This document shows, piece after piece, positions 1-64,000 of a stretch of DNA of 64,000 bases. Source of the stretch: Myxococcales bacterium (GTDB taxonomy: Bacteria > Myxococcota > Myxococcia > Myxococcales > UBA5297); NCBI GenBank assembly GCA_049841135.1, contig JASGHK010000008.1:83272-147271 (forward strand). Direction: 5' to 3'. Made by a program: the position numbers and the translations under genes. Numbering within the stretch: the first letter of the stretch is position 1; every line of letters begins with the position of its first letter. The notes beneath the pieces are model-generated. The model made no database searches, had not been told where the DNA came from, and worked only from the letters and a program-made list of their open reading frames with translations.

Positions 1-690
1 GAGCTGCTCAAGACCATCGACCACAACCAGCGCAACACCGGCGACTACATGGCGCGCGCGTACATCGAGCAGAAGGAGCGCGACAAGGCCGACGTGGTCT
101 ACGAGGCGGTCATCTACCGCCGCGACGCCGACCAGAAGCTGATGATCCTCTTCATCAAGCCCAAGACCGAGGCCGGCAAGGGCTACCTGCGCATCGACAA
201 GAACCTGTGGCTCTACGACCCGTCGACCGGCAAGTGGGAGCGGCGCACCGAGCGCGAGGCCATCGGCGGCACGGGCTCGAAGCGGCGCGACTTCGACGAG
301 TCCCGGCTGGCCGAGGAGTACACGCCCGAGTACGTGGCCTCCGAGAAGCTGGGCGCCTACGAGGTGCACCACCTCAAGCTGACGGCGAAGGAAGGCGTGG
401 ACGTCGCCTACCCGCTGATGCACCTGTGGGTCGACAAGGCCACGAGCAACGTCCTCAAGAGCCAGGACTACGCGCTCTCCGGGCGGCTGATGCGCACCAG
501 CTACACGCCCAAGTGGCAGAAGACCTATTCGGAGTCGAAGAAGGCCGACACCTACTTCCCCGCCGAGATGCGCTTCTTCGACGAGGTCGACAAGGCCAAC
601 TCCACGCTGGTGAAGCTGACCGCGGTGGACCTCAAGCCGCTCGACCCGAACCTCTTCACCAAGGCCTGGCTGGAGAGCAAGAGCCGATGA
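1..690 (+). CDS. LolA-like outer-membrane lipoprotein-sorting family protein (PF17131-like), 5' partial (ORF open to window start)
   Basis: Frame-1 ORF runs from base 1 (ELLKTIDHNQRNTGDY...) to TGA at 688-690. Sequence is typical of the LolA_like/DUF1329-type family (LRIDKNLWLYDPSTGKWERR..., YTPEYVASEKLGAYEVHHLKL). Recognised from memory, no search run. Confidence 0.5.
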   Translation, partial: ELLKTIDHNQRNTGDYMARAYIEQKERDKADVVYEAVIYRRDADQKLMILFIKPKTEAGKGYLRIDKNLWLYDPSTGKWERRTEREAIGGTGSKRRDFDESRLAEEYTPEYVASEKLGAYEVHHLKLTAKEGVDVAYPLMHLWVDKATSNVLKSQDYALSGRLMRTSYTPKWQKTYSESKKADTYFPAEMRFFDEVDKANSTLVKLTAVDLKPLDPNLFTKAWLESKSR

Positions 691-2216
691 GGCGACGGCC
701 CTCACCCCCCAGCCCCCTCTCCGGCAACCCCTCGGCACGCTCGGGACGGGGACCGAGAGGGGGTGACTTGGCCTCCGCCGGCGTGCTTGCCTTCGCGCTC
801 TGCCTGCCCTTTGCCGTTCGGGCCGAGGAGGCTCCCCGCCCTAGCGAGGAGGAGATGTTCGGCGCGCCGGCGGCGGCTCCGGCGGCGGAGACGCCAGCGA
901 AGGCCGACCCGCAGCCCGCGAAGGCCAAGCTGGACGAGCACGGGCGTCCCACCGAGGACTCGATGTTCGGCGACGGCCCGCCTCCCGCGCCCAAGGCCTC
1001 CGAGGCCGCCCAGGAGAGCGTCCCCGAGGACCCGCTGAAGATCGGCGGGCAGTTCTACACGCGCGCCTACACGACCCTGAGCACCGAGACGGACCCTGAG
1101 AAGTGGGGATTCTCGGTGCCCACGCTGCTCGACGGCTACCTGGATGCGCGGCCCAACGACCGGGTGCGCGGCTTCATGCTCGCCCGCCTCGCCTTCGACC
1201 CGATGGTGCCCAACGCCGCGGGAAGCTCGCCCCCGAGCTCGCCCCTCGGCAGCCAGCAGAAGCTCTCCATCTCGCTGGATCAGCTCTGGCTGCGCTTCGA
1301 CATCTACCGCGCGGTCTACGTCACCGTCGGCCGCCAGCACATCAAGTGGGGCCCGTCGCATTTCTGGAACCCCACCGACTTCCTGCACAATGTCCGCCGC
1401 AACCCGCTCGACCCCTTCGACGCGCGCGAGGGCTCGACCATGCTCAAGGTGCAGGTGCCCTGGGAGAAGATGGGCTGGAACCTGTACGCCATCGGCCTCT
1501 TCGAGGACGCCATCGTCGACGGGACGCTCTCCAACATCGGCGGAGGCCTGCGCGCGGAGATCGTCGTCGGCCCGGCGGAGATCGGCGCGGAGGCGCTCTT
1601 CCAGAAGGGGCACCGCCCGCGGCTCGGCGCGGACCTCAGCGCCGGCGTCGGGCCCATCGACGTCTACGCCGAGGCGTCGCTGCGCAAGGGCTGGGAGCGC
1701 TTCGCCCAAGGAACCGATCCCTCGATGGGCGCCGTCGGGACCTGGGAGAACGACTACACCCTGCAGGCCTCGGGCGGCCTGTCGTGGTCGCTCTCCGTCC
1801 ACGACATCAACGTGCTCACCGTGGGCGCCGAGTACTTCTTCAACTCCGTCGGCTACGACGACAAGGCGATCTACCCGGCCCTCATCAACGCCGGCGCCTT
1901 CAGCCCCTACTACACCGGCAAGCACTACCTGGGCGTCTACGGGATGCTCAACACGCCGGCGAGCTACCACAACCTGAGCGTGATCCTCTCCAACGTCGGC
2001 AACCTCTCCGACCGCTCCTTCGTCGCGCGCCTGGACGTCTCGGTCATCGTGCTGACGCACCTGCGCATCGAGGGCTACACGGCGTGGCACTACGGTCACC
2101 GCGGCGGCGAGTTCCGCTTCGGGGGGGAGCTGCCGGCCACCGACCCGGGGACGCCGGCGGTGAACGTGGCGGCCCCGCTGTGCGAGTTCGGCGTGGGGCT
2201 GCGCGTGAACATCTGA
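687..2216 (+). CDS. secreted/outer-membrane protein of unknown function (possible beta-barrel partner of the LolA-like gene)
   Basis: ATGA start/stop overlap with the upstream gene. The N-terminus has a signal-peptide-like LASAGVLAFALCLPFAVRA. Long aromatic/Gly-rich body consistent with an OM beta-barrel. The larger listed ORF 207..2216 only adds an out-of-frame overlap with gene 1. Confidence 0.4.
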   Translation: MRRRPSPPSPLSGNPSARSGRGPRGGDLASAGVLAFALCLPFAVRAEEAPRPSEEEMFGAPAAAPAAETPAKADPQPAKAKLDEHGRPTEDSMFGDGPPPAPKASEAAQESVPEDPLKIGGQFYTRAYTTLSTETDPEKWGFSVPTLLDGYLDARPNDRVRGFMLARLAFDPMVPNAAGSSPPSSPLGSQQKLSISLDQLWLRFDIYRAVYVTVGRQHIKWGPSHFWNPTDFLHNVRRNPLDPFDAREGSTMLKVQVPWEKMGWNLYAIGLFEDAIVDGTLSNIGGGLRAEIVVGPAEIGAEALFQKGHRPRLGADLSAGVGPIDVYAEASLRKGWERFAQGTDPSMGAVGTWENDYTLQASGGLSWSLSVHDINVLTVGAEYFFNSVGYDDKAIYPALINAGAFSPYYTGKHYLGVYGMLNTPASYHNLSVILSNVGNLSDRSFVARLDVSVIVLTHLRIEGYTAWHYGHRGGEFRFGGELPATDPGTPAVNVAAPLCEFGVGLRVNI

Positions 2217-2523
2217 CGCCGCTCCGGCACCAGGCTTCGCCTTCCCCCAACCCCAACCCCTCCTCGGGGTCTTGATCGCCTCCGAGGCGACGGTGGGCCG
2301 GTGCGCGCCAAGGCGCTGCGCCGGCCACTGGTCGCCACGCCGGGTCTCGAGCCCGAGCGCCCCCACCTCCGCCCTATCGTGCCGCCTCACGCGGGGTCCT
2401 TGCTCGCCTGCCGACCGTTCGCAGCTTTCGCCCGTTCGGCCGAGAAGGAAGCAAGCGAGCGCTGGGGGGTCCTTCGCTCGAGCGGTCGGACGAAACCGGG
2501 TGGAGTTGGGAGGCGGGACACAG

Positions 2524-2688
2524 ATGATGAAGCAGATTTCGAGGCTGTGGGCGGACGAGAGCGGTGCGACGGCGGTCGAGTACGGGCTCATCGTGGCGCT
2601 GATCGCCGTGGTGATCATCGCGGCGACCACCGCGCTGGGCACCAACGTCAGCAACACCTTCCAGACGGCTGCCGACTCGATGCCGTAG
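2524..2688 (+). CDS. flp: Flp/Fap family type IVb pilin
   Basis: 55-aa product MMKQISRLWADESGATAVEYGLIVALIAVVIIAATTAL... carries the classic Flp motif (G/ATAVEYGLI). RBS ggaggcgggacacag precedes the ATG. Confidence 0.9.
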   Translation: MMKQISRLWADESGATAVEYGLIVALIAVVIIAATTALGTNVSNTFQTAADSMP

Positions 2689-2715
2689 TTCGGCCCCTCC
2701 CGCCCGGACGCCGCC

Positions 2716-3225
2716 ATGACCTGGCCGTTGCATGCCCTAGTCGTGCTGGGAGCCCTCCTCGCCGCCGCTTCGACGTGGGACTTTGCGGAGAGGCGGATCC
2801 CGAACGGGCTGATCCTCGCCGTCGCGGCGACGGGCCTCTTCCTGCAGGGATTCTCCCGAGGCGCGCCAGGCCTCGCCTCGGGACTTGCCGCCAGCCTCGT
2901 CGTGGGGGCCCTCCTTTGGGGCCCCTGGGCGACTGGCCGGGTGGGCGGCGGCGACCTGAAGCTCGCCGCCGCCACCGCCATCAGCCTTGGACTCCTCCGC
3001 CTGCCGCTCTTCTTGCTCGCGACCGCCGTGGTCGGGGGCTTCGTCGCCGCGGGCTACTACGCGACCTCGCCTCGCGCGGAGCGCGCAGAAGTCCGCTCGC
3101 GCCTGGCCGGCCTCGCGACGACCGGGTCGCTCTCGCTCGTGTCTGGGAGCGACCGCCGCGCGAGCGTCCCCTACGCCGTGGCGATCGCCCTCGGGACCCT
3201 CGTCGCGCTGCGGTGGGGAGGCTGA
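2716..3225 (+). CDS. cpaA: prepilin peptidase CpaA/TadV (A24 family)
   Basis: Polytopic membrane protein with WDFAERRIPNGLIL and GGGDLKLAAA motifs typical of CpaA. Sits immediately downstream of flp. Confidence 0.8.
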   Translation: MTWPLHALVVLGALLAAASTWDFAERRIPNGLILAVAATGLFLQGFSRGAPGLASGLAASLVVGALLWGPWATGRVGGGDLKLAAATAISLGLLRLPLFLLATAVVGGFVAAGYYATSPRAERAEVRSRLAGLATTGSLSLVSGSDRRASVPYAVAIALGTLVALRWGG

Positions 3226-3226
3226 C

Positions 3227-3616
3227 ATGCGCGCTCGCCATCGCCAGGCCCGGAACCAGCAGGGCGCCTCCGCCGTCGAGTTCGCGCTGGTCCTTCCGCT
3301 GCTTCTGCTCCTCGTGATGGGCACGATCGACTGGGGCTACTACTTCTTCACCGAGCAGATCGTCGTCAACGCGTCCCGCGAAGGCGCCCGGGCCGGCTCG
3401 CTGGCCACGCTGGGAGACGCGTCCTCCCAGGCCTCGGTGGCGGCGGCCCAGTACCTTACCCGCGCGGGCCTCGACTCGTCCCGCGCGACCATCCTGGCGA
3501 CTCCGAGGACGGACTCGATCGCCGTCAGCATCACCTACCCCACCGGGTCGCTCACCGGCTTGAGCACCTCGTGGGTCCCCGCGGCTGCGCGCGCCGACGC
3601 CGAGATGCGTCGCTGA
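3227..3616 (+). CDS. tadE: TadE/TadG-like pilus assembly protein (pseudopilin-like)
   Basis: N-terminal GASAVEFALVLPLLLLLVMGTIDWGYYF is the TadE-like (PF07811) signature. Start 2 nt after the cpaA stop. Confidence 0.75.
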   Translation: MRARHRQARNQQGASAVEFALVLPLLLLLVMGTIDWGYYFFTEQIVVNASREGARAGSLATLGDASSQASVAAAQYLTRAGLDSSRATILATPRTDSIAVSITYPTGSLTGLSTSWVPAAARADAEMRR

Positions 3617-3636
3617 GCCCGTAGCGGAGGAGCGTC

Positions 3637-4638
3637 ATGGCCGAGCTCGTCGAACGCCTCACTGGGGCCCCGCGCAAGCCGCCGCCCCGCGGCTCCGGCG
3701 CCCGCGCCGCCGCCTTCCTGGCGATGGCCGTGATCGCCGCGCTCGGCGCGGGCCTGCTCTTCAGCCGCTACCTCGATCGCCGGGGAGCCTCGGGCGTGGC
3801 CACCGTTCCGGTGGTGGTCGCCGCCGCGGACCTGCCCATCGCCACCTCCTTGCGCGCCGACCTGCTGACCGCCGTACCCTGGCCCAAGGCCTCGGTGCCG
3901 GCCGGCGCCGCCGCCGATGTGGCGGCGCTCAAGGGCCGGGTCACCACCGCGCCCATCGCCAAGGGCGAGCCCATCCTCCCCTCGCGGCTCTCGAGCGGGG
4001 ACACCGCGCAGGGCCTGGCGGCCGTGCTGCCCGACCAGATGCGCGCCGTCTCCGTCCGCGTCGACGACGTGGTGGGCGTCGCCGGCTTCATCCATCCGGG
4101 CGACCGCGTGGACGTCATCGTCACCATGAAGCCCCACGAGGACGTCGACTCGCCGGACACCTCGAAGATCATCCTCCAGAACATCAAGGTCCTCGCGGTG
4201 GGCAAGGACCTCGACCCGAAGGCCAAGCCGTCCGAGAAGGCCGTCCCGGCCACCGTCGCCACGCTGATGGTCTCGGTGTCCGACTCCGAGCGCCTGGCGC
4301 TCGGCTCGACCAAGGGGCACCTCCTGCTGGCGCTGCGCGGCGGCGCCGACACCACCGACTACGGGACCGACGGGGTGACTCCACCCGAGCTGCTCGGCAC
4401 GCCTGCCTCGGCCACTCCGGAGCCGGCGCCTGCCGCTCCACCGTTGCAGGCCTCTGCGAACTGCCCGATTCCCGCCGCCCGTCCGGTACCGGCGCGCGCA
4501 GTGCCGGCGCGCGTGGTGGCGGCCAAGAAGCCCGCCCCCGCCGACAAGCCGGCGCCGGTCCCGTCGCAGGAGGTCGAGATTCTGCGCGGGGACCGCTTCG
4601 AGACCCGTGAGTTCAAGAAGCCGGAGGCCACGCCGTGA
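3637..4638 (+). CDS. cpaB: Flp pilus assembly protein CpaB (SAF/RcpC family)
   Basis: N-terminal TM segment followed by a CpaB-like domain (IAKGEPILPSRL, FIHPGDRVDVIV, NIKVLAVG) and a Pro/Ala-rich C-terminus. In operon position. Confidence 0.85.
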   Translation: MAELVERLTGAPRKPPPRGSGARAAAFLAMAVIAALGAGLLFSRYLDRRGASGVATVPVVVAAADLPIATSLRADLLTAVPWPKASVPAGAAADVAALKGRVTTAPIAKGEPILPSRLSSGDTAQGLAAVLPDQMRAVSVRVDDVVGVAGFIHPGDRVDVIVTMKPHEDVDSPDTSKIILQNIKVLAVGKDLDPKAKPSEKAVPATVATLMVSVSDSERLALGSTKGHLLLALRGGADTTDYGTDGVTPPELLGTPASATPEPAPAAPPLQASANCPIPAARPVPARAVPARVVAAKKPAPADKPAPVPSQEVEILRGDRFETREFKKPEATP

Positions 4639-6138
4639 ACGCGCTCGCCCTGACCGTCCTGCTGTCGCTGGGCGCCGCACCGGCCCGGCCCGCCGCCCCG
4701 CCCCCACCGCCACTCCCGCCCCCGCCCCCGACCTCGCCGGCGGCGGCGAGCCCCGCGGCGCCGGCGGAGGCCCCTTCCCCGGCCGAGCTGCGCATCGACC
4801 GCGAAGTGAGCGCGATCAAGGAGCTCTCGCTCGAGTCCGGCCAGAACCGCCTGCTCGTCGTCTCCGAGGACATCGCCCGCGTCGCGGTGGCCGACCCGAA
4901 CGTCGCCGACCTGAAGGTGGTCACCCCCACGCAGCTCTTGCTGACGGCGCGCGAGCCGGGCAACACCGACCTGACCCTCTGGAACCGCGCCAACCAGCCG
5001 CTGGTCGTCGCCCTGCGCGTGGCCCGCAACCTCGAGGGCCTGCGCAAGCAGCTCAAGGAAGCTCTTCCCCGGCGAGGACGTGCGGCTCTCGGCGGCCGGC
5101 GACCTCCTGGTGCTCGAAGGACAGGTCAGCGACGTGCGCATCCCGGAGCGGGTCGGCGAGGTCGCCAGGCTCCACAGCAAGCAGGTCGCCAACCTGCTGC
5201 AGGTCACCGGCCAGCAGCAGGTCCAGCTGGAGGTGCGCTTCGCCGAGGTCTCGCGCGCGGCGATGCGCGAGATGGGGGTGCACTTCTTCCACAAGCAGGA
5301 GGGGACGCGCGTCGCGGGCATGACCGGCCCGGGCACCAGCCCCGGCAACTTCCTCAACACCACCTCCAACCCCTCCATCCCCGGGGCCGGCGTGCGCAGC
5401 GGCACCGGCCAGCCGCCGGACGTGCTGGCGCCGATGTTCAGCAACGCCTTCTCGCTCTTCTTCTCGCAGAACTTCTCGGGGTTCCCGTTCAGCGTCACCC
5501 TGAACCTGCTCGCCGAGAACGACCTCGCCAAGATCCTGGCCGAGCCGACGCTGGTCACCCTCACCGGCCAGGAGGCGAAGTTCCTCGCCGGCGGCGAGGT
5601 GCCCATCCCCATCTCCTCGGCGCTGGGCCAGGTCAACGTCACCTGGAAGAAGTTCGGCATCCTGCTCAACTTCACCCCCACCGTCATCGGCCAGGACACC
5701 ATCCACCTCAAGCTCGCCACCGAGGTGAGCGAGCTCGACCCCACGCTCTCGGTGACCGTGGCCGGCAGCACCATCCCCGGCTTCTCCTCGCGGCAGGGCG
5801 AGACCACGGTCCGGCTGGGCGACGGGCAGAGCTTCGCCATCGCCGGCCTGCTCACCGACCGCACCCGCTCGCAGGTGGCCAAGGTGCCGCTGCTGGGAAG
5901 CATCCCGGTGCTGGGGGCGCTGTTCCGCTCGACCTCCTACCGCCGCGAGGAGACCGAGCTGCTGGTGGTGGTCACCGCGCGGCTGGCGCGCCCCATGGCG
6001 CCGCACGAGCTGCCGCCCCTGCCCACCGACGAGGTCCGCCCGCCCAGCGACTGGCAGATCTTCCTGCTCGGCGCCGAGCAGGGCTTGCGGCCGCCATCGC
6101 AGGGCGGTCCGGCCGGCGCGGTCGGGTTCCTGCGCTAG
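4635..6138 (+). CDS. cpaC: CpaC/RcpA secretin, apparently interrupted by a +1 frameshift near 5066-5069
   Basis: The N-terminal half (frame of 4635) reads as signal peptide plus BON-like pilus-formation domain (VADPNVADLKVVTPTQLLLTAREPGNTDLTLW). The C-terminal half (frame of 5080) is the secretin domain (LNLLAENDLAKILAEPTLVTLTGQEAKFLAGGEVPIP...GDGQSFAIAGL...VPLLGSIPVLGALF). Deleting one C from the C4 run at 5066-5069 yields the continuous LKEALPGEDVRLSAAGDLLVLEG. Confidence 0.8.
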
Positions 6139-6166
6139 CGACGGAAGAGGACGAGGAGGAGAGAGC

Positions 6167-7322
6167 ATGCCCGAGGCCCACGACCGCAACGAGACGACGC
6201 TCCTGGTAGGGGTCGGCCCCGATCTGGAGGCCCGCTTCCTTCCCGCGCTGGGCGCGCTCCCCCTCGAGCGGGTTCCGGCCGAACCCCAGGCCGTCGCCGA
6301 GGCCCTGGCCCGCGCTCACCCCGCGGCGGCCCTGGTCGCCCTGCTGCCCGCGGCCGCCGACCCAGCGCTGCAGCTCGTCCGGCAGCTCGCCGGCGGCGGC
6401 GTCCGGGTGGTGGTGGTGGCTCCCGAGCGGAGCGCGGAGCTCATCCTCCGGGCCATGCGCGCCGGCGCGCAGGAGTACCTCGTCCCCGGCGAAGAGAAGG
6501 CGCTGGCGACGGCGCTCAGCGGAGGCGCCGAGCACGGCCCCGGATCGGTCGTCGCGGTCCTCGCGGCCAAGGGTGGGCTGGGCGCCACGTCGGTGGCCGC
6601 GCACCTGGCCGGCGCGCTCGTCCACAGTGGCGCCCGCGCCTGCCTCCTCGAATCTCGATCAGGACTCGGGCGACGTGCTCCCCACCCTGGACCTTCAGGG
6701 GCGCTACGACCTCGGCGAGCTGCGGGCCAACCTGCACCGCCTGGACCGCGAGCTGCTCGACACCTCCCTCGAGCGGCACCGCGCCGGCTTCTTCGTGATC
6801 GGACAGACGGAGACCGCCGACTCCTCCCGCCGCCTGGAAGAACGCGAGGTCCCCGGCCTGCTCGCCTTCCTGCGCCAGCATTTCCGGCACGTGGTGATCG
6901 ATGGCCTGCGCCGGCTCGACGGGCCGGAGCTCGCCGTGCTGGAGGCCGCCGAAGCCGTCGTCCTGCTGGTGACCCAGGAGGTGGTGGCGGTGCGGGACGC
7001 CCGCCGCGCCCGTGAAGCCCTGGAGCGCCTCGGCGTCGGCGAGCCGCGCCTGCGCCTGGTCGTCAACCGCTTCCAGAAGGGCTCGCGCATCGACCTCGGG
7101 CTCCTGTCCGACACCGTGGGCCTGCCCGTGGCGGCCACGCTGGCCAACGACTGGCCCTCTCTGGGAGCCGCGGTGCAGCGCGGCGCCCTGCTCTTCGAGA
7201 CCGCCCCGCGCTCGGCGCTCGCCCACGACCTCTCGGCGCTCGCGGCCTCGCTTCCCGGGGCCAGCGCGCCCGCGCCGTCCCACCCGCGACCGCTCTGGTC
7301 GCGCCTGCTGTCCAGGAGGTAG
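6167..7322 (+). CDS. cpaE: CpaE (receiver-like N-domain plus MinD/ParA-type ATPase), apparent +1 frameshift near 6651
   Basis: The N-terminal frame ends at ...VVAVLAAKGGLGATSVAAHLAGALVHSGARACLL. The next frame continues DLDQDSGDVLPTLDL...VIDGLRRLD...VVLLVTQEVVAVRDARRAREAL...LVVNRF. Removing one A at 6651-6652 restores ...ACLLDLDQDSGDV (the CpaE-type deviant Walker region). Confidence 0.75.
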
Positions 7323-7325
7323 CCG

Positions 7326-8667
7326 ATGGGGTTGATCGACCGAGCGCGGGGCCGCGCCCCGGAAGCCGCCGCGGCAGCCGAGGGACTGGCCGCGAACCAG
7401 CAGCAGTTCCACGACCTGAAGGCCGACCTCCATCGGCGGCTGGTGGATCGCATCGACCTGCGCACCCTCGAGAGCCTCCCGCCGGACCGCGTCCGCGAGG
7501 AGCTGCGAAGCGTGTTGGGCGCCATGGTCCAGGAGAAGCTCGTTGCCACTCAGCCGCGCCGAGCGCGAGCGGATGGTCCAGGAGCTCATCGACGAGCTCA
7601 TCGGCCTGGGGCCTCTCGAGCCGCTGCTGCGCGACCCGACCATCAGCGACCTGCTCGTCAACACCTACGCCACCACCTACGTCGAGCGCCGCGGCAAGCT
7701 CGAGCTGACCCCGGTGCGCTTCCGCGACAACGACCACCTGCTGCAGATCATCAACCGCATCGTCTCGCGGGTGGGACGCCGGGTCGACGAGGCCTCGCCG
7801 ATGGTCGACGCCCGGCTCGCCGACGGCTCGCGCGTCAACGCCATCATCCCCCCGCTCGCCATCGACGGCCCCTGCCTGTCCATCCGCCGCTTCGGCTCCG
7901 CGCCCCTGCGGCTGCTCGAGCTGGTCGAAGGCGGCAGCGCGCCGCGCGAGGCCCTGGCCTTCCTGGGCGCCGCGGTGCGCGCCAAGCTCAACGTCCTCAT
8001 CAGCGGCGGCACCGGCAGCGGCAAGACCACGCTGCTCAACGCCCTCTCGGCGTTCATCCCCGACGGCGAGCGGGTGGTGACCATCGAGGACTCGGCCGAG
8101 CTCAAGCTGCAGCAGAAGCACGTCGTGCGCCTGGAGACCCGCCCGCCCAACATCGAAGGCGTCGGGGAGATCGTCGCCCGCGACCTCGTCCGCAACAGCC
8201 TGCGCATGCGCCCCGACCGGATCATCATCGGCGAGGTCCGCGGCGCCGAGGTGCTGGACATGCTGCAGGCCATGAACACCGGGCACGAGGGCTCGATGAC
8301 CACCGTGCACGCCAACACCCCGCGCGACGCGCTGGCCCGCATGGAGGCGATGGTGGGGATGAGCGGGGTCCCCATGGCCGACGGCGCGGTGCGCCAGACC
8401 ATCGCCCGCGCGCTCAACGTGATGGTGCAGCTCAACCGCTACACCGACGGCAAGCGGCGGCTCTCGAGCATCGCGGAGATCACCGGCACCGAGGGTCCCA
8501 CCATCACCTTGCAGGAGATCATCCGCTTCGAGCAGCAGGGGGTCGACGCCCAGGGCCGCGTCGTCGGGCGCTTCGTGGCCACGGGGGTGCGGCCGCGCTG
8601 CACCGAGCGGATCGAGCGGGCGGGCATCGACGCCGACGAGCTCTTCGCGCGCATCGCGGGGGCCTAG
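7326..8667 (+). CDS. cpaF: CpaF/TadA secretion ATPase, apparent +1 frameshift near 7545-7556
   Basis: N-terminal frame: [47 protein letters not shown]. Downstream frame: [18 protein letters not shown]...[16 protein letters not shown] (Walker A)...[33 protein letters not shown]. This is the VirB11/GspE-like ATPase of Tad systems. Confidence 0.85.
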
Positions 8668-8671
8668 AGCG

Positions 8672-9637
8672 ATGCGCCAGGCCCTGATCATCCTCGTCAG
8701 CCTCGTGACGGCCGCGGCCTTCGAGGGCCTCTTCCACCTCGCGCGCTACCTGCGCGAGCGGCAGGCCGCGGACCTGCGGCGCCGCTTGCGGCTGCTGGAC
8801 TCGGGCGAGGCCTCCGGCACGCTCGGGCTGCTGCGCAACGAGCGCTACGCCGCCAACCCGCTGCTCGACCCGTTGGTGCGGTCGTTGCCGTTCGCAGCCT
8901 CGCTGGAGCGGCTGCTGGCCCAGGCGGACTCGCCGCTCACGGTCGCCCGGCTCCTGGCGGGCTGCGTGGCCGGAGCGGTGGTGGGCCTGGGCGTCCCGCT
9001 CACCTTGGGTTTGGGGCTATTGCCGTCGCTGGTCCTCGGCGCGACGGGCGCGGCGCTGCCGATCTTCGCGGTGGTCGTCGCGCGGGAGCGCCGCGCCGAG
9101 CGCCTGAGCGAACAGCTCCCGGAGGCGCTGGACATGATGAGCCGCTCGCTGCGCGCCGGGCACGCCTTGCCCGAGGCGTTCCGGCTGGTGGCCTCGGAGA
9201 TGCCCGTCCCGGTCAGCGTCGAGTTCGGCCGCGCCTACGAGGAGCAGCGGCTAGGGCTCGCCGCGGAGCAGGCGGTGGTGAGCATGACCGGGCGCACGCC
9301 CGGCTGCCGGGACCTGAAGATCTTCGCGGTGTCGGTGCTGGTGCAGAAGGAGACCGGCGGCAACCTCGCCGAGATCCTCGAGAACATCGCCACCACCATC
9401 CGCGACCGCTACCGCTTCTACGCCAAGCTCAAGGCGCTGACCGCCGAGGGCCGCGCCTCGGGGATGGTCCTGGGCTGCCTGCCGATCGCCATGGTGGGCC
9501 TGCTCTCGGTGCTCAACCCCAAGTACCTGTCCCGGCTGTTCGACAACCCGCTGGGCAACTTCATCCTCGCCTACGCGGTGCTCACCTGGGTCGCCGGCGC
9601 GGTGTGGATGTACCGGATGACCAAGGTCGACTACTGA
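8672..9637 (+). CDS. tadB: TadB (T2SS-F domain inner-membrane platform protein)
   Basis: T2SSF-like domain (LPEALDMMSRSLRAGHALPEAFRLVASEMP; KETGGNLAEILENIATTIRDRYRF) with flanking TM helices. Confidence 0.8.
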   Translation: MRQALIILVSLVTAAAFEGLFHLARYLRERQAADLRRRLRLLDSGEASGTLGLLRNERYAANPLLDPLVRSLPFAASLERLLAQADSPLTVARLLAGCVAGAVVGLGVPLTLGLGLLPSLVLGATGAALPIFAVVVARERRAERLSEQLPEALDMMSRSLRAGHALPEAFRLVASEMPVPVSVEFGRAYEEQRLGLAAEQAVVSMTGRTPGCRDLKIFAVSVLVQKETGGNLAEILENIATTIRDRYRFYAKLKALTAEGRASGMVLGCLPIAMVGLLSVLNPKYLSRLFDNPLGNFILAYAVLTWVAGAVWMYRMTKVDY

Positions 9638-9652
9638 CCCCCGAGGGACCCG

Positions 9653-10591
9653 ATGGACTCCGGCCTGTGGACCTTCGCGCTCGCATCGCTCCTCGCCGGG
9701 CTCGCGCTCGCCGGCCTCGGCGCGGGCGCCTGGAGCTTGCGGCGCGAGAACCCGCTCGCGCGGCGCCTGCGGGGCCCGGAGGCCTTCGAGGAGCACGGCT
9801 CCGACGGCCTGGGGCGGGGCGAGGGGCCGTCCCGAGCGCTGGTGGCGTTGGGCTGGGTCGCCCGGGGCGGCGACGCCGAGGTCAGCGCGCTCCGGCGCAA
9901 GCTCGTCCAGGGCGGGCTGCGCCAGCCATCCGCGCTGCAGGTCTTCCTGGCCGCCAAGGTCGCCCTGGCCTTGTCCTTTCCGCTCGCGTTCCTCGCGATC
10001 CACGCGACCTTCCCGCAGCCGATGCGCTTCGCGGCCGTGGTGGCGGTCTGGCTCTGTGGCGGCGGCTTCTTCCTCCCCAACCTGTGGCTCAACGCGCGGG
10101 TGACGAGTCGGCGCCAGCTCATCGACCGCGGCCTGCCCGACAGCCTCGACCTGCTGGTGACCTGCGTGGAGGCCGGCCTGGGGCTCGACGCCGCGATGCT
10201 CCGCGTCTCCCAGGACAGCGCGCTGTGCGCCCCCGCCCTCGCCGAGGAGCTGCGGCTGACGTCGCTGGAGACGCGCGCCGGCATCCCCCGGCCCGAGGCC
10301 TTCCGCCGCCTCTACGAGCGCACCGGCTGCGACGAGCTCAAGTCGCTGGCCGCCACGCTGGCGCAGGCGGAGATGTTCGGCACCAGCGTCGGGCTCGCGC
10401 TCCGCGTCCAGGCCAAGGGCATCCGCGTCAAGCGCATGTTCCGGGCCGAGGAGCGCGCGGCCATCGTCTCCGTGAAGATGACGATCCCCCTGGTGCTGTG
10501 CATCCTGCCCAGCCTGCTGGCGGTGGTCATCGGGCCCGGGGCGGTCAACATCTACCAGCAGCTCTTCGCCAAGCTCGGCGGAGGTCACTGA
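9653..10591 (+). CDS. tadC: TadC (T2SS-F domain inner-membrane platform protein)
   Basis: Second T2SSF-like membrane protein (LPDSLDLLVTCVEAGLGLDAAMLRVS...AEMFGTSVGLALRVQAKGIRVKR). Confidence 0.8.
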   Translation: MDSGLWTFALASLLAGLALAGLGAGAWSLRRENPLARRLRGPEAFEEHGSDGLGRGEGPSRALVALGWVARGGDAEVSALRRKLVQGGLRQPSALQVFLAAKVALALSFPLAFLAIHATFPQPMRFAAVVAVWLCGGGFFLPNLWLNARVTSRRQLIDRGLPDSLDLLVTCVEAGLGLDAAMLRVSQDSALCAPALAEELRLTSLETRAGIPRPEAFRRLYERTGCDELKSLAATLAQAEMFGTSVGLALRVQAKGIRVKRMFRAEERAAIVSVKMTIPLVLCILPSLLAVVIGPGAVNIYQQLFAKLGGGH

Positions 10592-10592
10592 C

Positions 10593-11390
10593 ATGCGCGC
10601 TTCGTTCCCGGCCGTGCTGGCCTTCGTCGCACTGCTGCTGGCCCAAGGCTGCGCGCACACCCGGCCGCCGGCCGACGAGACCTCCGCGCTGCGCAAGGCG
10701 ATGGCCCGCCACGCGGTGCGGCAGGGCCAGTGGGCCGCCGCGATGGACCTCCTCTCGGAGCTCTACCGCGCCTCGCCCAGGGACGCCGAGGTGCTGGCCC
10801 TGCGCGGAGTGGCGCTGCGCGAGCAAGGGCTCCTGCACGAGGCCGAGACGGAGTTGCTCGAGGCGGTGCGGCTGGCGCCGGACTACGCCTGGGGGCAGGC
10901 GCAGCTCGCGGTCCTGCTCGATCTGCTCGAGAAGCCCGACCAAGCGCTGGTCCACCACCGGAGGGCGGTGGCGCTGGAGCCGGAGAACCCGGGCTGGCTC
11001 AACAACCTCGCCTTCTCGCAGTTCGCGCGCGGGCAGACCGCCGAGGCCATCGAGGGCTACCGGCACGCGGTGCGGCTGGCGCCCAACGACGCGCGCATCC
11101 GCAACAACCTGGGCTTTGCCCTCGCCCGCTCGGGCGACTTCCGGGCCGCGGCCGAGCAGTTCCGGCACGCCGGCGGCGCCGCCGACGCGCGCATCAACCT
11201 CGGCCTGGCCTACGAGATCGCCGGGAACCTGGCGCAGGCCTTCGACCTGTACCTGGAGGCGGCCCGGCTCGACCCGGGCTCGACGAAGGCGCGCTCGAAC
11301 CTGGAGCACGTGGCGCAGCGGCTGGGGCGGGCGGTGCCGCAGACGGCAGCCCTCGAGACGACTGGAGCGGAGGGGAGGCAAGGGCCATGA
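10593..11390 (+). CDS. TPR-repeat lipoprotein (TadD-like)
   Basis: Lipoprotein signal (LLLAQGCAH) and several TPR units (AWGQAQLAVLL..., NPGWLNNLAFSQFARG..., ARIRNNLGFALARSG...). Start overlaps the tadC stop. Confidence 0.7.
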   Translation: MRASFPAVLAFVALLLAQGCAHTRPPADETSALRKAMARHAVRQGQWAAAMDLLSELYRASPRDAEVLALRGVALREQGLLHEAETELLEAVRLAPDYAWGQAQLAVLLDLLEKPDQALVHHRRAVALEPENPGWLNNLAFSQFARGQTAEAIEGYRHAVRLAPNDARIRNNLGFALARSGDFRAAAEQFRHAGGAADARINLGLAYEIAGNLAQAFDLYLEAARLDPGSTKARSNLEHVAQRLGRAVPQTAALETTGAEGRQGP

Positions 11391-11725
11391 GGTTGGGCAT
11401 CAAGGGGTGGGTGGGGCTGGGCGCGCTGGCGGCGTCGCTGGGCGGCTGCGCGGGCCCGGAGCACCTGGGGTCCGGGACCACCGGGGCCGCGACGCGCGCC
11501 GTCGCCACCCTGCAGGCCGTGCGGCCGCCGTCGAAGGTGGCCGCGAAGGCGGCGACCGGCTTGGATTCGCAGGAGGCGGCGATCATCTCGGAGGCGTACC
11601 GTCGCTCGCTGGCGCCCAAGGGCGCCGCGGTCGACGAGCCGTCGGTGCTCTTCGTCGCGCCGAACAGCGCCAAGGCGCAGGGCCGCGCGCTGCCTCCGCC
11701 GTCCGTGCCGCCCAAGGAGAGGTGA
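11387..11725 (+). CDS. small lipoprotein of unknown function (tad locus)
   Basis: ATGA overlap with the upstream stop. Product MRLGIKGWVGLGALAASLGGCAGPE... has a lipobox LGGC. 112 aa. Confidence 0.5.
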   Translation: MRLGIKGWVGLGALAASLGGCAGPEHLGSGTTGAATRAVATLQAVRPPSKVAAKAATGLDSQEAAIISEAYRRSLAPKGAAVDEPSVLFVAPNSAKAQGRALPPPSVPPKER

Positions 11726-11730
11726 TCCGC

Positions 11731-12738
11731 ATGCTCCGACTCCGTTCCGACGAGAGCGGGGGCTCGGCGGTGACCGTGGCCATCGCCCTGCTGGCGCTCG
11801 GGGGCTTCATGGCCCTGGTGCTCAACATCGGCCACCTCATGGCCGTTCGCGGGCAGCTCCAGAACGCCTGCGACGCGGCCGCGCTGGCCGGGGCCCAGGA
11901 GCTGGACGGGACTCCGCAAGGGCTCTCCCGGGCGCGCGCCCTGGCGGTCGACTTCGCCTCGCGCCACGACACCGACCGCGGCATCGAGGTGGCCATCGAC
12001 CCGGCCACCGACGTCGTCCTCGGGACCTGGCGAGCCAGCGACTCGTCCTTCACCCCGCTCTCGGAGAGCGCCCCGAACGCTCCCAGGCTCATCAACGCCC
12101 TGCAGGTGCAGGCCGGGCGCGAAGCGGACCGCGGCAACCCGCTGTCGGTCTACTTCCCGGTCTTCCTGGGCGGGCGCAGCGAGACCAGCGTCAGCGCCTC
12201 GGCCATCGCCGCCCGCGGCGCGCCGTGCGACGGCTGCTCGATCCCGCTGGTCTTCGCCGACTGCCTCGTGCTCCGGGCCGACGGCTCGGTGAATTGCGGG
12301 GAGACGCTGGTCTTCCGCAGCGACACCACCGACAACGTCGGCTTCTCGCTGCTGCAGGACGGCGTGCGCACGGTGAGCACCAGCGGCATCATCAACGTCC
12401 TCCACGGCACCTGCACCGGCGTCGACGTCGGGGACGACATCGGCGTCGGCAACGGCAACCAGCTCAACAACAACGTGGTGAAGGCCTTCGAGGACTACCG
12501 GGCGCTGCACGGGTCGCACGTCACCGTGCCCATCGTCTCGCCGCCCAACGGCTGCCCGGCCAAGTTCAACGGCCTCTTGCCGGTGGTGGGCTTCGCCAGC
12601 TTCACCATCACCGCTGTGACCGGGCCGCCCAACCAGTCGATCTCGATCAGGCTCGACTGCGAGAAGGCGATCCCCTCGCGCGTGGTGGGCTGCGGCTTCT
12701 TCGGCACCGTCTCGGAGAAGCCGGCGCTGGTGCACTGA
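11731..12738 (+). CDS. TadG-like pilus assembly protein (Tad_N/PF13400-like N-terminus)
   Basis: MLRLRSDESGGSAVTVAIALLALGGFMALVLNIGHLMAVRGQLQNACDAAALAGAQEL is the TadG-type putative Flp-pilus-assembly N-domain. RBS aaggagaggtgatccgc precedes the ATG. Confidence 0.65.
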   Translation: MLRLRSDESGGSAVTVAIALLALGGFMALVLNIGHLMAVRGQLQNACDAAALAGAQELDGTPQGLSRARALAVDFASRHDTDRGIEVAIDPATDVVLGTWRASDSSFTPLSESAPNAPRLINALQVQAGREADRGNPLSVYFPVFLGGRSETSVSASAIAARGAPCDGCSIPLVFADCLVLRADGSVNCGETLVFRSDTTDNVGFSLLQDGVRTVSTSGIINVLHGTCTGVDVGDDIGVGNGNQLNNNVVKAFEDYRALHGSHVTVPIVSPPNGCPAKFNGLLPVVGFASFTITAVTGPPNQSISIRLDCEKAIPSRVVGCGFFGTVSEKPALVH

Positions 12739-12741
12739 CCG

Positions 12742-14077
12742 CTACGGGCCGAAGGTGGCTTTGAGCCCCTGCTCGATGCCGGCCTCGAACTGCCCGGCGA
12801 GCTCCGGGGCGAACAAGACGCGCTTGGCCTCGCCAGTCCCCTGCTTCACGGCCTCGGCCGTCTCCACGTAGCCCACGTAGCCCTGCGCGAAGGAGACGAG
12901 CGCCAGCCGTTCGCCCGGCGCCAGCATCGGCGCGAGCTTCTTGCGCCACTCGAACGACACCGAGGACGTCGGCTCCCCAGGGAGCATCACCAGCGAGAGC
13001 CCCGGCACGCGCAGCAGCGCGAAGCTCCGCCTTGCGCGGCGCCAGCGCGTGCAGCACGTTCGCCGCCGGCATGCTCAGGAAACCGGGAACGGCGTGCTCG
13101 GCCTCGGCGCGTGGCATCCCGACCTCCACGGCCGCCCAGCGCAGCGATGGGGCCGCCGGTGTCGCGGCCGCCAGCAGGGCCTCCTGCGCCGCCTGGGCCA
13201 CCCGCGCGCCCATCCGGTCCACCGGCTCGCCTTCGCCCTCCTTCGGCGGGTCCGAGCTCTGGTCGCCCATCGCCCCCTGCAGCAGGAGCGCCACCCCGCC
13301 CCCGTCCGCCTCGAGCCTGCGCATCGTCCGCCCGGGCCAGTCGCCGTCGAGCGCCTTCGGGTCGCGGCCGACGACCGTGGCGTGCGAGCCGAAGACCACC
13401 AGCCGCGAGACCGCCTTGCCCTGGGCGTCGTCCACCGCGAGGACGGTGAGCAGGTCGTCGTTGGGCGCGCCATCCCGGTCGCGGTTGTAGAGGATGCCGG
13501 GCAGCGGTGCCTGCGCGACGCGGACCTGGGCCGGCGCGAGCGCCTGGTTCGCCTTGTCCAGCGCCTCCTTCAGCCGCGCGATCAGCGCGTCCTCGCGCTC
13601 CTGCTGCCAGCTGCCGGTGGCGCCGATCTCCGCGACGGGGTTGCGGTCGTAGCCGCCGAAGGACGAATGGGTGTGCGTGGCGGTGACCGCCGCGTCGGCG
13701 AGCCCCAGCTCCTTCGCGCGAGCGCGGACGGCCTGGGCGACGCGCTGGGGGATCTCCAGCACCTCGGCGCTGATCAGCGCGACCGACTTGTCGCCCGCGG
13801 ACAGGACCAGCGCTCGCGCCGAGAGCGGCCCACTGGTCTTGGCGGTCGGCCGCGGCGGCGGATATCCGGCGACCGTGGCCGGAAGCGCCGCGTCCATCTC
13901 CACCTTGGCGGCGCCGGCCCTCCACTGCTCCGCGACCGCGGCCGCCTGCGCGACGACCTTGGGCTCGGGCAGCGGCCTCCTCCCGCGCCAGTCGAGCGAG
14001 AAGAGCACGTAGAGCATGCCCAGCGTGTAGACGACGACGAGCGCGCGGGACGACCGGCGGGGCTTCAGCTCAGGCAC
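12742..14077 (-). CDS. neutral/alkaline ceramidase-like hydrolase, apparent +1 frameshift near 13024
   Basis: GTG start at 14077 with GGAGG 9 nt upstream. N-terminal TM segment, then LGLADAAVTATHTHSSFGGYDRNP (ceramidase-like THTHS motif). The C-terminal 88 aa (VPGLSLVMLPGEPTSSVSFEWRKKL...GLKATFGP) lie in another frame ending at 12742. Confidence 0.5.
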
Positions 14078-14153
14078 CTTCGCTCGCCTCCACACGCCGT
14101 TTCTTAGCGGCGCCGAATCACCGGGCCTATAATCCCGGGCCAAGGATACCCAA

Positions 14154-15008
14154 ATGGCCTCTCGCATCGCGGACATCTTGCACCGGGCCAAGCTCATCGA
14201 CGACCTGCAGCTGCGCTCGGCGACGGCGCACCAGGCCCAGTGGGGCGGCCGCATCCCGACCATCGTCATCGAGAAGAAGTTCGTCTCCGAGGAGAAGGTC
14301 GTCGACGCCATCGCCAACGCGATGAAGCTGCCCAAGGTCGACCTCGGCACGGTGGAGACCGACGCGGCGGCCATCGGCAAGCTCGACGCCGACTTCTGCA
14401 AGGTCAACGCGGTCTTCCCCTGCGCGCTCAAGGACAACGGCAAGTCGCTGTGGCTGGCGATGGTCGACCCCACCAACCTGCCGGTGGTCGACGAGGTCGC
14501 GCTCAAGGCCAAGGTCCGCGTCAACCTGGTGGTGGCGAGCGAGCGCCAGGTCCAGGCCGCCATCAAGCGCGCCTACTACGGCGAGTCCCCGAGCACTCCG
14601 CAGAGCTTCGGCAACTTCACCTCCATCGAGGTCCCGGTCGGCGAGGAGGAAGAGGGGAAGATCGTCGACATGTCGGGGCACACCTTGATCAAGAACATCA
14701 AGGACATCGTGCCCCAGGCGGCCAAGAAGGCCCCGCCGGTCGGCGACGGCGCCGACGACGTGGCGTTCAAGGACGCCAAGCCGGGCATGGTCACCGGGGC
14801 CCTGCAGATGCTCGACGAGATGTTCGGCCCGGAGGACGGTGTCCCCTCCCGCCCGACCTGGACCGACCAGGACCTCGAGCGGCTGCGCGCCATCCAGGAC
14901 CAGCAGGAGAAGGGGGCGCGCATCCTGCGCGCCGTGCTCGACCTGTGCGTGGCCAAGGGCTACTTCTCGCCCGACGAGTACCGGCTCAAGCTCAAGAAGC
15001 TGATGTAA
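14154..15008 (+). CDS. MshEN / T2SSE_N domain protein (putative c-di-GMP-binding)
   Basis: ILHRAKLIDDLQLRSATAHQAQWGGRIPTIVIEKKFVSEEKVVDAIANAMKLPKVDL...KSLWLAMVDPTNLPVVDEVALKAKVRVNLVVASERQVQAAIKRAYYG matches the GspE/MshE N-terminal domain, found as stand-alone proteins in myxobacteria. TATAAT sits at 14128-14133 upstream. Confidence 0.6.
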   Translation: MASRIADILHRAKLIDDLQLRSATAHQAQWGGRIPTIVIEKKFVSEEKVVDAIANAMKLPKVDLGTVETDAAAIGKLDADFCKVNAVFPCALKDNGKSLWLAMVDPTNLPVVDEVALKAKVRVNLVVASERQVQAAIKRAYYGESPSTPQSFGNFTSIEVPVGEEEEGKIVDMSGHTLIKNIKDIVPQAAKKAPPVGDGADDVAFKDAKPGMVTGALQMLDEMFGPEDGVPSRPTWTDQDLERLRAIQDQQEKGARILRAVLDLCVAKGYFSPDEYRLKLKKLM

Positions 15009-15017
15009 GGGCGGGGC

Positions 15018-15297
15018 CTCCATCAATTGGAGATGGGGACAAAACTGATCGCGGCTGGCGGGACGCCCGCAACCACTGGGCCCTCCTCCTCCATCAATTG
15101 GAGATGGGGACAGGACTGATCGCGGCGGGCGGGACGCCCGCAACCACTGGGCCCTCCTCCTCCATCAATTGGAGATGGGGACAGGACTGATCGCGGCGGG
15201 CGGGACGCCCGCCTCCACTGGGCCCTCCTCCTCCATCAATTGGAGATGGGGACAGGACTGATCGCGGCGGGCGGGACGCCCGCCTCCACTGGGCCCT
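15018..15297. repeat. 71-bp tandem direct repeat, about 4 copies (unit ctccatcaattggagatggggacaggactgatcgcggcgggcgggacgcccgcaaccactgggccctcct)
   Basis: catcaattgg recurs at 15021, 15092, 15163 and 15234 (period 71). Copies are near-identical with a few substitutions (aaaact/aggact, caacc/cctcc). The array starts 10 nt after the MshEN-gene stop. Confidence 0.9.
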
Positions 15298-15395
15298 CAG
15301 GTTGCTAAAGGTTTGACTCGGGTGGCGGGAAGAAGCACCGCCGTGTCGAGGTGATGGTCGCCAAGGCAACCGATGGGCCCTGAGCGTCTTTCAAT

Positions 15396-15460
15396 CAGTC
15401 CTGCCTTGTCTCCATTGATGGAGGAGGGCCCTGTGGTTGCGGGCGTCCCGCCCGCCTTCA
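15396..15460. repeat. inverted, degenerate copy of the 71-bp repeat unit
   Basis: cagtcctgccttgtctccattgatggaggagggccctgtggttgcgggcgtcccgcccgcc is approximately the reverse complement of ggcgggacgcccgcaaccactgggccctcctcctccatcaattggagatggggacaggactg. Confidence 0.8.
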
Positions 15461-15513
15461 CTTCAATCCGCCAGAATCCGTCAGCGACGGGGAGGCGGGG
15501 GAGGGGCCCTGCG

Positions 15514-16219
15514 CTACCGCGACCCGGGCTTGCGCGGCACCGGCGAAGGCATCCCCGGAGGCGTCTGGCCGGTCCGCGCCCCGAATGGCCCGGTCGGCTG
15601 CCTTGCGATCGGCTTGCCCGGAACGTCCTCGATGGGCTGCGCGGGCTCGGTCAGCGACGCCAGCCCCCGCTCGACCAGCATGAAGGGCACGAAGCACAGC
15701 CGCGACCACTCCGGGCCCACGGCCTGCTTGAGAATCGGCGACGGTGGAGCCGGTTCGGCGCAGCGTGCCGTAGACCCAGTGCTCCGGGCCGGATAGCGCC
15801 GCGCCCTCGAGCGGAAGCGGCCACAGGCGCTGGGTCAGCTCCATGGTGGTCGGGCGCTTCTTGAGCCGCAGCGCCAACTTCGGGTCCTTGAAGACCAGGT
15901 TGTCGTAGAGGGTGAACGCCGCCTCGAAGATCTTGGCGTCGCCGGTGGCGAGCGCGATGCCCGCCTGCGTGCCGTTGACGTGCATCACGCGGCCCTTGAG
16001 CTTGATCACCGGCTCGCCGGGCGGCTTGAGGATGACGTCGTAGTCCGAGTTGGGCGCCAGCGCCGCCCCAGGGGGCAGCTTGACCCTCAGCCCCCCGGGC
16101 GACAGGTCGACGGCAGTCCCGACGTACTCGAACTCGTCGTCCTGCAGCTGGGCAGGGATGCTGACCGGGATGCGTCCGTGGGCCCTTCGGTCACGGATCT
16201 TCTCGACGTTGCTCGGCAT
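15514..16219 (-). CDS. PilZ-domain protein (c-di-GMP receptor); C-terminus uncertain (possible +1 frameshift near 15715-15730; alternative stop 15458)
   Basis: ATG at 16219 with GGAG RBS. RRAHGRIPVSIPAQL...DLSPGGLRVKLP is the PilZ RxxxR...D/NxSxxG motif. After ...TVADSQ the listed frame turns into Ala/Arg/Gly-rich text encoded by the inverted repeat copy, whereas the alternative frame (GPEWSRLCFVPFMLVERGLASLTEPAQPIEDVPGKP...) stops at 15514. Confidence 0.6.
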
Positions 16220-16265
16220 GTTGCTCCGGCAGCCCCCCGTCGGTGGTGTCCCCAAAGCCCTGTTT

Positions 16266-17913
16266 CTAGTTCTTGGCCTCGGACTTCGCGGCCGCGAGGT
16301 TGGAAGACAGGATGAGGTCGCCCTTCTTGAGCCAGCTGCCGTCGTCGAAGGCGGCGTAGAAGTCGCCCAGCACCGCGTCGAAGTCCGGGTAGCGGTCCTC
16401 GCGGCGGTCCTGGGTCATCTTGTCGAAGAGCGGGTCGAGCTTGCTCGGCACCTTGTTGTTGACCTGGCTGGGCAGCGGCGAGCGGCGGCCCGGCAGCTGG
16501 CCGGTGAGCATCTCGTAGAAGAGGATGCCCAGGCCGTAGACGTCGGTCACCGGGCCGGAGTCCTTGGTGGAGCGCGCCAGCTGCTCGGGGCTCATGTAGC
16601 CCATGCCGCCGGTGCCCACGAAGACCTGGGGCATGCCCTTGCTGGCGTCGACTTCGATGACCCGGCCCAGGCCGAAGTCGGTGAGCTTGATGTTGCCCAG
16701 GTGGTCGAGGAGCACGTTCTCGGGCTTCAGGTTGCCGTGCGTCAGGCTCTGGCCGTGGGCCATGCGCAGCGCGTAGGAGAGCTGCAGGAAGTAGCGGATG
16801 GCCTCCTCGGCAGGCAGGCCCTTGCCGCCGGCGGCGTCCATGCGGGTGCGCAGGTTGCCGCCCGAGCAGAGCCTCGACGACGTAGTACGGCCGCGCCACG
16901 TCGCAGTTCTGGTCGAGGATGGTGGCGACGTTGGGGTGGCGCACCAGGGCCTGCGCGCAGATCTCGCGCTTGAGGCGCTTGATGACCTCGCTGCGCTGCA
17001 GGAAGGAGAAGTAGCCGAAGATGTCCTTGAGCTCCTTGATGGCCACGTCCAGCCCCAGCGCCGTCTGGCGGCCGCGGTAGACCGTGCCCAGGGGGCCCTG
17101 GCCGAGCGCGTCGTACTTGACGTAGCGCAGGTCAATCTCCTGGCCCTTGGGCTCGTTCTTGGCGACTTCCGGCGCGGGCGGCTTGGGCAGGTTGCTGGGC
17201 GGAGGCGGCGGGATCTCGGCGACCCGCGGCGCGGTCTCCTCGCGCGCGGCCCGGCCGGAGTCGGCGCCGTCCATCTGGGCGCCGCGCCCACGCCCGCCCT
17301 TGCCGCCGCCGCCGCGACCGAAGACCGACGGAGGAGGCGGAGGCGCAGGCACCTCGACCTTGGCGGCCTGCGCGGGGCGCAGCGGCTCGGGCTCGTCCTC
17401 GGTGGCAGGGGGCGGAGGAGGTGGCGGCGCGCCGGCGGCGGCGGTCATCTCGTGGTCGACCGAGGAGTCCGCGAGGATCTCGGTCTGGCTGGACACCACC
17501 GGCTCCTCGGTGATGCGCGAGGCGAAGTACTCCTGCACCGCCTCCAGGAAGCGGTCGCGGCGGTCGCCGTCGACGATCTTCTCGCCCTCGGGCGTCAGCT
17601 GCAGGCACGCCTCGCGGTCCATGCCGATGAAGTGGTACTTGCGCAGGAAGAAGAAGTAGGTGTCGAAGTCGATGGACACCTGGTTCTCGAACGCGCTCTT
17701 GACGTCGGCGAGCTTGTTGGAGCGCGACGCACGGGAGTTCTCCCGCAGCGTCCCGAGGATGTTGAGCGCTTCTTCGGCGATCTGGTCCCGGGTCAAGGCT
17801 TTCTCCGGCGTGGCCCCGTCTTCATCGGGGGTTGGAAGGCGCCGCGGGTGCTTTCCGCAGTGCGTGGGGGAAAAAAGGCCGAGCGATTCTAACAGAGGCC
17901 GCTCTACCGGCAA
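16266..17913 (-). CDS. Ser/Thr protein kinase (Hanks-type), apparent +1 frameshift near 16862-16870; N-terminal start uncertain
   Basis: N-terminal frame gives a Pro-rich linker then kinase subdomains I-V (LGQGPLGTVYRGRQTALGLDVAIKELK...PYYVVEALLG). The other frame continues GGNLRTRMD...HGNLKPENVLLDHLGNIKLTDFGLGRV...GYMSPEQ...DVYGLGILFYEMLTGQLP. Confidence 0.75.
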
Positions 17914-17949
17914 GGCACGAAAGCCCCGTGAAGTCCTGCGGTTCGGGGC

Positions 17950-19233
17950 CTACTTGCTGCGCGACTTGAGGTCCGTCTTGGCGGCGTAGTCCGGGGCCGC
18001 CAGGAGCAGCTGCTGGCGCAGGGTGCGAGCGAGCCCGGGGTTGCCTTTCTGCACCAGCCGGCCGGCCAGGTCGTCGACCGCCTTGGGGTCGCGCGCCACC
18101 GCGACCTCGAAGACCTTCTGGGCCATGGCCGTGCCCTTGAGGAACTGCGAGGCGGCCAGGCCCGCCTGCACGCGGGGATCGTCCGGGGCGGCGTTCATCG
18201 CCCCCATGTAGGAGCGCGCCGCGGCTGCTCCGTCGCCCTTGGCCAGGGCGACCTCCGCCTCTTGAAGGCTCTTCTCGAGATCGGCCGGAGGCGCGATCCC
18301 CTCGTGGCCGCCGCCGCCAGCGCCCGCGCCCATCATCCCCGTCCCCATGCCCATGCCCTTGGGCATCTCGCCCTTGGCCGCGCCGTCCATCGGCGGATGT
18401 CCGGGCGGCAGCTCACCGGCGGAGGGGGCCGAGGCGGCGCCTGCCTTGGCGGCGTTGGCGAGGGCGTTCTCGATGGAAGGGAGCGTCTTTTCGACCTCGG
18501 CGCGGCGCGGGTGGTCCTTGGGAGCGACCTCCAGGAATCGCTTCCAGGTGGTCGCGGCGGCCTGCATGCCGGCCGGGCCGGTGCCGCGGCGGTTGAGCTG
18601 CAGGGCCCCGAGGAAGAAGAGCGACTCGGCGTGGTCCGGGTCGCGCTTGAGCACCTTCTCGTACTCGGCGACCGCCTGATCGACGTTGCCCACCAGGAAG
18701 AGCGACTGGGCGCGGCGCGAGGCGGTGGCGAGGATGGGCGCGGCGGCCGCGCGAGCACAGACGACCGCGGCGCCCAGGTCTCCCCCGTCGCGCTTGGCGC
18801 GGGCCCTGGCGTCGTTGTCCTGGATCGCGGCGAGCCCGGTCGCCTCGCAGCCGGCGTCCTTGGCCGACGGCAGCTTGCCGGGAGCCTTCGCAGCGACCTC
18901 TTCCAGCAGCGCCAGCGTCTCGGCGCCGCGCTCCAGCGCCTGCCGGTAGCCTTCGACCGCCTCGACGTAGCGCGCGCCTTCGAAGAGCAGGTCACCGACC
19001 GCGGCGGCGGCGGCGAAGGAGCGCGGCTCGGCCTTCATCTTGTCCTGCAGCGGGACGAGCTTGTCGGCGAGCTCCTTGGGCATCGGCGGCGGCGTGGGCT
19101 TGGCCGGCACCGCCGGGTGGCCGGCGGGCATCCCGGACTTGGGCGCTGGCGAGGCGGGTGCGGTCGTGCTCGAAGGCTTGCTGCAGGCCGCAGCGGCCAG
19201 GGCGAGTGCTGCGACGGTGAGAAGACGGCGCAT
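17950..19233 (-). CDS. TPR-repeat lipoprotein
   Basis: MRRLLTVAALALAAAACSKP (lipobox AAAC), followed by TPR-like units and a Gly/Met-rich low-complexity stretch. Confidence 0.6.
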   Translation of the reverse strand: MRRLLTVAALALAAAACSKPSSTTAPASPAPKSGMPAGHPAVPAKPTPPPMPKELADKLVPLQDKMKAEPRSFAAAAAVGDLLFEGARYVEAVEGYRQALERGAETLALLEEVAAKAPGKLPSAKDAGCEATGLAAIQDNDARARAKRDGGDLGAAVVCARAAAAPILATASRRAQSLFLVGNVDQAVAEYEKVLKRDPDHAESLFFLGALQLNRRGTGPAGMQAAATTWKRFLEVAPKDHPRRAEVEKTLPSIENALANAAKAGAASAPSAGELPPGHPPMDGAAKGEMPKGMGMGTGMMGAGAGGGGHEGIAPPADLEKSLQEAEVALAKGDGAAAARSYMGAMNAAPDDPRVQAGLAASQFLKGTAMAQKVFEVAVARDPKAVDDLAGRLVQKGNPGLARTLRQQLLLAAPDYAAKTDLKSRSK

Positions 19234-19296
19234 GGTCCCTCCGAAGTCGGGCGCGAATCGCGCGTGGTGTAACACGGCCCAGCAGCCCGTGCCTCT

Positions 19297-19324
19297 CGAC
19301 ACCCCGAGCTCGTCGAGGGGTCAG
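19297..19324. repeat. 27-nt intergenic motif cgacaccccgagctcgtcgaggggtcag (copy 1 of 3)
   Basis: Near-identical copies at 28824-28851 and 47126-47152. Each lies just 3' of a stop codon and contains the palindrome CGAGCTCG. Confidence 0.7.
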
Positions 19325-19342
19325 GGCCTGGTCCCAGCCCGA

Positions 19343-19840
19343 TCACAGCTCGACGTAGAACTCGCCGACCCGCTCCACCGGTTGGTCGCCGACCGCCGCG
19401 AGCAGCGCCTTGAGCGACTGCCGCAGGACCGGGTGCACGGCGTCCGCCGGAGCCAGCTCGCACAGCGGCAGCAAGGCGAACGCCCGCTTGTGCAGCTCGA
19501 GGTGGGGCACCTGCAGGTGCGGCTCGGCCACGATGGCGTCGGCCAGGAGGAGGTCGATGTCCAGGGTGCGCGGCCCCCAGCGCTGCCCGCCCGGCTCGCG
19601 CCCGAGCTCCCGTTCGATGGCCTTGCACGCGGTGAGCAGCGTGGGCGCGTCGAGCGTGGTGTCCACCTCGACGGCGGCGTTCAGGTAGTCGGGCTGGGGA
19701 GGCCCCACCGGCGCACTCTTCCACAGCGAGGAGCGCGCGACGACGTTCACGCCCCGAGTCCGGGAGAGCAGGCGCACGGCGTGCGCCAGGTTCCGCTCCC
19801 TGTCTCCGAGGTTGGAGCCCAGTCCCAGGTAGACCCGCAT
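19343..19840 (-). CDS. folK: 2-amino-4-hydroxy-6-hydroxymethyldihydropteridine pyrophosphokinase (HPPK)
   Basis: MRVYLGLGSNLGDRERNLAHAVRLL...RWGPRTLDIDLLL...LPHLELHKRAFALLPL. All HPPK signature blocks present. Confidence 0.9.
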   Translation of the reverse strand: MRVYLGLGSNLGDRERNLAHAVRLLSRTRGVNVVARSSLWKSAPVGPPQPDYLNAAVEVDTTLDAPTLLTACKAIERELGREPGGQRWGPRTLDIDLLLADAIVAEPHLQVPHLELHKRAFALLPLCELAPADAVHPVLRQSLKALLAAVGDQPVERVGEFYVEL

Positions 19841-19870
19841 TCGAAGACCTCGACCGCTCTCCTGCCCGCC

Positions 19871-20662
19871 CTACCGCGCGGGAGGCGCGCCGGACGCCTG
19901 TTCCTCTTCGGCGAGCACGGGGTTGCGCAGCACGCCCACGCCCTCGACCGACACCTCGACCACGTCCCCGGCGGCCAGCGGCCCGACACCCGGAGGGGTC
20001 CCGGTGGTCAGAACGTCCCCGGGCAGCAGGGTCATTCCGCGGCTGACGAACGAGAGCAGCTCGTAGACGTCGAAGATCATGTCCGAGGTGTTGCCCAGCT
20101 GGCGCACCTCGCCGTTGACCAGCGCCTTGACGAGCTGCTTCTTGGGGTCGAGGTCGGTCTCGATGACCGGGCCGAACGGGGCGAAGGTGTCGAAGCCCTT
20201 GGCGCGGGTGTACTGCACCTCGGCGCGCTGGATGTCGCGGGCGGTGACGTCGTTGAGGCAGGTGAAGCCCAGCACGCCTTCCTTGGCCTGGGCCGGGCTG
20301 ACCCGCCGCATCGTCTTGGCGACGACCACCGCGAGCTCGGCCTCGTGGTGGACCTCGCCGCTCTCCGGCGGCAGGCGGATGGGCTCGCCGGGGCCGACGA
20401 TGGCGGTCGGCGGCTTGAGGAAGATGAGCGGGCGCGACGGGATGGGCTTCTTCATCTCCTCGGCGTGGGCGCGGTAGTTGAGCCCCACCCCGAGGACCTT
20501 CGACGGCTCGCACGGCGCGAGGAGCTTCGCCTGGGCCAGCGGGACCGACTCGCCGGTCCGCTCCAGCTTCTCGAACGGGGCGCCGGCGAGGAGCGCGATG
20601 GAGGTCCCCTCCAGGATTCCCCAGGAGGTCCCCCCAGCATGACGGCAACGACAAATCTTCAT
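19871..20662 (-). CDS. fumarylacetoacetate hydrolase (FAH) family protein
   Basis: MKICRCRHAGGTSWGILEG...KVLGVGLNYRAHAEEM...HEAELAVVVAK...GFDTFAPFGPVIETD...LPGDVLTTGTPPGVG. Typical FAH-fold hydratase/isomerase. Confidence 0.85.
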   Translation of the reverse strand: MKICRCRHAGGTSWGILEGTSIALLAGAPFEKLERTGESVPLAQAKLLAPCEPSKVLGVGLNYRAHAEEMKKPIPSRPLIFLKPPTAIVGPGEPIRLPPESGEVHHEAELAVVVAKTMRRVSPAQAKEGVLGFTCLNDVTARDIQRAEVQYTRAKGFDTFAPFGPVIETDLDPKKQLVKALVNGEVRQLGNTSDMIFDVYELLSFVSRGMTLLPGDVLTTGTPPGVGPLAAGDVVEVSVEGVGVLRNPVLAEEEQASGAPPAR

Positions 20663-20718
20663 GTGCGGCCTATCCCTCGAATGGATGGGAGCGGGCGGAC
20701 CCCGGTCGGTGGGTCCGG

Positions 20719-21522
20719 CTAGAGCCCCAGCACCGCGAACATGTCGTAGAGGCCGGGCTGCTTGCCCACCACGAAGCGCGCGGCGCGCACCGCGCCCTGC
20801 GCGAACTGCTCGCGGCTCGACGCGCGGTGAGTGATCTCCAGCCGCTCGCCTTCGCCGATGTAGAAGACGGTGTGCTCGCCGACGACGTCGCCGCCGCGCT
20901 GGCACTGGATGCCGATCTCCTTCTTGCCGCGCTCGCCGATGTTGCCCTGGCGGGCGAGCTTGATGTCGGTGGCGGGGTCGCGCTTGAGCGCGTCGGCGAT
21001 GACCTCGGCCAGGCGCAGCGCGGTGCCGCTGGGGGCGTCCTTCTTGAGCCGGTGGTGCAGCTCGCTGATCTCCACGTCGTAGGCGTCGCCCAGGACGCGG
21101 GCGGCCTCGGCGGCGAGCTTGAGCATCAGGTTGACGCCGACGCTCATGTTGGGGGCCATCAGCATCGGGATGTGCTTGGCCGCGGCCTTCATCTCCTCCT
21201 TGGCCTTGGCGGTCACGCCGGTGGTGCCCACCACCATGGCGATCTTCTTCTCGGCGCAGATCTTGGCGTGCCCCGGCGCCGCCTCGGGGGCGCTGAAGTC
21301 GATGACGACGTCCGCGCCGGCCCCGATGGCCTCGACGAGGTTATCGACGACGGGAATCTCGAGGGCGCCCAGCCGGCAGGCGAGCCCGACGTCGAGGCCG
21401 ATGGCGGCGCTGCCCGGGCGCTCGGTGGCGCCCACGAGCTTCATGTCTTCGGCGTCGCGGACGAAGCGGACGATCGAGCTGCCCATCCGGCCGGCCACTC
21501 CGGTCACCACGGTGCGAATCAT
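20719..21522 (-). CDS. dapB: 4-hydroxy-tetrahydrodipicolinate reductase
   Basis: MIRTVVTGVAGRMGSSIVRFV...VVIDFSAPEAA...EISELHHRLKKDAPSGTAL...GGDVVGEHTVFY. AGGAGG RBS upstream of the ATG. Confidence 0.9.
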   Translation of the reverse strand: MIRTVVTGVAGRMGSSIVRFVRDAEDMKLVGATERPGSAAIGLDVGLACRLGALEIPVVDNLVEAIGAGADVVIDFSAPEAAPGHAKICAEKKIAMVVGTTGVTAKAKEEMKAAAKHIPMLMAPNMSVGVNLMLKLAAEAARVLGDAYDVEISELHHRLKKDAPSGTALRLAEVIADALKRDPATDIKLARQGNIGERGKKEIGIQCQRGGDVVGEHTVFYIGEGERLEITHRASSREQFAQGAVRAARFVVGKQPGLYDMFAVLGL

Positions 21523-21703
21523 GCTGAGCCTCCTGGAACGCCCAAAAGTGGGCGAGAGGATAGCAGAGGCCTCTGCCGGGCCGCAGCCAAAGTCAGTGGA
21601 GCGCGGAGCTCGGGCGGGCGCCGTGCCACGGCAACTGCCACGGGCATCGCCCGGAAGGCGCCTTGCCTCTCCTCCGACGAAGGCGTCCTGGCACGAAGCA
21701 TTG

Positions 21704-21775
21704 GTCCCATGCGTCCCATGCGTCCCATAGGACGTATAGGACCTATAGGACGCATGGGACCTATGGGACCGACAG
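21704..21775. repeat. 9-bp tandem array, 8 units (GTCCCATGC GTCCCATGC GTCCCATAG GACGTATAG GACCTATAG GACGCATGG GACCTATGG GACCGACAG)
   Basis: Read directly. Lies in the divergent intergenic region between dapB (minus, start 21522) and the Cys-rich lipoprotein gene (plus, 21981). Confidence 0.85.
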
Positions 21776-21980
21776 GCCCCCGCGGCGCTCCGCCGCGGTC
21801 CGCCTGTAATCGCCCAGCGCGGGCCCGGTCTTTCTGGACGAACCGGAAGGCCGCTTGAATGAACGCAGGGCGGCCGGGCACAGAAGGGCAAGCAGCAAGG
21901 GGCCGTCAGCAGAACTTCCCAAAAACCGAAAGTCGCCTGGAGCGGAACTCCCATCCCGGGAATCCGCGAGGAGGAGAAGC

Positions 21981-23627
21981 ATGTCTCCCGTCGCCGCCGA
22001 AATCCCGTCGCTCAGCATCTCCCGCCGTGTCGGACAGGCCGTGGCCGAGGTCCTCGCCGGCCTGCTCCCCGTCGTCTTCATGCTCTACGCGCTGCTGGCC
22101 TCCGGCTGCACCGCACCGGCCGCCACTCCGCAGAAGACCCCGAACGTCAAGGGCGTCCTCTCGCAGCGGATCTCCGGGACGCCGCGCTCGGCCGCCTCCG
22201 GCCAGGGCAGCTTCACGGCGATGGTGGTCCGCGAGGACCAGATGCTGCCGAGCCTCTCGTCCACCGCCGCCACCTACTCCGTGCCCGCCGACGGCATCAC
22301 CCACTCCGTCGCCGGCGGCCAGGCCATCGGCGCCCAGACGACCGACGACACCGGGGCCGCGTGGTGGGTGCTCATGCTCGCCCAGAGCTTCGCCGCGCCG
22401 ACCGAGTCGGTGATGGTCGCCCTGCCCGCCTCGGCGTACGTCCCGGGCAACGTCTCCCTCGACGGCATCCAGGCCGTGGCCTACCTGGTCGACGCCAACG
22501 GCAACCCCCTCGCCTACTCCACCAGCGGCCTGCTCTCCCTGACCGCCGCGCCGACCGCGCCCGGCGCGCTCGCGGTGGGCTCCTTCACCGGTACCTTCGC
22601 CGCCATCCCGGCGAGCGGCCCCTGCCGCACCGACGCCGACTGCTACGCCGGCGAGGTCTGCTCGGGCGGAACCTGCATCCCCGCCGACTGCTCCGTAACC
22701 GGCTGCCCCGCGGGGATGGCTTGCGACGCTTCGCTCGGAGCCTGCGTCCCGGCCGGCTGCACCACCGACGCCGACTGCGGCAACGGGCTTGCCTGCCGCG
22801 GCGGCCAGTGCACCCCCGCCGGCTGCACCCTCACCGGCTGCCCGGCCGGCTACGCCTGCGACGCCACCATCGGCCAGTGCGTTCCCCAGACGGCGACCTG
22901 CCGCACCGACGCCGAGTGCGCCGCCGGCCAGGTCTGCGTGAGCGGCACCTGCCAGGTCGCGCCCACCGGCTGCCAGACCACCGGCTGCCCCGCGGGCTAC
23001 GCCTGCGACTACTCCTCCGGCGCCTGCGTCCCCAGCACCCCCGTCTGCCGCACCGACGCCGACTGCGCCCGCGGCATGGTCTGCGACGTCGCCAGCGGCA
23101 CCTGCGCCTACCCCTCCGGCTGCCAGACCTACGGCTGCCCCGCGGGCTACACCTGCGACTACTCCACCGGCGCCTGCGTCTCCGGCACCGCGACCGGCTC
23201 GTGCTTCCCGGAGCCGAAGATGGGCACCGGCAGCTTCAGCGGCAGCGCCGGCTCGGTGGCCATGTGCTCCGCTGCAGGCCTCGACTCGCTCAACGGTGGC
23301 CCGGACGCCGGCCTGTTCGACGGCGAGGACGACAACTACAACCCGGCCACGCTCTTCGTCATCGGCGACCTGATGTCCGGCAACGGCGACAGCTACCTCA
23401 TCGTGGTGCTCGACCAGTGCCCGGCCGCGGGCAGCGTGCTCTCCGCCCCGGCCACCAAGTTCATGGCGCTCAAGCAGAGCGTGACGGCCGACGCCGTGGT
23501 CCAGATCCAGAAGACGGCGACCAGCGGCACCCTCACCTTCGCGGCCGGGCCCAACGGCTCGCTGACCGCCAGCGTTACCGCCACCTTCGGGGCGGACACC
23601 ATCACCGGCGACGCCACGCTCCAGTAG
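21981..23627 (+). CDS. lipoprotein with about 5 tandem myxobacterial-type cysteine-rich repeats
   Basis: RBS gaggagaagc, then lipobox LLASGC. Repeated about 45-aa units of the form CRTDADC..G.VC..GTC.P.GC...GCPAGYACD...G.CVP. Resembles the Myxococcus cysteine-rich repeat (TIGR02232-like), identified from memory. Confidence 0.7.
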   Translation: MSPVAAEIPSLSISRRVGQAVAEVLAGLLPVVFMLYALLASGCTAPAATPQKTPNVKGVLSQRISGTPRSAASGQGSFTAMVVREDQMLPSLSSTAATYSVPADGITHSVAGGQAIGAQTTDDTGAAWWVLMLAQSFAAPTESVMVALPASAYVPGNVSLDGIQAVAYLVDANGNPLAYSTSGLLSLTAAPTAPGALAVGSFTGTFAAIPASGPCRTDADCYAGEVCSGGTCIPADCSVTGCPAGMACDASLGACVPAGCTTDADCGNGLACRGGQCTPAGCTLTGCPAGYACDATIGQCVPQTATCRTDAECAAGQVCVSGTCQVAPTGCQTTGCPAGYACDYSSGACVPSTPVCRTDADCARGMVCDVASGTCAYPSGCQTYGCPAGYTCDYSTGACVSGTATGSCFPEPKMGTGSFSGSAGSVAMCSAAGLDSLNGGPDAGLFDGEDDNYNPATLFVIGDLMSGNGDSYLIVVLDQCPAAGSVLSAPATKFMALKQSVTADAVVQIQKTATSGTLTFAAGPNGSLTASVTATFGADTITGDATLQ

Positions 23628-23719
23628 GTTCGGCCGGTACGAGTCCGGCTCTCCAGAAGCTCGAGAAGACGCTGCGGCGCCCGGGGAGCAATCCCCGGGC
23701 GCTTTGTCGTTCGTCGCGA

Positions 23720-24688
23720 TCAGAAGCGGAAGGCCGCGACCGCCCCTGCGCCGGACGACGTGATGGACAGGTTGACCGCCTCCAGGCCGGGCTTCGCCGA
23801 CTCGACCTCCACGCCGTCCCCGCCCATCGTCGCCAGGCTGGCGCCGCCGAGGACCGCCATGACCAGCCCCGCGACGCCGACCCCCGCTCCGATGGCGACG
23901 AGCTGCGTGTAGTCGGTGTCCGGCGACGCCGCTCCGGCCGCCCCGCCGGCGAGCACGAGCCCCACCGCGGCGACGGGGACGCCCAGGGTGACGCCGGCGA
24001 TGCCCAGGCCGAGCTGGGTGTTGCTGCGGCTGGAGACGCGCACCAGCGACGCCGAGTCCGGAAGCACCAGCTCCTTCTCGCCTTCCCGGCCGACCACGCT
24101 GACCTGGTGCGGCCCTGGCTCCAGCGCGAGCTCGCAGGGCGTCACGCAGGAGGCGTTGCGATCCACGGAAACCATCAGTGCCCGTCCCTCGCCGTCGAAG
24201 CGAACGGGTCGGGCCATGCGCTCGACTCGTGCGGCCGCGGGCGGCTCGGGCCGGGGCGAGGTGGACTGGGCCGCCGGCTCCTTCTTCGGCTCGGGCGCCG
24301 TCACCCGCTGCGAGAAGGTGGCGCGCAGCCCCTCTGCCACCTGGACCGCGACCGTCTGCGCCGGGTTCTGCTCGCCCGCGTCCGGCCTGTAGGTGCGCGT
24401 CTCGAGGATCCCGTCCCGGCGGACGAGCACCACGACCTCCCAGGGCGCCTGCCGGACCTGGACGACTGCTCCTGGCGCGGCGAGCTCGGCTTGGAGGTCG
24501 GCCCCGTCGGGGAGCTTGTCCACCTGGTGTCCGGCCGCGTGCAGCTCCGCCAAGAGCCGGCTGCAGTAGACGTCGGCCCCGAACGCGCACGACAGGGCGA
24601 TGTGGGCCCCTGCCGCGGCCGCCTGCGCCGTGGTCGCCGTCAGCAGCGCCGCGGACATTGCGATGGCGAGGAGCAGTCCTCGCGTCAT
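23720..24688 (-). CDS. secreted PEGA-domain protein with C-terminal Gly/Ala-rich TM-like segment
   Basis: ATGA overlap with the anti-sigma stop. Signal peptide MTRGLLLAIAMSAALLTATTAQA. PEGA-like block RALMVSVDRNASCVTPCELALEPGPHQVSVVGREGEKELVL. Confidence 0.6.
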   Translation of the reverse strand: MTRGLLLAIAMSAALLTATTAQAAAAGAHIALSCAFGADVYCSRLLAELHAAGHQVDKLPDGADLQAELAAPGAVVQVRQAPWEVVVLVRRDGILETRTYRPDAGEQNPAQTVAVQVAEGLRATFSQRVTAPEPKKEPAAQSTSPRPEPPAAARVERMARPVRFDGEGRALMVSVDRNASCVTPCELALEPGPHQVSVVGREGEKELVLPDSASLVRVSSRSNTQLGLGIAGVTLGVPVAAVGLVLAGGAAGAASPDTDYTQLVAIGAGVGVAGLVMAVLGGASLATMGGDGVEVESAKPGLEAVNLSITSSGAGAVAAFRF

Positions 24689-25986
24689 TGGCCCACCAGC
24701 TCTCTGGCCGCCGCGGCGTGCGGCCCGTCCGGGAACTGCTTGAGGTAGTGGGTTGCGCTCTCCCAGGCTCCCCACTCGTCGCTTCGCTTCAGCTGCGACT
24801 CCATCAGCCGGCCCAGGCTCTCCTGCGCCAGCGGTCCGCGCGGCTGTTCCTGGAAGGCGGTCTGGAACCAGCGGCTGGCTTCCGCCGCATCGTCCAAGGC
24901 GTCGAAGGCCAGGCGGCCGAGATTGAAGGCCGCGGCGGCCGCCTGCGGTGTCCCCGGGAAGCGCTGCCGGGTGGCGAGGAAGACGCGCCGCGCCCCGGTG
25001 TAGTTGGCGGCGTAGCGCGCGGTGTCTGCCAGCTCGATCAGCTCCTCGGCGCTGGCGCTGGCGCAGATGGAGTCCAGGCCTTCTCCGATGGCGGCCGCCC
25101 ACGCCTCCGAGTACCTCGCATCGCGCGTGAGGCGAAGCCAGCTCGACGCCTGGTTTGGGTGGACCGCGGGGTTCGCCTTCTTGGCCACGAGCACGGGCCC
25201 TGGCGAGCCGGGCGAGACCAGAGAGCCCAATTCGGGATCGGCCGCCGGAAGCTCGCGCACCGAAGGGAGCGACGCGGAGGACGGCGCCGGCGGCGGCGGC
25301 GGAACCACGTAGGACTCCGAGCCCAGGACGAGCTTGCCCTCCTGGCAGCTGGCCTGCAGCGACTGGCCGGTGACGAGCACGATCTGCCGGCCCGGCTCGC
25401 AGCCGACCACCACCACCGACCCCTGCAGGCCGATGAGGGTCAGGCTCCCGCGCGCGACGTTCCACTCGAGGTCGAACTTGGTCCCGGTGACGCGGACCTC
25501 GAACGGCCCGGCGCGCATCTTCCAGTCCGTGTCCGGGCGGTGCACCACCGAGGCCGACATCCGGCCGCCTTCCAGCAGCAGCGTCACGCCATGGGGGGTG
25601 CGGCCCAGGATGCGCGCGCTGGCGCCGGGCTCGAGGTCCACCGCCGAGCCGTCCGAGAAGCGCAGCGGCAGCGGCGCCTGGGGCCCGGCCACCACGAAGC
25701 TGCCCGACACCTGGGCGCCCGGCCCCTCGCCCACCGTCAGCTCGATGGCCCGCGGCCAGAGGACGACCAGCAAGAACGCCGTCGCCGCCGTCGCCAGCCC
25801 GGTGCCGGCGAAGAGCAGCATGCGCGGCCACGAGGTCTTGGGGCCCACCGGATCCAGCAGCACGGCCGGGCGGGCGCGCTCGATCGCGTCGCTCTTCTCC
25901 AGCTGCTGGTCCTGGGCGCGCGCGACCTCGCGCCCCAATTCCTCGAGGGGCGTCAACGGGTCCATCGCCCACCTCCGCTCAGCCAT
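24685..25986 (-). CDS. FecR-like anti-sigma factor (membrane-spanning; start 25986 or 25965)
   Basis: Start overlaps the end of the ECF sigma gene. One TM segment (MLLFAGTGLATAATAFLLVVLW), FecR-like periplasmic domain (HRPDTDWKMRAGPFEVRVTGTKFDLEW...) and a C-terminal TPR-like region. Confidence 0.65.
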   Translation of the reverse strand: MAERRWAMDPLTPLEELGREVARAQDQQLEKSDAIERARPAVLLDPVGPKTSWPRMLLFAGTGLATAATAFLLVVLWPRAIELTVGEGPGAQVSGSFVVAGPQAPLPLRFSDGSAVDLEPGASARILGRTPHGVTLLLEGGRMSASVVHRPDTDWKMRAGPFEVRVTGTKFDLEWNVARGSLTLIGLQGSVVVVGCEPGRQIVLVTGQSLQASCQEGKLVLGSESYVVPPPPPAPSSASLPSVRELPAADPELGSLVSPGSPGPVLVAKKANPAVHPNQASSWLRLTRDARYSEAWAAAIGEGLDSICASASAEELIELADTARYAANYTGARRVFLATRQRFPGTPQAAAAAFNLGRLAFDALDDAAEASRWFQTAFQEQPRGPLAQESLGRLMESQLKRSDEWGAWESATHYLKQFPDGPHAAAARELVGQ

Positions 25987-26570
25987 CGCTCCAGCGCCGG
26001 CTGCTGGCTGGCCAGCGACAGGAAGCGCCGCTCCGCCTTCACCAGGCGACGCTTGATGGTCGCCAGCGAGACCTCGCATGCCTGGGCCACCGCGGTCAGC
26101 TCCATGCCGTCGACGAAGCGCAGCGCGAAGGCGATCCGCTCGTCAGCAGGCAACTTCTCCAGGACGGCGTACGTCGCCGCCAGCGCCTCGCCCCCGGCGA
26201 CGTCCGCGGGCTGCGCATGCCGCTCCCCGAGCCCCAGCTTCGAGAGCCAGCGCTGGCGCGTCCGGCGCCGCAGGCACTCACGCGCCGCGTGGACGGCGAT
26301 GGCCGACAGCCACGCCTCGATGCGCGCCGGGTCGTCGATCCGCTCCACGTTCTCCAGCGCCCGAAGGAAGACCTCCTGCAAGAGGTCCGGCAGCTCCGAG
26401 TCCACCCCGATGACCCGCGCGAGGATGCGCTGGACCCGCGGCGCGTACCGGTCGAAAAGGATGGCGGACGCCGCAGGCTTGCCCGAGCGCAGCGCGGCCA
26501 CCAGATCCGGGCCGTCGCACAGGCCCATCACCGGTCCGTCCTGCCTGCGCTCGCGCTGCGCTTGGGTCAT
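25953..26570 (-). CDS. ECF-type RNA polymerase sigma factor
   Basis: Sigma-70 region 2 (LQEVFLRALENVERIDDPARIEAWLSAIAVHAARE) and region 4 (LPADERIAFALRFVDGMELTAVAQACEVSLATIKRRL). Confidence 0.85.
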   Translation of the reverse strand: MTQAQRERRQDGPVMGLCDGPDLVAALRSGKPAASAILFDRYAPRVQRILARVIGVDSELPDLLQEVFLRALENVERIDDPARIEAWLSAIAVHAARECLRRRTRQRWLSKLGLGERHAQPADVAGGEALAATYAVLEKLPADERIAFALRFVDGMELTAVAQACEVSLATIKRRLVKAERRFLSLASQQPALERWLSGGGRWTR

Positions 26571-26649
26571 GACGGCTCTGAAGTGACCGAGGCCCGCGGC
26601 CGCGGCTCAGGAAAACGCCGAGGGCAGAATAGGCTGGCCTTCCGCCGAC

Positions 26650-28014
26650 TTGCAGCCAGCGTGGGCTCTCTTCTCCCCGCCGATGCCGACGCCCGAATCC
26701 ACCGCAGCCTCCGCCCAACCCTCCGCTCCCGCTCCTGCGCCGAGCCGGCCAGGCTTCCAGCGCGCGCAGCGCGCGCAGCGCGAGGCGTTCCTGCTCACCT
26801 GGCTCGTCTACGTCGCCTTCTACCTGACCCGGAAGGACTTCGACGGCGCCAAGCCGGGGATGATGGCTCCGCACGACGGCCTGCCGGGCGACTACACCAA
26901 GGCGCAAGTCGCGACGCTCGACACGTTCTTCCTGGGCTCCTACGCCGCCGGACACTTCCTGGCGGGCCCGCTGGGCGACTGGCTGGGAGCGCGGCGCATG
27001 GCACTCGTCGGCCTCGGCCTGTCGGTGCTGGCGAACGTCGCCTTCGGGCTGCTCCATCCCGTCCCGGCGCTCACGGTGGCCATCACCCTCAACGGGCTCG
27101 CGCAGGCGCTCGGCTATCCGCAGTGCTGCAAGATCATCGCGGCCTGGTTCCCGCCGGAGCAGCGCGGCCGGGCCTCGGCGTGGTTCCTGACGAGCTACAC
27201 GCTGGGCGACATCGCGGCCAAGGCGCTGGCCGGCGCGATGGTGAACCACGTCGGCTGGCGCTGGGCGTTCTTCGTCCCCGCGGGCATCGTCACGGGAATG
27301 CTCGCGCTGCTCTTCCTGCGGCTGCGGGGCACCCCGGCGGAGGCGGGCGTCCAGGAGGCGGCCAAGCCCTCGAGCGAGCCAGTCAAGGATCAGCCCCACG
27401 GCCACCCTCGCTTCGGCAGCGAGCTGCTCGCGCTGCTGCGGCATCCGGCCATCTGGCTCGTCTGCTCGAGCTACTTCATCCTCAAGATGGCGCGCTACAC
27501 GTTCCTGGGCTGGAGCAACGTCTTCCTCTTCGAGAAGCTCGGCTACAAGGCCGGAGACGCGACCCTGGCGACCATCCCCATCACCGTCGGCGGCCTGGTC
27601 GGCACCCTCGCCGCGGGCTATGCCTCCGACCGCCTCTTCCAGGCGCGGCGCGCTCCGGTCGCGGTCCTGAGCCTGGTCGGCCTCGCGATCCTCACGCCGA
27701 TCTACGCGCACCTCGAGCCTGGACAGCCGGGCCTGGCCATCGGCCTGCACCTGGGCGTCGGCTTCTGCCTGTTCGCCGCGGACGCCATCATGTCGATGGC
27801 CACCGCGATGGACCTGGGCACGGGCAAAGGCGCGGCGAGCGCCGCGGGGGTGATCAATGGCGCGGGCTCGATCGGCGCGACCTTGAGCCCATTCTTGGGC
27901 GCCTACGTCAGCACCCGCTTCGGCTGGACCAACGCCTGGTACGTGCTGGCCGTGCTGATGGCCGTTGCGGCCGTCATCACCCTGCCTCGCTGGAACAAGT
28001 CCGGGAGCGCCTGA
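26650..28014 (+). CDS. MFS transporter, organophosphate:Pi antiporter (GlpT/UhpC-like) family (start may be 26683)
   Basis: 12-TM protein with WLVYVAFYLTRKDF motif characteristic of OPA-family MFS. Divergent from the ECF sigma gene. Confidence 0.7.
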   Translation: MQPAWALFSPPMPTPESTAASAQPSAPAPAPSRPGFQRAQRAQREAFLLTWLVYVAFYLTRKDFDGAKPGMMAPHDGLPGDYTKAQVATLDTFFLGSYAAGHFLAGPLGDWLGARRMALVGLGLSVLANVAFGLLHPVPALTVAITLNGLAQALGYPQCCKIIAAWFPPEQRGRASAWFLTSYTLGDIAAKALAGAMVNHVGWRWAFFVPAGIVTGMLALLFLRLRGTPAEAGVQEAAKPSSEPVKDQPHGHPRFGSELLALLRHPAIWLVCSSYFILKMARYTFLGWSNVFLFEKLGYKAGDATLATIPITVGGLVGTLAAGYASDRLFQARRAPVAVLSLVGLAILTPIYAHLEPGQPGLAIGLHLGVGFCLFAADAIMSMATAMDLGTGKGAASAAGVINGAGSIGATLSPFLGAYVSTRFGWTNAWYVLAVLMAVAAVITLPRWNKSGSA

Positions 28015-28362
28015 CGCCGGGGTGGGCCGATGTAGGTCTGCTGTAGGTCCAAGGACGACCGAATTCGGTGCCGGAGGGCCTGCCGGTGAGGCCGGGTCGG
28101 CCAAAGAGGCCACCTGGGGCCCGCCAAGGCCCCTGGGAGCCGACTTGGCTCGCCAGCCCCATTTCAATACCTCTCGCCCTCCCCGAGGCCTCCAGCGGGC
28201 CGCCCAGCGGCCCTGGAGCGCCTTTCCGAGGCATTCGCAACATCTTGTTTTTACTTCACATTTTCATCCATCCAGAGAGCTCGCTGGCGAAGCGTGTCAC
28301 CGTCCGCGCTCCTCGCACGTTGAAGGCTCGTAGGGTCTTTCAACCGAGCACGGGAGGCAGAG

Positions 28363-28800
28363 ATGAGCGCCAAGGTCGTTCCAGGCATCGCCGCAACCGA
28401 GTTCATGGAGACCGACTACCTGGCCGATGTGCCCCAGGTCCATCTCCACTTCCTGACCGGTCCCGACGAGTACCGCGAGCTCGGCTACGGTCGCGTCGAG
28501 CTCTGCTGCCACGGCTGCGGAGCGGCGCTGCTCGTGCTCTACAACAACTCGGTGGAGGGGGCCGGCAAGGCCGACCACCTCGCCATCACCGACGACTTCG
28601 CCGCCCAGCACCGCACCTGCGTCAACCGCCACTTCGAGAGCTCCTGCCCGCCCTACCGCTCCGCCATGGCCATCGCCGACCTCCGCACCCGGCAGCGGGC
28701 GCTGCTCGAGCCGGAGAACGAGGACGAGGAGAGCGAAGAGCCGCAGTCCCGCATGGTCATCAAGGTCAAGGTCCCGAAGAAGAAGCCGGCAGCCGCCTGA
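28363..28800 (+). CDS. hypothetical Cys-rich protein with acidic tail
   Basis: RBS gggaggcagag. Product contains CCHGCG...C...C and a C-terminal EPENEDEESEE...KVKVPKKKP. No family recognised. Confidence 0.45.
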   Translation: MSAKVVPGIAATEFMETDYLADVPQVHLHFLTGPDEYRELGYGRVELCCHGCGAALLVLYNNSVEGAGKADHLAITDDFAAQHRTCVNRHFESSCPPYRSAMAIADLRTRQRALLEPENEDEESEEPQSRMVIKVKVPKKKPAAA

Positions 28801-28823
28801 CCCGAGTTCCCGAGCTCGTCGAC

Positions 28824-28851
28824 CGACACCCCGAGCTCGTCGAGGGGCCAG
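28824..28851. repeat. 27-nt motif copy 2 (cgacaccccgagctcgtcgaggggccag) with adjacent partial copy at 28807-28822
   Basis: See 19297..19324. Confidence 0.7.
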
Positions 28852-29018
28852 AGCATCGGGTCTCCACCGGACAACCCTGCGAATCCTGGCTCCTTTCCTC
28901 GGCCGCCCCGGCGCTCCTGCCCCCGCCAGGCGATGGTGCCGGCCTGACCCGCGGGAGGTCTGAATGCCCCAGCCCCCTGGCCGCCACTCTTCCTTCAGCG
29001 GGCTTGGACCCTCCGAGG

Positions 29019-29744
29019 ATGCAAGGCAAGATGAGCTTCGCGACGGCCAATCCACTCGAGGTGCTCAACGGCCTGCCGCAGGCGATCCTCGACGTGTCCA
29101 CCCTCCTTGCCCGCCCCGCTGAGCCAGCCCCGGCCGCCGCCGAGGCCGACCCCGGTCTGCTCATCGCCCGCTGCCGCGAGGGCGACCGCGCCGCGCTGGG
29201 CGAGCTGTACCGGCTCTACCGCGGCGAGGCGATGCGCTTCGTGCGCCACGCCGTGCGCAATGGCCAGGACGTCGAGGACATCCTCCAGGAGGTCTTCGTC
29301 GAGGTCGCCCACTCCATCAAGTCGTTCGCCGGCCGCTCGTCGTTCGAGAGCTGGCTGCGCTGCGTCTGCGTGCGCACCGCGCTGCGGCACCTCAAGCGCC
29401 GCACCCGCCAGGTCGGAGAGGACGAGCCCGACGCCGACGCCCGCGCCGAGCGGACCCTGACCAGCACCGACGACCCTTCCGACGGCTTCGAGCGCCGCGA
29501 GCGCGCCCGCCGCATCGAGCAGCTGCTCGACCAGATTGCTCCCAAGAAGCGCATGGTCCTCGTCCTCCACGACTTCGAAGGCATCGCCCCCAAGGAGATC
29601 TCCCAGATGGTCGGCGCCCCCGTGCTGACCGTGCGCACGCGGCTGTTCTACGCACGCAAGGAGCTGGCCGTGCTGGCGGCGCAGGATCCCGTGCTGGCGC
29701 AGGACCTGAAGCCCTGGCTCGAGGCGAAGGAGGCCACCAAGTGA
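29019..29744 (+). CDS. ECF-type RNA polymerase sigma factor (start 29019 or 29031)
   Basis: Region 2 (DILQEVFVEVAHSIKSFAGRSSFESWLRCVCVRTALRHL) and region 4 (LLDQIAPKKRMVLVLHDFEGIAPKEISQMVGAPVLTVRTRLFYARKEL). Confidence 0.85.
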   Translation: MQGKMSFATANPLEVLNGLPQAILDVSTLLARPAEPAPAAAEADPGLLIARCREGDRAALGELYRLYRGEAMRFVRHAVRNGQDVEDILQEVFVEVAHSIKSFAGRSSFESWLRCVCVRTALRHLKRRTRQVGEDEPDADARAERTLTSTDDPSDGFERRERARRIEQLLDQIAPKKRMVLVLHDFEGIAPKEISQMVGAPVLTVRTRLFYARKELAVLAAQDPVLAQDLKPWLEAKEATK

Positions 29745-31096
29745 GCTGCTCCTTCCGCCAGAAGCTCGAAGCCTTCGTGGCCGCGACGTTGCCGGACGAC
29801 GAGCGCCGCGCCGTGCTCTCCCACCTGCCCTCCTGCCCGGCTTGCCGCGAGGAAGCGACCCGCCTGGCCTCGCTGCGCCAGGTGCTGGGCCACCTCTCGC
29901 CGTACGAGCCCCAAGACGCCGACTGGCAGCGCATCGACCGCGCCGTCCTCGCAGCCATGGGTGCCGCCCTCGACGACCAGCGCGCTCCGGCGTCGATGGG
30001 CTGGGTCGAGGCCTGGCTGCCGGCCTTCTCGATGACGGCCGCCGCCGCGGCGGTGCTGCTCGTCACCTTCGTCGGCCTTTCCCCGGGCCCCGCCCCCGTC
30101 GCGCCGGTCGCCGCCGCCTCCTCGCCGCGCTCCGCGGCTCTGGCCGTCGCCCTGGGCGACGGCGTCCGCGTCTTCGAGCCGAGCGGCGCCTCTCGCCTGC
30201 TCACCGGCGGATCCGTGGACGAGGGCGACACCCTGCAGGTCGCCGAGGTGCCGCTCACCTTGCAGACCGCCCCCGCCACTGGCGTCCGCGTCTCCGCCCA
30301 CTCGCGCATCGGCCTCGACCATCTCGCCCTGGCCCACACCGCGCTGCTCCTCGAGTCGGGCGAGATCGCCGCCGAGGTCAAGCCGCTCGCCGCCGGCCAC
30401 ACCTTCCAAATCCGCACCGCCGACCTGCTGGTCTCGGTGCGCGGCACCGCCTTCAAGGTCATCCGCGAGCCGGGGTCCACCCGGGTCGAAGTCGCCCACG
30501 GCCTGGTCTCGGTGGAGCGCGAGGGCGGCGACTCGGTCCTCGTCCCAGGCCCGGGCGCCGTGGAGATCCCCGACGGCGCGCCCCTCTTCGCCGACCTCGT
30601 CCAGCGCCAGGTCTCGCCGGACACCGAAGCCGATTTCCCGCTGGGCCTGCCGGACCGCTCGCTGTCCGAGCTTGCCGAGCTGCCCGCACGTCATGTCGAG
30701 CCGCCAGCCCTCACCGCTCCGGTCCTGGCCGGCGCGACCACCGCCGCCCCCGTCGCCGCGACCGTGGCTCCCCCTGCCCCGGCAGTCCCTCATGTTCGCG
30801 CCAGCCAGGCCAAGACCGCCGCGCTGCGTGACGCCTTCGGCTCCTGCCTGCGGGAGACCAGCCGACTCAAACAGCTCGGCGCATGCTACGACCTGGCGCT
30901 CAAGGCGGACCTGAACCTCTCGGGGAAGCTCACCCTCTCCGTCTCCGTCGACGCCACCGGTGCCGTGCGCTCGGTCGAAGCCAGCCGCGCCAGCCGAGGG
31001 TTCCTCGCCTGCGCCCAGGACGTCGTTCGCCGCTGCGAGCAGCCCGGAATCGGCGAGGACGTCACCCTCGAGCTGCCGATCGAGCTCGGGCGCTAA
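29741..31096 (+). CDS. anti-sigma factor (zf-HC2-like N-terminus plus FecR-like domain)
   Basis: GTGA overlap with the sigma stop. HLPSCPACREE zinc-finger-like motif, one TM segment, FecR-like periplasmic block (IRTADLLVSVRGTAFKV...VAHGLVSVE). Confidence 0.65.
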   Translation: MSCSFRQKLEAFVAATLPDDERRAVLSHLPSCPACREEATRLASLRQVLGHLSPYEPQDADWQRIDRAVLAAMGAALDDQRAPASMGWVEAWLPAFSMTAAAAAVLLVTFVGLSPGPAPVAPVAAASSPRSAALAVALGDGVRVFEPSGASRLLTGGSVDEGDTLQVAEVPLTLQTAPATGVRVSAHSRIGLDHLALAHTALLLESGEIAAEVKPLAAGHTFQIRTADLLVSVRGTAFKVIREPGSTRVEVAHGLVSVEREGGDSVLVPGPGAVEIPDGAPLFADLVQRQVSPDTEADFPLGLPDRSLSELAELPARHVEPPALTAPVLAGATTAAPVAATVAPPAPAVPHVRASQAKTAALRDAFGSCLRETSRLKQLGACYDLALKADLNLSGKLTLSVSVDATGAVRSVEASRASRGFLACAQDVVRRCEQPGIGEDVTLELPIELGR

Positions 31097-31232
31097 TCCG
31101 ACACCGAGCTCGCAAGTCTCCGGCCGACGAGGGGCCGCGGTCGTCCCCTGTGCGGCGCCTTCCTGTTTGGCGTATACCCTCGCCCGACAGCGGGCCGACC
31201 GACGGCCCGCTCTTCATTGCAGGGGAGACTCG

Positions 31233-33470
31233 ATGAACCTCAAAGCCGTGACCTTCAGCCTGGCGGCGCTGGCCGCCCTCGCCACGACCGGGTGCAGCAA
31301 GGGCCAGCAGTGCACCCCGGCCGCCTCCGAGTGCGCCGGCGAGCGCGCCGTGCTGCTCTGTCCCAGCGACGGGACCGCCTGGGCGACCTACCCCTGCGCC
31401 GCCTGGGAGACCTGCAGCGCCGGCAAGTGCAAGGCCGTGGACGGCATCGACGTCGCCTGCACGCCGGGCACTGCCAAGTGCATCAACGACCGCGTCCTGT
31501 CGGTCTGCGTCGCCGCCAACACCGCCCCCAGCATCCTCTCCTGCAACGAGAACGAGACCTGTAAGGACGGCGCGTGCGCCCCCAACGCCGCCTGCACCGC
31601 CGGCGCGACCGAGTGCGTGAGCACCTCGTTGATGCGCACCTGCTCCGCCGACGGCAAGAGCTGGGTTGCCAGTGCCTGCTCCCCGCTCGAGGCCTGCAGC
31701 GCCACCACCGGCTCGTGCGCCCGGCGCACCGACGTCTTCTGCACCAGCGCCGACAGCACCTGCGTCGACGGCGTACCCTTCGTCTGCAAGAAGGACGGCA
31801 CGGGCTTCGACACCACGGCCTGCGCAGCGAACACCCACTGCGTCGGCGACGGCCGCTGCCAGGGCAACAGCACCACCGGCTGCGTCGTCGGCAGCACCTG
31901 CAGCGGCGACACCGTCGTCAGCTGCAGCAACGACGGCAAGACCACCACCTACACCCAGTGCGCCGTCGGCCACTCGTGCGTGGCCGACCCGGCCACCCGC
32001 TCCGCCTCCTGCAAGCAGGTCGTCTGCGGCGCCGGTACCCGCCGCTGCGGCAACCCCGCCGACGCCTCTGCCGACCCGGGGGCCTTCGTCTCCACCTGCA
32101 AGCCGGACGGCTCGGGCTGGGCGGTGGCGCGCTGCGAGACGGGCTCCGTCTGCAACGGAGGCATCTGCGTGTTCGACTGCCTGCCCGGCACCACAGCCTG
32201 CAGCGACAACTCCATCGTCACCTGCAGCGCCCAGGGCAAGTGGGACCGGGCGAGCGTGACCCGCTGCGGCGAGAACGAGGTCTGCGCGCAGCTCCCCGAT
32301 GGCCGGACCCGCTGCGACGACTACCTCTGCCTCTACATGTTGAACGGCACCTGCACGGACTCCCAGCACTTCGTCGCCTGCAAGGATGGCGACCTGCAGC
32401 CCATCGTCTTCTGCCCCAACGGCTGCATGGACGACGTCTGCCTCGCCCCCTGCATCGAAGGCGAGACCCAGTGCTCGGGCGACACGATCGTCACCTGCAC
32501 CAAGGAAGGCAGCTGGCCCACCGCCGCCACCGAGAATTGCGGCGTCCCAGCGGGCACCCTCTCCCCCCAGGTCTGCATCCAGCTTTCGGAGCTCCCGGGC
32601 GCCCACAAGGCGACGTGCGGCGACCCGGAGTGCGCGGTCATTTCGCAGACCTGCACGCCTGACGGAAAGCTGCGCAAGTGCACCAACGGCCTGCTGGGCG
32701 CCGCCGAGGACTGCCCGACGGGCACCACCTGCCGTTCGGCGATCGTCGGGTGCTGGCAGGACGACTGCGCCGCCGATGAGACGCTCTGTATCGACGTCGG
32801 GACGAACACCAGCAGCCTGGGCTACCGCACCTGCGAGAACGGCGCCTGGAGCGAGACCTACGAGTCCTGTGGGCAGACGAGCCTGAAGGCCGACAAGGTC
32901 TGCCAGGACAGCTTCAGCGACACTGGCAAGAGGGTCGCTCTCTGCTCGGACCCGGCGGCGTGCACGCCTGGCGCCGTGCGCTGCACGCGGGATGGCAAGG
33001 TCGAGACCTGCCAGCAGGACCGCACCTGGGCCCCGCCGACGGACTGCGCCTACGGCACCTGCAAGCTCGGCGCATGCACCGCGGACTGCATCCCCGGCGA
33101 GAAGGTGTGCGGCGTCCCGGTCGCGGACATGTACGGGCAGGATGCGTGGAGCAAGACGGGGCTGTGCAGCCCCGCCGCGCGGATGCCCGATTGGTCCACG
33201 ATCCCGACCTGCGACCCGGGGTCGTACTGCCGCCTCGATGCCTCGGGGAAGGCGCTCGGGTGCGTGGAGTGCGTGGGCACGCGCACCAGCACGGGCTACG
33301 TCGACACCCGCTGCGGCGGTGACTTCACCTTCGGCTACAAGGTCGAGTTCTGCGGTCCCAGCAACACCTGGTTGTCCGGGGCCTCGATGACCCTGAGCTG
33401 CAACAACCAGTACTGCTTCAGCGCCCTGCCCTACACGCCGGCGTACTGCGGGATGCCGCCCCCCAAGTAG
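31233..33470 (+). CDS. large lipoprotein built of about 18 cysteine-rich repeats
   Basis: RBS aggggagact, then lipobox LATTGCS. About 40-aa repeats with pattern C..G...C......C..DG..W....C.....C..G.C. 745 aa. Confidence 0.7.
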   Translation: MNLKAVTFSLAALAALATTGCSKGQQCTPAASECAGERAVLLCPSDGTAWATYPCAAWETCSAGKCKAVDGIDVACTPGTAKCINDRVLSVCVAANTAPSILSCNENETCKDGACAPNAACTAGATECVSTSLMRTCSADGKSWVASACSPLEACSATTGSCARRTDVFCTSADSTCVDGVPFVCKKDGTGFDTTACAANTHCVGDGRCQGNSTTGCVVGSTCSGDTVVSCSNDGKTTTYTQCAVGHSCVADPATRSASCKQVVCGAGTRRCGNPADASADPGAFVSTCKPDGSGWAVARCETGSVCNGGICVFDCLPGTTACSDNSIVTCSAQGKWDRASVTRCGENEVCAQLPDGRTRCDDYLCLYMLNGTCTDSQHFVACKDGDLQPIVFCPNGCMDDVCLAPCIEGETQCSGDTIVTCTKEGSWPTAATENCGVPAGTLSPQVCIQLSELPGAHKATCGDPECAVISQTCTPDGKLRKCTNGLLGAAEDCPTGTTCRSAIVGCWQDDCAADETLCIDVGTNTSSLGYRTCENGAWSETYESCGQTSLKADKVCQDSFSDTGKRVALCSDPAACTPGAVRCTRDGKVETCQQDRTWAPPTDCAYGTCKLGACTADCIPGEKVCGVPVADMYGQDAWSKTGLCSPAARMPDWSTIPTCDPGSYCRLDASGKALGCVECVGTRTSTGYVDTRCGGDFTFGYKVEFCGPSNTWLSGASMTLSCNNQYCFSALPYTPAYCGMPPPK

Positions 33471-33567
33471 TCGGAGCCAGCGGCCATGAAGAATGAAGCG
33501 GAGCCGGGTCTTCCCGGCTCCGCTTCTCGTTTTCAGCCCTGAGGCTCTGCGTCGGCGCGGCCCGCGC

Positions 33568-34755
33568 TCAGTGCTGCTCGCGCAGCGCGGCCAGGAACTC
33601 GCGGGCCTTCTGCGAGACCGGGTGCGAGGCGGGGGCACGCTCGACGAGCTTCTCGGCGGTGGCGCGCGCATCCTTGCCGCGGCCTGCGTTCCAGTAGGCG
33701 AGCGCGAGGTTGTAGGCCGGCACGGGATCCTGCGGCGCGAGCGAGGCGGCCTTTTCCAGCACCTCGACCGCTTCCGGCGAGCGCTTGGCGTTGAGCAGCG
33801 TGCCCAGGTCGTTGAGCGGCCGCCACTGGTCCGGCGCCAGCTTCGTGGCCTCGCGCAGCTCGGCGATGGCTGCGTCGGGCTTGTCGGCTGCGTCGAGCAG
33901 CATCGACTTGAGGTGGTGCCCGCGCCAGCCCTTGGGGAAGTCCTTGATCAGCCGGTCGATGGCCGCGGCGGCAGCCTTGGCGTCGCCGGAGGCGAGCGCG
34001 GCCGTCGCCAGGTTGCAGAAGGCGTCCTCGCTCGGGTCGACGGCCGTCTGGGCCTGCAGCGCGGCGACGGCGCCCGGCATGTCGTTCTGCTTGAGCCGGA
34101 CGGCGGCGAGCTTGTCGCACAGCGCGCCGACTTGGGGCAGGAGCTGGCGGCCCTGGTTGAGCACCTTGGCGGCCATGTCGTCGCGGCCGACCCGGCTCAA
34201 CGAATCGGCGAGCGTCAGGTAGCCGTCGGCGAAGCGCGGGTCGAGCTCGAGCGCGCGGGTGAAGGCGGCGATGGCCTCGCCCTTCTTGCCTGCGGCCTCG
34301 TAGGCGACGCCAAGCGCATAGGCGACGACGACCGCCTTGGGATCGATCTGCGCGGCCGCCGTCAGCTCGGCGAGCGCCTGATCGAACTTCGAGGCGACGC
34401 ACAGCGCGCGGCCGAGGTGGTAGTGCGTGAAGGCGGCCGAGGGCGCTGCGGCGGTCGCCTTGGAGAGCGTGGCGATCGCCTGGTCGAGCTGCCCGGCGCC
34501 TTCCTGCACCAGCGCTCGCAGCACCAGCGCCTCGGCGTTCCGGGGCTCGCGCACGAGCAGCTTGTCGAGCAGCGTCCGCGCCGAGTCGGGCAGCCCGATG
34601 CCCAAGGCCAGGCGGGCCATCCCCAGGTTCGCGGGCGTGTGGCCCGGATCAGCGAGCAGCGCTTCGCGGAAGGCCTGCGCTGCTTCGGCGAAGACGGCCT
34701 CCGAGAGCAGCTTTTCGCCCGAGCGGGCGAGTCGTTCGACGTGTTCGTGGGTCAT
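33568..34755 (-). CDS. TPR-repeat protein
   Basis: At least 9 TPR-like units across 395 aa (e.g. AEALVLRALVQEGAGQLDQAIATLSKA...). No signal peptide obvious. Confidence 0.75.
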   Translation of the reverse strand: MTHEHVERLARSGEKLLSEAVFAEAAQAFREALLADPGHTPANLGMARLALGIGLPDSARTLLDKLLVREPRNAEALVLRALVQEGAGQLDQAIATLSKATAAAPSAAFTHYHLGRALCVASKFDQALAELTAAAQIDPKAVVVAYALGVAYEAAGKKGEAIAAFTRALELDPRFADGYLTLADSLSRVGRDDMAAKVLNQGRQLLPQVGALCDKLAAVRLKQNDMPGAVAALQAQTAVDPSEDAFCNLATAALASGDAKAAAAAIDRLIKDFPKGWRGHHLKSMLLDAADKPDAAIAELREATKLAPDQWRPLNDLGTLLNAKRSPEAVEVLEKAASLAPQDPVPAYNLALAYWNAGRGKDARATAEKLVERAPASHPVSQKAREFLAALREQH

Positions 34756-34768
34756 GGCGGGCTAGACC

Positions 34769-36193
34769 CTACCTCGCCTGGGCCTTCTCCGGGCGCTCGG
34801 TGGAGCTGTCGGTCGTCCGCGGGCGCATGTCGGTCATGGTCGCCAGCACAATCTGCATCGCGAGGCGGCGGGAGTCGACGGCCTGGTCGGTCCAGACCTT
34901 CTCGCCGAGCGGGATGTGGATGTCGCGCAGGTTCGAGACGGCGGTCGTCGGGTTGTAGTCGAAGCGCGAGCCGAAGAGCAGGTGCCCGGCGCCATGGAGG
35001 GCAGCGCTGGCCATGGCCTTGACGTTGATGTCCACCGACCCGCCGACGCCCGCTCCGACGCCGCCCGCCGCGCCTGCCCCGAAGGAGAGGCGCAGGTGGC
35101 CGTCCTTGTAACCGATGACGCCCTTGGCCTCTGCGCCGGCCCCCGCCCAGGCGTCCGCGTGGCCCTCGAGGGTCACGAAGCTGCCGATGCCGATGTGGCC
35201 CTCGACGCCGGCCTTTACGCCGGCGAAGGCCTTGCCGCCCACCTCGGCGTCGATACGCGGAGGGTTGAGCGTGGCGGCGACGGTGACCTTGCCCTCGGCG
35301 CGTGCGGCCGCCTCGACGTAGGCGTCGACGTCGCCGTGCAGGTCGAGCCTCTCGCCGCCGAGGTCGATGCCGACCGACTGGAACTGGGCGCTGGCCTGCG
35401 CGCGGGCCTCGATGCCGGCGGCGGCCTCGCCCGTGGCGACTACGCCGTTCTTGCCGATCTCGACGTTGCCCTCGGCCTCGGCGAACGCGCGGGCGGTGGC
35501 CTCGGCCTGGGCGTCGGCCGTCCCGTACTTGCCTTCGAGGTGGGCCGAGCCTTGAGCGGTGGCGCCGATGCTGGCGCTGGCGCGGCCCTGGGCCTTGAGG
35601 CCGCGTGCGTCGAGGCGCGCCGAGCCGCCGCGGCTGGTGACGATCTCCGCGGCCGCGCGGCCCTGGTAGTCGAGCCGGCCGAGCTTGGTGTCCTTGGAGC
35701 AGGAGCCTTCCGTCGAGGGGCCGGAGCGGTGCGTCGTCTCGCCCCCTACCTCGAGGCTGGAGAGGCCGACGCTGAAGCGACGGCGCTTGGTGGTGCCCGA
35801 CTCATCCTCGGTGGTCTCGTCGTGCTCGACGCGCAGCCCGGTCTTCTCCTCCAGCTTCTCGAGCTTCTTCTGGCGGGCGTCGGCCTTGGCGTCGGAGAGC
35901 TTGGGCTTCTTGATCTTCGGCAGCGCCGGGCCCGACAGCTCGTGGGCCACCTGCTGCAGCTGCGCGAGCAGGTCGGAGAGGGAGCGGTCGGCGAAGTCGT
36001 TGGGGCTGAGCACCACCGTCGGCTTCTTCTGGGCGGCAGCGCTCGTCTTGGAAGCAGACTCGAACTCGTCGGAGCGGGCGGCCTTCGCCTTGCCGCTCGT
36101 CTTCACCTTGGTCTTGTCCTGAGTTGTCGCGGCAGCCGACCTGGCGCGATGCGTCGTCTTGGTGGGGTGGGCGGCTTTCTTGTCGATGCGCAT
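34769..36193 (-). CDS. hypothetical protein with basic N-terminus and degenerate Gly/Ala-rich repeats
   Basis: ATG at 36193 with GGAGGAG RBS. The N-terminal 150 aa are Lys/Arg-rich. The middle has degenerate repeats (G.A.AE...A.A.A.G.V..G). The C-terminal 60 aa are unique (NPTTAVSNLRDIHIPLGEKVWTDQAVD...). Confidence 0.5.
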   Translation of the reverse strand: MRIDKKAAHPTKTTHRARSAAATTQDKTKVKTSGKAKAARSDEFESASKTSAAAQKKPTVVLSPNDFADRSLSDLLAQLQQVAHELSGPALPKIKKPKLSDAKADARQKKLEKLEEKTGLRVEHDETTEDESGTTKRRRFSVGLSSLEVGGETTHRSGPSTEGSCSKDTKLGRLDYQGRAAAEIVTSRGGSARLDARGLKAQGRASASIGATAQGSAHLEGKYGTADAQAEATARAFAEAEGNVEIGKNGVVATGEAAAGIEARAQASAQFQSVGIDLGGERLDLHGDVDAYVEAAARAEGKVTVAATLNPPRIDAEVGGKAFAGVKAGVEGHIGIGSFVTLEGHADAWAGAGAEAKGVIGYKDGHLRLSFGAGAAGGVGAGVGGSVDINVKAMASAALHGAGHLLFGSRFDYNPTTAVSNLRDIHIPLGEKVWTDQAVDSRRLAMQIVLATMTDMRPRTTDSSTERPEKAQAR

Positions 36194-36451
36194 GGCTCCT
36201 CCGAGGGCGACCGGATTATCGCCTGGGCGGCGCCGAAGTTGCCCATCCTCGCGCGGTTGCTCTGCTTTTTCGGATCCGGCTGGCAGCACGTCACGCACCG
36301 CGTCAGCCAACCCCTCGTCCCCACGGTCGATTTTCGCGAGCCCCGGAGGGGGCAAGCGATCGCCGGGGCCTGCGTACTGCTGGCAGCCTTCACACCTAGC
36401 CCCGCTCAGCCCTTCCGGCTAATGTGCGCGGCCCGCGACAGGAGGAGCCCC

Positions 36452-36874
36452 ATGCTCTGGAAGCGTCTCTACAACACGGTCTGGCTCGCGAGCTTCTCGT
36501 TCCTCGCCATCCCGCACATCTTCGGCAGGCACCTCGCCGTGGCCATCATCCACGCCGCCTTCGGCATCGCCATGCTGGTGATGGCGCGGATGAACGCCAA
36601 CGAAGTCTCGAAGATGGCGGTCCCGGACCGCATCAAGCGCATCAGCAAGGGCGTGGTCATGACCACCACGCTGCTCGCGGTCCTCGGGGTCGTCCTCGGC
36701 GCCCTCAAGCACATCTCCGGCGTGCCCGAGCTGGCCGCCAACATCGTCGCCGGCTTCCACGTCTTCATCGCGCTGGCCGTGCTGTCGCAGTCCTCGTCGC
36801 TCGCGACCGCCTTCGACATGTGGGAGGAGAAGGAGATTGCTCCTTCCCAGCCCACGCCTCCCGCGGCGTCGTAG
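36452..36874 (+). CDS. small integral membrane protein (4 predicted TM)
   Basis: RBS ggaggagccc, then ATG. Hydrophobic segments WLASFSFLAIPHIF, VAIIHAAFGIAMLVMA, VVMTTTLLAVLGVVLGAL, IVAGFHVFIALAVL. Confidence 0.5.
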   Translation: MLWKRLYNTVWLASFSFLAIPHIFGRHLAVAIIHAAFGIAMLVMARMNANEVSKMAVPDRIKRISKGVVMTTTLLAVLGVVLGALKHISGVPELAANIVAGFHVFIALAVLSQSSSLATAFDMWEEKEIAPSQPTPPAAS

Positions 36875-36959
36875 CGCTGACCTTCTGCGCAGGCGGGCAA
36901 CCTCTTGCTTGCCCGCCACCCTCGAGCGCTGTTACTTGGGCCTCCTTCCTGGAGGTCCC

Positions 36960-39005
36960 ATGCGCCGTGCCACGCTGCTCTGCTCACTGTTGATCGTCGC
37001 GGGCTGCAAGACGTCCCCCGCGACCGCCCCCAGCGCCGCCCTCGACCTGCAGCCCATCGACGCGACCGCGCTCGACCGTGCGGTCTCGCCCTGCGATGAC
37101 TTCTACCAGTTCGCCTGCGGCAGCTGGCTCGCGCGCACCGAGATCCCCGCGGACAAGCCGGCCTGGAGCCGCGGTTTCTCCTACCTGACCGACCGCAACC
37201 AGCAGCTGCTGCGCGCCATCGTCGAGGCCGACGCGGGTGGCAAGGCGGCGATGGACGATCCCTTCGGCGAGAAGGTCGGCGACTACTACGCGGCCTGCAT
37301 GGACGAGGCGGCGGTCGAGGCCAACGGCCTCTCGCAGCTCAAGCAGGAGTGGGCGCGCATCGACGCCATCAAGGACGCTGACAGCCTCGTCGAGGAGATC
37401 GCCCGCGAGCACCTCAACGGCAGCGGCGCGGCCTTCAACCTCACCGCCGACCAGGACGCCAAGGACGCCACGCAGGTCATCGCCATCCTGATGCAGGGCG
37501 GCCTGTCGCTGCCCGACCGCGACTACTACTTGTCGAAGGAGGAGAAGGAGACCGCCATCCGCGCCAAGTACGACGCGCACCTGCAGGCGATGCTTTCCCT
37601 GGCGGGCGTGCCTGCGGCCGAGGCGGTCGAGCAGGCCAAGGCCATCGAGGCGCTGGAGACCTCGCTCGCCGAGACGCACTGGACGCGCACCGAGATGCGC
37701 GACCCGATCCGCATCTACAACCGCGTCAACCGCGACGGCCTGGAGAAGCTGGCGCCGCAGTTCAAGTGGGAGCGCTACTTCAAGGCCCTGGGCGCGCCGG
37801 GCGTCACCGCCGTGAGCACCACCACGCCCAAGTTCGTCGAGCGGGTCGGCAAGCTCGTCGCCGAGACGCCGCTGGCGACCTGGCAGGCCTACCTGCGCTG
37901 GCACGTCCTGAGCGAGATGGCCGGGTCGCGGGCGCTGCCCAAGGCGTTCGTGGAGCAGAACTTCAAGTTCGCGAGCGACGCGTTCACCGGCGCCAAGGAG
38001 ATGAAGCCGCGCTGGAAGCACTGCGTGGACTCGGTGGACGGCGGCCTGGGCGAGGCGCTGGGCGCCGGCTACGTGCGCCGCCACTTCGGGCCGGAGGGCA
38101 AGGCGCGCACGGTGAAGATGGTCGAGGAGATCGAGAAGGCGATGGGCAAGGACATCGAGGGCCTGGCCTGGATGGACGCCGCGACCAAGGAGCAGGCGCA
38201 GAAGAAGCTCACCAAGGTCACCAACAAGATCGGCTACCCGGACAAGTGGCGCGACTACTCCTCGATGAAGATCAGCCGCGCCTCGCACTTCCAGAACGTG
38301 CTCGCCGCGGCGGACTTCGAGTCCAAGCGCGTGCTGGCGAAGATCAGCAAGCCGGTGGACCGCGGCGAGTGGTTCATGAGCCCGCCGACGGTGAACGCCT
38401 ACTACAACCCGGCGATGAACGAGATGGTCTTCCCGGCCGGCATCCTCCAGCCGCCGTTCTTCAACCGGATGGCGCCGGAGGTCGTCAACTACGGGGCCAT
38501 CGGGATGGTGGTCGGGCACGAGCTGACGCACGGCTTCGACGACGAGGGCCGCAATTACGACGGCGACGGCAACCTCAAGGAGTGGTGGACGGAGTCGGTG
38601 GGCAAGGAGTTCGAGAAGAAGGCCCAGTGCGTCGTCGACCAGTTCGCGGGCTACGAGTCGGTGCCCGGCGCCAAGCTCAACGGCAAGCTGACCCTGGGCG
38701 AGAACATCGCGGACCTCGGCGGGCTCAAGCTCTCGTACGCGGCGTACAGGGCGGCCGGCGAGAAGGACAAGGCGCTGGAGGGCTTCACCCCCGAGCAGCA
38801 GTTCTTCCTGGGCTACGCGCAGTCGTGGTGCTTCAAGGCGCGCGAGCAGTACGCCCGGATGCTGGTGACGCTCGACCCGCACTCGCCGCCGCGCTTCCGC
38901 GTCAACGGGCCGCTCTCGAACATGACCGAGTTCGGGCAGGCGTTCTCCTGCCAGGCCGGGAGCCCGATGGTGAAGGCGGCGGAGAAGCGCTGCGAGGTGT
39001 GGTGA
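36960..39005 (+). CDS. pepO: M13 family zinc metallopeptidase (neprilysin/PepO-like) lipoprotein
   Basis: Lipobox LIVAGC. HELTHGFDD (HExxH), GENIADLGG (ENxADxGG) and the conserved C-terminal ...FRVNGPLSNMTEFGQAFSCQ. 681 aa. Confidence 0.9.
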   Translation: MRRATLLCSLLIVAGCKTSPATAPSAALDLQPIDATALDRAVSPCDDFYQFACGSWLARTEIPADKPAWSRGFSYLTDRNQQLLRAIVEADAGGKAAMDDPFGEKVGDYYAACMDEAAVEANGLSQLKQEWARIDAIKDADSLVEEIAREHLNGSGAAFNLTADQDAKDATQVIAILMQGGLSLPDRDYYLSKEEKETAIRAKYDAHLQAMLSLAGVPAAEAVEQAKAIEALETSLAETHWTRTEMRDPIRIYNRVNRDGLEKLAPQFKWERYFKALGAPGVTAVSTTTPKFVERVGKLVAETPLATWQAYLRWHVLSEMAGSRALPKAFVEQNFKFASDAFTGAKEMKPRWKHCVDSVDGGLGEALGAGYVRRHFGPEGKARTVKMVEEIEKAMGKDIEGLAWMDAATKEQAQKKLTKVTNKIGYPDKWRDYSSMKISRASHFQNVLAAADFESKRVLAKISKPVDRGEWFMSPPTVNAYYNPAMNEMVFPAGILQPPFFNRMAPEVVNYGAIGMVVGHELTHGFDDEGRNYDGDGNLKEWWTESVGKEFEKKAQCVVDQFAGYESVPGAKLNGKLTLGENIADLGGLKLSYAAYRAAGEKDKALEGFTPEQQFFLGYAQSWCFKAREQYARMLVTLDPHSPPRFRVNGPLSNMTEFGQAFSCQAGSPMVKAAEKRCEVW

Positions 39006-39006
39006 A

Positions 39007-39026
39007 AGGAAAGGCGCCTTTCCTTC
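39007..39026 (+). terminator. hairpin immediately after the pepO stop (aaggaaagg-cg-cctttcctt), weak terminator candidate
   Basis: Perfect 9-bp inverted repeat 2 nt after the TGA. No downstream U-run, so only a candidate. Confidence 0.3.
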
Positions 39027-39096
39027 GCCGACGCCTCAGTAAGAATCTCTTTCCTTTCGCTGCCCCCAAGGAAAGACTTCTTTACCGAGGCCACAA

Positions 39097-40261
39097 ATGC
39101 CAAGAGTTTCGGGTCAGTACGACAGGACTAGGGTGGGAGGCGAGGAGGTCGCGGCCTTCATTCCCGCCCCTCTGCCCCCATCGGAGCCTCCGCTCGACAT
39201 GGGGAGACTTGCACCTGACCTTCAGCGAGCCGAGTTGGCCCTCGGACGACTGGAATTGGCCAGCGCGATGGTGCCGTCGGTCTCCTGGTTCCTCTACTCG
39301 TTCGTGCGGAAGGAAGCGGTCGTCTCCTCGCAGATTCGAAGGAACCCAGGCGACGTTGATCGACCTACTCACGTTCGAAGCCGAACCGGCCGCCGATTCC
39401 GCCGACGTCCAGGAGATTTGCAACTACCTCGACGCGGTCCACTTCGCGCGCCAGCAACTCTCGAATCCCCAGGGCCTTCCGCTCTCAGTCCGCCTGCTGA
39501 ACGAAACGCATCGTCGGCTGATGAAGGGCGTTCGGGGCCAAGAGAAGCTCCCTGGCGAGGTTCGTCAGAGTCAGAACTGGATTGGTGGGACGAGGCCGGG
39601 CAATGCCGTCTTCGTTCCTCCCCCACCCCACGCGGTGGCGGGGCTCTTGGGGGAACTCGAGCGCTTCATCCACGGCGCCAGCCCGCTCGCGCCCCTCGCG
39701 AGGGCCGGCCTCGTGCACGTCCAGTTCGAGACCATTCACCCGTACCTCGACGGCAACGGAAGGCTCGGTCGCCTTCTCATCGCGCTCCTGCTCGAGCATT
39801 GGAAGCTCCTCACCCAGCCGCTGCTGTACCTGAGTTCCTTCTTCAAGCAGCACCGCGGCGAGTACTACCGCCGCCTCGGCGCGGTCCGAAGCGACGGTGA
39901 CTTCGAGGGCTGGCTTGCGTTCTTCTTTGAGGGCGTGACGTCCGTGGCGAACGAGGCCGTCAGCACGACGCGCGACCTCTTTGCGATGGTCGCCACCGAC
40001 CGAGAGAAGGTGCTGGCCACCAAGTCCTCCTCATTGATGGCCGCGCGCCTCTTCGAACTCCTCCCCGAGCACCCGATCGTCACCATCTCCGGCGTCGGCA
40101 CCTTGCTGAAGACGACGAAGCCCACCGCCACTAAAGCCGTGACAGCGCTCGTCGACGCAGGCGTCCTCGTCGAACGGCCAGGCCAGGGCCGAGCTCGCGC
40201 GTTCGCCTACGGCGCGTACCTCGAGCGACTGGCGGCCGGCACGGAACTCGAAGACCGCTGA
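39097..40261 (+). CDS. Fic/DOC-family protein with Fic_N domain, apparent +1 frameshift near 39337
   Basis: N-terminal frame: MPRVSGQYDRTRVGGEEVAAFIPAPLPP...FVRKEAVVSSQI. The next frame continues EGTQATLIDLLTFEA... (together the conserved SSxIEGT) and the Fic motif HPYLDGNGRLGRLL. Removing the C in attCgaagg restores SSQIEGTQ. Visibly lower GC than its neighbours. Confidence 0.8.
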
Positions 40262-40278
40262 TCTCACCAGAGGTGGCA

Positions 40279-40914
40279 ATGACGGCCGAGACGCAGGCGC
40301 CTGCGCTCAACGAAGCACGGTGTTCGGTCCACTCGGAGGCCGCCGCCTTTGCCGTCTGCACTCGCTGCGGACGATTTGTCTGCGCACAGTGCCTGCCGGA
40401 CCTTTCCGTGAGCGCGGAAGACCTTTGCCACGACTGCTTCCAGCTCACCGCCGCGGTGCCACCTCGACGTTTCGGCGGCGTCCTGTGGATCTTCTTCGCC
40501 TATGTCGCGATGGACGCTGTCCAATGGTCGCGGCAGCTGGTGACCAATCTGCAGTTGGCCCGCGATATTCCGGGTCTGCTCGTGGACGCCCCGCCCGAGT
40601 ACCTTGTGAATACCGTGGGTTGGTTGCAGGTGGCCCTCGTCCTCGTGGTGTTCGAACTGCTGTCCCTCGTGTACCTCGCGTTCGCGATGGTGCAGATCTT
40701 CCGGCGCCGACGCTCGGCACGTTTGCTGGCCATCGGCCTGCTCGCGCTGTCAGGCGTCGCGCCGTTGGTGACCACGGGCTTGTTCCGCTTGGTCCCAGTC
40801 ATGGCTCAGTATGTTGAGTTCGGACCGGAGACATTCGTGTCGGCGGTCTTGGCAGCGGCTTGGATCCTCTATTGGCTGCTGTCGAGGCGGGTGAAGGAGA
40901 CGTTGGTGCTGTGA
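40279..40914 (+). CDS. membrane protein with N-terminal zinc-ribbon (CxxC...CxxC...CxxC)
   Basis: CSVHSEAAAFAVCTRCGRFVCAQC...CHDC followed by four hydrophobic helices. Start ATG 40279 (alternative GTG 40273). Confidence 0.5.
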   Translation: MTAETQAPALNEARCSVHSEAAAFAVCTRCGRFVCAQCLPDLSVSAEDLCHDCFQLTAAVPPRRFGGVLWIFFAYVAMDAVQWSRQLVTNLQLARDIPGLLVDAPPEYLVNTVGWLQVALVLVVFELLSLVYLAFAMVQIFRRRRSARLLAIGLLALSGVAPLVTTGLFRLVPVMAQYVEFGPETFVSAVLAAAWILYWLLSRRVKETLVL

Positions 40915-40941
40915 GGGGGCGTGGGCTCCTCGTCGCGCATA

Positions 40942-41770
40942 TTAGCTCTCCGTCACGAGGATCCGATCCCCGTGGCTCGGCGGCGCCGACACCACCAGGA
41001 ACCGCAGCTCCTCGGCGCTGGCGTTGGCGAACCGGTGCGGCACGCAGGGCGCGACCTCCATCCCCTGCCCTGCCTCCAGCGCGTGCGTCGCGCCCGCCAC
41101 CTCGAAGCTCGCCCGCCCGCTCAGGATGAAGAAGAACTGCCTCGCCTTCCGGTGCAGATGGCGCAGCTCGCTCGTGCCCGGACGCATCTGCTCCTGGATG
41201 ACGCTCAGCCCCTCCGCGCGCACCAGCCGCCAGCCGTCGTTCTGCTCGCCCCAGACATAGTGCTCGACGCTCTCGCGCACGACGGGACGGCTCGCGCCTC
41301 GCGATAGGTCGAGCTCGAAGAAGAGCGCCCCGGGCACCGGGTTGGGCCGGTACGGCGCGATTCTCCTGGAACCCCAGCTGCCGATAGAGCGCGATGGCCT
41401 TCGCCATCAAGGGTAGCGTGTCGAGCCGCATGCGTGAGCAGCCTCGGCTGCGCGCGGCGGCGATCACCGCCCCGACCAAGCACGCCCCCAGCCCGAGCCC
41501 ACGGTGCTGCGGCCGAAGATAGAGGCGCTTCATCTCGCCGATGCCCGGCTCAAGCTGCCGCAGCGCGACGCAGCCGGCCAGCACGCCATCGACGCGGGCC
41601 ACGAGCAAGGTCCCGCTCGGCGCCGCGTATTCGCCCGGCAGCGAGGCCAGCTCCTTCTGGAAGCCCTGGAAGCAGAGGTCGACCTCCAGCGAGGCCGCGT
41701 ACTCCTGGAACAGCTCACGCACCTCGTCCATGGAACGGGGCGCTTCGATGGCGATGGTCGGGGCAGTCAT
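40942..41770 (-). CDS. GNAT N-acetyltransferase reading through into a cupin domain if one base near 41365-41375 is removed (fusion or frameshifted pair)
   Basis: ATG 41770. GNAT core LLVARVDGVLAGCVALRQL...MKRLYLRPQHRGLGLGACLV...LYRQLGFQE. The shifted frame gives IAPYRPNPVPGALFFELDL (the usual GNAT C-terminus) but continues without a stop into the cupin WGEQNDGWRLVRAEGLSVIQEQMRPGTSELRHLH. Confidence 0.55.
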
Positions 41771-41954
41771 GGCGCCGCGGAGCATAGACCAGCCCGCGTG
41801 CCTGTCGCCCGACCGACAACCGAGCTGCCTCAGTTGCTCGCGGTTCCGACAGTTCGGCGCTCCTTCGCACCGGACCGAGCTGGCATGACGGCTGCTATCC
41901 CGGCGTCCAGCGCGGCCCCCCCTTGCCGCGCCGTTCCACAGCTCGGAGCACTCC

Positions 41955-42603
41955 ATGCGTTGCCGCCACCTCGTCCTTCTGACCGCTGTCCTCTCCTTCC
42001 CCGCCGTCTGCTTCGCGGAGCCCGACGCGCCCGCCGTCGCCGAGACCGCCGACGCTGGCTCCACCCTGCGCGGGCTCGAGCTCGGCATCGGGCTGGGCAC
42101 GAGCCAGGCCTACGGCGAGGTCGGCACCAACCTCGACGCACGCAGCGACTGGGGCGGAGCGCTCGAGCTGGAGGCTCGCCTTGCGCCTGGGCGCGGGCTG
42201 GAAGGCCGGCGTGTACGGTTCGGTCGGGCTCTATCAATCGAGCTCTGCCGAGGACCCGGGATACGGCGGTGCCGCCGGCCTCCTCTTCGAGCACCGGTTC
42301 TCGCCCGAGGCCAACGTCTCGCCGTCCCTCGGCGTCGGACTCGGCTGGCGCGGGCACTACGTCACTCAGCAGCACCTGCGGCAGTCGCTGTTGGGGCTCG
42401 ATCTGCTGCGGCTGCAGGTGGGCCTGGACGCGAAGGTCGCGCCGGGAATCCGCCTCGCGCCGACGCTCGCCGCGACCCTGACCGGGCTCTTCTGGCAGGA
42501 CCCTGGAAGTGGCACCGGGTACTCGGACATCCAGCATCCCGGGCTGACCGTGTTCCTCTTCGCCGGCGTCCGCGGTCAGTTCGATCTGCTCGACCGCTCG
42601 TGA
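41955..42603 (+). CDS. small outer-membrane protein (OmpW/OmpA-like beta-barrel), apparent +1 frameshift near 42175-42181
   Basis: Signal peptide MRCRHLVLLTAVLSFPAVCFA, then alternating amphipathic strands (LELGIGLGTSQAYGEVG...GALELEARL // RLGAGWKAGVYGSVGLYQSS...GLGWRGHYV...). Confidence 0.5.
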
Positions 42604-42669
42604 CCCAGAGAGGGCTCTGCCGGCGAAGCGAACCGACCTCGCCGGCAGCAACCGCTCACACTCGGCGCT

Positions 42670-43077
42670 TCAGTGCCCGCTCGTCGAGAGCGGCTTGTCC
42701 GAGAGCGCCCAGCCTTCGACCACCCGCGCGCCGATCGGCTCGGCGTTGTCCTTGAAGCGCACGAACTCCATCGTCTTCAGCTCGGTCTTCTCGCCCGTCT
42801 TCTTGTTGGTGACGTAGACCGAGTAGCGGATCGCGCCCCACTCGCCCTGGACGAGCACGTTGTCGAGCGCACCGAGCTGGATGTCGAAGGCCGAGAAGAA
42901 CTGGCCCATCATGTCCTTGTACTGCTGCAGCGTGAGCCGGCGACCGTAGACGTTGTAGTGGGCGTCGGGCTCGTAGAGCGTGTGGCACCACTTCAGCCAC
43001 GCCTCGTAGCCCTGGTTCCACTCGCCGAAGCCCTGGTTGAACCGCGCCCGGATCCGTTCCTCGAAACTGGCTGCCAT
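42670..43077 (-). CDS. SnoaL-like/NTF2-fold small protein
   Basis: 135-aa product with NTF2-like pattern (YNVYGRRLTLQQYKDMMGQFFSAFDIQLGALDNVLVQGEWGAIRYSVYV). Confidence 0.55.
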   Translation of the reverse strand: MAASFEERIRARFNQGFGEWNQGYEAWLKWCHTLYEPDAHYNVYGRRLTLQQYKDMMGQFFSAFDIQLGALDNVLVQGEWGAIRYSVYVTNKKTGEKTELKTMEFVRFKDNAEPIGARVVEGWALSDKPLSTSGH

Positions 43078-43151
43078 CGGTCAGTCCTTTCCCGTCGCGC
43101 CCGCGTGGAGCGCTTGTCGTCGGTTGAGATGTCTGGGGTTCTTGCGTCAGC

Positions 43152-43682
43152 TCACAGCGAGTGCCCGTTCTCCTTGAGCACCCGCGCGAGCGCTTCCATG
43201 TACAACCCGGCGCCCTGCTTGAACGGGCCGCGCACGCCGAGGGCCACGTCCAGGAAGGCGCCGTAGTCCTCGCTGACGTGCGTCTCCCACCGCGTGATCA
43301 GCCCGGCGTCGTTGGTCTCCACGAAGCCGTAGGAGAAGAACGACAGCAGCTGGCCGTCCTTGGTGTGGCCGCCGAAGCGCGTCTTCATCACGAAGCCCAC
43401 GTCGGAGGGCCAGCACTTGAACTCCAGCGGGCCCCAGTCCGCGAACTTGAAGGAGTACGCCTTGGCCTCCATGGTCGCCGACTTCGAGACCGAGATCGGC
43501 ACCTTGCTCAGGTCGATGAGCTCGTTGCCGAAGTACGGCGACCAGTAGACGGCGTCCGGCGCGAACTTCCACTCCTCGTAGCTCGCGCCGTCCTTCACCG
43601 CCTTGCGGGCGTAGGCGGCGTGGTAGCTCTCCGCCATCCGCCGGTGCAGGGCGATGCGTTCCTCGAGCGTCATCTTCGTCAT
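43152..43682 (-). CDS. hypothetical protein (possibly NTF2-like), co-directional with the preceding gene
   Basis: 176-aa product, no motif recognised. Sits between the SnoaL-like gene and the divergent TetR gene. Confidence 0.45.
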   Translation of the reverse strand: MTKMTLEERIALHRRMAESYHAAYARKAVKDGASYEEWKFAPDAVYWSPYFGNELIDLSKVPISVSKSATMEAKAYSFKFADWGPLEFKCWPSDVGFVMKTRFGGHTKDGQLLSFFSYGFVETNDAGLITRWETHVSEDYGAFLDVALGVRGPFKQGAGLYMEALARVLKENGHSL

Positions 43683-43892
43683 CAGGCTTCACTCCTTTCG
43701 GGTCTGGGGACCGCCCACGACGAGGGCCGCCGCGCGCGGGATGCAACCGGCCGCGACCTCCTCTCTCGCACGTCAACACCTGCTTACTTGCAGGATAACC
43801 TCGGCCTGCCGGATGTCAACACGCGTCGACTTACGGGGAGTGCGCCACTACAATCCGGAGCGGGCGGTGCCTTGAGGACCCGAGGAGACGTG

Positions 43893-44550
43893 ATGGCGAG
43901 CAAGCAGGGACGAGGAGAACCGGTCGAGAAGGCGAGCGCGGAGGAGCCGCGCCTCCGTGATGCCGCGCGCACCCGGCAGCGGCTGATCGACGCCGCCCTG
44001 CAGCGATTCGGCAGCCAGGGCTACGCCGCTACGACCGTGCGCGATATCGCGCAAGACGCCGGCGTCAACGTCGCGCTCATCAACCGATACTTCGAGTCGA
44101 AGGAGGGCCTGCTGGCGGCCTGCTTCGAGTCCACCGCCGAGGTCCTGATGAAGTCGACCGAAGGCGTGACCGAGCCTCTCGCAGATCCCGGAGATCATCG
44201 GCGGACGGGTGAGCGATGCGCCGGACGAAGGACTGTCGCGCGCCCTGTACCTGCTGCTCCACACCTCGGGCGATCCGCGCGCGGAGCAGCTGCGCCTGGG
44301 ACTGCTGCGCCGCTTCAGCGAGAGCCTGGCGAGGCTGGCCGGGTGGACCGCCAAGCATCCCCATGCGGACGAGCTGCTGCTGCGCGCCCAGCTCGTCATC
44401 GCGATCGGTCTGGGCATCGCGACGTTGAGGACGTCCAAGCTCGAGCCAATCGCCTCCACGGGCACCGAGGTGCTCAGCGGACGGCTCGGCGAGCTGGTCC
44501 AGAGCGTGTTCGGCGGGCCGCTTTCGAGGCGGGCTGGGCGAAGGACCTAA
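43893..44550 (+). CDS. TetR/AcrR-family transcriptional regulator, apparent +1 frameshift near 44186
   Basis: RBS cgaggagacg. HTH RTRQRLIDAALQRFGSQGYAATTVRDIAQDAGVNVALINRYFESKEGL. The C-terminal ligand-binding half (...LSRALYLLLHTSGDPRAEQLRLGLLRRF...) lies in the next frame. Confidence 0.75.
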
Positions 44551-44699
44551 TCGCTCAAGAGCAGTTCCTTCTCGGATCGAGTCGGACTCGTTGCGACTCT
44601 GCGTCCCTGGTTCGCGCCTGGGTACCGGCTTGTCCCGCCTCTCGCCCCGGCGCTAGCATCCACTCGCCGTTCACCTCACCACACAAGCAGGGGGACTCC

Positions 44700-45419
44700 A
44701 TGGGGCAGGAAGCAGTCATCGCCGCGCGCGCGCGTTGCGCCAAGCAGATCCAGGATTCGCCGAACCTCTTCGCGAAGTACGAGGCCGTGGGCGGCCTGGC
44801 CGACGACCTCAAACGCATCATCGATGCCGGCGAGCGCTACGCGGCCTTGGCGCTCGCGCAGAGCCAGAGCCAGGCGTCGGGCTCCGAGGCGACCATGCAG
44901 ATCTTGGAGAAGTACTCCGACCTGCAGCGGGACTACTCGGGCGTCATGGCCGCGGTCGAGGCGGTCAAGCACGACCTCGAGCGCGCCAGCGCCGACTCCG
45001 AGCTCATCGCCCAGGTCGAGAAGATCCTGATCAACGAGACGCCTACCGTGCTCGTGCCAGTCACTGGCCAGGACGGCAAGAGCAAGAAGGTCCGCTCCAA
45101 GAGCCAGGAGGCGGTTCGTTCCGAGATCGAGAAGGACGCCGCGGCGCTGCTCGCGCTCGACGGCGCCAAGGACGCGCTCGAGGCGCGCAAGGTGACTCGC
45201 ACGCGCCTCGAGAAGCTGCTCGCCGACGCCAAGGCTCTTGCGGGCAAGCTCGCTGATCGCGCGGCTAAGAAGGGCGCCAAGGTCTCGGCGACCCAGGCGC
45301 GCAAGGACGTCGACGCGACCCAGCGCCAGGCTTGGGGTGCCTGTTACCGCCTGCTGGCGCTGGTGGGACAGCAAGACGAGAGCATCGCTTCCCTGCTGCG
45401 CGAGGCGTCGCGCAAGTAG
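44700..45419 (+). CDS. hypothetical alpha-helical protein
   Basis: RBS agcagggggactcc, then ATG. 239-aa product, coiled-coil-like (KDALEARKVTRTRLEKLLADAKALAGKLADRAAKK). Confidence 0.5.
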   Translation: MGQEAVIAARARCAKQIQDSPNLFAKYEAVGGLADDLKRIIDAGERYAALALAQSQSQASGSEATMQILEKYSDLQRDYSGVMAAVEAVKHDLERASADSELIAQVEKILINETPTVLVPVTGQDGKSKKVRSKSQEAVRSEIEKDAAALLALDGAKDALEARKVTRTRLEKLLADAKALAGKLADRAAKKGAKVSATQARKDVDATQRQAWGACYRLLALVGQQDESIASLLREASRK

Positions 45420-45685
45420 TCAGCCGTCGTCTCACGGATGCGGACGGGGCCCCGAGCGACATGGGGCCCCTTTCCTTCTGCTGGCGATGGCCGCCCGCGC
45501 GATGGGCTGGCGGGCCACGAGCCCAAAGGCTGCCCGTCCGCAGGGCAAGCATTGGCCGTCCCGAGCGATGACCTCGGCCATGCTGCGCCGTGGGGGCCTC
45601 CTCGCCGAACGACGAGCCCGGCCGTGAGACGCGACGAGGCCGCCGCTCTCGAGCGGCACGACGGCCGGCCCGAGCCTTCTTGGAC

Positions 45686-45856
45686 GCTTCCCGCGCTGCT
45701 TCGAGGGCTTCCCGAGCCGCGACGGCGGATTCCCGAGCTTCATCGGGCGCTTCCCGAGGCTTGGCGCGGGCGTCCCGGGCCGCCAAGGCCCCCCTCCCGA
45801 GCTTCGAGAGCCCCCCTCCCCGGCTTGCATGCACCCCTCCCGAGCCTCGAAACACC
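45686..45856. repeat. degenerate tandem array of about 8 units of 21-23 bp (consensus c-TTCCCGAG-cttcgag...)
   Basis: The TCCCGAG / TCCCGGG / TCCCCGG cores recur at 45688, 45709, 45731, 45750, 45772, 45794, 45816 and 45837 with 19-23 bp spacing. Confidence 0.7.
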
Positions 45857-45938
45857 CTCGCGCCCACGAGCGAATGTCGGACCCGCAGGGTATGAAGACT
45901 CCCGTTCAAAACGACCTTGCTGTCGGAGGTCGGGTGTA

Positions 45939-45955
45939 CTAAACACCTGTACAGC
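45939..45955 (+). promoter_or_regulatory. LexA (SOS) box of the myxobacterial type upstream of recA
   Basis: CTAAACACCTGTACAGC matches the reported myxobacterial consensus CTRHAMRYBYGTTCAGS at 16 of 17 positions. It is 45 bp upstream of the recA ATG. Consensus recalled from memory. Confidence 0.6.
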
Positions 45956-46000
45956 TAACCGAGCGCCCCGCCGCTCAATCTCAGAAAGCAGGAGCCCGAA

Positions 46001-47122
<1,122 letters not shown>

Positions 47123-47125
47123 CCT

Positions 47126-47152
47126 TCACCCCGAGCTCGTCGAGGGGTCAGA
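47126..47152. repeat. 27-nt motif copy 3 (ttcaccccgagctcgtcgaggggtcag) directly after the recA stop
   Basis: See 19297..19324. Confidence 0.7.
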
Positions 47153-47167
47153 GTTTGCCGAAAGGCC

Positions 47168-47210
47168 GCCGGCCGGGCCGCCACGTGCGTTTCGGCCGGC
47201 TCGTTTTTTT
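47168..47210 (+). terminator. rho-independent terminator candidate for recA
   Basis: gccggccg (47168-75) pairs with cggccggc (47193-200) and is followed by tcgTTTTTTT (47204-10). Confidence 0.55.
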
Positions 47211-47572
47211 GTCACTGGGCGGCGACGTGGAGGGTAGTGCCGGGCTTCCACGCCCGGGGCATCTTTGTGAACCGTGCATCGGTGGCGCGCGGGCTCCCCA
47301 CCAGCCGCGCCACAGACGAACGAATCGTGAGGATGCCCCCGGCGTGGAAGCGCGTGGAAGCCGGGCACTACCCAGCTGCGCCACAGACGAACGAATCGTG
47401 AGGATGCCCCCGGCGTGGAAGCCTCTTGATTCATCACATCTAGGGACGCCGCCGCGGCGCGCACCTCAGATTTCGCTGGCGTCACAAACAGCCGTGTGCC
47501 ATACGGTGGGGGGGTGGAGCCATCGAACGCGCCGTTGCTTCGCTATCGCAACCGAGTGATCGGCGAGGCGGA

Positions 47573-48511
47573 GTGCGGTTCATTCGGGACACGGTTGACC
47601 GCCAAGACGCCAGGACCCGGTCCGATCTTGCTCGAGCTATCTGCAAGGCGTGGGATTGGCGACAGGCCAACGGCAGCTACGCCGTCTTCGCCTGCCAGGA
47701 CTTGCTCCTCCGGCTTGAGGAGTGGGGCCACATCAAGCTACCTGCGCGACAGCGCCGGTGCCGAGATGGGCACGATCTACCGGTATTGCCGCAGGACTGC
47801 ATTCCGCTGGCGTGGTCTCCGGTGGGGAACGACGCGAATCTTGACCAACTCGTGGTGCGGCCCATCGAGCCCGCCGAGCGTCTGGGCTGGCGACTCTTCA
47901 TCGACCGATTCCACTATCTCGGAGACAAGCCGCTCGTAGGCGAGCACCTGCTGTACGCCGCATTTCTCGAGGGCCAGGTGGTGGCCCTGCTCGGCTGGGC
48001 CTCTGCGACCCTCCATTCGCCGCTACGAGACCGGTACCTGGGCTGGGACAACGACACCAAGCGGCGCAAGCTGCACCTGGTCGTCAACAACGTGCGCTTC
48101 CTCATCCCGCCCTGGGTTCGAGTCGAGCACCTGGCTTCCAAAGTGCTCGGCCGGACCCTGCGGCGCCTGAGCGCGGATTGGCAGGCCCGCTGGAATCACC
48201 CGGTCCTGCTCGCAGAAACTTTCGTCGACCACGCTCGGTTTCGGGGCACGTGCTACCGCGCCTCCAACTGGCGCTATCTGGGCACGACGGCAGGCCGAAC
48301 CCGACGCGGGAACGCCTATCTGCACGAGGGCAGTCCCAAAGGGCTCTACGTCTACGAGCTGCACCGCCAGGCTCGCCGCCGGATGTGCGAGGAGCATCGC
48401 CATGAAGGAGTCGTCGGGGCTGCTGCCGCTGGAGCAGGAGATGGGCCAGGCCAGGCTGGGAGACCGGCGTCTGAATCGGCGTCTGATCGCTGCGGTGGGA
48501 CGCTTGAGTGA
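47573..48511 (+). CDS. IS-associated accessory protein, DUF4338-like (identification from memory; N-terminus uncertain)
   Basis: ICKAWDWRQANGSYAVFACQDLLLRLEEWGHIKLP...FHYLGDKPLVGEHLLYAAF...AETFVDHARFRGTCYRASNWRYLGTTAGRTRRG. Overlaps the transposase start by 110 nt in another frame, inside the IS ends. Confidence 0.45.
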   Translation: MRFIRDTVDRQDARTRSDLARAICKAWDWRQANGSYAVFACQDLLLRLEEWGHIKLPARQRRCRDGHDLPVLPQDCIPLAWSPVGNDANLDQLVVRPIEPAERLGWRLFIDRFHYLGDKPLVGEHLLYAAFLEGQVVALLGWASATLHSPLRDRYLGWDNDTKRRKLHLVVNNVRFLIPPWVRVEHLASKVLGRTLRRLSADWQARWNHPVLLAETFVDHARFRGTCYRASNWRYLGTTAGRTRRGNAYLHEGSPKGLYVYELHRQARRRMCEEHRHEGVVGAAAAGAGDGPGQAGRPASESASDRCGGTLE

Positions 48512-49883
48512 CGAGCCAGCCAAGAGCTTTCCGCAGGCCTTCGAAGACGATGCGGCAGGGCTAGAGGCGCTCTACCGGCTGGTCAACAACCCGAAGCTCA
48601 GCACGGCAAAGGTGCTGCAGCCACATGCACAGGCGACCGTTGCCCGCTGTGTCACGGAGCGGGTGGTGCTGGCGATCCACGACACCAGCAGCGTGGCCTT
48701 CCAGAGCGAGAGTGAGCGCGATGGCCTGGGCCCAGTCGATGGCGGGACCCAAGGCCTCTATCTGCACACGACCCTGATGGCGAGCGCGACGGAGCACTAT
48801 CGGCCGCTCGGAGTCGCGGCGATGAAGCTCTGGGCTCGCCAGCCGATCCCGGACCATCTCCAGGGTGGCGAGAACCACTACCAGCGCAAGAAGGCGCGGC
48901 GGCTTTCGCCCGACAAGGAGTCCCTGCGCTGGAAGGAGCAGATCGACTCGGTTGAGCAGGCGGTGGCGCAACAAGCCCAGGTCCTCCACGTCGGCGACAG
49001 CGAAACCGACGACTACGACCTGCTGGCGCACCTGGTCGAAAAGGGATTCCGGTTCGTCCTGAGGCAGAAGCACAACCGAAGCTTGGAAGGCCCGCCGGAG
49101 AAGAAGAAGAAGCTCATCGAGGCGATCGCCGATGCATCGACGGTGGCAACTCGAGAGGTGCACCTGTCGGCGCGCACGAAGGGCACGACGCCCAAGGCTC
49201 AGGCGACTCATCCGCCGCGCAACGCACGCGACGCCAAGCTGCAAGTCGGCTGGACGAGGGTGTCGCTGAAGAGGCCAGACAGAGCGAGTACGACGCTGCC
49301 GACGTCATTGCCGATCAACGTCGTCTTCGTGCTCGAGAAGGACTGTCCCGTTGGAGAAGATCCCATTCAGTGGGTCCTGTACACGACCGAGCCGGTCGAT
49401 ACCGAAGAGCAGCTTCTCCAAGTCGTCGACTACTACCGCGGCCGATGGCTGATTGAGATGTACTTCGACGCCCTCAAGAACGGATGCGCACTCGAGAAGC
49501 GCCAACTCGAGAGCTTTCACGCCCTCAGCATCGCAATCGGTCTCTTCGCGGCAATTGCCTTTCGCCTGCTGCTCATGCGGACCCTGGCCGAATCGAAGCC
49601 CGACACACCCGCGACCGCGGCACTCTCACCGCTCCAGCTCGACGTGCTCCGCGCCTCGCTGAAGAAGACCAAGCTGTCAGAGGCGCCGACGGCCAAGGAG
49701 GTCTTCTGGGCCGTGGCCGCGTTGGGCGGGCACCTCAAGCACAACGGGCGCCCTGGCTGGCGGACGCTCGGACGTGGCTACGAGAAGTTGCTCATCCTTG
49801 AAGCTGGCTGGCGCGGCGCGCTGAAAGCGCGAAGCGCGTGCTCGGGCTGCCCGGGGACCGCCAGGCGCCCGGACGAGAAGTGA
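48402..49883 (+). CDS. IS4-family transposase, Tn5/IS50-like
   Basis: Collinear with Tn5 Tnp. N-terminal DNA-binding region (LGDRRLNRRLIAAVGRL). DDE core with the YREK signature (PIQWVLYTTEPVDTEEQLLQVVDYYRGRWLIEMYFDALKNGCALEKRQ). C-terminal VFWAVAALGGHLKHNGRPGWRTLGRGYEKL. Confidence 0.85.
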   Translation: MKESSGLLPLEQEMGQARLGDRRLNRRLIAAVGRLSDEPAKSFPQAFEDDAAGLEALYRLVNNPKLSTAKVLQPHAQATVARCVTERVVLAIHDTSSVAFQSESERDGLGPVDGGTQGLYLHTTLMASATEHYRPLGVAAMKLWARQPIPDHLQGGENHYQRKKARRLSPDKESLRWKEQIDSVEQAVAQQAQVLHVGDSETDDYDLLAHLVEKGFRFVLRQKHNRSLEGPPEKKKKLIEAIADASTVATREVHLSARTKGTTPKAQATHPPRNARDAKLQVGWTRVSLKRPDRASTTLPTSLPINVVFVLEKDCPVGEDPIQWVLYTTEPVDTEEQLLQVVDYYRGRWLIEMYFDALKNGCALEKRQLESFHALSIAIGLFAAIAFRLLLMRTLAESKPDTPATAALSPLQLDVLRASLKKTKLSEAPTAKEVFWAVAALGGHLKHNGRPGWRTLGRGYEKLLILEAGWRGALKARSACSGCPGTARRPDEK

Positions 49884-49984
49884 CCAATCCAGAGGCGTGG
49901 AAGCCGGGCACTACCCAGCCGCGCCGCAGACGAACGACTCGGGAGGTGGCCCGGCGTGGAAGCGCGTGGAAGCCGGCACTACGC

Positions 49985-50705
49985 CTATTTGGTGGCGACG
50001 TGGATGGCCACGATACCCATCGACAGCTTCTCGTACTCGACCTTGGCGAACCCGGCCGCACTCAGCTCCGCGGCGAGCGCCGGCGCATCGGGGAAGGCCT
50101 GGATGGAGTTGTGCAGGTACTCGTACGCCGCCCGGTCGCCGGCGATGCGCGCTCCGAAGACGGGCAGGATCTTGCGGACGTAGAGCCAGTAGACGGGCTT
50201 GAAGGGCGCGAAGCCGGGGTGGGTGCAGCTCGAGCACCACGTAGCGGCCGCCGGGCTTGAGCACCCGCTTGACCTCGGCGTAGTTCGCGGGCCGGTCGGC
50301 GAAATTGCGCAGGCCGAAGGAGACGGTGACCGCGTCGAAGCTCGCGTCGGCGAACGGCAGGCGGGTGGCGTCGGCGATGGAGAAGGTGATCCGCTGTCGG
50401 GCAGCCGCGTCGTCGATGCGGTCGATCTTCTTCTTCCCACCGATGAGCATCGCGGCGGTGAAGTCGCTGGAGACGACGAGGCCCGGCTTGGCCTGCTGGG
50501 CGAGCGCGGCGGTCAGGTCGCCGGTCCCGGCGGCGAGATCGAGGACGCGGGCGCCTTCGGAGATGGCTGCCAGGCGCACGGCGCGCTTTCGCCAGGCGCG
50601 GTCGAGTCCCCAGCTGGCGATTCCGTTGAAGCGGTCGTAACCGCCGGCAATCTTCGTGAAGAGGGCTTGGACCTTCTCGGGCTCGGCTGAGTGCTGGACG
50701 TTCAT
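49985..50705 (-). CDS. ubiE: demethylmenaquinone/ubiquinone methyltransferase UbiE/MenG, apparent +1 frameshift in the C4 run near 50212-50215
   Basis: KVQALFTKIAGGYDRFNGIASWGLDRAWRKRAV...VLDLAAGTGDL (SAM motif)...FDAVTVSFGLRNFADRPANYAEVKRVLKPGGRYVVLELH. Shifted frame continues PGFAPFKPVYWLYVRKILP...LSMGIVAIHVATK, matching the UbiE C-terminus. Confidence 0.8.
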
Positions 50706-50759
50706 GGGGCGGGCAGGCTGGCGCGTGCCGGCCCACCCGTCAAGGACCCGGATTGGCGA

Positions 50760-52568
50760 TCAGGGGCTTGCCGGAGCGCCTACGGCTTCTTCCCCTACCA
50801 CGCGTCTCCCCTGAAGCCGCTGGCGCAGCCGCTCCCGCTGCTCGATAAGCTCCTGCGGCATGGTCCGCGCGAGCTTGTCGAACAGGTCCTGCTGCAGCTC
50901 GACCTCATTCGCCCACTCCTCCGGACTGAAGCGCAGCGCCTGGCTCAACTTCGACCGGTCGACTTCGAGGCCGTCGGTGTTCAGGTCATCGATGGAGGGG
51001 ATGAGGCCGGCCGCGGTCTCCTCGGCCCTGCCATGCCCGCGCACGCGGTCGACGATCCACTGCAGCACGCGCATGTTCTCGCCGTATCCCGGCCAGAGGA
51101 ACTTGCCGTCGTCGCCGCGCCGGAACCAATTGACCATGAACATCTTCGGCGGCTTCGCGATGCGATCGCGCATCCGCAGCCAGTGCGCGAAGTACTCGCC
51201 CATGTCGTAGCCGCAGAACGGCAGCATGGCCATCGGGTCGCGGCGCACGACGCCGACCGCACCCGCGGCCGCGGCGGTGGTCTCCGAGGCGAGCGTCGCG
51301 CCCAGGTAGACGCCGTGCGACCAGTCGAAGGACTCGAGCGCCAGCGGGATGGTGTCGCTGCGCCGCCCGCCGAAGATGATGGCCGAGATGGGCACGCCCT
51401 CCGGCGCGTCGGCCTTCGGATCGAGCACCGGGTTGTTGCACATCGAGCTGGTGAAGCGGCTGTTGGGGTGCGCCGCCTTCTCGCCGGTCTGCGGCGTCCA
51501 TGGCCGCCCCTGCCAGTCCGACAGGCGATCCGGGGCCGCTCCGTCCTTGCCCTCCCACCAGACCGTGCCGTCGGGCGCCTCGGCGACGTTGGTGTAGAGG
51601 GTGTCCTTCCCGATGATCCGCATGGCGTTGGGGTTGGACTTCTCGTTGGTGCCGGGGACGACGCCGAAGTAGCCCGCCTCGGGGTTGACCGCCCACAGCC
51701 GGCCGTCGGGCCCCACGTGCATCCAGGCGATGTCGTCGCCGACGGTGAAGACCTTCCAGCCGCCGAAGCTCTTGGGCGGCACCAGCATGGCGAAGTTGGT
51801 CTTGCCGCACTGGCTGGGGAACGCCGCGGCGACGTAGGTCGTCTCGCCCGCCGGGCTCTGCACGCCGAGGACGAGCATGTGCTCGGCGAGCCAGCCCTGC
51901 TGCCGGCCAAGCCAGCTGCCGATGCGCAGCGAGAAGCACTTCTTGCTCAGCAGGACGTTGCCGCCGTAGCCGGAGCCGAAGGACCAGATGGTGTTGTCCT
52001 CGGGGAAGTGGCAGATGAAGCGGCGGTCGGGCTGCAGCTCGCCCAGCGAGTGCAGGCCGCGGTTGAACTCGTTGGAGTCCCCCAGCGCGTCGAGGGCGAC
52101 TCTCCCCATCCGCGTCATCAGCCGCATGTTGAGCACGACGTAGACCGAGTCGGTCAGCTCCACGCCCACCTTGGACATCGGCGAGCCGACCGGGCCCATC
52201 AGGTAGGGCACGACGTACATCGTGCGCCCGCGCATGCAGCCGTCGAACATCGGCGTGAGCTTCAAGTAGGCGTCGCCGCGCTTCATCCAGTTGTTGGTCG
52301 GGCCGACGTCGTCGCGGTTCTCGGTGCAGATGAAGGTGAGCTGCTCGACGCGCGCCACGTCGTTGGGGTTGGAGCGGTGTAGGTAGCAGCCGGGCAGCTT
52401 CTCGTGGTTGAGCGGGATGAGGGTGCCGGCGTCCACGGCCTCGCGGGTGAGCGTCGCGCGTTCCTGCTCGGAGCCATCGCACCAGATCACGTGGTCGGGC
52501 TTGGTGAGCTTGGCCGTCTCGTAGACCCACTTGGCGAGGTACGGATTGGTCCAGGGCGTCGAGTCCAT
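50760..52568 (-). CDS. pckG: phosphoenolpyruvate carboxykinase (GTP)
   Basis: 602-aa PEPCK-GTP. P-loop AAFPSQCGKTN. FGSGYGGNVLLSKKCFSLRIGSWL. NNPVLDPKADAPEGVPISAIIFGGRR. GGAGG RBS upstream. Confidence 0.92.
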   Translation of the reverse strand: MDSTPWTNPYLAKWVYETAKLTKPDHVIWCDGSEQERATLTREAVDAGTLIPLNHEKLPGCYLHRSNPNDVARVEQLTFICTENRDDVGPTNNWMKRGDAYLKLTPMFDGCMRGRTMYVVPYLMGPVGSPMSKVGVELTDSVYVVLNMRLMTRMGRVALDALGDSNEFNRGLHSLGELQPDRRFICHFPEDNTIWSFGSGYGGNVLLSKKCFSLRIGSWLGRQQGWLAEHMLVLGVQSPAGETTYVAAAFPSQCGKTNFAMLVPPKSFGGWKVFTVGDDIAWMHVGPDGRLWAVNPEAGYFGVVPGTNEKSNPNAMRIIGKDTLYTNVAEAPDGTVWWEGKDGAAPDRLSDWQGRPWTPQTGEKAAHPNSRFTSSMCNNPVLDPKADAPEGVPISAIIFGGRRSDTIPLALESFDWSHGVYLGATLASETTAAAAGAVGVVRRDPMAMLPFCGYDMGEYFAHWLRMRDRIAKPPKMFMVNWFRRGDDGKFLWPGYGENMRVLQWIVDRVRGHGRAEETAAGLIPSIDDLNTDGLEVDRSKLSQALRFSPEEWANEVELQQDLFDKLARTMPQELIEQRERLRQRLQGRRVVGEEAVGAPASP

Positions 52569-52769
52569 GCGCTTGCTTCCTCCGTCGCGAACGAGGCGTC
52601 GCCGTCGCAAAAGTCGCGTGCGGGAACGTTAGGGCTGACGCCGGAACTGGTTCGGCAGAGGGCAAATGCACGGCGGCGTAGCCGGGTTGCCTTCCCGCTC
52701 AGGGGAGACAAAAGGCCACGCGCCGGGCGCGCGGCCCGCTGAGCAGGAACGGATGGGGGGAGCGGTTCG

Positions 52770-53600
52770 TCAGCCGATGACGACCAGGCGCTGCGGCCGC
52801 ATGGCGGTGAAGCCGACCTTGCGGCAGACGGCGGCGAGCCCGACGTCCTTCTCGTCCACGCGCATGGTCACGTGCTTGACCGCGCCGAGCATCATGCGGC
52901 TCAGCTGGCCTAAGACGTTGGTGGCGTGGCCCTTGTGGCGGTCGCCGGGCATGGTGAACAGGCCCTCGAACTCCACGCCTTGGCGGCTGCGCACGCCGAC
53001 GTCGACCTTCACGATGGTCCGGCCGTTCTCGACGTAGACGTAGGTGCGGCCGGCCGCCACGCGAGCCTCGACGCGGCGCAGCAGCAGCGCCGGCCCGGCC
53101 GCGGTGGGGTCTTCGCCGACCGACTCCTTGATCGCCGCGGCGCTCATCGACAAGAGGTCCGGGATGTCCGAGGCCTGGGCGACGCGCAGACCGGCGAGGA
53201 CGAACGGCCCCAGGTCGTCCGCCGAGGCGGCGAACAAGCGCTGGGGGCGCGACCAGCGGGCCGGGCCACAGTTCGCCGCCCGGAGCAGCGCGTCGACGGC
53301 CGAGCGCTCGCCCAGGACGCTGCGGAAGCGAACGCGACCAAGCATGGCCCGACCGAGCTCCGAGGCCGCACCGGGGTCGAAGACGCAAGGCAAGGTCAGG
53401 CCGCCGCGCCCGCCCAGGACCGCCGCGCCGACGAGCTTGCCGTCCTCGACGAGCCCGAAAGCGGAGACGCGGGCGTCGTGACCGGCCGAGAGCGAGTGCT
53501 CCTCGAGCATCCCCAGGGCATAGAGGTTCTGCACCGGGTCCTTGGCGAGGTAGGCCCTCAGCTCTTCGATTCGCTCTGCCGGAAGCTCGATGACCTGCAC
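52770..53600 (-). CDS. GNAT-family acetyltransferase with N-terminal DUF4081-like region (start uncertain, GTG 53600 proposed)
   Basis: C-terminal GNAT block YVYVENGRTIVKVDVGVRSRQGVEFEGLFTMPGDRHKGHATNVLGQLSRMML...VCRKVGF. Confidence 0.55.
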   Translation of the reverse strand: MQVIELPAERIEELRAYLAKDPVQNLYALGMLEEHSLSAGHDARVSAFGLVEDGKLVGAAVLGGRGGLTLPCVFDPGAASELGRAMLGRVRFRSVLGERSAVDALLRAANCGPARWSRPQRLFAASADDLGPFVLAGLRVAQASDIPDLLSMSAAAIKESVGEDPTAAGPALLLRRVEARVAAGRTYVYVENGRTIVKVDVGVRSRQGVEFEGLFTMPGDRHKGHATNVLGQLSRMMLGAVKHVTMRVDEKDVGLAAVCRKVGFTAMRPQRLVVIG

Positions 53601-53836
53601 GAGCGCGACCGTACCGCGCCTACGCGAGCCGTCGCAAGCTCGCAGGGCTGACTTGCCCTCGCTGGCTGCCAGGCCTGAAACCCGCCAAGCGATGGAATTC
53701 CGGGCACTTGTTCTCCAGCCTGGTCCACGACCGACAGCCCGGCCGGGGTCTCGCAATCGTCCCTCTCGCAAGCAGGCCTCGCGGCGTATATTCCTTCGGC
53801 CTGTCGCTGGAATAGCCCTCGTGCCTGGCCGTTGGG

Positions 53837-56800
53837 ATGGCGGCCGTCTCGAGAACCGCGGGCCACGCCGCCCGTTTGAAGGACCGATTGCTCGACCCGC
53901 AGCCCAACGCTCCGTCGAAGCTCCCGCCGGGCCTGCCGACGTCCGCGCCTGGCGTCTCCGCGGCCGAGGAGGCCCAGGCCATCGCCGCAGTCCGCGACCT
54001 GCTGGATCGCGCGCGGAAGCGCCAACGCACCCTGTTGCGGCTGACCGCCGGCCTGCTGGTGGTTACAGGCCTGCTTCTGCTCGCCCCCGCGCTGTTCGGA
54101 CTCGCCGCTTCTGGCTTTGCCGCGGCCCGTCCCCTGGCGCTGGTCGCGCTCGTCGCGGCGGCGTTGGTGTACGGCTGGCAGGGCGTCTGGCGCGTGCGCC
54201 GCGAAGTGGGCGATCCCTCCGCGACTGCGCGCCTGCTCGCGACCCGGCTGGACTCTCCAGAGCTGCGCCGGGGTCTATTGCCCGCCTTCGAGCTCTCGCG
54301 TGAGTTGGCGCAGCCCCACGTCGACTTCTCCCGCGCGCTCGCCCGCGCGCACATCGGCCAGGTCGCCCAGCACGCCCGGAGGGCCAGCCTCGAGAGCGCT
54401 TTGCCCGACCGGCCCGTCCGGCTGGCGGGCCGCGTCTTCTTCTTCGCGGCGCTCCTCTTCCTGGTGGCGATCGCGCTGTTCCGCGGGCCGATGTCGCGCG
54501 GTGCCCGGCTCGTCGCCTTCGGCCAGGAAGCGCCGGCGACCAAGGCCGCAACGTCCGCCGAGCCGGTGACCGGGGACGTGGAGCTGACGTACGTCTATCC
54601 GGCCCACACCCGCCTCCCCAGCCGCACCCTGCCGAACACCAACGGCGAGATCTCGGCGCCCAAGGGCACGCAGGTGCGGCTCAAGACCCGCGCCGACCGC
54701 GAGGTCGAGAAGGCCTTCGCCCTGGTCGGCAACACGGCCCTACCGCTCGAGGTCCAGCACGGTCGCGATCTCTCCGGGACGCTCGTCGTCGAGTCCGCTG
54801 GGAGCTACCGCTTCCGCCTCGTCGGCGCGCGCGGAAAGGTGCTCGCCGAGGGCCCGCCCATCCCCATCGCCATCGAGGAGGACCTGCGGCCCAAGGCCAC
54901 CATCGTCGCGCCCATGGCTGACATCGAGGTCGACCCGAAGTCCCGCGTGGAGCTCCGCTACGACGCGGAGGACGACTTCGGCGTCTCGGAGCTCGCGCTG
55001 CTCTTCAAGCTCCCGGGCGCCAGCAAGGCCGAGCGCGTCATCCTCCAGCGCTCGAAGGACGCTCCCCGGCGCGCCAGCGGCAAGTACGACTGGGACCTCG
55101 TGGCGCCCTCTCTCTCGCCGGGCGACACCATCGCGTACTACCTCGAGGCCACCGACAACGACGAGGTCTCGGGAAAGAAGACCGGCGTCTCCCGCACGCA
55201 ATACCTCAAGATCTTCAGCGAGGCCGAGCACCACCGGAAGCTGGTCCAGAAGATCGAGGCGAGCTGGGAGAAGCTGGTCACGCTGCTCGCCGACCGGCTG
55301 GAGAGCGCCGAGCGCAAGCCCGACGGGCGCACGCCGGAGAAGATCCTCGGCGGAGCGACGCTCGACTCGCGGGCCCTGGCCTTGGCCGCGGAGCTGAGCG
55401 ACCTCTCGGTCTCCCTGCGAAAAGAGAAGTCACCCGACCAGCTCTGGCGAGCGTTGGCGCTGGTCAGCGCCGGCTTGAAGGAGAAGGCCACCGCGACCTT
55501 CGACGCGCGCACCGGCGCCGCCAACTGGCTGCGCCGCGGGGCCGCCGTGGACTCCGACCCCGTCCGCAGGGTCTCTCGCGCCCTGGAAGCGGAGATCGCC
55601 GAGGAGGAGAAGGACGTCCTCTACCTCGAGGCGCTCGTCGACCAGCAGCGCATCGCCGACCTCGCCGCGCTGAGCAAGGAGCTCGTCTCCAAGCGCCGCG
55701 AGCTGGCCGACCTGCTCGAGAAGTACCGCGCCGCCCCGGACGAGGCTGCCCGCGACCGGCTCATCAAGGAGATCGCCCGGCTCAAGGAGCGCATGGGCGA
55801 GCTGATGAAGCGCATGGCGGAGCTTCTCCAAGTCCATCAACGACGAGCACTTCAACGCCGAGGCGCTCCAGGAGATGGGCGAGTCGCAGCAGATGATGGA
55901 CGTCTTCGACAAGCTCCAGGAGCTGCTCCACCAGGGCAAGGTCGAGGACGCGATGAAGGAGATGGAGAAGCTGGGCCAGATGCTCGACAAGCTCGAGCAG
56001 AACCTGAACAAGGCCAGCAAGGAGAGCCAGGGCGGGCAGTACGACCCCTTGGCCAAGGACGTCGCGCAGTTCGCCAAGGACCTCGACACGCTCCAGGAGG
56101 ATCAACAGCAGCTGCTCGAAGACACGCAGAAGGTCCGGGAGCACTACAAGCAGCTCCTGCAGGACCGGCTGGCCCAGAAGGGCGCCGACTTCGTCGAGAA
56201 GCTGCGCAAGAAGGCCGACGAGGCGCGCAAGAAGCTCGCGGAGATCAAGAACCCGCGGGCCTTCTGGCGCGAGGACGAGCTCAAGCACGCCAAGGAGCAG
56301 ACCGAAGACCTCGACAAGGCGCTCGCGGTGAAGGACTTCGACCAGGCCGCGGAGTCCGCCGCCAAGGCGCTGATGTCCGCCGAGCAGGCCTCCGACGACT
56401 TCGAGCGCGCAGCCCAGGACGCTCGCCGCTACCCGCAGGCCTTCCAGGAGGAGGCGTCGCTGGCGCAGAAGAACGCCCGCAGCGCCAAGAGCGCCGTCCA
56501 GCCGCTCCAGGACATCAAGCGCGAGCTCGACAGCCTCCAGCCGCCGCCCGCCGCGGCGATGAGCGAGCAGGACCGCCAGGCGATGAAGGACATGGCCCAG
56601 CGCCAGGGCCAGCTGCAGCAGAAGGCTGGCCAACTGCGCCAGAAGATGGAAGACCTGAACCAGCAGGCGCCCCTCTTCCCGCAGGAGGCGCAGGACATGC
56701 TGCAGCAGGCGGGCGGGCGCATGCAGCGCGCTCAGACCAAGATGCAGGGGCGCGATCCGACCGGCTCGGTCGCGGAGGAGCGCGCCGCGCTCGATCAGCT

Positions 56801-57082
56801 CGGCGGCAGCTCGAGAAGGGCCTGCAGAAGCAGCAGGGCGGGCAAAGCCAGGGCGGCGGACAGCCGCTGCCGTGGCCGTGGAAGGGGCCGGGCCAGGAGC
56901 CCAACTTCGGCAACGACGACGGCGAGGGACGGCAGAACGACGAGAAGGTCGAGATCCCCAACGCCGACCAGTACACGGTCCCGGAGGAGTACCGGAAGGA
57001 CATCCTCGACGCGATGAAGCAAGGCGCGCCCGAGAAGTACAAGGACCAGGTCAAGCGCTACTACGAGGAGATCGTGAAGTGA
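53837..57082 (+). CDS. large membrane protein of unknown function, about 1070 aa, read through two frameshifts (about 55826 +1; about 56805 -1)
   Basis: N-terminal TM helices, then a long extracytoplasmic region, then Gln/Glu-rich coiled coil (MGESQQMMDVFDKLQELLHQGKVEDAMKEMEKLGQ...), then the conserved-looking C-terminus ...QYTVPEEYRKDILDAMKQGAPEKYKDQVKRYYEEIVK. Confidence 0.45.
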   Translation: MAAVSRTAGHAARLKDRLLDPQPNAPSKLPPGLPTSAPGVSAAEEAQAIAAVRDLLDRARKRQRTLLRLTAGLLVVTGLLLLAPALFGLAASGFAAARPLALVALVAAALVYGWQGVWRVRREVGDPSATARLLATRLDSPELRRGLLPAFELSRELAQPHVDFSRALARAHIGQVAQHARRASLESALPDRPVRLAGRVFFFAALLFLVAIALFRGPMSRGARLVAFGQEAPATKAATSAEPVTGDVELTYVYPAHTRLPSRTLPNTNGEISAPKGTQVRLKTRADREVEKAFALVGNTALPLEVQHGRDLSGTLVVESAGSYRFRLVGARGKVLAEGPPIPIAIEEDLRPKATIVAPMADIEVDPKSRVELRYDAEDDFGVSELALLFKLPGASKAERVILQRSKDAPRRASGKYDWDLVAPSLSPGDTIAYYLEATDNDEVSGKKTGVSRTQYLKIFSEAEHHRKLVQKIEASWEKLVTLLADRLESAERKPDGRTPEKILGGATLDSRALALAAELSDLSVSLRKEKSPDQLWRALALVSAGLKEKATATFDARTGAANWLRRGAAVDSDPVRRVSRALEAEIAEEEKDVLYLEALVDQQRIADLAALSKELVSKRRELADLLEKYRAAPDEAARDRLIKEIARLKERMGELMKRMAELLQVHQRRALQRRGAPGDGRVAADDGRLRQAPGAAPPGQGRGRDEGDGEAGPDARQARAEPEQGQQGEPGRAVRPLGQGRRAVRQGPRHAPGGSTAAARRHAEGPGALQAAPAGPAGPEGRRLRREAAQEGRRGAQEARGDQEPAGLLARGRAQARQGADRRPRQGARGEGLRPGRGVRRQGADVRRAGLRRLRARSPGRSPLPAGLPGGGVAGAEERPQRQERRPAAPGHQARARQPPAAARRGDERAGPPGDEGHGPAPGPAAAEGWPTAPEDGRPEPAGAPLPAGGAGHAAAGGRAHAARSDQDAGARSDRLGRGGARRARSARRQLEKGLQKQQGGQSQGGGQPLPWPWKGPGQEPNFGNDDGEGRQNDEKVEIPNADQYTVPEEYRKDILDAMKQGAPEKYKDQVKRYYEEIVK

Positions 57083-58936
57083 GGACCTCCGCGCTCATCG
57101 CCTCGGCAACCTTCCTTGCGCTGCTCGCCCCGTCCGTCGCCGCCGCCGATCTCTCGCTCAAGGCCGGCTACGCCGAGCTCGAGGCCTGGGATACCGCCGG
57201 AGCGCGCAAGCTGGCCGACGAGCTGATGTCGAAGGCCCCGGACGACCGGGAAGCCCTCGCCTACGCCGCGCACGTTCGCTACGAGCAGGGCGACTACTCC
57301 GGCGCTCTCCAGCTCATCGAGAAGAGCGGCATCGACGACGAGTTCGCCCAGCTGGTGCGGGCGACGGTCAAGGAGCTCAAGGACCACCGCTCCCGCGAGA
57401 GCGAGCACTTCGTCATCTACTACCGCGAGGGCAAGGACGCGGTGCTCCCGCCCTACGCGCTCGACGCGCTCGAGCGGCAGCGCACGGCCCTCGCGACCAG
57501 CCTGGGCTACATGCCCCCAGGCAAGGTCCGCGTGGAGGTGCTGGACGACATCCGGTCGCTCTCGCGGCTCTCCACGCTGACCCTCGAGGCCATCAAGACC
57601 AGCGGGACCATCGCCATCTGCAAGTTCGACAAGCTCATGATCACCAGCCCCAAGGCGCTGGTGCGCGGCTACGACTGGCTGGACACGCTCTCGCACGAGT
57701 ACACGCACCTGGTGGTCTCCAAGATGAGCCGCAACACGGTGCCCATCTGGATCCACGAGGGCCTGGCGAAGTTCTTGGAGTCCTCCTGGCGCGGCGCGCC
57801 CGGTCTGGCGCTCTCGCCGGCCTCCGCCAGCCTGCTCGCCGACGCGCTCAAGAAGAGCAAGCTCATCCCCTTCGAGCGGATGCACCCGTCGATGGCGCTG
57901 CTGCCGTCGCAGGAGGACGCGGCGCTGGCCTTCGCCGAGGTCTTCACCGCCATCGAGTTCCTCTACGGCAAGGGTGGCAACGTGCTGCTCGGCAAGATCA
58001 TCGACAACCTCAAGGCAGGCGAGCGCTACGACGTCGCAGTCGGCAAGGCCACCGGCGGCACCTTCGCCAAGTTTCAGAGCGACTGGATGGCCTACCTCGC
58101 CAAGCGCGAGTTCCCTCGCGAGGTGATTCCGCTCTCCTCCGAGAAGCTCAAGTTCAAGGACGACGCCGACAAGGAAGAGAAGGCCAAGAAGGACAAGGGC
58201 GCCAAGGGCGAAGAGGACCTGCGCTTCGGCGACTTCCTGGAGATCGAGGACGTCGAGGGCCGCAAGCTCGCGCACCTGGGCGAGCTCTTGCGCCAGCGCG
58301 GACGCACCGCTGCCGCCATCGAGGAGTTCGGCAAGGCCTATACCCGGGTCGGCGCCCGCTCTCCTGCCCTCTCCAACCGTTATGCCCAGGCGCTCATCAA
58401 GAGCGGCGAGTTGCCCAGGGCCGAGGAGATCCTGCTCTCCAGCCTCAAGCCCTATCCCGGCTACCCGCGGACCTTCCAGAACCTGGCCGAGATCTACATG
58501 AGCACCAAGCGGTTCGCCGACGCCGAGCGCTCCTTCTTGGAGGTCGTCAGCGTCGACCCGTTCGAATCCGCTCCCGCACGCGGGCCTCTTGCGCATCTAC
58601 AGCGACCGCAAGGACGAGGCCCGCGCCACCCGCGAGAAGCAGGCGCTGCAGATCCTGATGGGCAAGAAGTCCGACGTCCCGACGACCGCGACCGTCCGCG
58701 TCAGCTGCCACCCGCTCGCGCGCATCTTCGTCGACGGCGTCGACACCGGGAAGACGACTCCGGCGGCGCTGGAGCTCGCGCCAGGTTCGCACCTCATCAA
58801 GCTGGTGAACGACGAGCGCGGCTTCACCCGCGAAGAGCCGGTGGAGGTCGGTCCGGGCGACGAGAAGGAGCTCGACATCCAGGTCGACGGCGACGCCGCC
58901 CCGGTCTCCGCTCCGCCCGACACGGCCAAGAAGTAG
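57079..58936 (+). CDS. secreted TPR / zincin (peptidase-MA-like) / PEGA-domain protein, apparent +1 frameshift near 58575
   Basis: GTGA overlap with the upstream gene. Signal peptide ALIASATFLALLAPSVAAA. LSHEYTHLVV...WIHEGLAKF zincin motif. TPR units. After the shift: HAGLLRIYSDRKDEARATREKQALQILMGKKSD, then PEGA (ATVRVSCHPLARIFVDGVDTGKTTPAALELAPGSHLIKLV). Confidence 0.6.
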
Positions 58937-59098
58937 CCCGGCCCGTCTCGAGACGTTCCCCTCCAGGCCAGTTGTCCCGCGGCGCGACGCAGCCCTGCGC
59001 GGTCTGCCTGCCTCTCCCCGGTGAAGTCCCCGTGGCATGTGCGCTGCAATCGCACCTGACCTCGCACGGGCGTGGACGGTGGGCTCAAGGGGGCGACG

Positions 59099-59745
59099 AT
59101 GCTGGCGACGGTGAAGTCGGGCGCGTTGATGGGCGTGGATGCGGTGGTGGTGGACGTCGAAGTGGACATGGCCTTCGGAATGCCGTTCTTCGCCATCGTC
59201 GGGCTTCCCGACAACTCGGTGAAGGAGAGCAAGGTCCGGGTCATCTCGGCCATCAAGAACTGCAGCTACGAGCTGCCGTCGAAGAAGGTCACGGTCAACC
59301 TGGCCCCGGCGGACATCCGCAAGGACGGCACGGCGTTCGACCTGCCCATCGCGCTCGGTGTCCTCGCCGCAGCCCAGATCGTCGAGCCCGAGGCGCTGCA
59401 GTCGCACCTCTTCGCAGGGGAGCTGGCGCTCGACGGGAGCATCAAGCCCATCCGCGGCGCGCTCCCGTTGGCGGTCGCTGCGCGCGACGCCGGGCTCAAG
59501 GGCATCTACGTGCCCAAGGAGAACGCGCGCGAGGCGTCGGTCGTCGAGGGCATCGACGTCATCCCGGTGACCACCTTCCGTGAGCTCGTCGAAGCCATCG
59601 ACTCCGAGGAGCTGATCACGCCGTACCCGCGCGAGCTCGCCACCAACGCCAGCCACGCCAGCGACTCGGTCGACTTCACCGACGTCCGCGGCCAGGAGGG
59701 CGCCAAGCGCGCGATGGTGCTCGCGGCTGCAGGGGGCCACAACGC
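59099..59745 (+). pseudogene. comM: comM/yifB (Mg-chelatase-like ATPase) 5' fragment, truncated at about 59743 by an inserted element
   Basis: MLATVKSGALMGVDAVVVDVEVD...VGLPDNSVKESKVRVISAIKNCSYELPSKKVTVNLAPADIRKDGTAFDLPIALGVLAA...FTDVRGQEGAKRAMVLAAAGGHN aligns with YifB/ComM up to just before the Walker A. Reading then continues as AFLLGPFALPRLPARR... (not ComM) in lower-GC DNA. Confidence 0.8.
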
Positions 59746-61259
59746 TTTTCTACTTGGCCCATTTGCCCTGCCAAGGTTGCCGGCTCGACGGGCAATCGGC
59801 CGGCGAGGTCGATCCGGTCCCGGTACAGCCGCAGTCCGTAGGGAGCGCGCAAGGGCACCATGATGCCCAGCAACTCCTGCATCCGTTCCGGGGAGGCGCG
59901 ACGGATGGCCCGAGCTAGCGTGCTGGCAGCAGTGCCGAGAGCTGCCCCACCGCACTGAACAGGGGCGTCCGCAAGAGCGACCTTCGCGCGCAGCCGCCTA
60001 GAGTCTGCCGCGGTGCGTGTGTTCTTGATCTGGCCCAGGCGCTCCCGTGCCACCGCCTCCGACACCAGCCCTTCGTCCAGAAGCCGCACAAGCCGAGCCT
60101 CCTGGCTATCCAGGCGCTCCAACTCGGCTTCGGCTTCGGCCAGGTCAAGGTTCGGCTTCTCCTGCTCTGTTCGCTTGCGGCCCGCTTGAACCGCCGCGCC
60201 CAGGACATCGGGATGGGTCAGGAGGTCAACGAGAGCGGCCCGCATCGCAGCGTCGGCGTCAGGAACCCGAACGGTTCGCCGGTCGGGGCAAGGCGGTGCT
60301 GTCAGCCGCCGCGCCGGGGTGGGACAGCCGTAGCGGTAGGACGCACCCTTGCCATCCGACAGAACGTGAACCCGGCAGCCGCATGCGCCGCAGGTCAGCA
60401 GTCCACGCATCGCCGCGTCCCGGGATGGCTTGGGCCCGCAAGACGACTTGGCGTCTGCCAAGAGCATCTTGAGTCGCTCCCAAGTTACTTCGTCCACGAT
60501 CGGCGGAATCTCGACGGTATGCCCACAGACCGTGTAGCGCCCGATGATGGCGGGCTGAGTCAGCAACCGGAGAACAGTGCTCTTCCCCCACTTCCCGGCT
60601 CGGGCGGCGGGCACGCCATCGCGGTTAAGGTGAGCCGCTATCGTGCGCGACGACTCCCCAGACAACGCCTCTGCGACGATGCGTCGGTAGACGTCGACCT
60701 GCTCGGGCACGACGATCCAGGTCTTGGAGAAGTGGTCATAGCGGCGCCCGTAAGGAGGCGAGCCCTGCGAGAGGCGCCCCTCCTCGGCTGCCCGCAAGCG
60801 CCCCGCGGCCGTCCTCAGCAGAATCTTCCGCCGCTCCTCTGAACTCTCGTTCGCCTTGAGGAGATAGGTCAGCCGGCCCAGGACGTTGCTTGGTTCAAAG
60901 ACTGCGCCCTGCGCGTCAACAATGACGGCGCGAGCCTCCTCGGCCAAGCAGAGGACTTCGGTCTGCTCTCGAAGGGTCGCGGCGCGCGTGATCCGGTCGA
61001 TAGCGAAGCAGCGGATCTCGTCGTAGGACTTCGAAGCCGTGAGGCGTCGCAGTTCGCGCACGCTGTCGCGCTCATCCAGAGGCAGGGCCCCCGACACACC
61101 CAGTTCCTCGATGCGTGCCACAACCACGCACGGGCGGGACCTTCGCAGGCGGTCCAAAGCATGGCGTTGCGTCTCGGGCGTGTCGTTTTTGACCTGCTGG
61201 TCACTGGAGACGCGAATCAACTCTACTGCGCGCGGGAGAGCGGGGTCGGTGCCGGGCAT
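59676..61259 (-). CDS. large serine recombinase (resolvase-type catalytic domain, recombinase domain and zinc-ribbon)
   Basis: ATG 61259 with GGAGG RBS. AVELIRVSSDQQVKNDTPETQRHAL (catalytic Ser in RVSS). Recombinase domain (IAAHLNRDGVPAARAGKWGKSTVLRLL). Cys cluster (CGACGCRVHV...YRYGCP). Coiled-coil C-terminus. The C-terminal codons read through the comM junction. Confidence 0.85.
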   Translation of the reverse strand: MPGTDPALPRAVELIRVSSDQQVKNDTPETQRHALDRLRRSRPCVVVARIEELGVSGALPLDERDSVRELRRLTASKSYDEIRCFAIDRITRAATLREQTEVLCLAEEARAVIVDAQGAVFEPSNVLGRLTYLLKANESSEERRKILLRTAAGRLRAAEEGRLSQGSPPYGRRYDHFSKTWIVVPEQVDVYRRIVAEALSGESSRTIAAHLNRDGVPAARAGKWGKSTVLRLLTQPAIIGRYTVCGHTVEIPPIVDEVTWERLKMLLADAKSSCGPKPSRDAAMRGLLTCGACGCRVHVLSDGKGASYRYGCPTPARRLTAPPCPDRRTVRVPDADAAMRAALVDLLTHPDVLGAAVQAGRKRTEQEKPNLDLAEAEAELERLDSQEARLVRLLDEGLVSEAVARERLGQIKNTRTAADSRRLRAKVALADAPVQCGGAALGTAASTLARAIRRASPERMQELLGIMVPLRAPYGLRLYRDRIDLAGRLPVEPATLAGQMGQVEKRCGPLQPRAPSRAWRPPGRGRR

Positions 61260-61399
61260 CTGTTTGCCTCCTGGGCTTCTGCAAGCCGCAGATCCGTTAG
61301 CACAGCTTCGAACCAGTCGAGCAAGTCGGAGACGGCAAGCGCCTGCTCGGACTCGTCGGCAAGACACGAGAGGCGGACACTCGCGGGGCTCCTACTCAT
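61223..61399 (-). CDS. small hypothetical protein (58 aa) overlapping the recombinase start
   Basis: MSRSPASVRLSCLADESEQALAVSDLLDWFEAVLTDLRLAEAQEA... No family recognised. Confidence 0.3.
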   Translation of the reverse strand: MSRSPASVRLSCLADESEQALAVSDLLDWFEAVLTDLRLAEAQEANRCPAPTPLSRAQ

Positions 61400-61677
61400 C
61401 GCCGCCCCCCCCTCCCGCCGCTTGCTGGCTTCTGGGCCAGACTTGCCGCCTGTCGAGTCGAGACAACGAGTCGATAGCCGCCGGGTGCCCCACAGTCCGC
61501 GAAGCGGTGGCCGATGTCTCGCAGTCCATCGGTGTCCCGGTTCCGAAGCGGCTTCCCGGCCTCGGAGAACGGCCAACCGTGGACGTGCGTTCCGGCGCAC
61601 CACGGGCAGAGCGCCTCAACGTGCCGCGTGGTGGTGACGCTGTAGACCCGGCCGAAGGCGTAGGGGATGGGGCTCAT
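61396..61677 (-). CDS. small hypothetical Cys/His-containing protein (about 93 aa)
   Basis: MSPIPYAFGRVYSVTTTRHVEALCPWCAGTHVHGWPF...HRFADCGAPGGYRLV. Possible zinc-binding. Confidence 0.35.
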   Translation of the reverse strand: MSPIPYAFGRVYSVTTTRHVEALCPWCAGTHVHGWPFSEAGKPLRNRDTDGLRDIGHRFADCGAPGGYRLVVSTRQAASLAQKPASGGRGGRR

Positions 61678-61997
61678 TGCTCGCACCTCCCGGCCGAGTT
61701 GGGCCAGTCGCACTCGTGGTCGCGCAGGGCGCAAACGGCGCACCCCCTGTGCAGCATGATCGTGCGATAGGCGTTCGGCGCCCGGGTCGGCCTGAACCAT
61801 CGCTCGCCCAACTTGCTGGCGAGAGTCCCCAGATCGATCGCGCACCGCTTCCAGTCGGCTGTCTCGAATCCCAGTTCACTCAGTGGGACGAACAAGTCTG
61901 TTCGCGCGTCGTAGAACCGTCCGGCATGCGGGCTGCCGTCCTCGGCAGCGTCTCCGTGGATGTAGAGTCGCTCCGGTCGAAGGGCGGTGGACTTCAT
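61674..61997 (-). CDS. hypothetical protein (107 aa)
   Basis: ATG 61997 with GGGAGG RBS. MKSTALRPERLYIHGDAAEDGSPHAGRFYDARTDLFVPLSELGFETADW... Confidence 0.4.
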   Translation of the reverse strand: MKSTALRPERLYIHGDAAEDGSPHAGRFYDARTDLFVPLSELGFETADWKRCAIDLGTLASKLGERWFRPTRAPNAYRTIMLHRGCAVCALRDHECDWPNSAGRCEQ

Positions 61998-62200
61998 CGG
62001 CGTTCGCCTCCCTTCCCGCTGCACAGCAACTCGAAGCCGGGGCGGAGTGCTTCCAGTTTCTCCGCCGCAGCGTCGAACCGCTGTGCTTCGACTAGATGGG
62101 CTACCTCGACCAACCGAGCAGACACGCTGCCGGCGCGGAGAGCGAGCCGCAGACCGACCGGCAAAGAAGCCGGGGCCGTCGGCGGACTTCGTTGGATACC

Positions 62201-62389
62201 TCATCGCAGCCCCCGCTCGGCCTTGGATAGCGCCAGCAGTTCAGTCATCGCCGAAGCGAGCGCGCATGCCACGTCATCGGCAGTGCCAGTTAGTGCGAGG
62301 TCTGCCGCTGCGTGAATCTTCTTCGCCAACTTCTTGGCTGCTCGGGTGCGGTGGTCGGTTGCGGCGGGGGTAACGGTCTTCGACGTCAT
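62201..62389 (-). CDS. small hypothetical protein (62 aa)
   Basis: ATG 62389 with GGAGATG RBS. MTSKTVTPAATDHRTRAAKKLAKKIHAAADLALTGTADDVACALASAMTELLALSK. Confidence 0.35.
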   Translation of the reverse strand: MTSKTVTPAATDHRTRAAKKLAKKIHAAADLALTGTADDVACALASAMTELLALSKAERGLR

Positions 62390-62448
62390 CGGAGCATCTC
62401 CTTGGTTGGTGCTTCGGGTGCTTCGGGTACGACTTCGGAAACGACAGG

Positions 62449-62733
62449 TCATGCGGCCTTCCTCTCTAAGCGCGCGTCGGTGCCGGTGAGGATGGCCAGC
62501 GCTTCGTCATCGGAGCCGACGACAGCCGCGCGAACAGCGTGGGCCCACAGTTCTTCGCCGGGCCCGAGCTGGGCGAGCGCCGCCAAGAGTTCCGAGGCGA
62601 AGGGCTCGAAGCGCGCCCGAAACGCGTCAGTCCGCGCCGCCTTGGGCCTTACAACGAGTCGCCCTGAGCCGCTCCAGAGGGTGATTCCCGAGGAGTGCGC
62701 AGCGGTTAGCAGGGACAGGAGGGCCGGGCTCAC
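62449..62733 (-). CDS. small hypothetical protein (about 94 aa)
   Basis: GTG 62733 overlapping the upstream stop (GTGA) with GAGGAGG RBS. VSPALLSLLTAAHSSGITLWSGSGRLVVRPKAARTDAFRARFEPFASELL... Confidence 0.35.
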   Translation of the reverse strand: MSPALLSLLTAAHSSGITLWSGSGRLVVRPKAARTDAFRARFEPFASELLAALAQLGPGEELWAHAVRAAVVGSDDEALAILTGTDARLERKAA

Positions 62734-64000
62734 GCGAAGGCCTCCTCTTCGTCGGCCCACAGGCCGGATTGAGGCGGAACAGCAGCAGACGGAGGCTCGG
62801 GAGGAGGGCTGGAGACCGCGGGAGACCGGGAGTCCGCGGGAGTCGTGCCGGCCGTTTCTTCGTGGGAGGTGTTTTTTTCATCTTCTTCAGAAAAACTACT
62901 TTCCCCAGGAACCCGGTTAGAACGTCTCCCGCTGTCTCCCGCACTCCCGCAAGACCCTGAAACCGCCCAACTCCAAGAGCCGTTGCGGCTGTCTTTCTCA
63001 ACCGCGCAGATTCGTTCGCCTTTTCTCCACTTGTCCCGATAGAGGCCGATTCGGCGCCCCAACTTGCGGGCATCCACCTTGCCATCCTTGATGAAGTCGG
63101 CCGCGTCGAGCGCTGCCCAGAAGTCGGCGGCCGCCGGATTGTCTCCCGCGAACTCGGACGCGCGCCCCGCCTCGAGCCGTTGCTTGATCTGACCGGCGGT
63201 CAGCCCCGACCGCCCGGGGTCGAGCGCCTTTAGCCCAGCGATCAACATGTCGTGAAGGTCGGTGGTCCTGTCGGCCTTCCGTAGTCCCTCGCGCGTGTCC
63301 ACCCACGGATTGGCCAACCCGAGCCATCGGCACATCCCGCGAACGATGGCGCTCCACTCCTCAAAGCTCCCGAAGGCGGGAAGGTCCCTGGAGTTGGGGC
63401 GTCCCGCGACGAACCAGGCGCGGGCCACTGTGAGAGCGCAGGCGAGCAAGCGCGGCCGGTTCTCGCGGACCCAGCCGAGCAGGTCTCTGTGCGCAACGTC
63501 AGTGCGTTCCTCGGGGTGCTCCAGGGGCGACGCGAGCCGGATATGGATCGCGCGCCGCACAATGTCGCCGCATAGCGTGGCGTTGTTGAGGGTCGCCCAC
63601 CACGTTGCGCAGTTGGGCAACTTGAGCGCGGCCTCAGCGTCGTTGCGGCCCAGCAAGCGGCTGGCATAGGTGCCCTCGCACGTCAGCAACTTGTCGAGGA
63701 TGGCGCCGCCGAAGTCGGTATCAACGTTGTCGAGGTTGACCACTGCATCCATGGCCGACAGGTGCGCGACGATGCGCTTGTCCATCTCCTCTCGGTTGAG
63801 GGTGAAGGACTCGCAGGGGGCCATGTAGCCCGTGGCGATTCGCGCTGCCGTGTGAACGAGGAGCCCCTTGCCTGCGCCGCGCGTGTTCGCATCCACCATG
63901 TTCAGCGGCACGTTTGCGGAGCCGAGAGCCGGGCTTGACGATCATGGTCATCAGCGCCGCGAACCAAGCCGCTCGATGCGCTTCGGTCTCAAAGGGGAAG
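62730..64000 (-). CDS. phage/plasmid primase-helicase-like protein, C-terminal part (N-terminus beyond window; apparent +1 frameshift near 63905-63930)
   Basis: VNLDNVDTDFGGAILDKLLTCEGTYASRLLGRNDAEAALKLPNCATWWATLNNATLCGDIVRRAIHIRLAS... resembles the C-terminal region of P4/D5-type primase-helicases (from memory). Upstream frame at window end: FPFETEAHRAAWFAALMTMIVKPGS. Confidence 0.35.

Follow-up and report, generated by a model that had tools for sequence, protein, structure and literature searches.

The window analysed here, a 64,000-nucleotide (64-kb) stretch of a Myxococcales contig, covers at its right-hand end the first 4.25 kb, on the attL side, of an element that interrupts the gene comM (yifB). 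The following features were identified at this locus:

59099..59746, plus strand, 5' part of comM (yifB), comprising the ChlI/Lon-like N-terminal domain and the start of the AAA+ domain
59676..61259, minus strand, large serine recombinase (LSR) of 527 aa, recognized by Pfam domains, PHROG 95 and alignment A1
59722..59773, no strand assigned, attL, with comM as its left arm and the half-site of the element as its right arm
61223..61402, minus strand, small acidic ORF of 59 aa, overlapping the start of the recombinase by 37 nt
61396..62760, minus strand, small ORFs with maximal lengths of 149, 176, 83 and 103 aa, of no recognisable family
62730..64000, minus strand, 3' third of a phage-type primase/helicase, with the P-loop ATPase part at 62730-63911 and an upstream part in another frame from 64000

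The ORF that contains comM (59072/59099..59863, plus strand) matches the ChlI domain over its whole length (Pfam PF13541, 2.2e-45, positions 1-121 of 121), and of the AAA+ profile Mg_chelatase (PF01078) just positions 1-30 of 207 are found. The protein reads ...AAAGGHNA and then diverges; the Walker A motif GPPGSGKT, one turn further, is not reached, and the open frame continues into the element for another 39 codons without meaning, ending at 59863. The comM of the window thus carries neither a Walker A motif (GPPGxGKT) nor a Mg_chelatase_C domain, in agreement with the initial annotation, which had the gene reading correctly to just before its Walker A. A tblastn search with full-length ComM as query revealed neither a second comM nor a comM 3' half within the 64-kb window, where the intact copy named as a counter-argument to insertion is therefore missing. 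The gene is disrupted rather than absent, and its 5' part is 100% identical to NCBI protein P0001 from a Myxococcales MAG. GC at the third codon position (GC3) lies at 0.93-0.97 in comM and changes at ~59.7 kb to 0.72-0.88 across the recombinase and the DNA that follows it, the fall at the junction itself being from ~0.95 to 0.75-0.87. The lower-GC patches reported for this DNA are a weak statement, because overall GC drops across the junction only from ~0.69 to 0.65-0.67. Both host codon usage and the open frame are kept in the comM part.

The recombinase on the opposite strand contains the Pfam domains Resolvase (PF00239, 1.2e-12), Recombinase (PF07508, 1.7e-14) and Zn_ribbon_recom (PF13408, 5.1e-6) and matches PHROG 95 'integrase' at 2.6e-60. 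The residues of its nucleophilic-serine motif RVS(T/S)xxQ (R16-V17-S18, Q22) as well as D80, E81, R83, D88, R89 and R92 are invariant in an alignment of 17 sequences (alignment A1), as are C290, C293 and C312 of the zinc ribbon, with C324 nearly invariant, and the long helices predicted at 350-395 and 401-430 in its AF2 model match the coiled coil insert. By these predicted catalytic, recombinase and zinc-ribbon domains with a coiled coil, the enzyme classifies as an LSR; it is full-length with conserved catalytic residues, and not the truncated relic that had been considered as an objection. A Foldseek search, for which the model of the family member P0124 and not that of the window protein served as query (AF2 models being built on alignments of only 16-17 sequences), returned the solved SPbeta-type, Bxb1, PhiC31 and A118-type integrases (9y66, 9dxh, 9iu2 (Bxb1), 9tep/9rah (PhiC31) and 4kis; E 1e-16 to 1e-6), pointing to an LSR-like fold for this family member. 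The clade is small and remote: just 18 relatives were present in the database, of which the closest is 55% identical, and identity to actinophage integrases is 26-29%. Direct reading of the sequence corroborates that this 527-aa protein crosses the junction: residues 1-504 are encoded by the element (59748-61259), and residues 505-527 (KRCGPLQPRAPSRAWRPPGRGRR) by antisense comM, the last 23 codons (59676-59747) being comM codons in reverse complement.

Two further genomes harbor the same arrangement. The LSRs of L002 (GCA_037442205.1) and L010 (GCA_016218885.1) are 55% and 54% identical to that of the window, lie antisense to comM and, with unchanged orientation, adjoin it at the GGHNA codon used in the window, and the comM parts of the three insertion genomes are 70-80% identical. 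Given the shared comM codon, the jump in GC3 at the junction and the 54-55% identical recombinases, an LSR-borne element has inserted into comM at a point common to these genomes, which upholds the central claim of the initial annotation. Non-integrated relatives are also available: in L003 and in L004/L005/L018, the latter representing one phage from three independent datasets, the LSR is flanked on both sides by phage-like genes (tail proteins, peptidase), and comM is absent.

LSR att sites are typically ~40-50 bp long and share a non-palindromic central dinucleotide, around which the attP half-site resembles the attB half-site. The attL of the window reads, in comM sense, GGCC(59735-38)-ACAACGCT-TT(59747-48)-TCTACTTG-GCCCAT(59757-62), and its right arm, the half-site of the element, imitates the comM codons LMLGP. 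The resemblance of the codons AFLLGP beyond the junction to ComM, which had been taken as a hint of an overlapping att core, is thus real; there is no long shared core, and these codons represent the phage half-site of attL. A common register, [ACT]TGG[GC]C-N8-2-N8-G[GA]CC, is shared by the attL of the window, the intact attP of L004/L018 and of L003, and the attL of L002 and L010. From this symmetry we infer that TT at 59747-59748 is the crossover dinucleotide, which puts the junction 4-5 bases further right than the position 59743 first proposed. The corresponding centre in L002 and L010 is the palindrome AT, as opposed to TT in the window, which is unusual for LSR sites, and the true crossover may be offset by one base. 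In the free phages, intact attP sites are found inside the LSR ORF itself as near-perfect inverted repeats, ATTGGGCCGAGCATC-AA-GATGCGGTGCCCAAT in L004 and CCTGGCC-N8-AG-N8-GGCCAGG in L003, with 18 (L004/L018) and 16 codons (L003) from the attP centre to the LSR stop. One arm of the L004 attP reads TTGATGCTCGGCCC in comM sense and fits the uninterrupted comM site of L001 (GGGGGCCACAACGCCCTCATGCTCGGCCCT; comM 80% identical) except for two bases flanking the T of the Leu codon (TTG vs CTC). To our knowledge, attP is intergenic in the best-known serine integrase systems. The overlap between ORF and att site is not restricted to comM, as it is also observed in relatives targeting recA (L017/L025) and a gene ending in ..MGMDWHS (L013/L021, with the free counterpart L006).

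Considering the above, we propose that the LSR recognises a site of ~50 bp within the codons GGHNA-L/M-M-L-GP, immediately before those for Walker A, and that strand exchange would take place at its 2-bp centre, at the first and second positions of the codon that follows Ala (putatively 59747-59748 in the window). In this recombinase family, attP is located within the final ~18 codons of the recombinase gene; after integration the native tail codons would shift to attR at the opposite end of the element, and the prophage LSR ends in antisense comM up to the first stop, after 23 residues in the window and 9 in L002. ComM is reduced to an N-terminal stump without its AAA+ motor, and the host is therefore left without this transformation helicase, unless the element excises precisely, an ability that it presumably still possesses. 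A prophage in a competence gene is also present in Listeria, where phi10403S in comK acts as a regulatory switch by 'active lysogeny'. In both cases a gene of the competence pathway is interrupted and may be restored by precise excision, which for the element described here is a possibility only.

An insertion site inside the recombinase's own gene means that integration rewrites the last ~20 residues of the enzyme. The statement that the recombinase runs into comM is therefore true and can be extended, as attP is located inside the ORF and the native terminus has been lost. This terminus is conserved at the protein level down to members of ~35% identity (alignment A1), and the free-phage LSR ends in a conserved beta-strand with the consensus ..SGQxAGVPLRFxV.., modelled in the free form P0124 as a strand at 506-514 (AF2, pLDDT 68-87). 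The last 37 residues of the window LSR (491-527) have pLDDT < 50 in its AF2 model. As judged from these sequences, the attP crossover lies within the integrase ORF, the C-termini of prophage and free-phage enzymes differ, and integration appears to swap the family-conserved strand for 23 residues of antisense comM. Since attP is inside the LSR gene across the clade, a lysogen would always encode an integrase without the conserved last strand. The replacement tails differ in sequence and length, with 23 residues in the window and 9 each in L002 and L010 (RCDHRRRR and RCGRPRRR, from comM antisense). Owing to this variation (23, 9 and 9 residues), any effect would come from the loss of the native strand and not from the gain of a new one.

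Less can be assigned among the remaining genes. Of the five small ORFs described initially, the 59-aa ORF upstream of the recombinase (61223-61402) is conserved at the same position in L002, L003, L004 and L005 (tblastn), with 48% identity to L002 and 35% to L004 (alignment A5), and is a candidate accessory or directionality factor; the ORF containing it (61223-61603) has no Pfam or PHROG match, and no directionality factor could otherwise be recognised. Pfam and PHROG searches with the small minus-strand ORFs at 61396..62760 likewise gave no match, and GC3 supports coding in parts only of these frames, whose true gene boundaries are uncertain. The primase/helicase-like gene reported previously was recovered: its 393-aa ORF (62730..63911, minus strand) matches PHROG 29234 (1.2e-41, profile positions 556-863 of 887) as well as PHROG 10537 and 19930 'DNA polymerase/primase', and tblastn matches occur in 59 phage records. 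It represents the end of a much larger gene, because the match covers only the C-terminal third of PHROGs of 865-1229 positions. A frame break at 63912-63944, seen by reading the sequence, could reflect decay or an assembly error.

Taken together, the locus is very probably a temperate phage or phage-derived integrative element that has integrated into comM via its own large serine recombinase. It is extremely improbable that the comM piece is instead a duplicated or rearranged pseudogene fragment abutting a recombinase by chance: just one junction is visible within the 64-kb window, but the same codon, recombinase orientation and att register recur in three genomes, the junction codon is the symmetry centre of attP in non-integrated relatives, and host codon usage and an open frame are preserved up to that point. 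A less likely but serious alternative is that the element is not a complete prophage but either a satellite of phages or an integrative mobilisable element, or else a remnant in decay that no longer excises. P4-like and PICI-like satellites typically consist of an integrase, small ORFs and a large primase/helicase, a layout that the present genes resemble; no structural phage genes were found in the window, homology to the genes of related phages is limited to the LSR and the small upstream ORF (tblastn), and other comM insertions at the same spot carry non-phage cargo (ParA-like and RelA_SpoT in L001; BstA_C and DprA-like in L045). The frame break in the primase/helicase could be added to this list, although a lone break of this kind may stem from the assembly, the genome being metagenome-assembled. 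Against this alternative, the LSR is full-length and retains every family-invariant residue, and its nearest relatives are in genomes with tail genes or with phage recombination genes (DUF5131, AAA_23 and PDDEXK in L002).

With the integrated phage or phage-derived element as the preferred reading, the question arises whether the exchange of tails has a functional effect, as it may. That it acts as a switch, with the free-phage and prophage LSR unlike each other in how active or stable they are or in how they respond to a directionality factor, is a tentative idea and somewhat unlikely. The reaction would then be biased towards integration after infection and the prophage held until induction, in analogy to Mx8 IntP/IntX, and transcription that starts at the comM promoter and converges on the 3' end of the recombinase gene could add antisense control. 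The tail is conserved beyond the ~25 bp that an att half-site needs, in members only ~35% identical, its predicted structured strand is missing from the integrated form, and the overlap has been retained in sub-lineages with three different target genes. The overlap is, on the other hand, explicable by genome compaction, and the C-terminal extensions of serine integrases are generally variable. A precedent is known from Mx8, where int is given a new 3' end and changed properties on integration (PMC6070905). It can also be speculated, as a rather unlikely case, that attP within the integrase ORF serves this clade as a built-in state sensor, by which the terminal beta-strand is removed and the 3' end of the gene is placed under convergent transcription of the host gene.

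That comM is an integration hotspot, as stated initially, is well documented. The Mg-chelatase/ATP-dependent-protease gene is the commonest target, hit by 12.4% of the site-specific LSRs with predicted targets (PMC10083194, Durrant et al., 2022), and the sr1WO phages of Wolbachia integrate into the Mg chelatase gene (PMC9203015, Bordenstein and Bordenstein, 2022). As in the window, the comM/Mg-chelatase coding sequence is split there by a mobile element that has its LSR gene at one end, and the published comM-targeting LSRs likewise insert into a highly conserved coding motif, with competence genes being enriched among the targets. The present case differs in its myxobacterial host and its remote LSR clade, the comparison being made at the level of target genes; an att site inside the recombinase ORF is not mentioned for comM-targeting LSRs or sr1WO in these two papers. 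The closest parallel is found in Mx8 (Tojo et al., 1996; Magrini et al., 1999), where attP is inside int and integration changes its 3' end and properties (as summarised in PMC6070905). In both systems attP is located in the integrase coding sequence, the prophage copy has a different C-terminus and the host is a myxobacterium, but Mx8 Int is a tyrosine recombinase acting at attB1/attB2, whereas the window enzyme is a serine recombinase in comM; its family exchanges only ~18 residues, and a functional consequence is documented for Mx8. The window LSR parallels the Mx8 arrangement while standing, as a serine recombinase, outside the Mx8 Int family. With PhiC31, Bxb1, SPbeta SprA and A118/LI its family shares the order of catalytic domain, recombinase domain, and zinc ribbon with coiled coil, the fold (by the P0124 model), and, in the attP of the non-integrated relatives, imperfect inverted repeats around a 2-bp centre. 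It differs from them in a small additional domain at the C-terminus, made up of two helices plus strands, with its last strand encoded beyond the attP centre.

A comM island is in itself routine, and this one adds a myxobacterial example to the commonest class of serine-integrase targets. LSR insertion into comM is already known, as is an attP in an integrase gene (the tyrosine integrase of Mx8); the variant described here is attP within an LSR gene, throughout a small clade whose members target comM, recA and at least one more gene. Serine integrases are widely used genome-engineering tools, and this family offers natural attP/attB pairs in which the central dinucleotide tracks the host codon (TT, CT, AT). 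If enzyme activity depends on the tail, its loss would amount to a simple, covalent control of directionality or immunity in serine integrases, and to a parallel, within the same host group, to the long-known and little-explored case of Mx8. Should attP act as a state sensor, the prophage enzyme would not match that of an incoming phage in its directionality, its stability or the partners that it binds, and serine integrases would have a layer of control that does not depend on a separate directionality factor alone.

The 5' part of comM (yifB) is broken just before its Walker A motif, as the initial annotation had held: Pfam ChlI is matched over its full length (2.2e-45), the AAA+ 'Mg_chelatase' domain is present at profile positions 1-30 of 207 only, and the frame reads ...VDFTDVRGQEGAKRAMVLAAAGGHNA then AFLLGPFALPRL..., where relatives have ALMLGPPGSGKT. 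An NCBI protein (P0001, 'MAG: Myxococcales bacterium') matches the fragment at 100% identity, no second comM-like sequence was found within the 64-kb window, and ComM function would be lost while the element resides there. The foreign composition claimed for the adjoining DNA is borne out at the third codon position, where GC shifts from 0.93-0.97 across comM to 0.72-0.88 past the junction, but total GC falls only slightly. A tRNA as integration target was rejected, as none lies in 55-64 kb; promoter and terminator scans gave no improvement over shuffled sequence.

Features of the junction and of the visible part of the element
59072/59099 to 59863, plus strand: ORF of the comM/YifB 5' part, with Pfam ChlI and partial Mg_chelatase
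59722-59773: attL of the element (the comM/element junction), in the register common to related sites
61259-59676, minus strand: large serine recombinase (LSR), 527 aa, with Pfam Resolvase, Recombinase and Zn_ribbon_recom, and PHROG 95
61223-61402, minus strand: acidic ORF, 59 aa, overlapping the LSR start, at the same position in related elements
61396-62760, minus-strand stretch: small ORFs without Pfam or PHROG match
62730-63911, minus strand: part of a primase/helicase, 393 aa, by PHROG alignment

The LSR is intact, and besides its three Pfam domains it matches PHROG 95 'integrase' at 2.6e-60. It does run across the comM junction, as first read: on the minus strand one reads ...gta gaa aag cgt tgt ggc ccc ctg cag ccg... 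near its 3' end, where comM g ctg cag ggg gcc aca acg, when reverse-complemented, gives cgt tgt ggc ccc ctg cag c, and because these codons are antisense comM the last 23 residues (KRCGPLQPRAPSRAWRPPGRGRR) are host-encoded. The recombinase family is small, with 18 matches in a search of 5.8 billion proteins and a best identity of 55%. In three members the LSR lies antisense to a truncated comM at the identical codon, namely that of the window and those of GCA_037442205.1 (contigs L002/L011, LSR 55% identical) and GCA_016218885.1 (contigs L010/L012, 54% identical). These lysogen LSRs are conserved through ..RC and then continue into comM-antisense residues (RCGPLQP... in the window, RCDHRRRR and RCGRPRRR in the others). 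The identity of the LSR, the use of the same comM codon in two other genomes and the codon-position GC shift together support an LSR-borne element in comM, most likely a temperate phage, or an element derived from one, that was integrated by the LSR.

The 10-kb flanks of the L002 lysogen (L002, L011) remain inside the prophage. A search with a lysis-region protein that L003 and L004 conserve on the far side of attP (alignment A4) found nothing but phage contigs that are not integrated and lack comM, and the family alignment, run against metagenome and viral data, added free forms and distant relatives with zero new comM lysogens. Comparison by tblastx among the related phages was noisy at such GC and usable only for the strongest blocks.

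Two relatives, P0125 (contig L003) and P0124 (L004, L005 and L018, a single phage found in ENA, Logan and JGI data), have phage-type genes on both sides without comM, including tail proteins and a peptidase just past the LSR. In these free forms the LSR ORF runs 16-18 codons beyond the point at which the lysogens diverge, into a tail, ..S(A)R(S/C)GQxAGVPLRFxV.., that is common to the family and recognisable down to members of ~35% identity. At the divergence point, within the ORF, both carry an inverted repeat (caATTGGGCCGAGCATC-AA-GATGCGGTGCCCAATctg in L004 and CCTGGCC-ACACCGAC-AG-CGCGATCG-GGCCAGG in L003), which by its sequence has the anatomy of a serine-integrase attP.

The five sites of the window, L002, L003, L004 and L010 all fit [ACT]TGG[GC]C-N8-centre-N8-G[GA]CC, with the centre on positions 1 and 2 of the codon that follows Ala in GGHNA(L/M). 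The crossover position and dinucleotide, as judged from symmetry, would accordingly be TT in the window (59747-59748) and L004, CT in L003, and AT in L002 and L010. The attL centres of the latter two (L002 10640-10665, L010 ~1900-1930) are both palindromic, and in L010 the palindrome is perfect over the entire site, GGCCACAACGCC-AT-GGCGTTGTGGCC. Since a palindromic centre would leave the insertion orientation unfixed, the true crossover may be displaced by one base, and the position carries a one-base uncertainty. One of the two attP arms of L004 reads TTGATGCTCGGCCC in the comM sense, codons for LMLGP. The comM of L001, the closest relative's contig, is 80% identical and has GGGGGCCACAACGCCCTCATGCTCGGCCCT at its uninterrupted site. 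As all five sites share one register, the resemblance of AFLLGP to ComM, from which an att core overlap had been suspected, is that of a phage half-site imitating the bacterial one; the mimicry stands, and a long shared att core was rejected, the likeness past the centre being imperfect and of half-site type.

Integration cuts LSR codons 1-504 (numbered as in the window) off from the native terminal ones, and these are now to be expected at attR. The conserved tail is lost in the lysogens. The AlphaFold model of P0124, a free form, was built from 16 aligned sequences (mean pLDDT 82.6) and matches the solved serine integrases 9y66, 9dxh, Bxb1 9iu2, PhiC31 9tep/9rah and 4kis. It predicts a small extra C-terminal domain, with helices at 432-447 and 451-461, strands at 469-473 and 476-484, a low-confidence linker at 485-498, where the arm and centre of attP fall, and a last strand at 506-514 (pLDDT 68-87). 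The model of the integrated window LSR (mean pLDDT 81.1) retains this domain to the second strand, and its residues 491-527 are modelled below pLDDT 50 and without a strand. It can be speculated that the exchange of tails acts as a functional switch in integrase behaviour, which we regard as rather unlikely; the main alternative is neutral compaction.

The acidic ORF overlaps the LSR start codon in the window, in L002 (12113-12277) and in L004 (1560-1736), with a consensus over ~55-59 aa of SVRLRCAADExEQAxAASELLxWxEAVLxDLRQAE...CP; its L003 counterpart, called at 102 aa, exceeds these in length and can be aligned only weakly (25% identity). Pfam and PHROGs gave no match for the acidic ORF, whose product is a possible integrase partner. 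The small ORFs, for which a search for excisionase, repressor and anti-defence families had been proposed, likewise gave nothing in Pfam and PHROGs at E up to 0.01; across the visible part of the element these databases gave no evidence of an excisionase, repressor or defence gene, and no defence or toxin gene was seen there. L010 alone has an HTH_17 (excisionase/MerR-like) gene of 67 aa (28-231), situated upstream of the LSR at a distance of ~190 nt, with no counterpart recognised in the window. The primase/helicase-like gene was correctly recognised, within limits: of much larger phage primase/helicase PHROGs (865-1229 profile positions), only the C-terminal third is covered by the 393-aa ORF, which also matches a P-loop protein in 59 phage records. 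The break lies at 63912-63944 inside the large gene; since its ATPase frame is stopped by TGA at 63942-63944 and another frame (FPFETEAHRAAWFAALMTMIVKPGS) enters from 64000, the gene is either truly frameshifted, through decay or as a programmed shift, or misassembled. The element may still be mobile: its LSR is intact, but its primase/helicase frame is broken.

Many other comM N-terminal fragments on long contigs break off no more than a few codons from Walker A, and several (L001, L044, L045) carry other cargo there. In L001 comM is cut 8 codons further (GPPGSGK|, 979-1078), and the element holds ParA-like and RelA_SpoT genes without an adjacent LSR. A second, degenerate comM fragment (FADVRGQESAKRAVVIVAAGSHN.., 8261-8413) lies ~7.3 kb inside it, and the post-junction sequences are similar (..PKVVLTACATSPASP vs ..AKVVLTTCAPSASRP), which suggests tandem or successive insertions of related elements. 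In L045 (3702-9500) the truncated comM is accompanied by a DprA-like gene, HTH genes and BstA_C, which belongs to an abortive-infection family. In L044 (6747-11000) no gene was called in the next 2.6 kb, after which comes IstB of an IS21 element. Neither comM junction has a called recombinase beside it.

Relatives of the LSR also use other targets. A 32%-identical LSR (L017 66-1709 (+) and 1621-2000 (-), same in L025) is joined to a recA truncated to its first ~130 residues, next to an intact comM of 549 aa, and its 3' end again overlaps the junction; recA, likewise a recombination/competence gene, is thus a further target of the clade. Another subgroup shows the same difference in tails: its free form on viral contig L006 (~11440-11524) ends ..TSASPQIPIALVVG, and the integrated forms in Anaeromyxobacter terrae SG22 (L013, ~11440-11500) and a soil contig (L021, ~3290-3420) end ..TSASPCP.., the LSR there running into a host gene in antisense, which ends ..GCLMGMDWHS / ..FWFQSLGCLMGMDWHS. 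As the overlap of gene and att recurs in distant relatives with other targets, it is a property of the clade and not an accident of the window locus.

Of the predicted site-specific LSRs, 12.4% target a Mg-chelatase/ATP-dependent-protease gene (Durrant et al., PMC10083194), and the Mg chelatase gene is also where the sr1WO prophages of Wolbachia insert (PMC9203015); with the many truncated comM genes, these reports make the present insertion an instance of a known, common phenomenon. For the tyrosine integrase of myxophage Mx8, attP is described as lying inside the int ORF, so that the prophage gets a remodelled integrase (PMC6070905, citing Tojo 1996 and Magrini 1999). The likeness to Mx8 lies in an attP within the integrase ORF, and the difference in the enzyme, which here is a serine integrase. 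In the literature searched, no report of a serine-integrase attP inside the integrase gene was found, which hints that an LSR with attP in its own ORF could be novel. We contend that the comM island is itself ordinary, and that the moderately interesting variant feature is an attP inside the LSR ORF with exchange of its tail.
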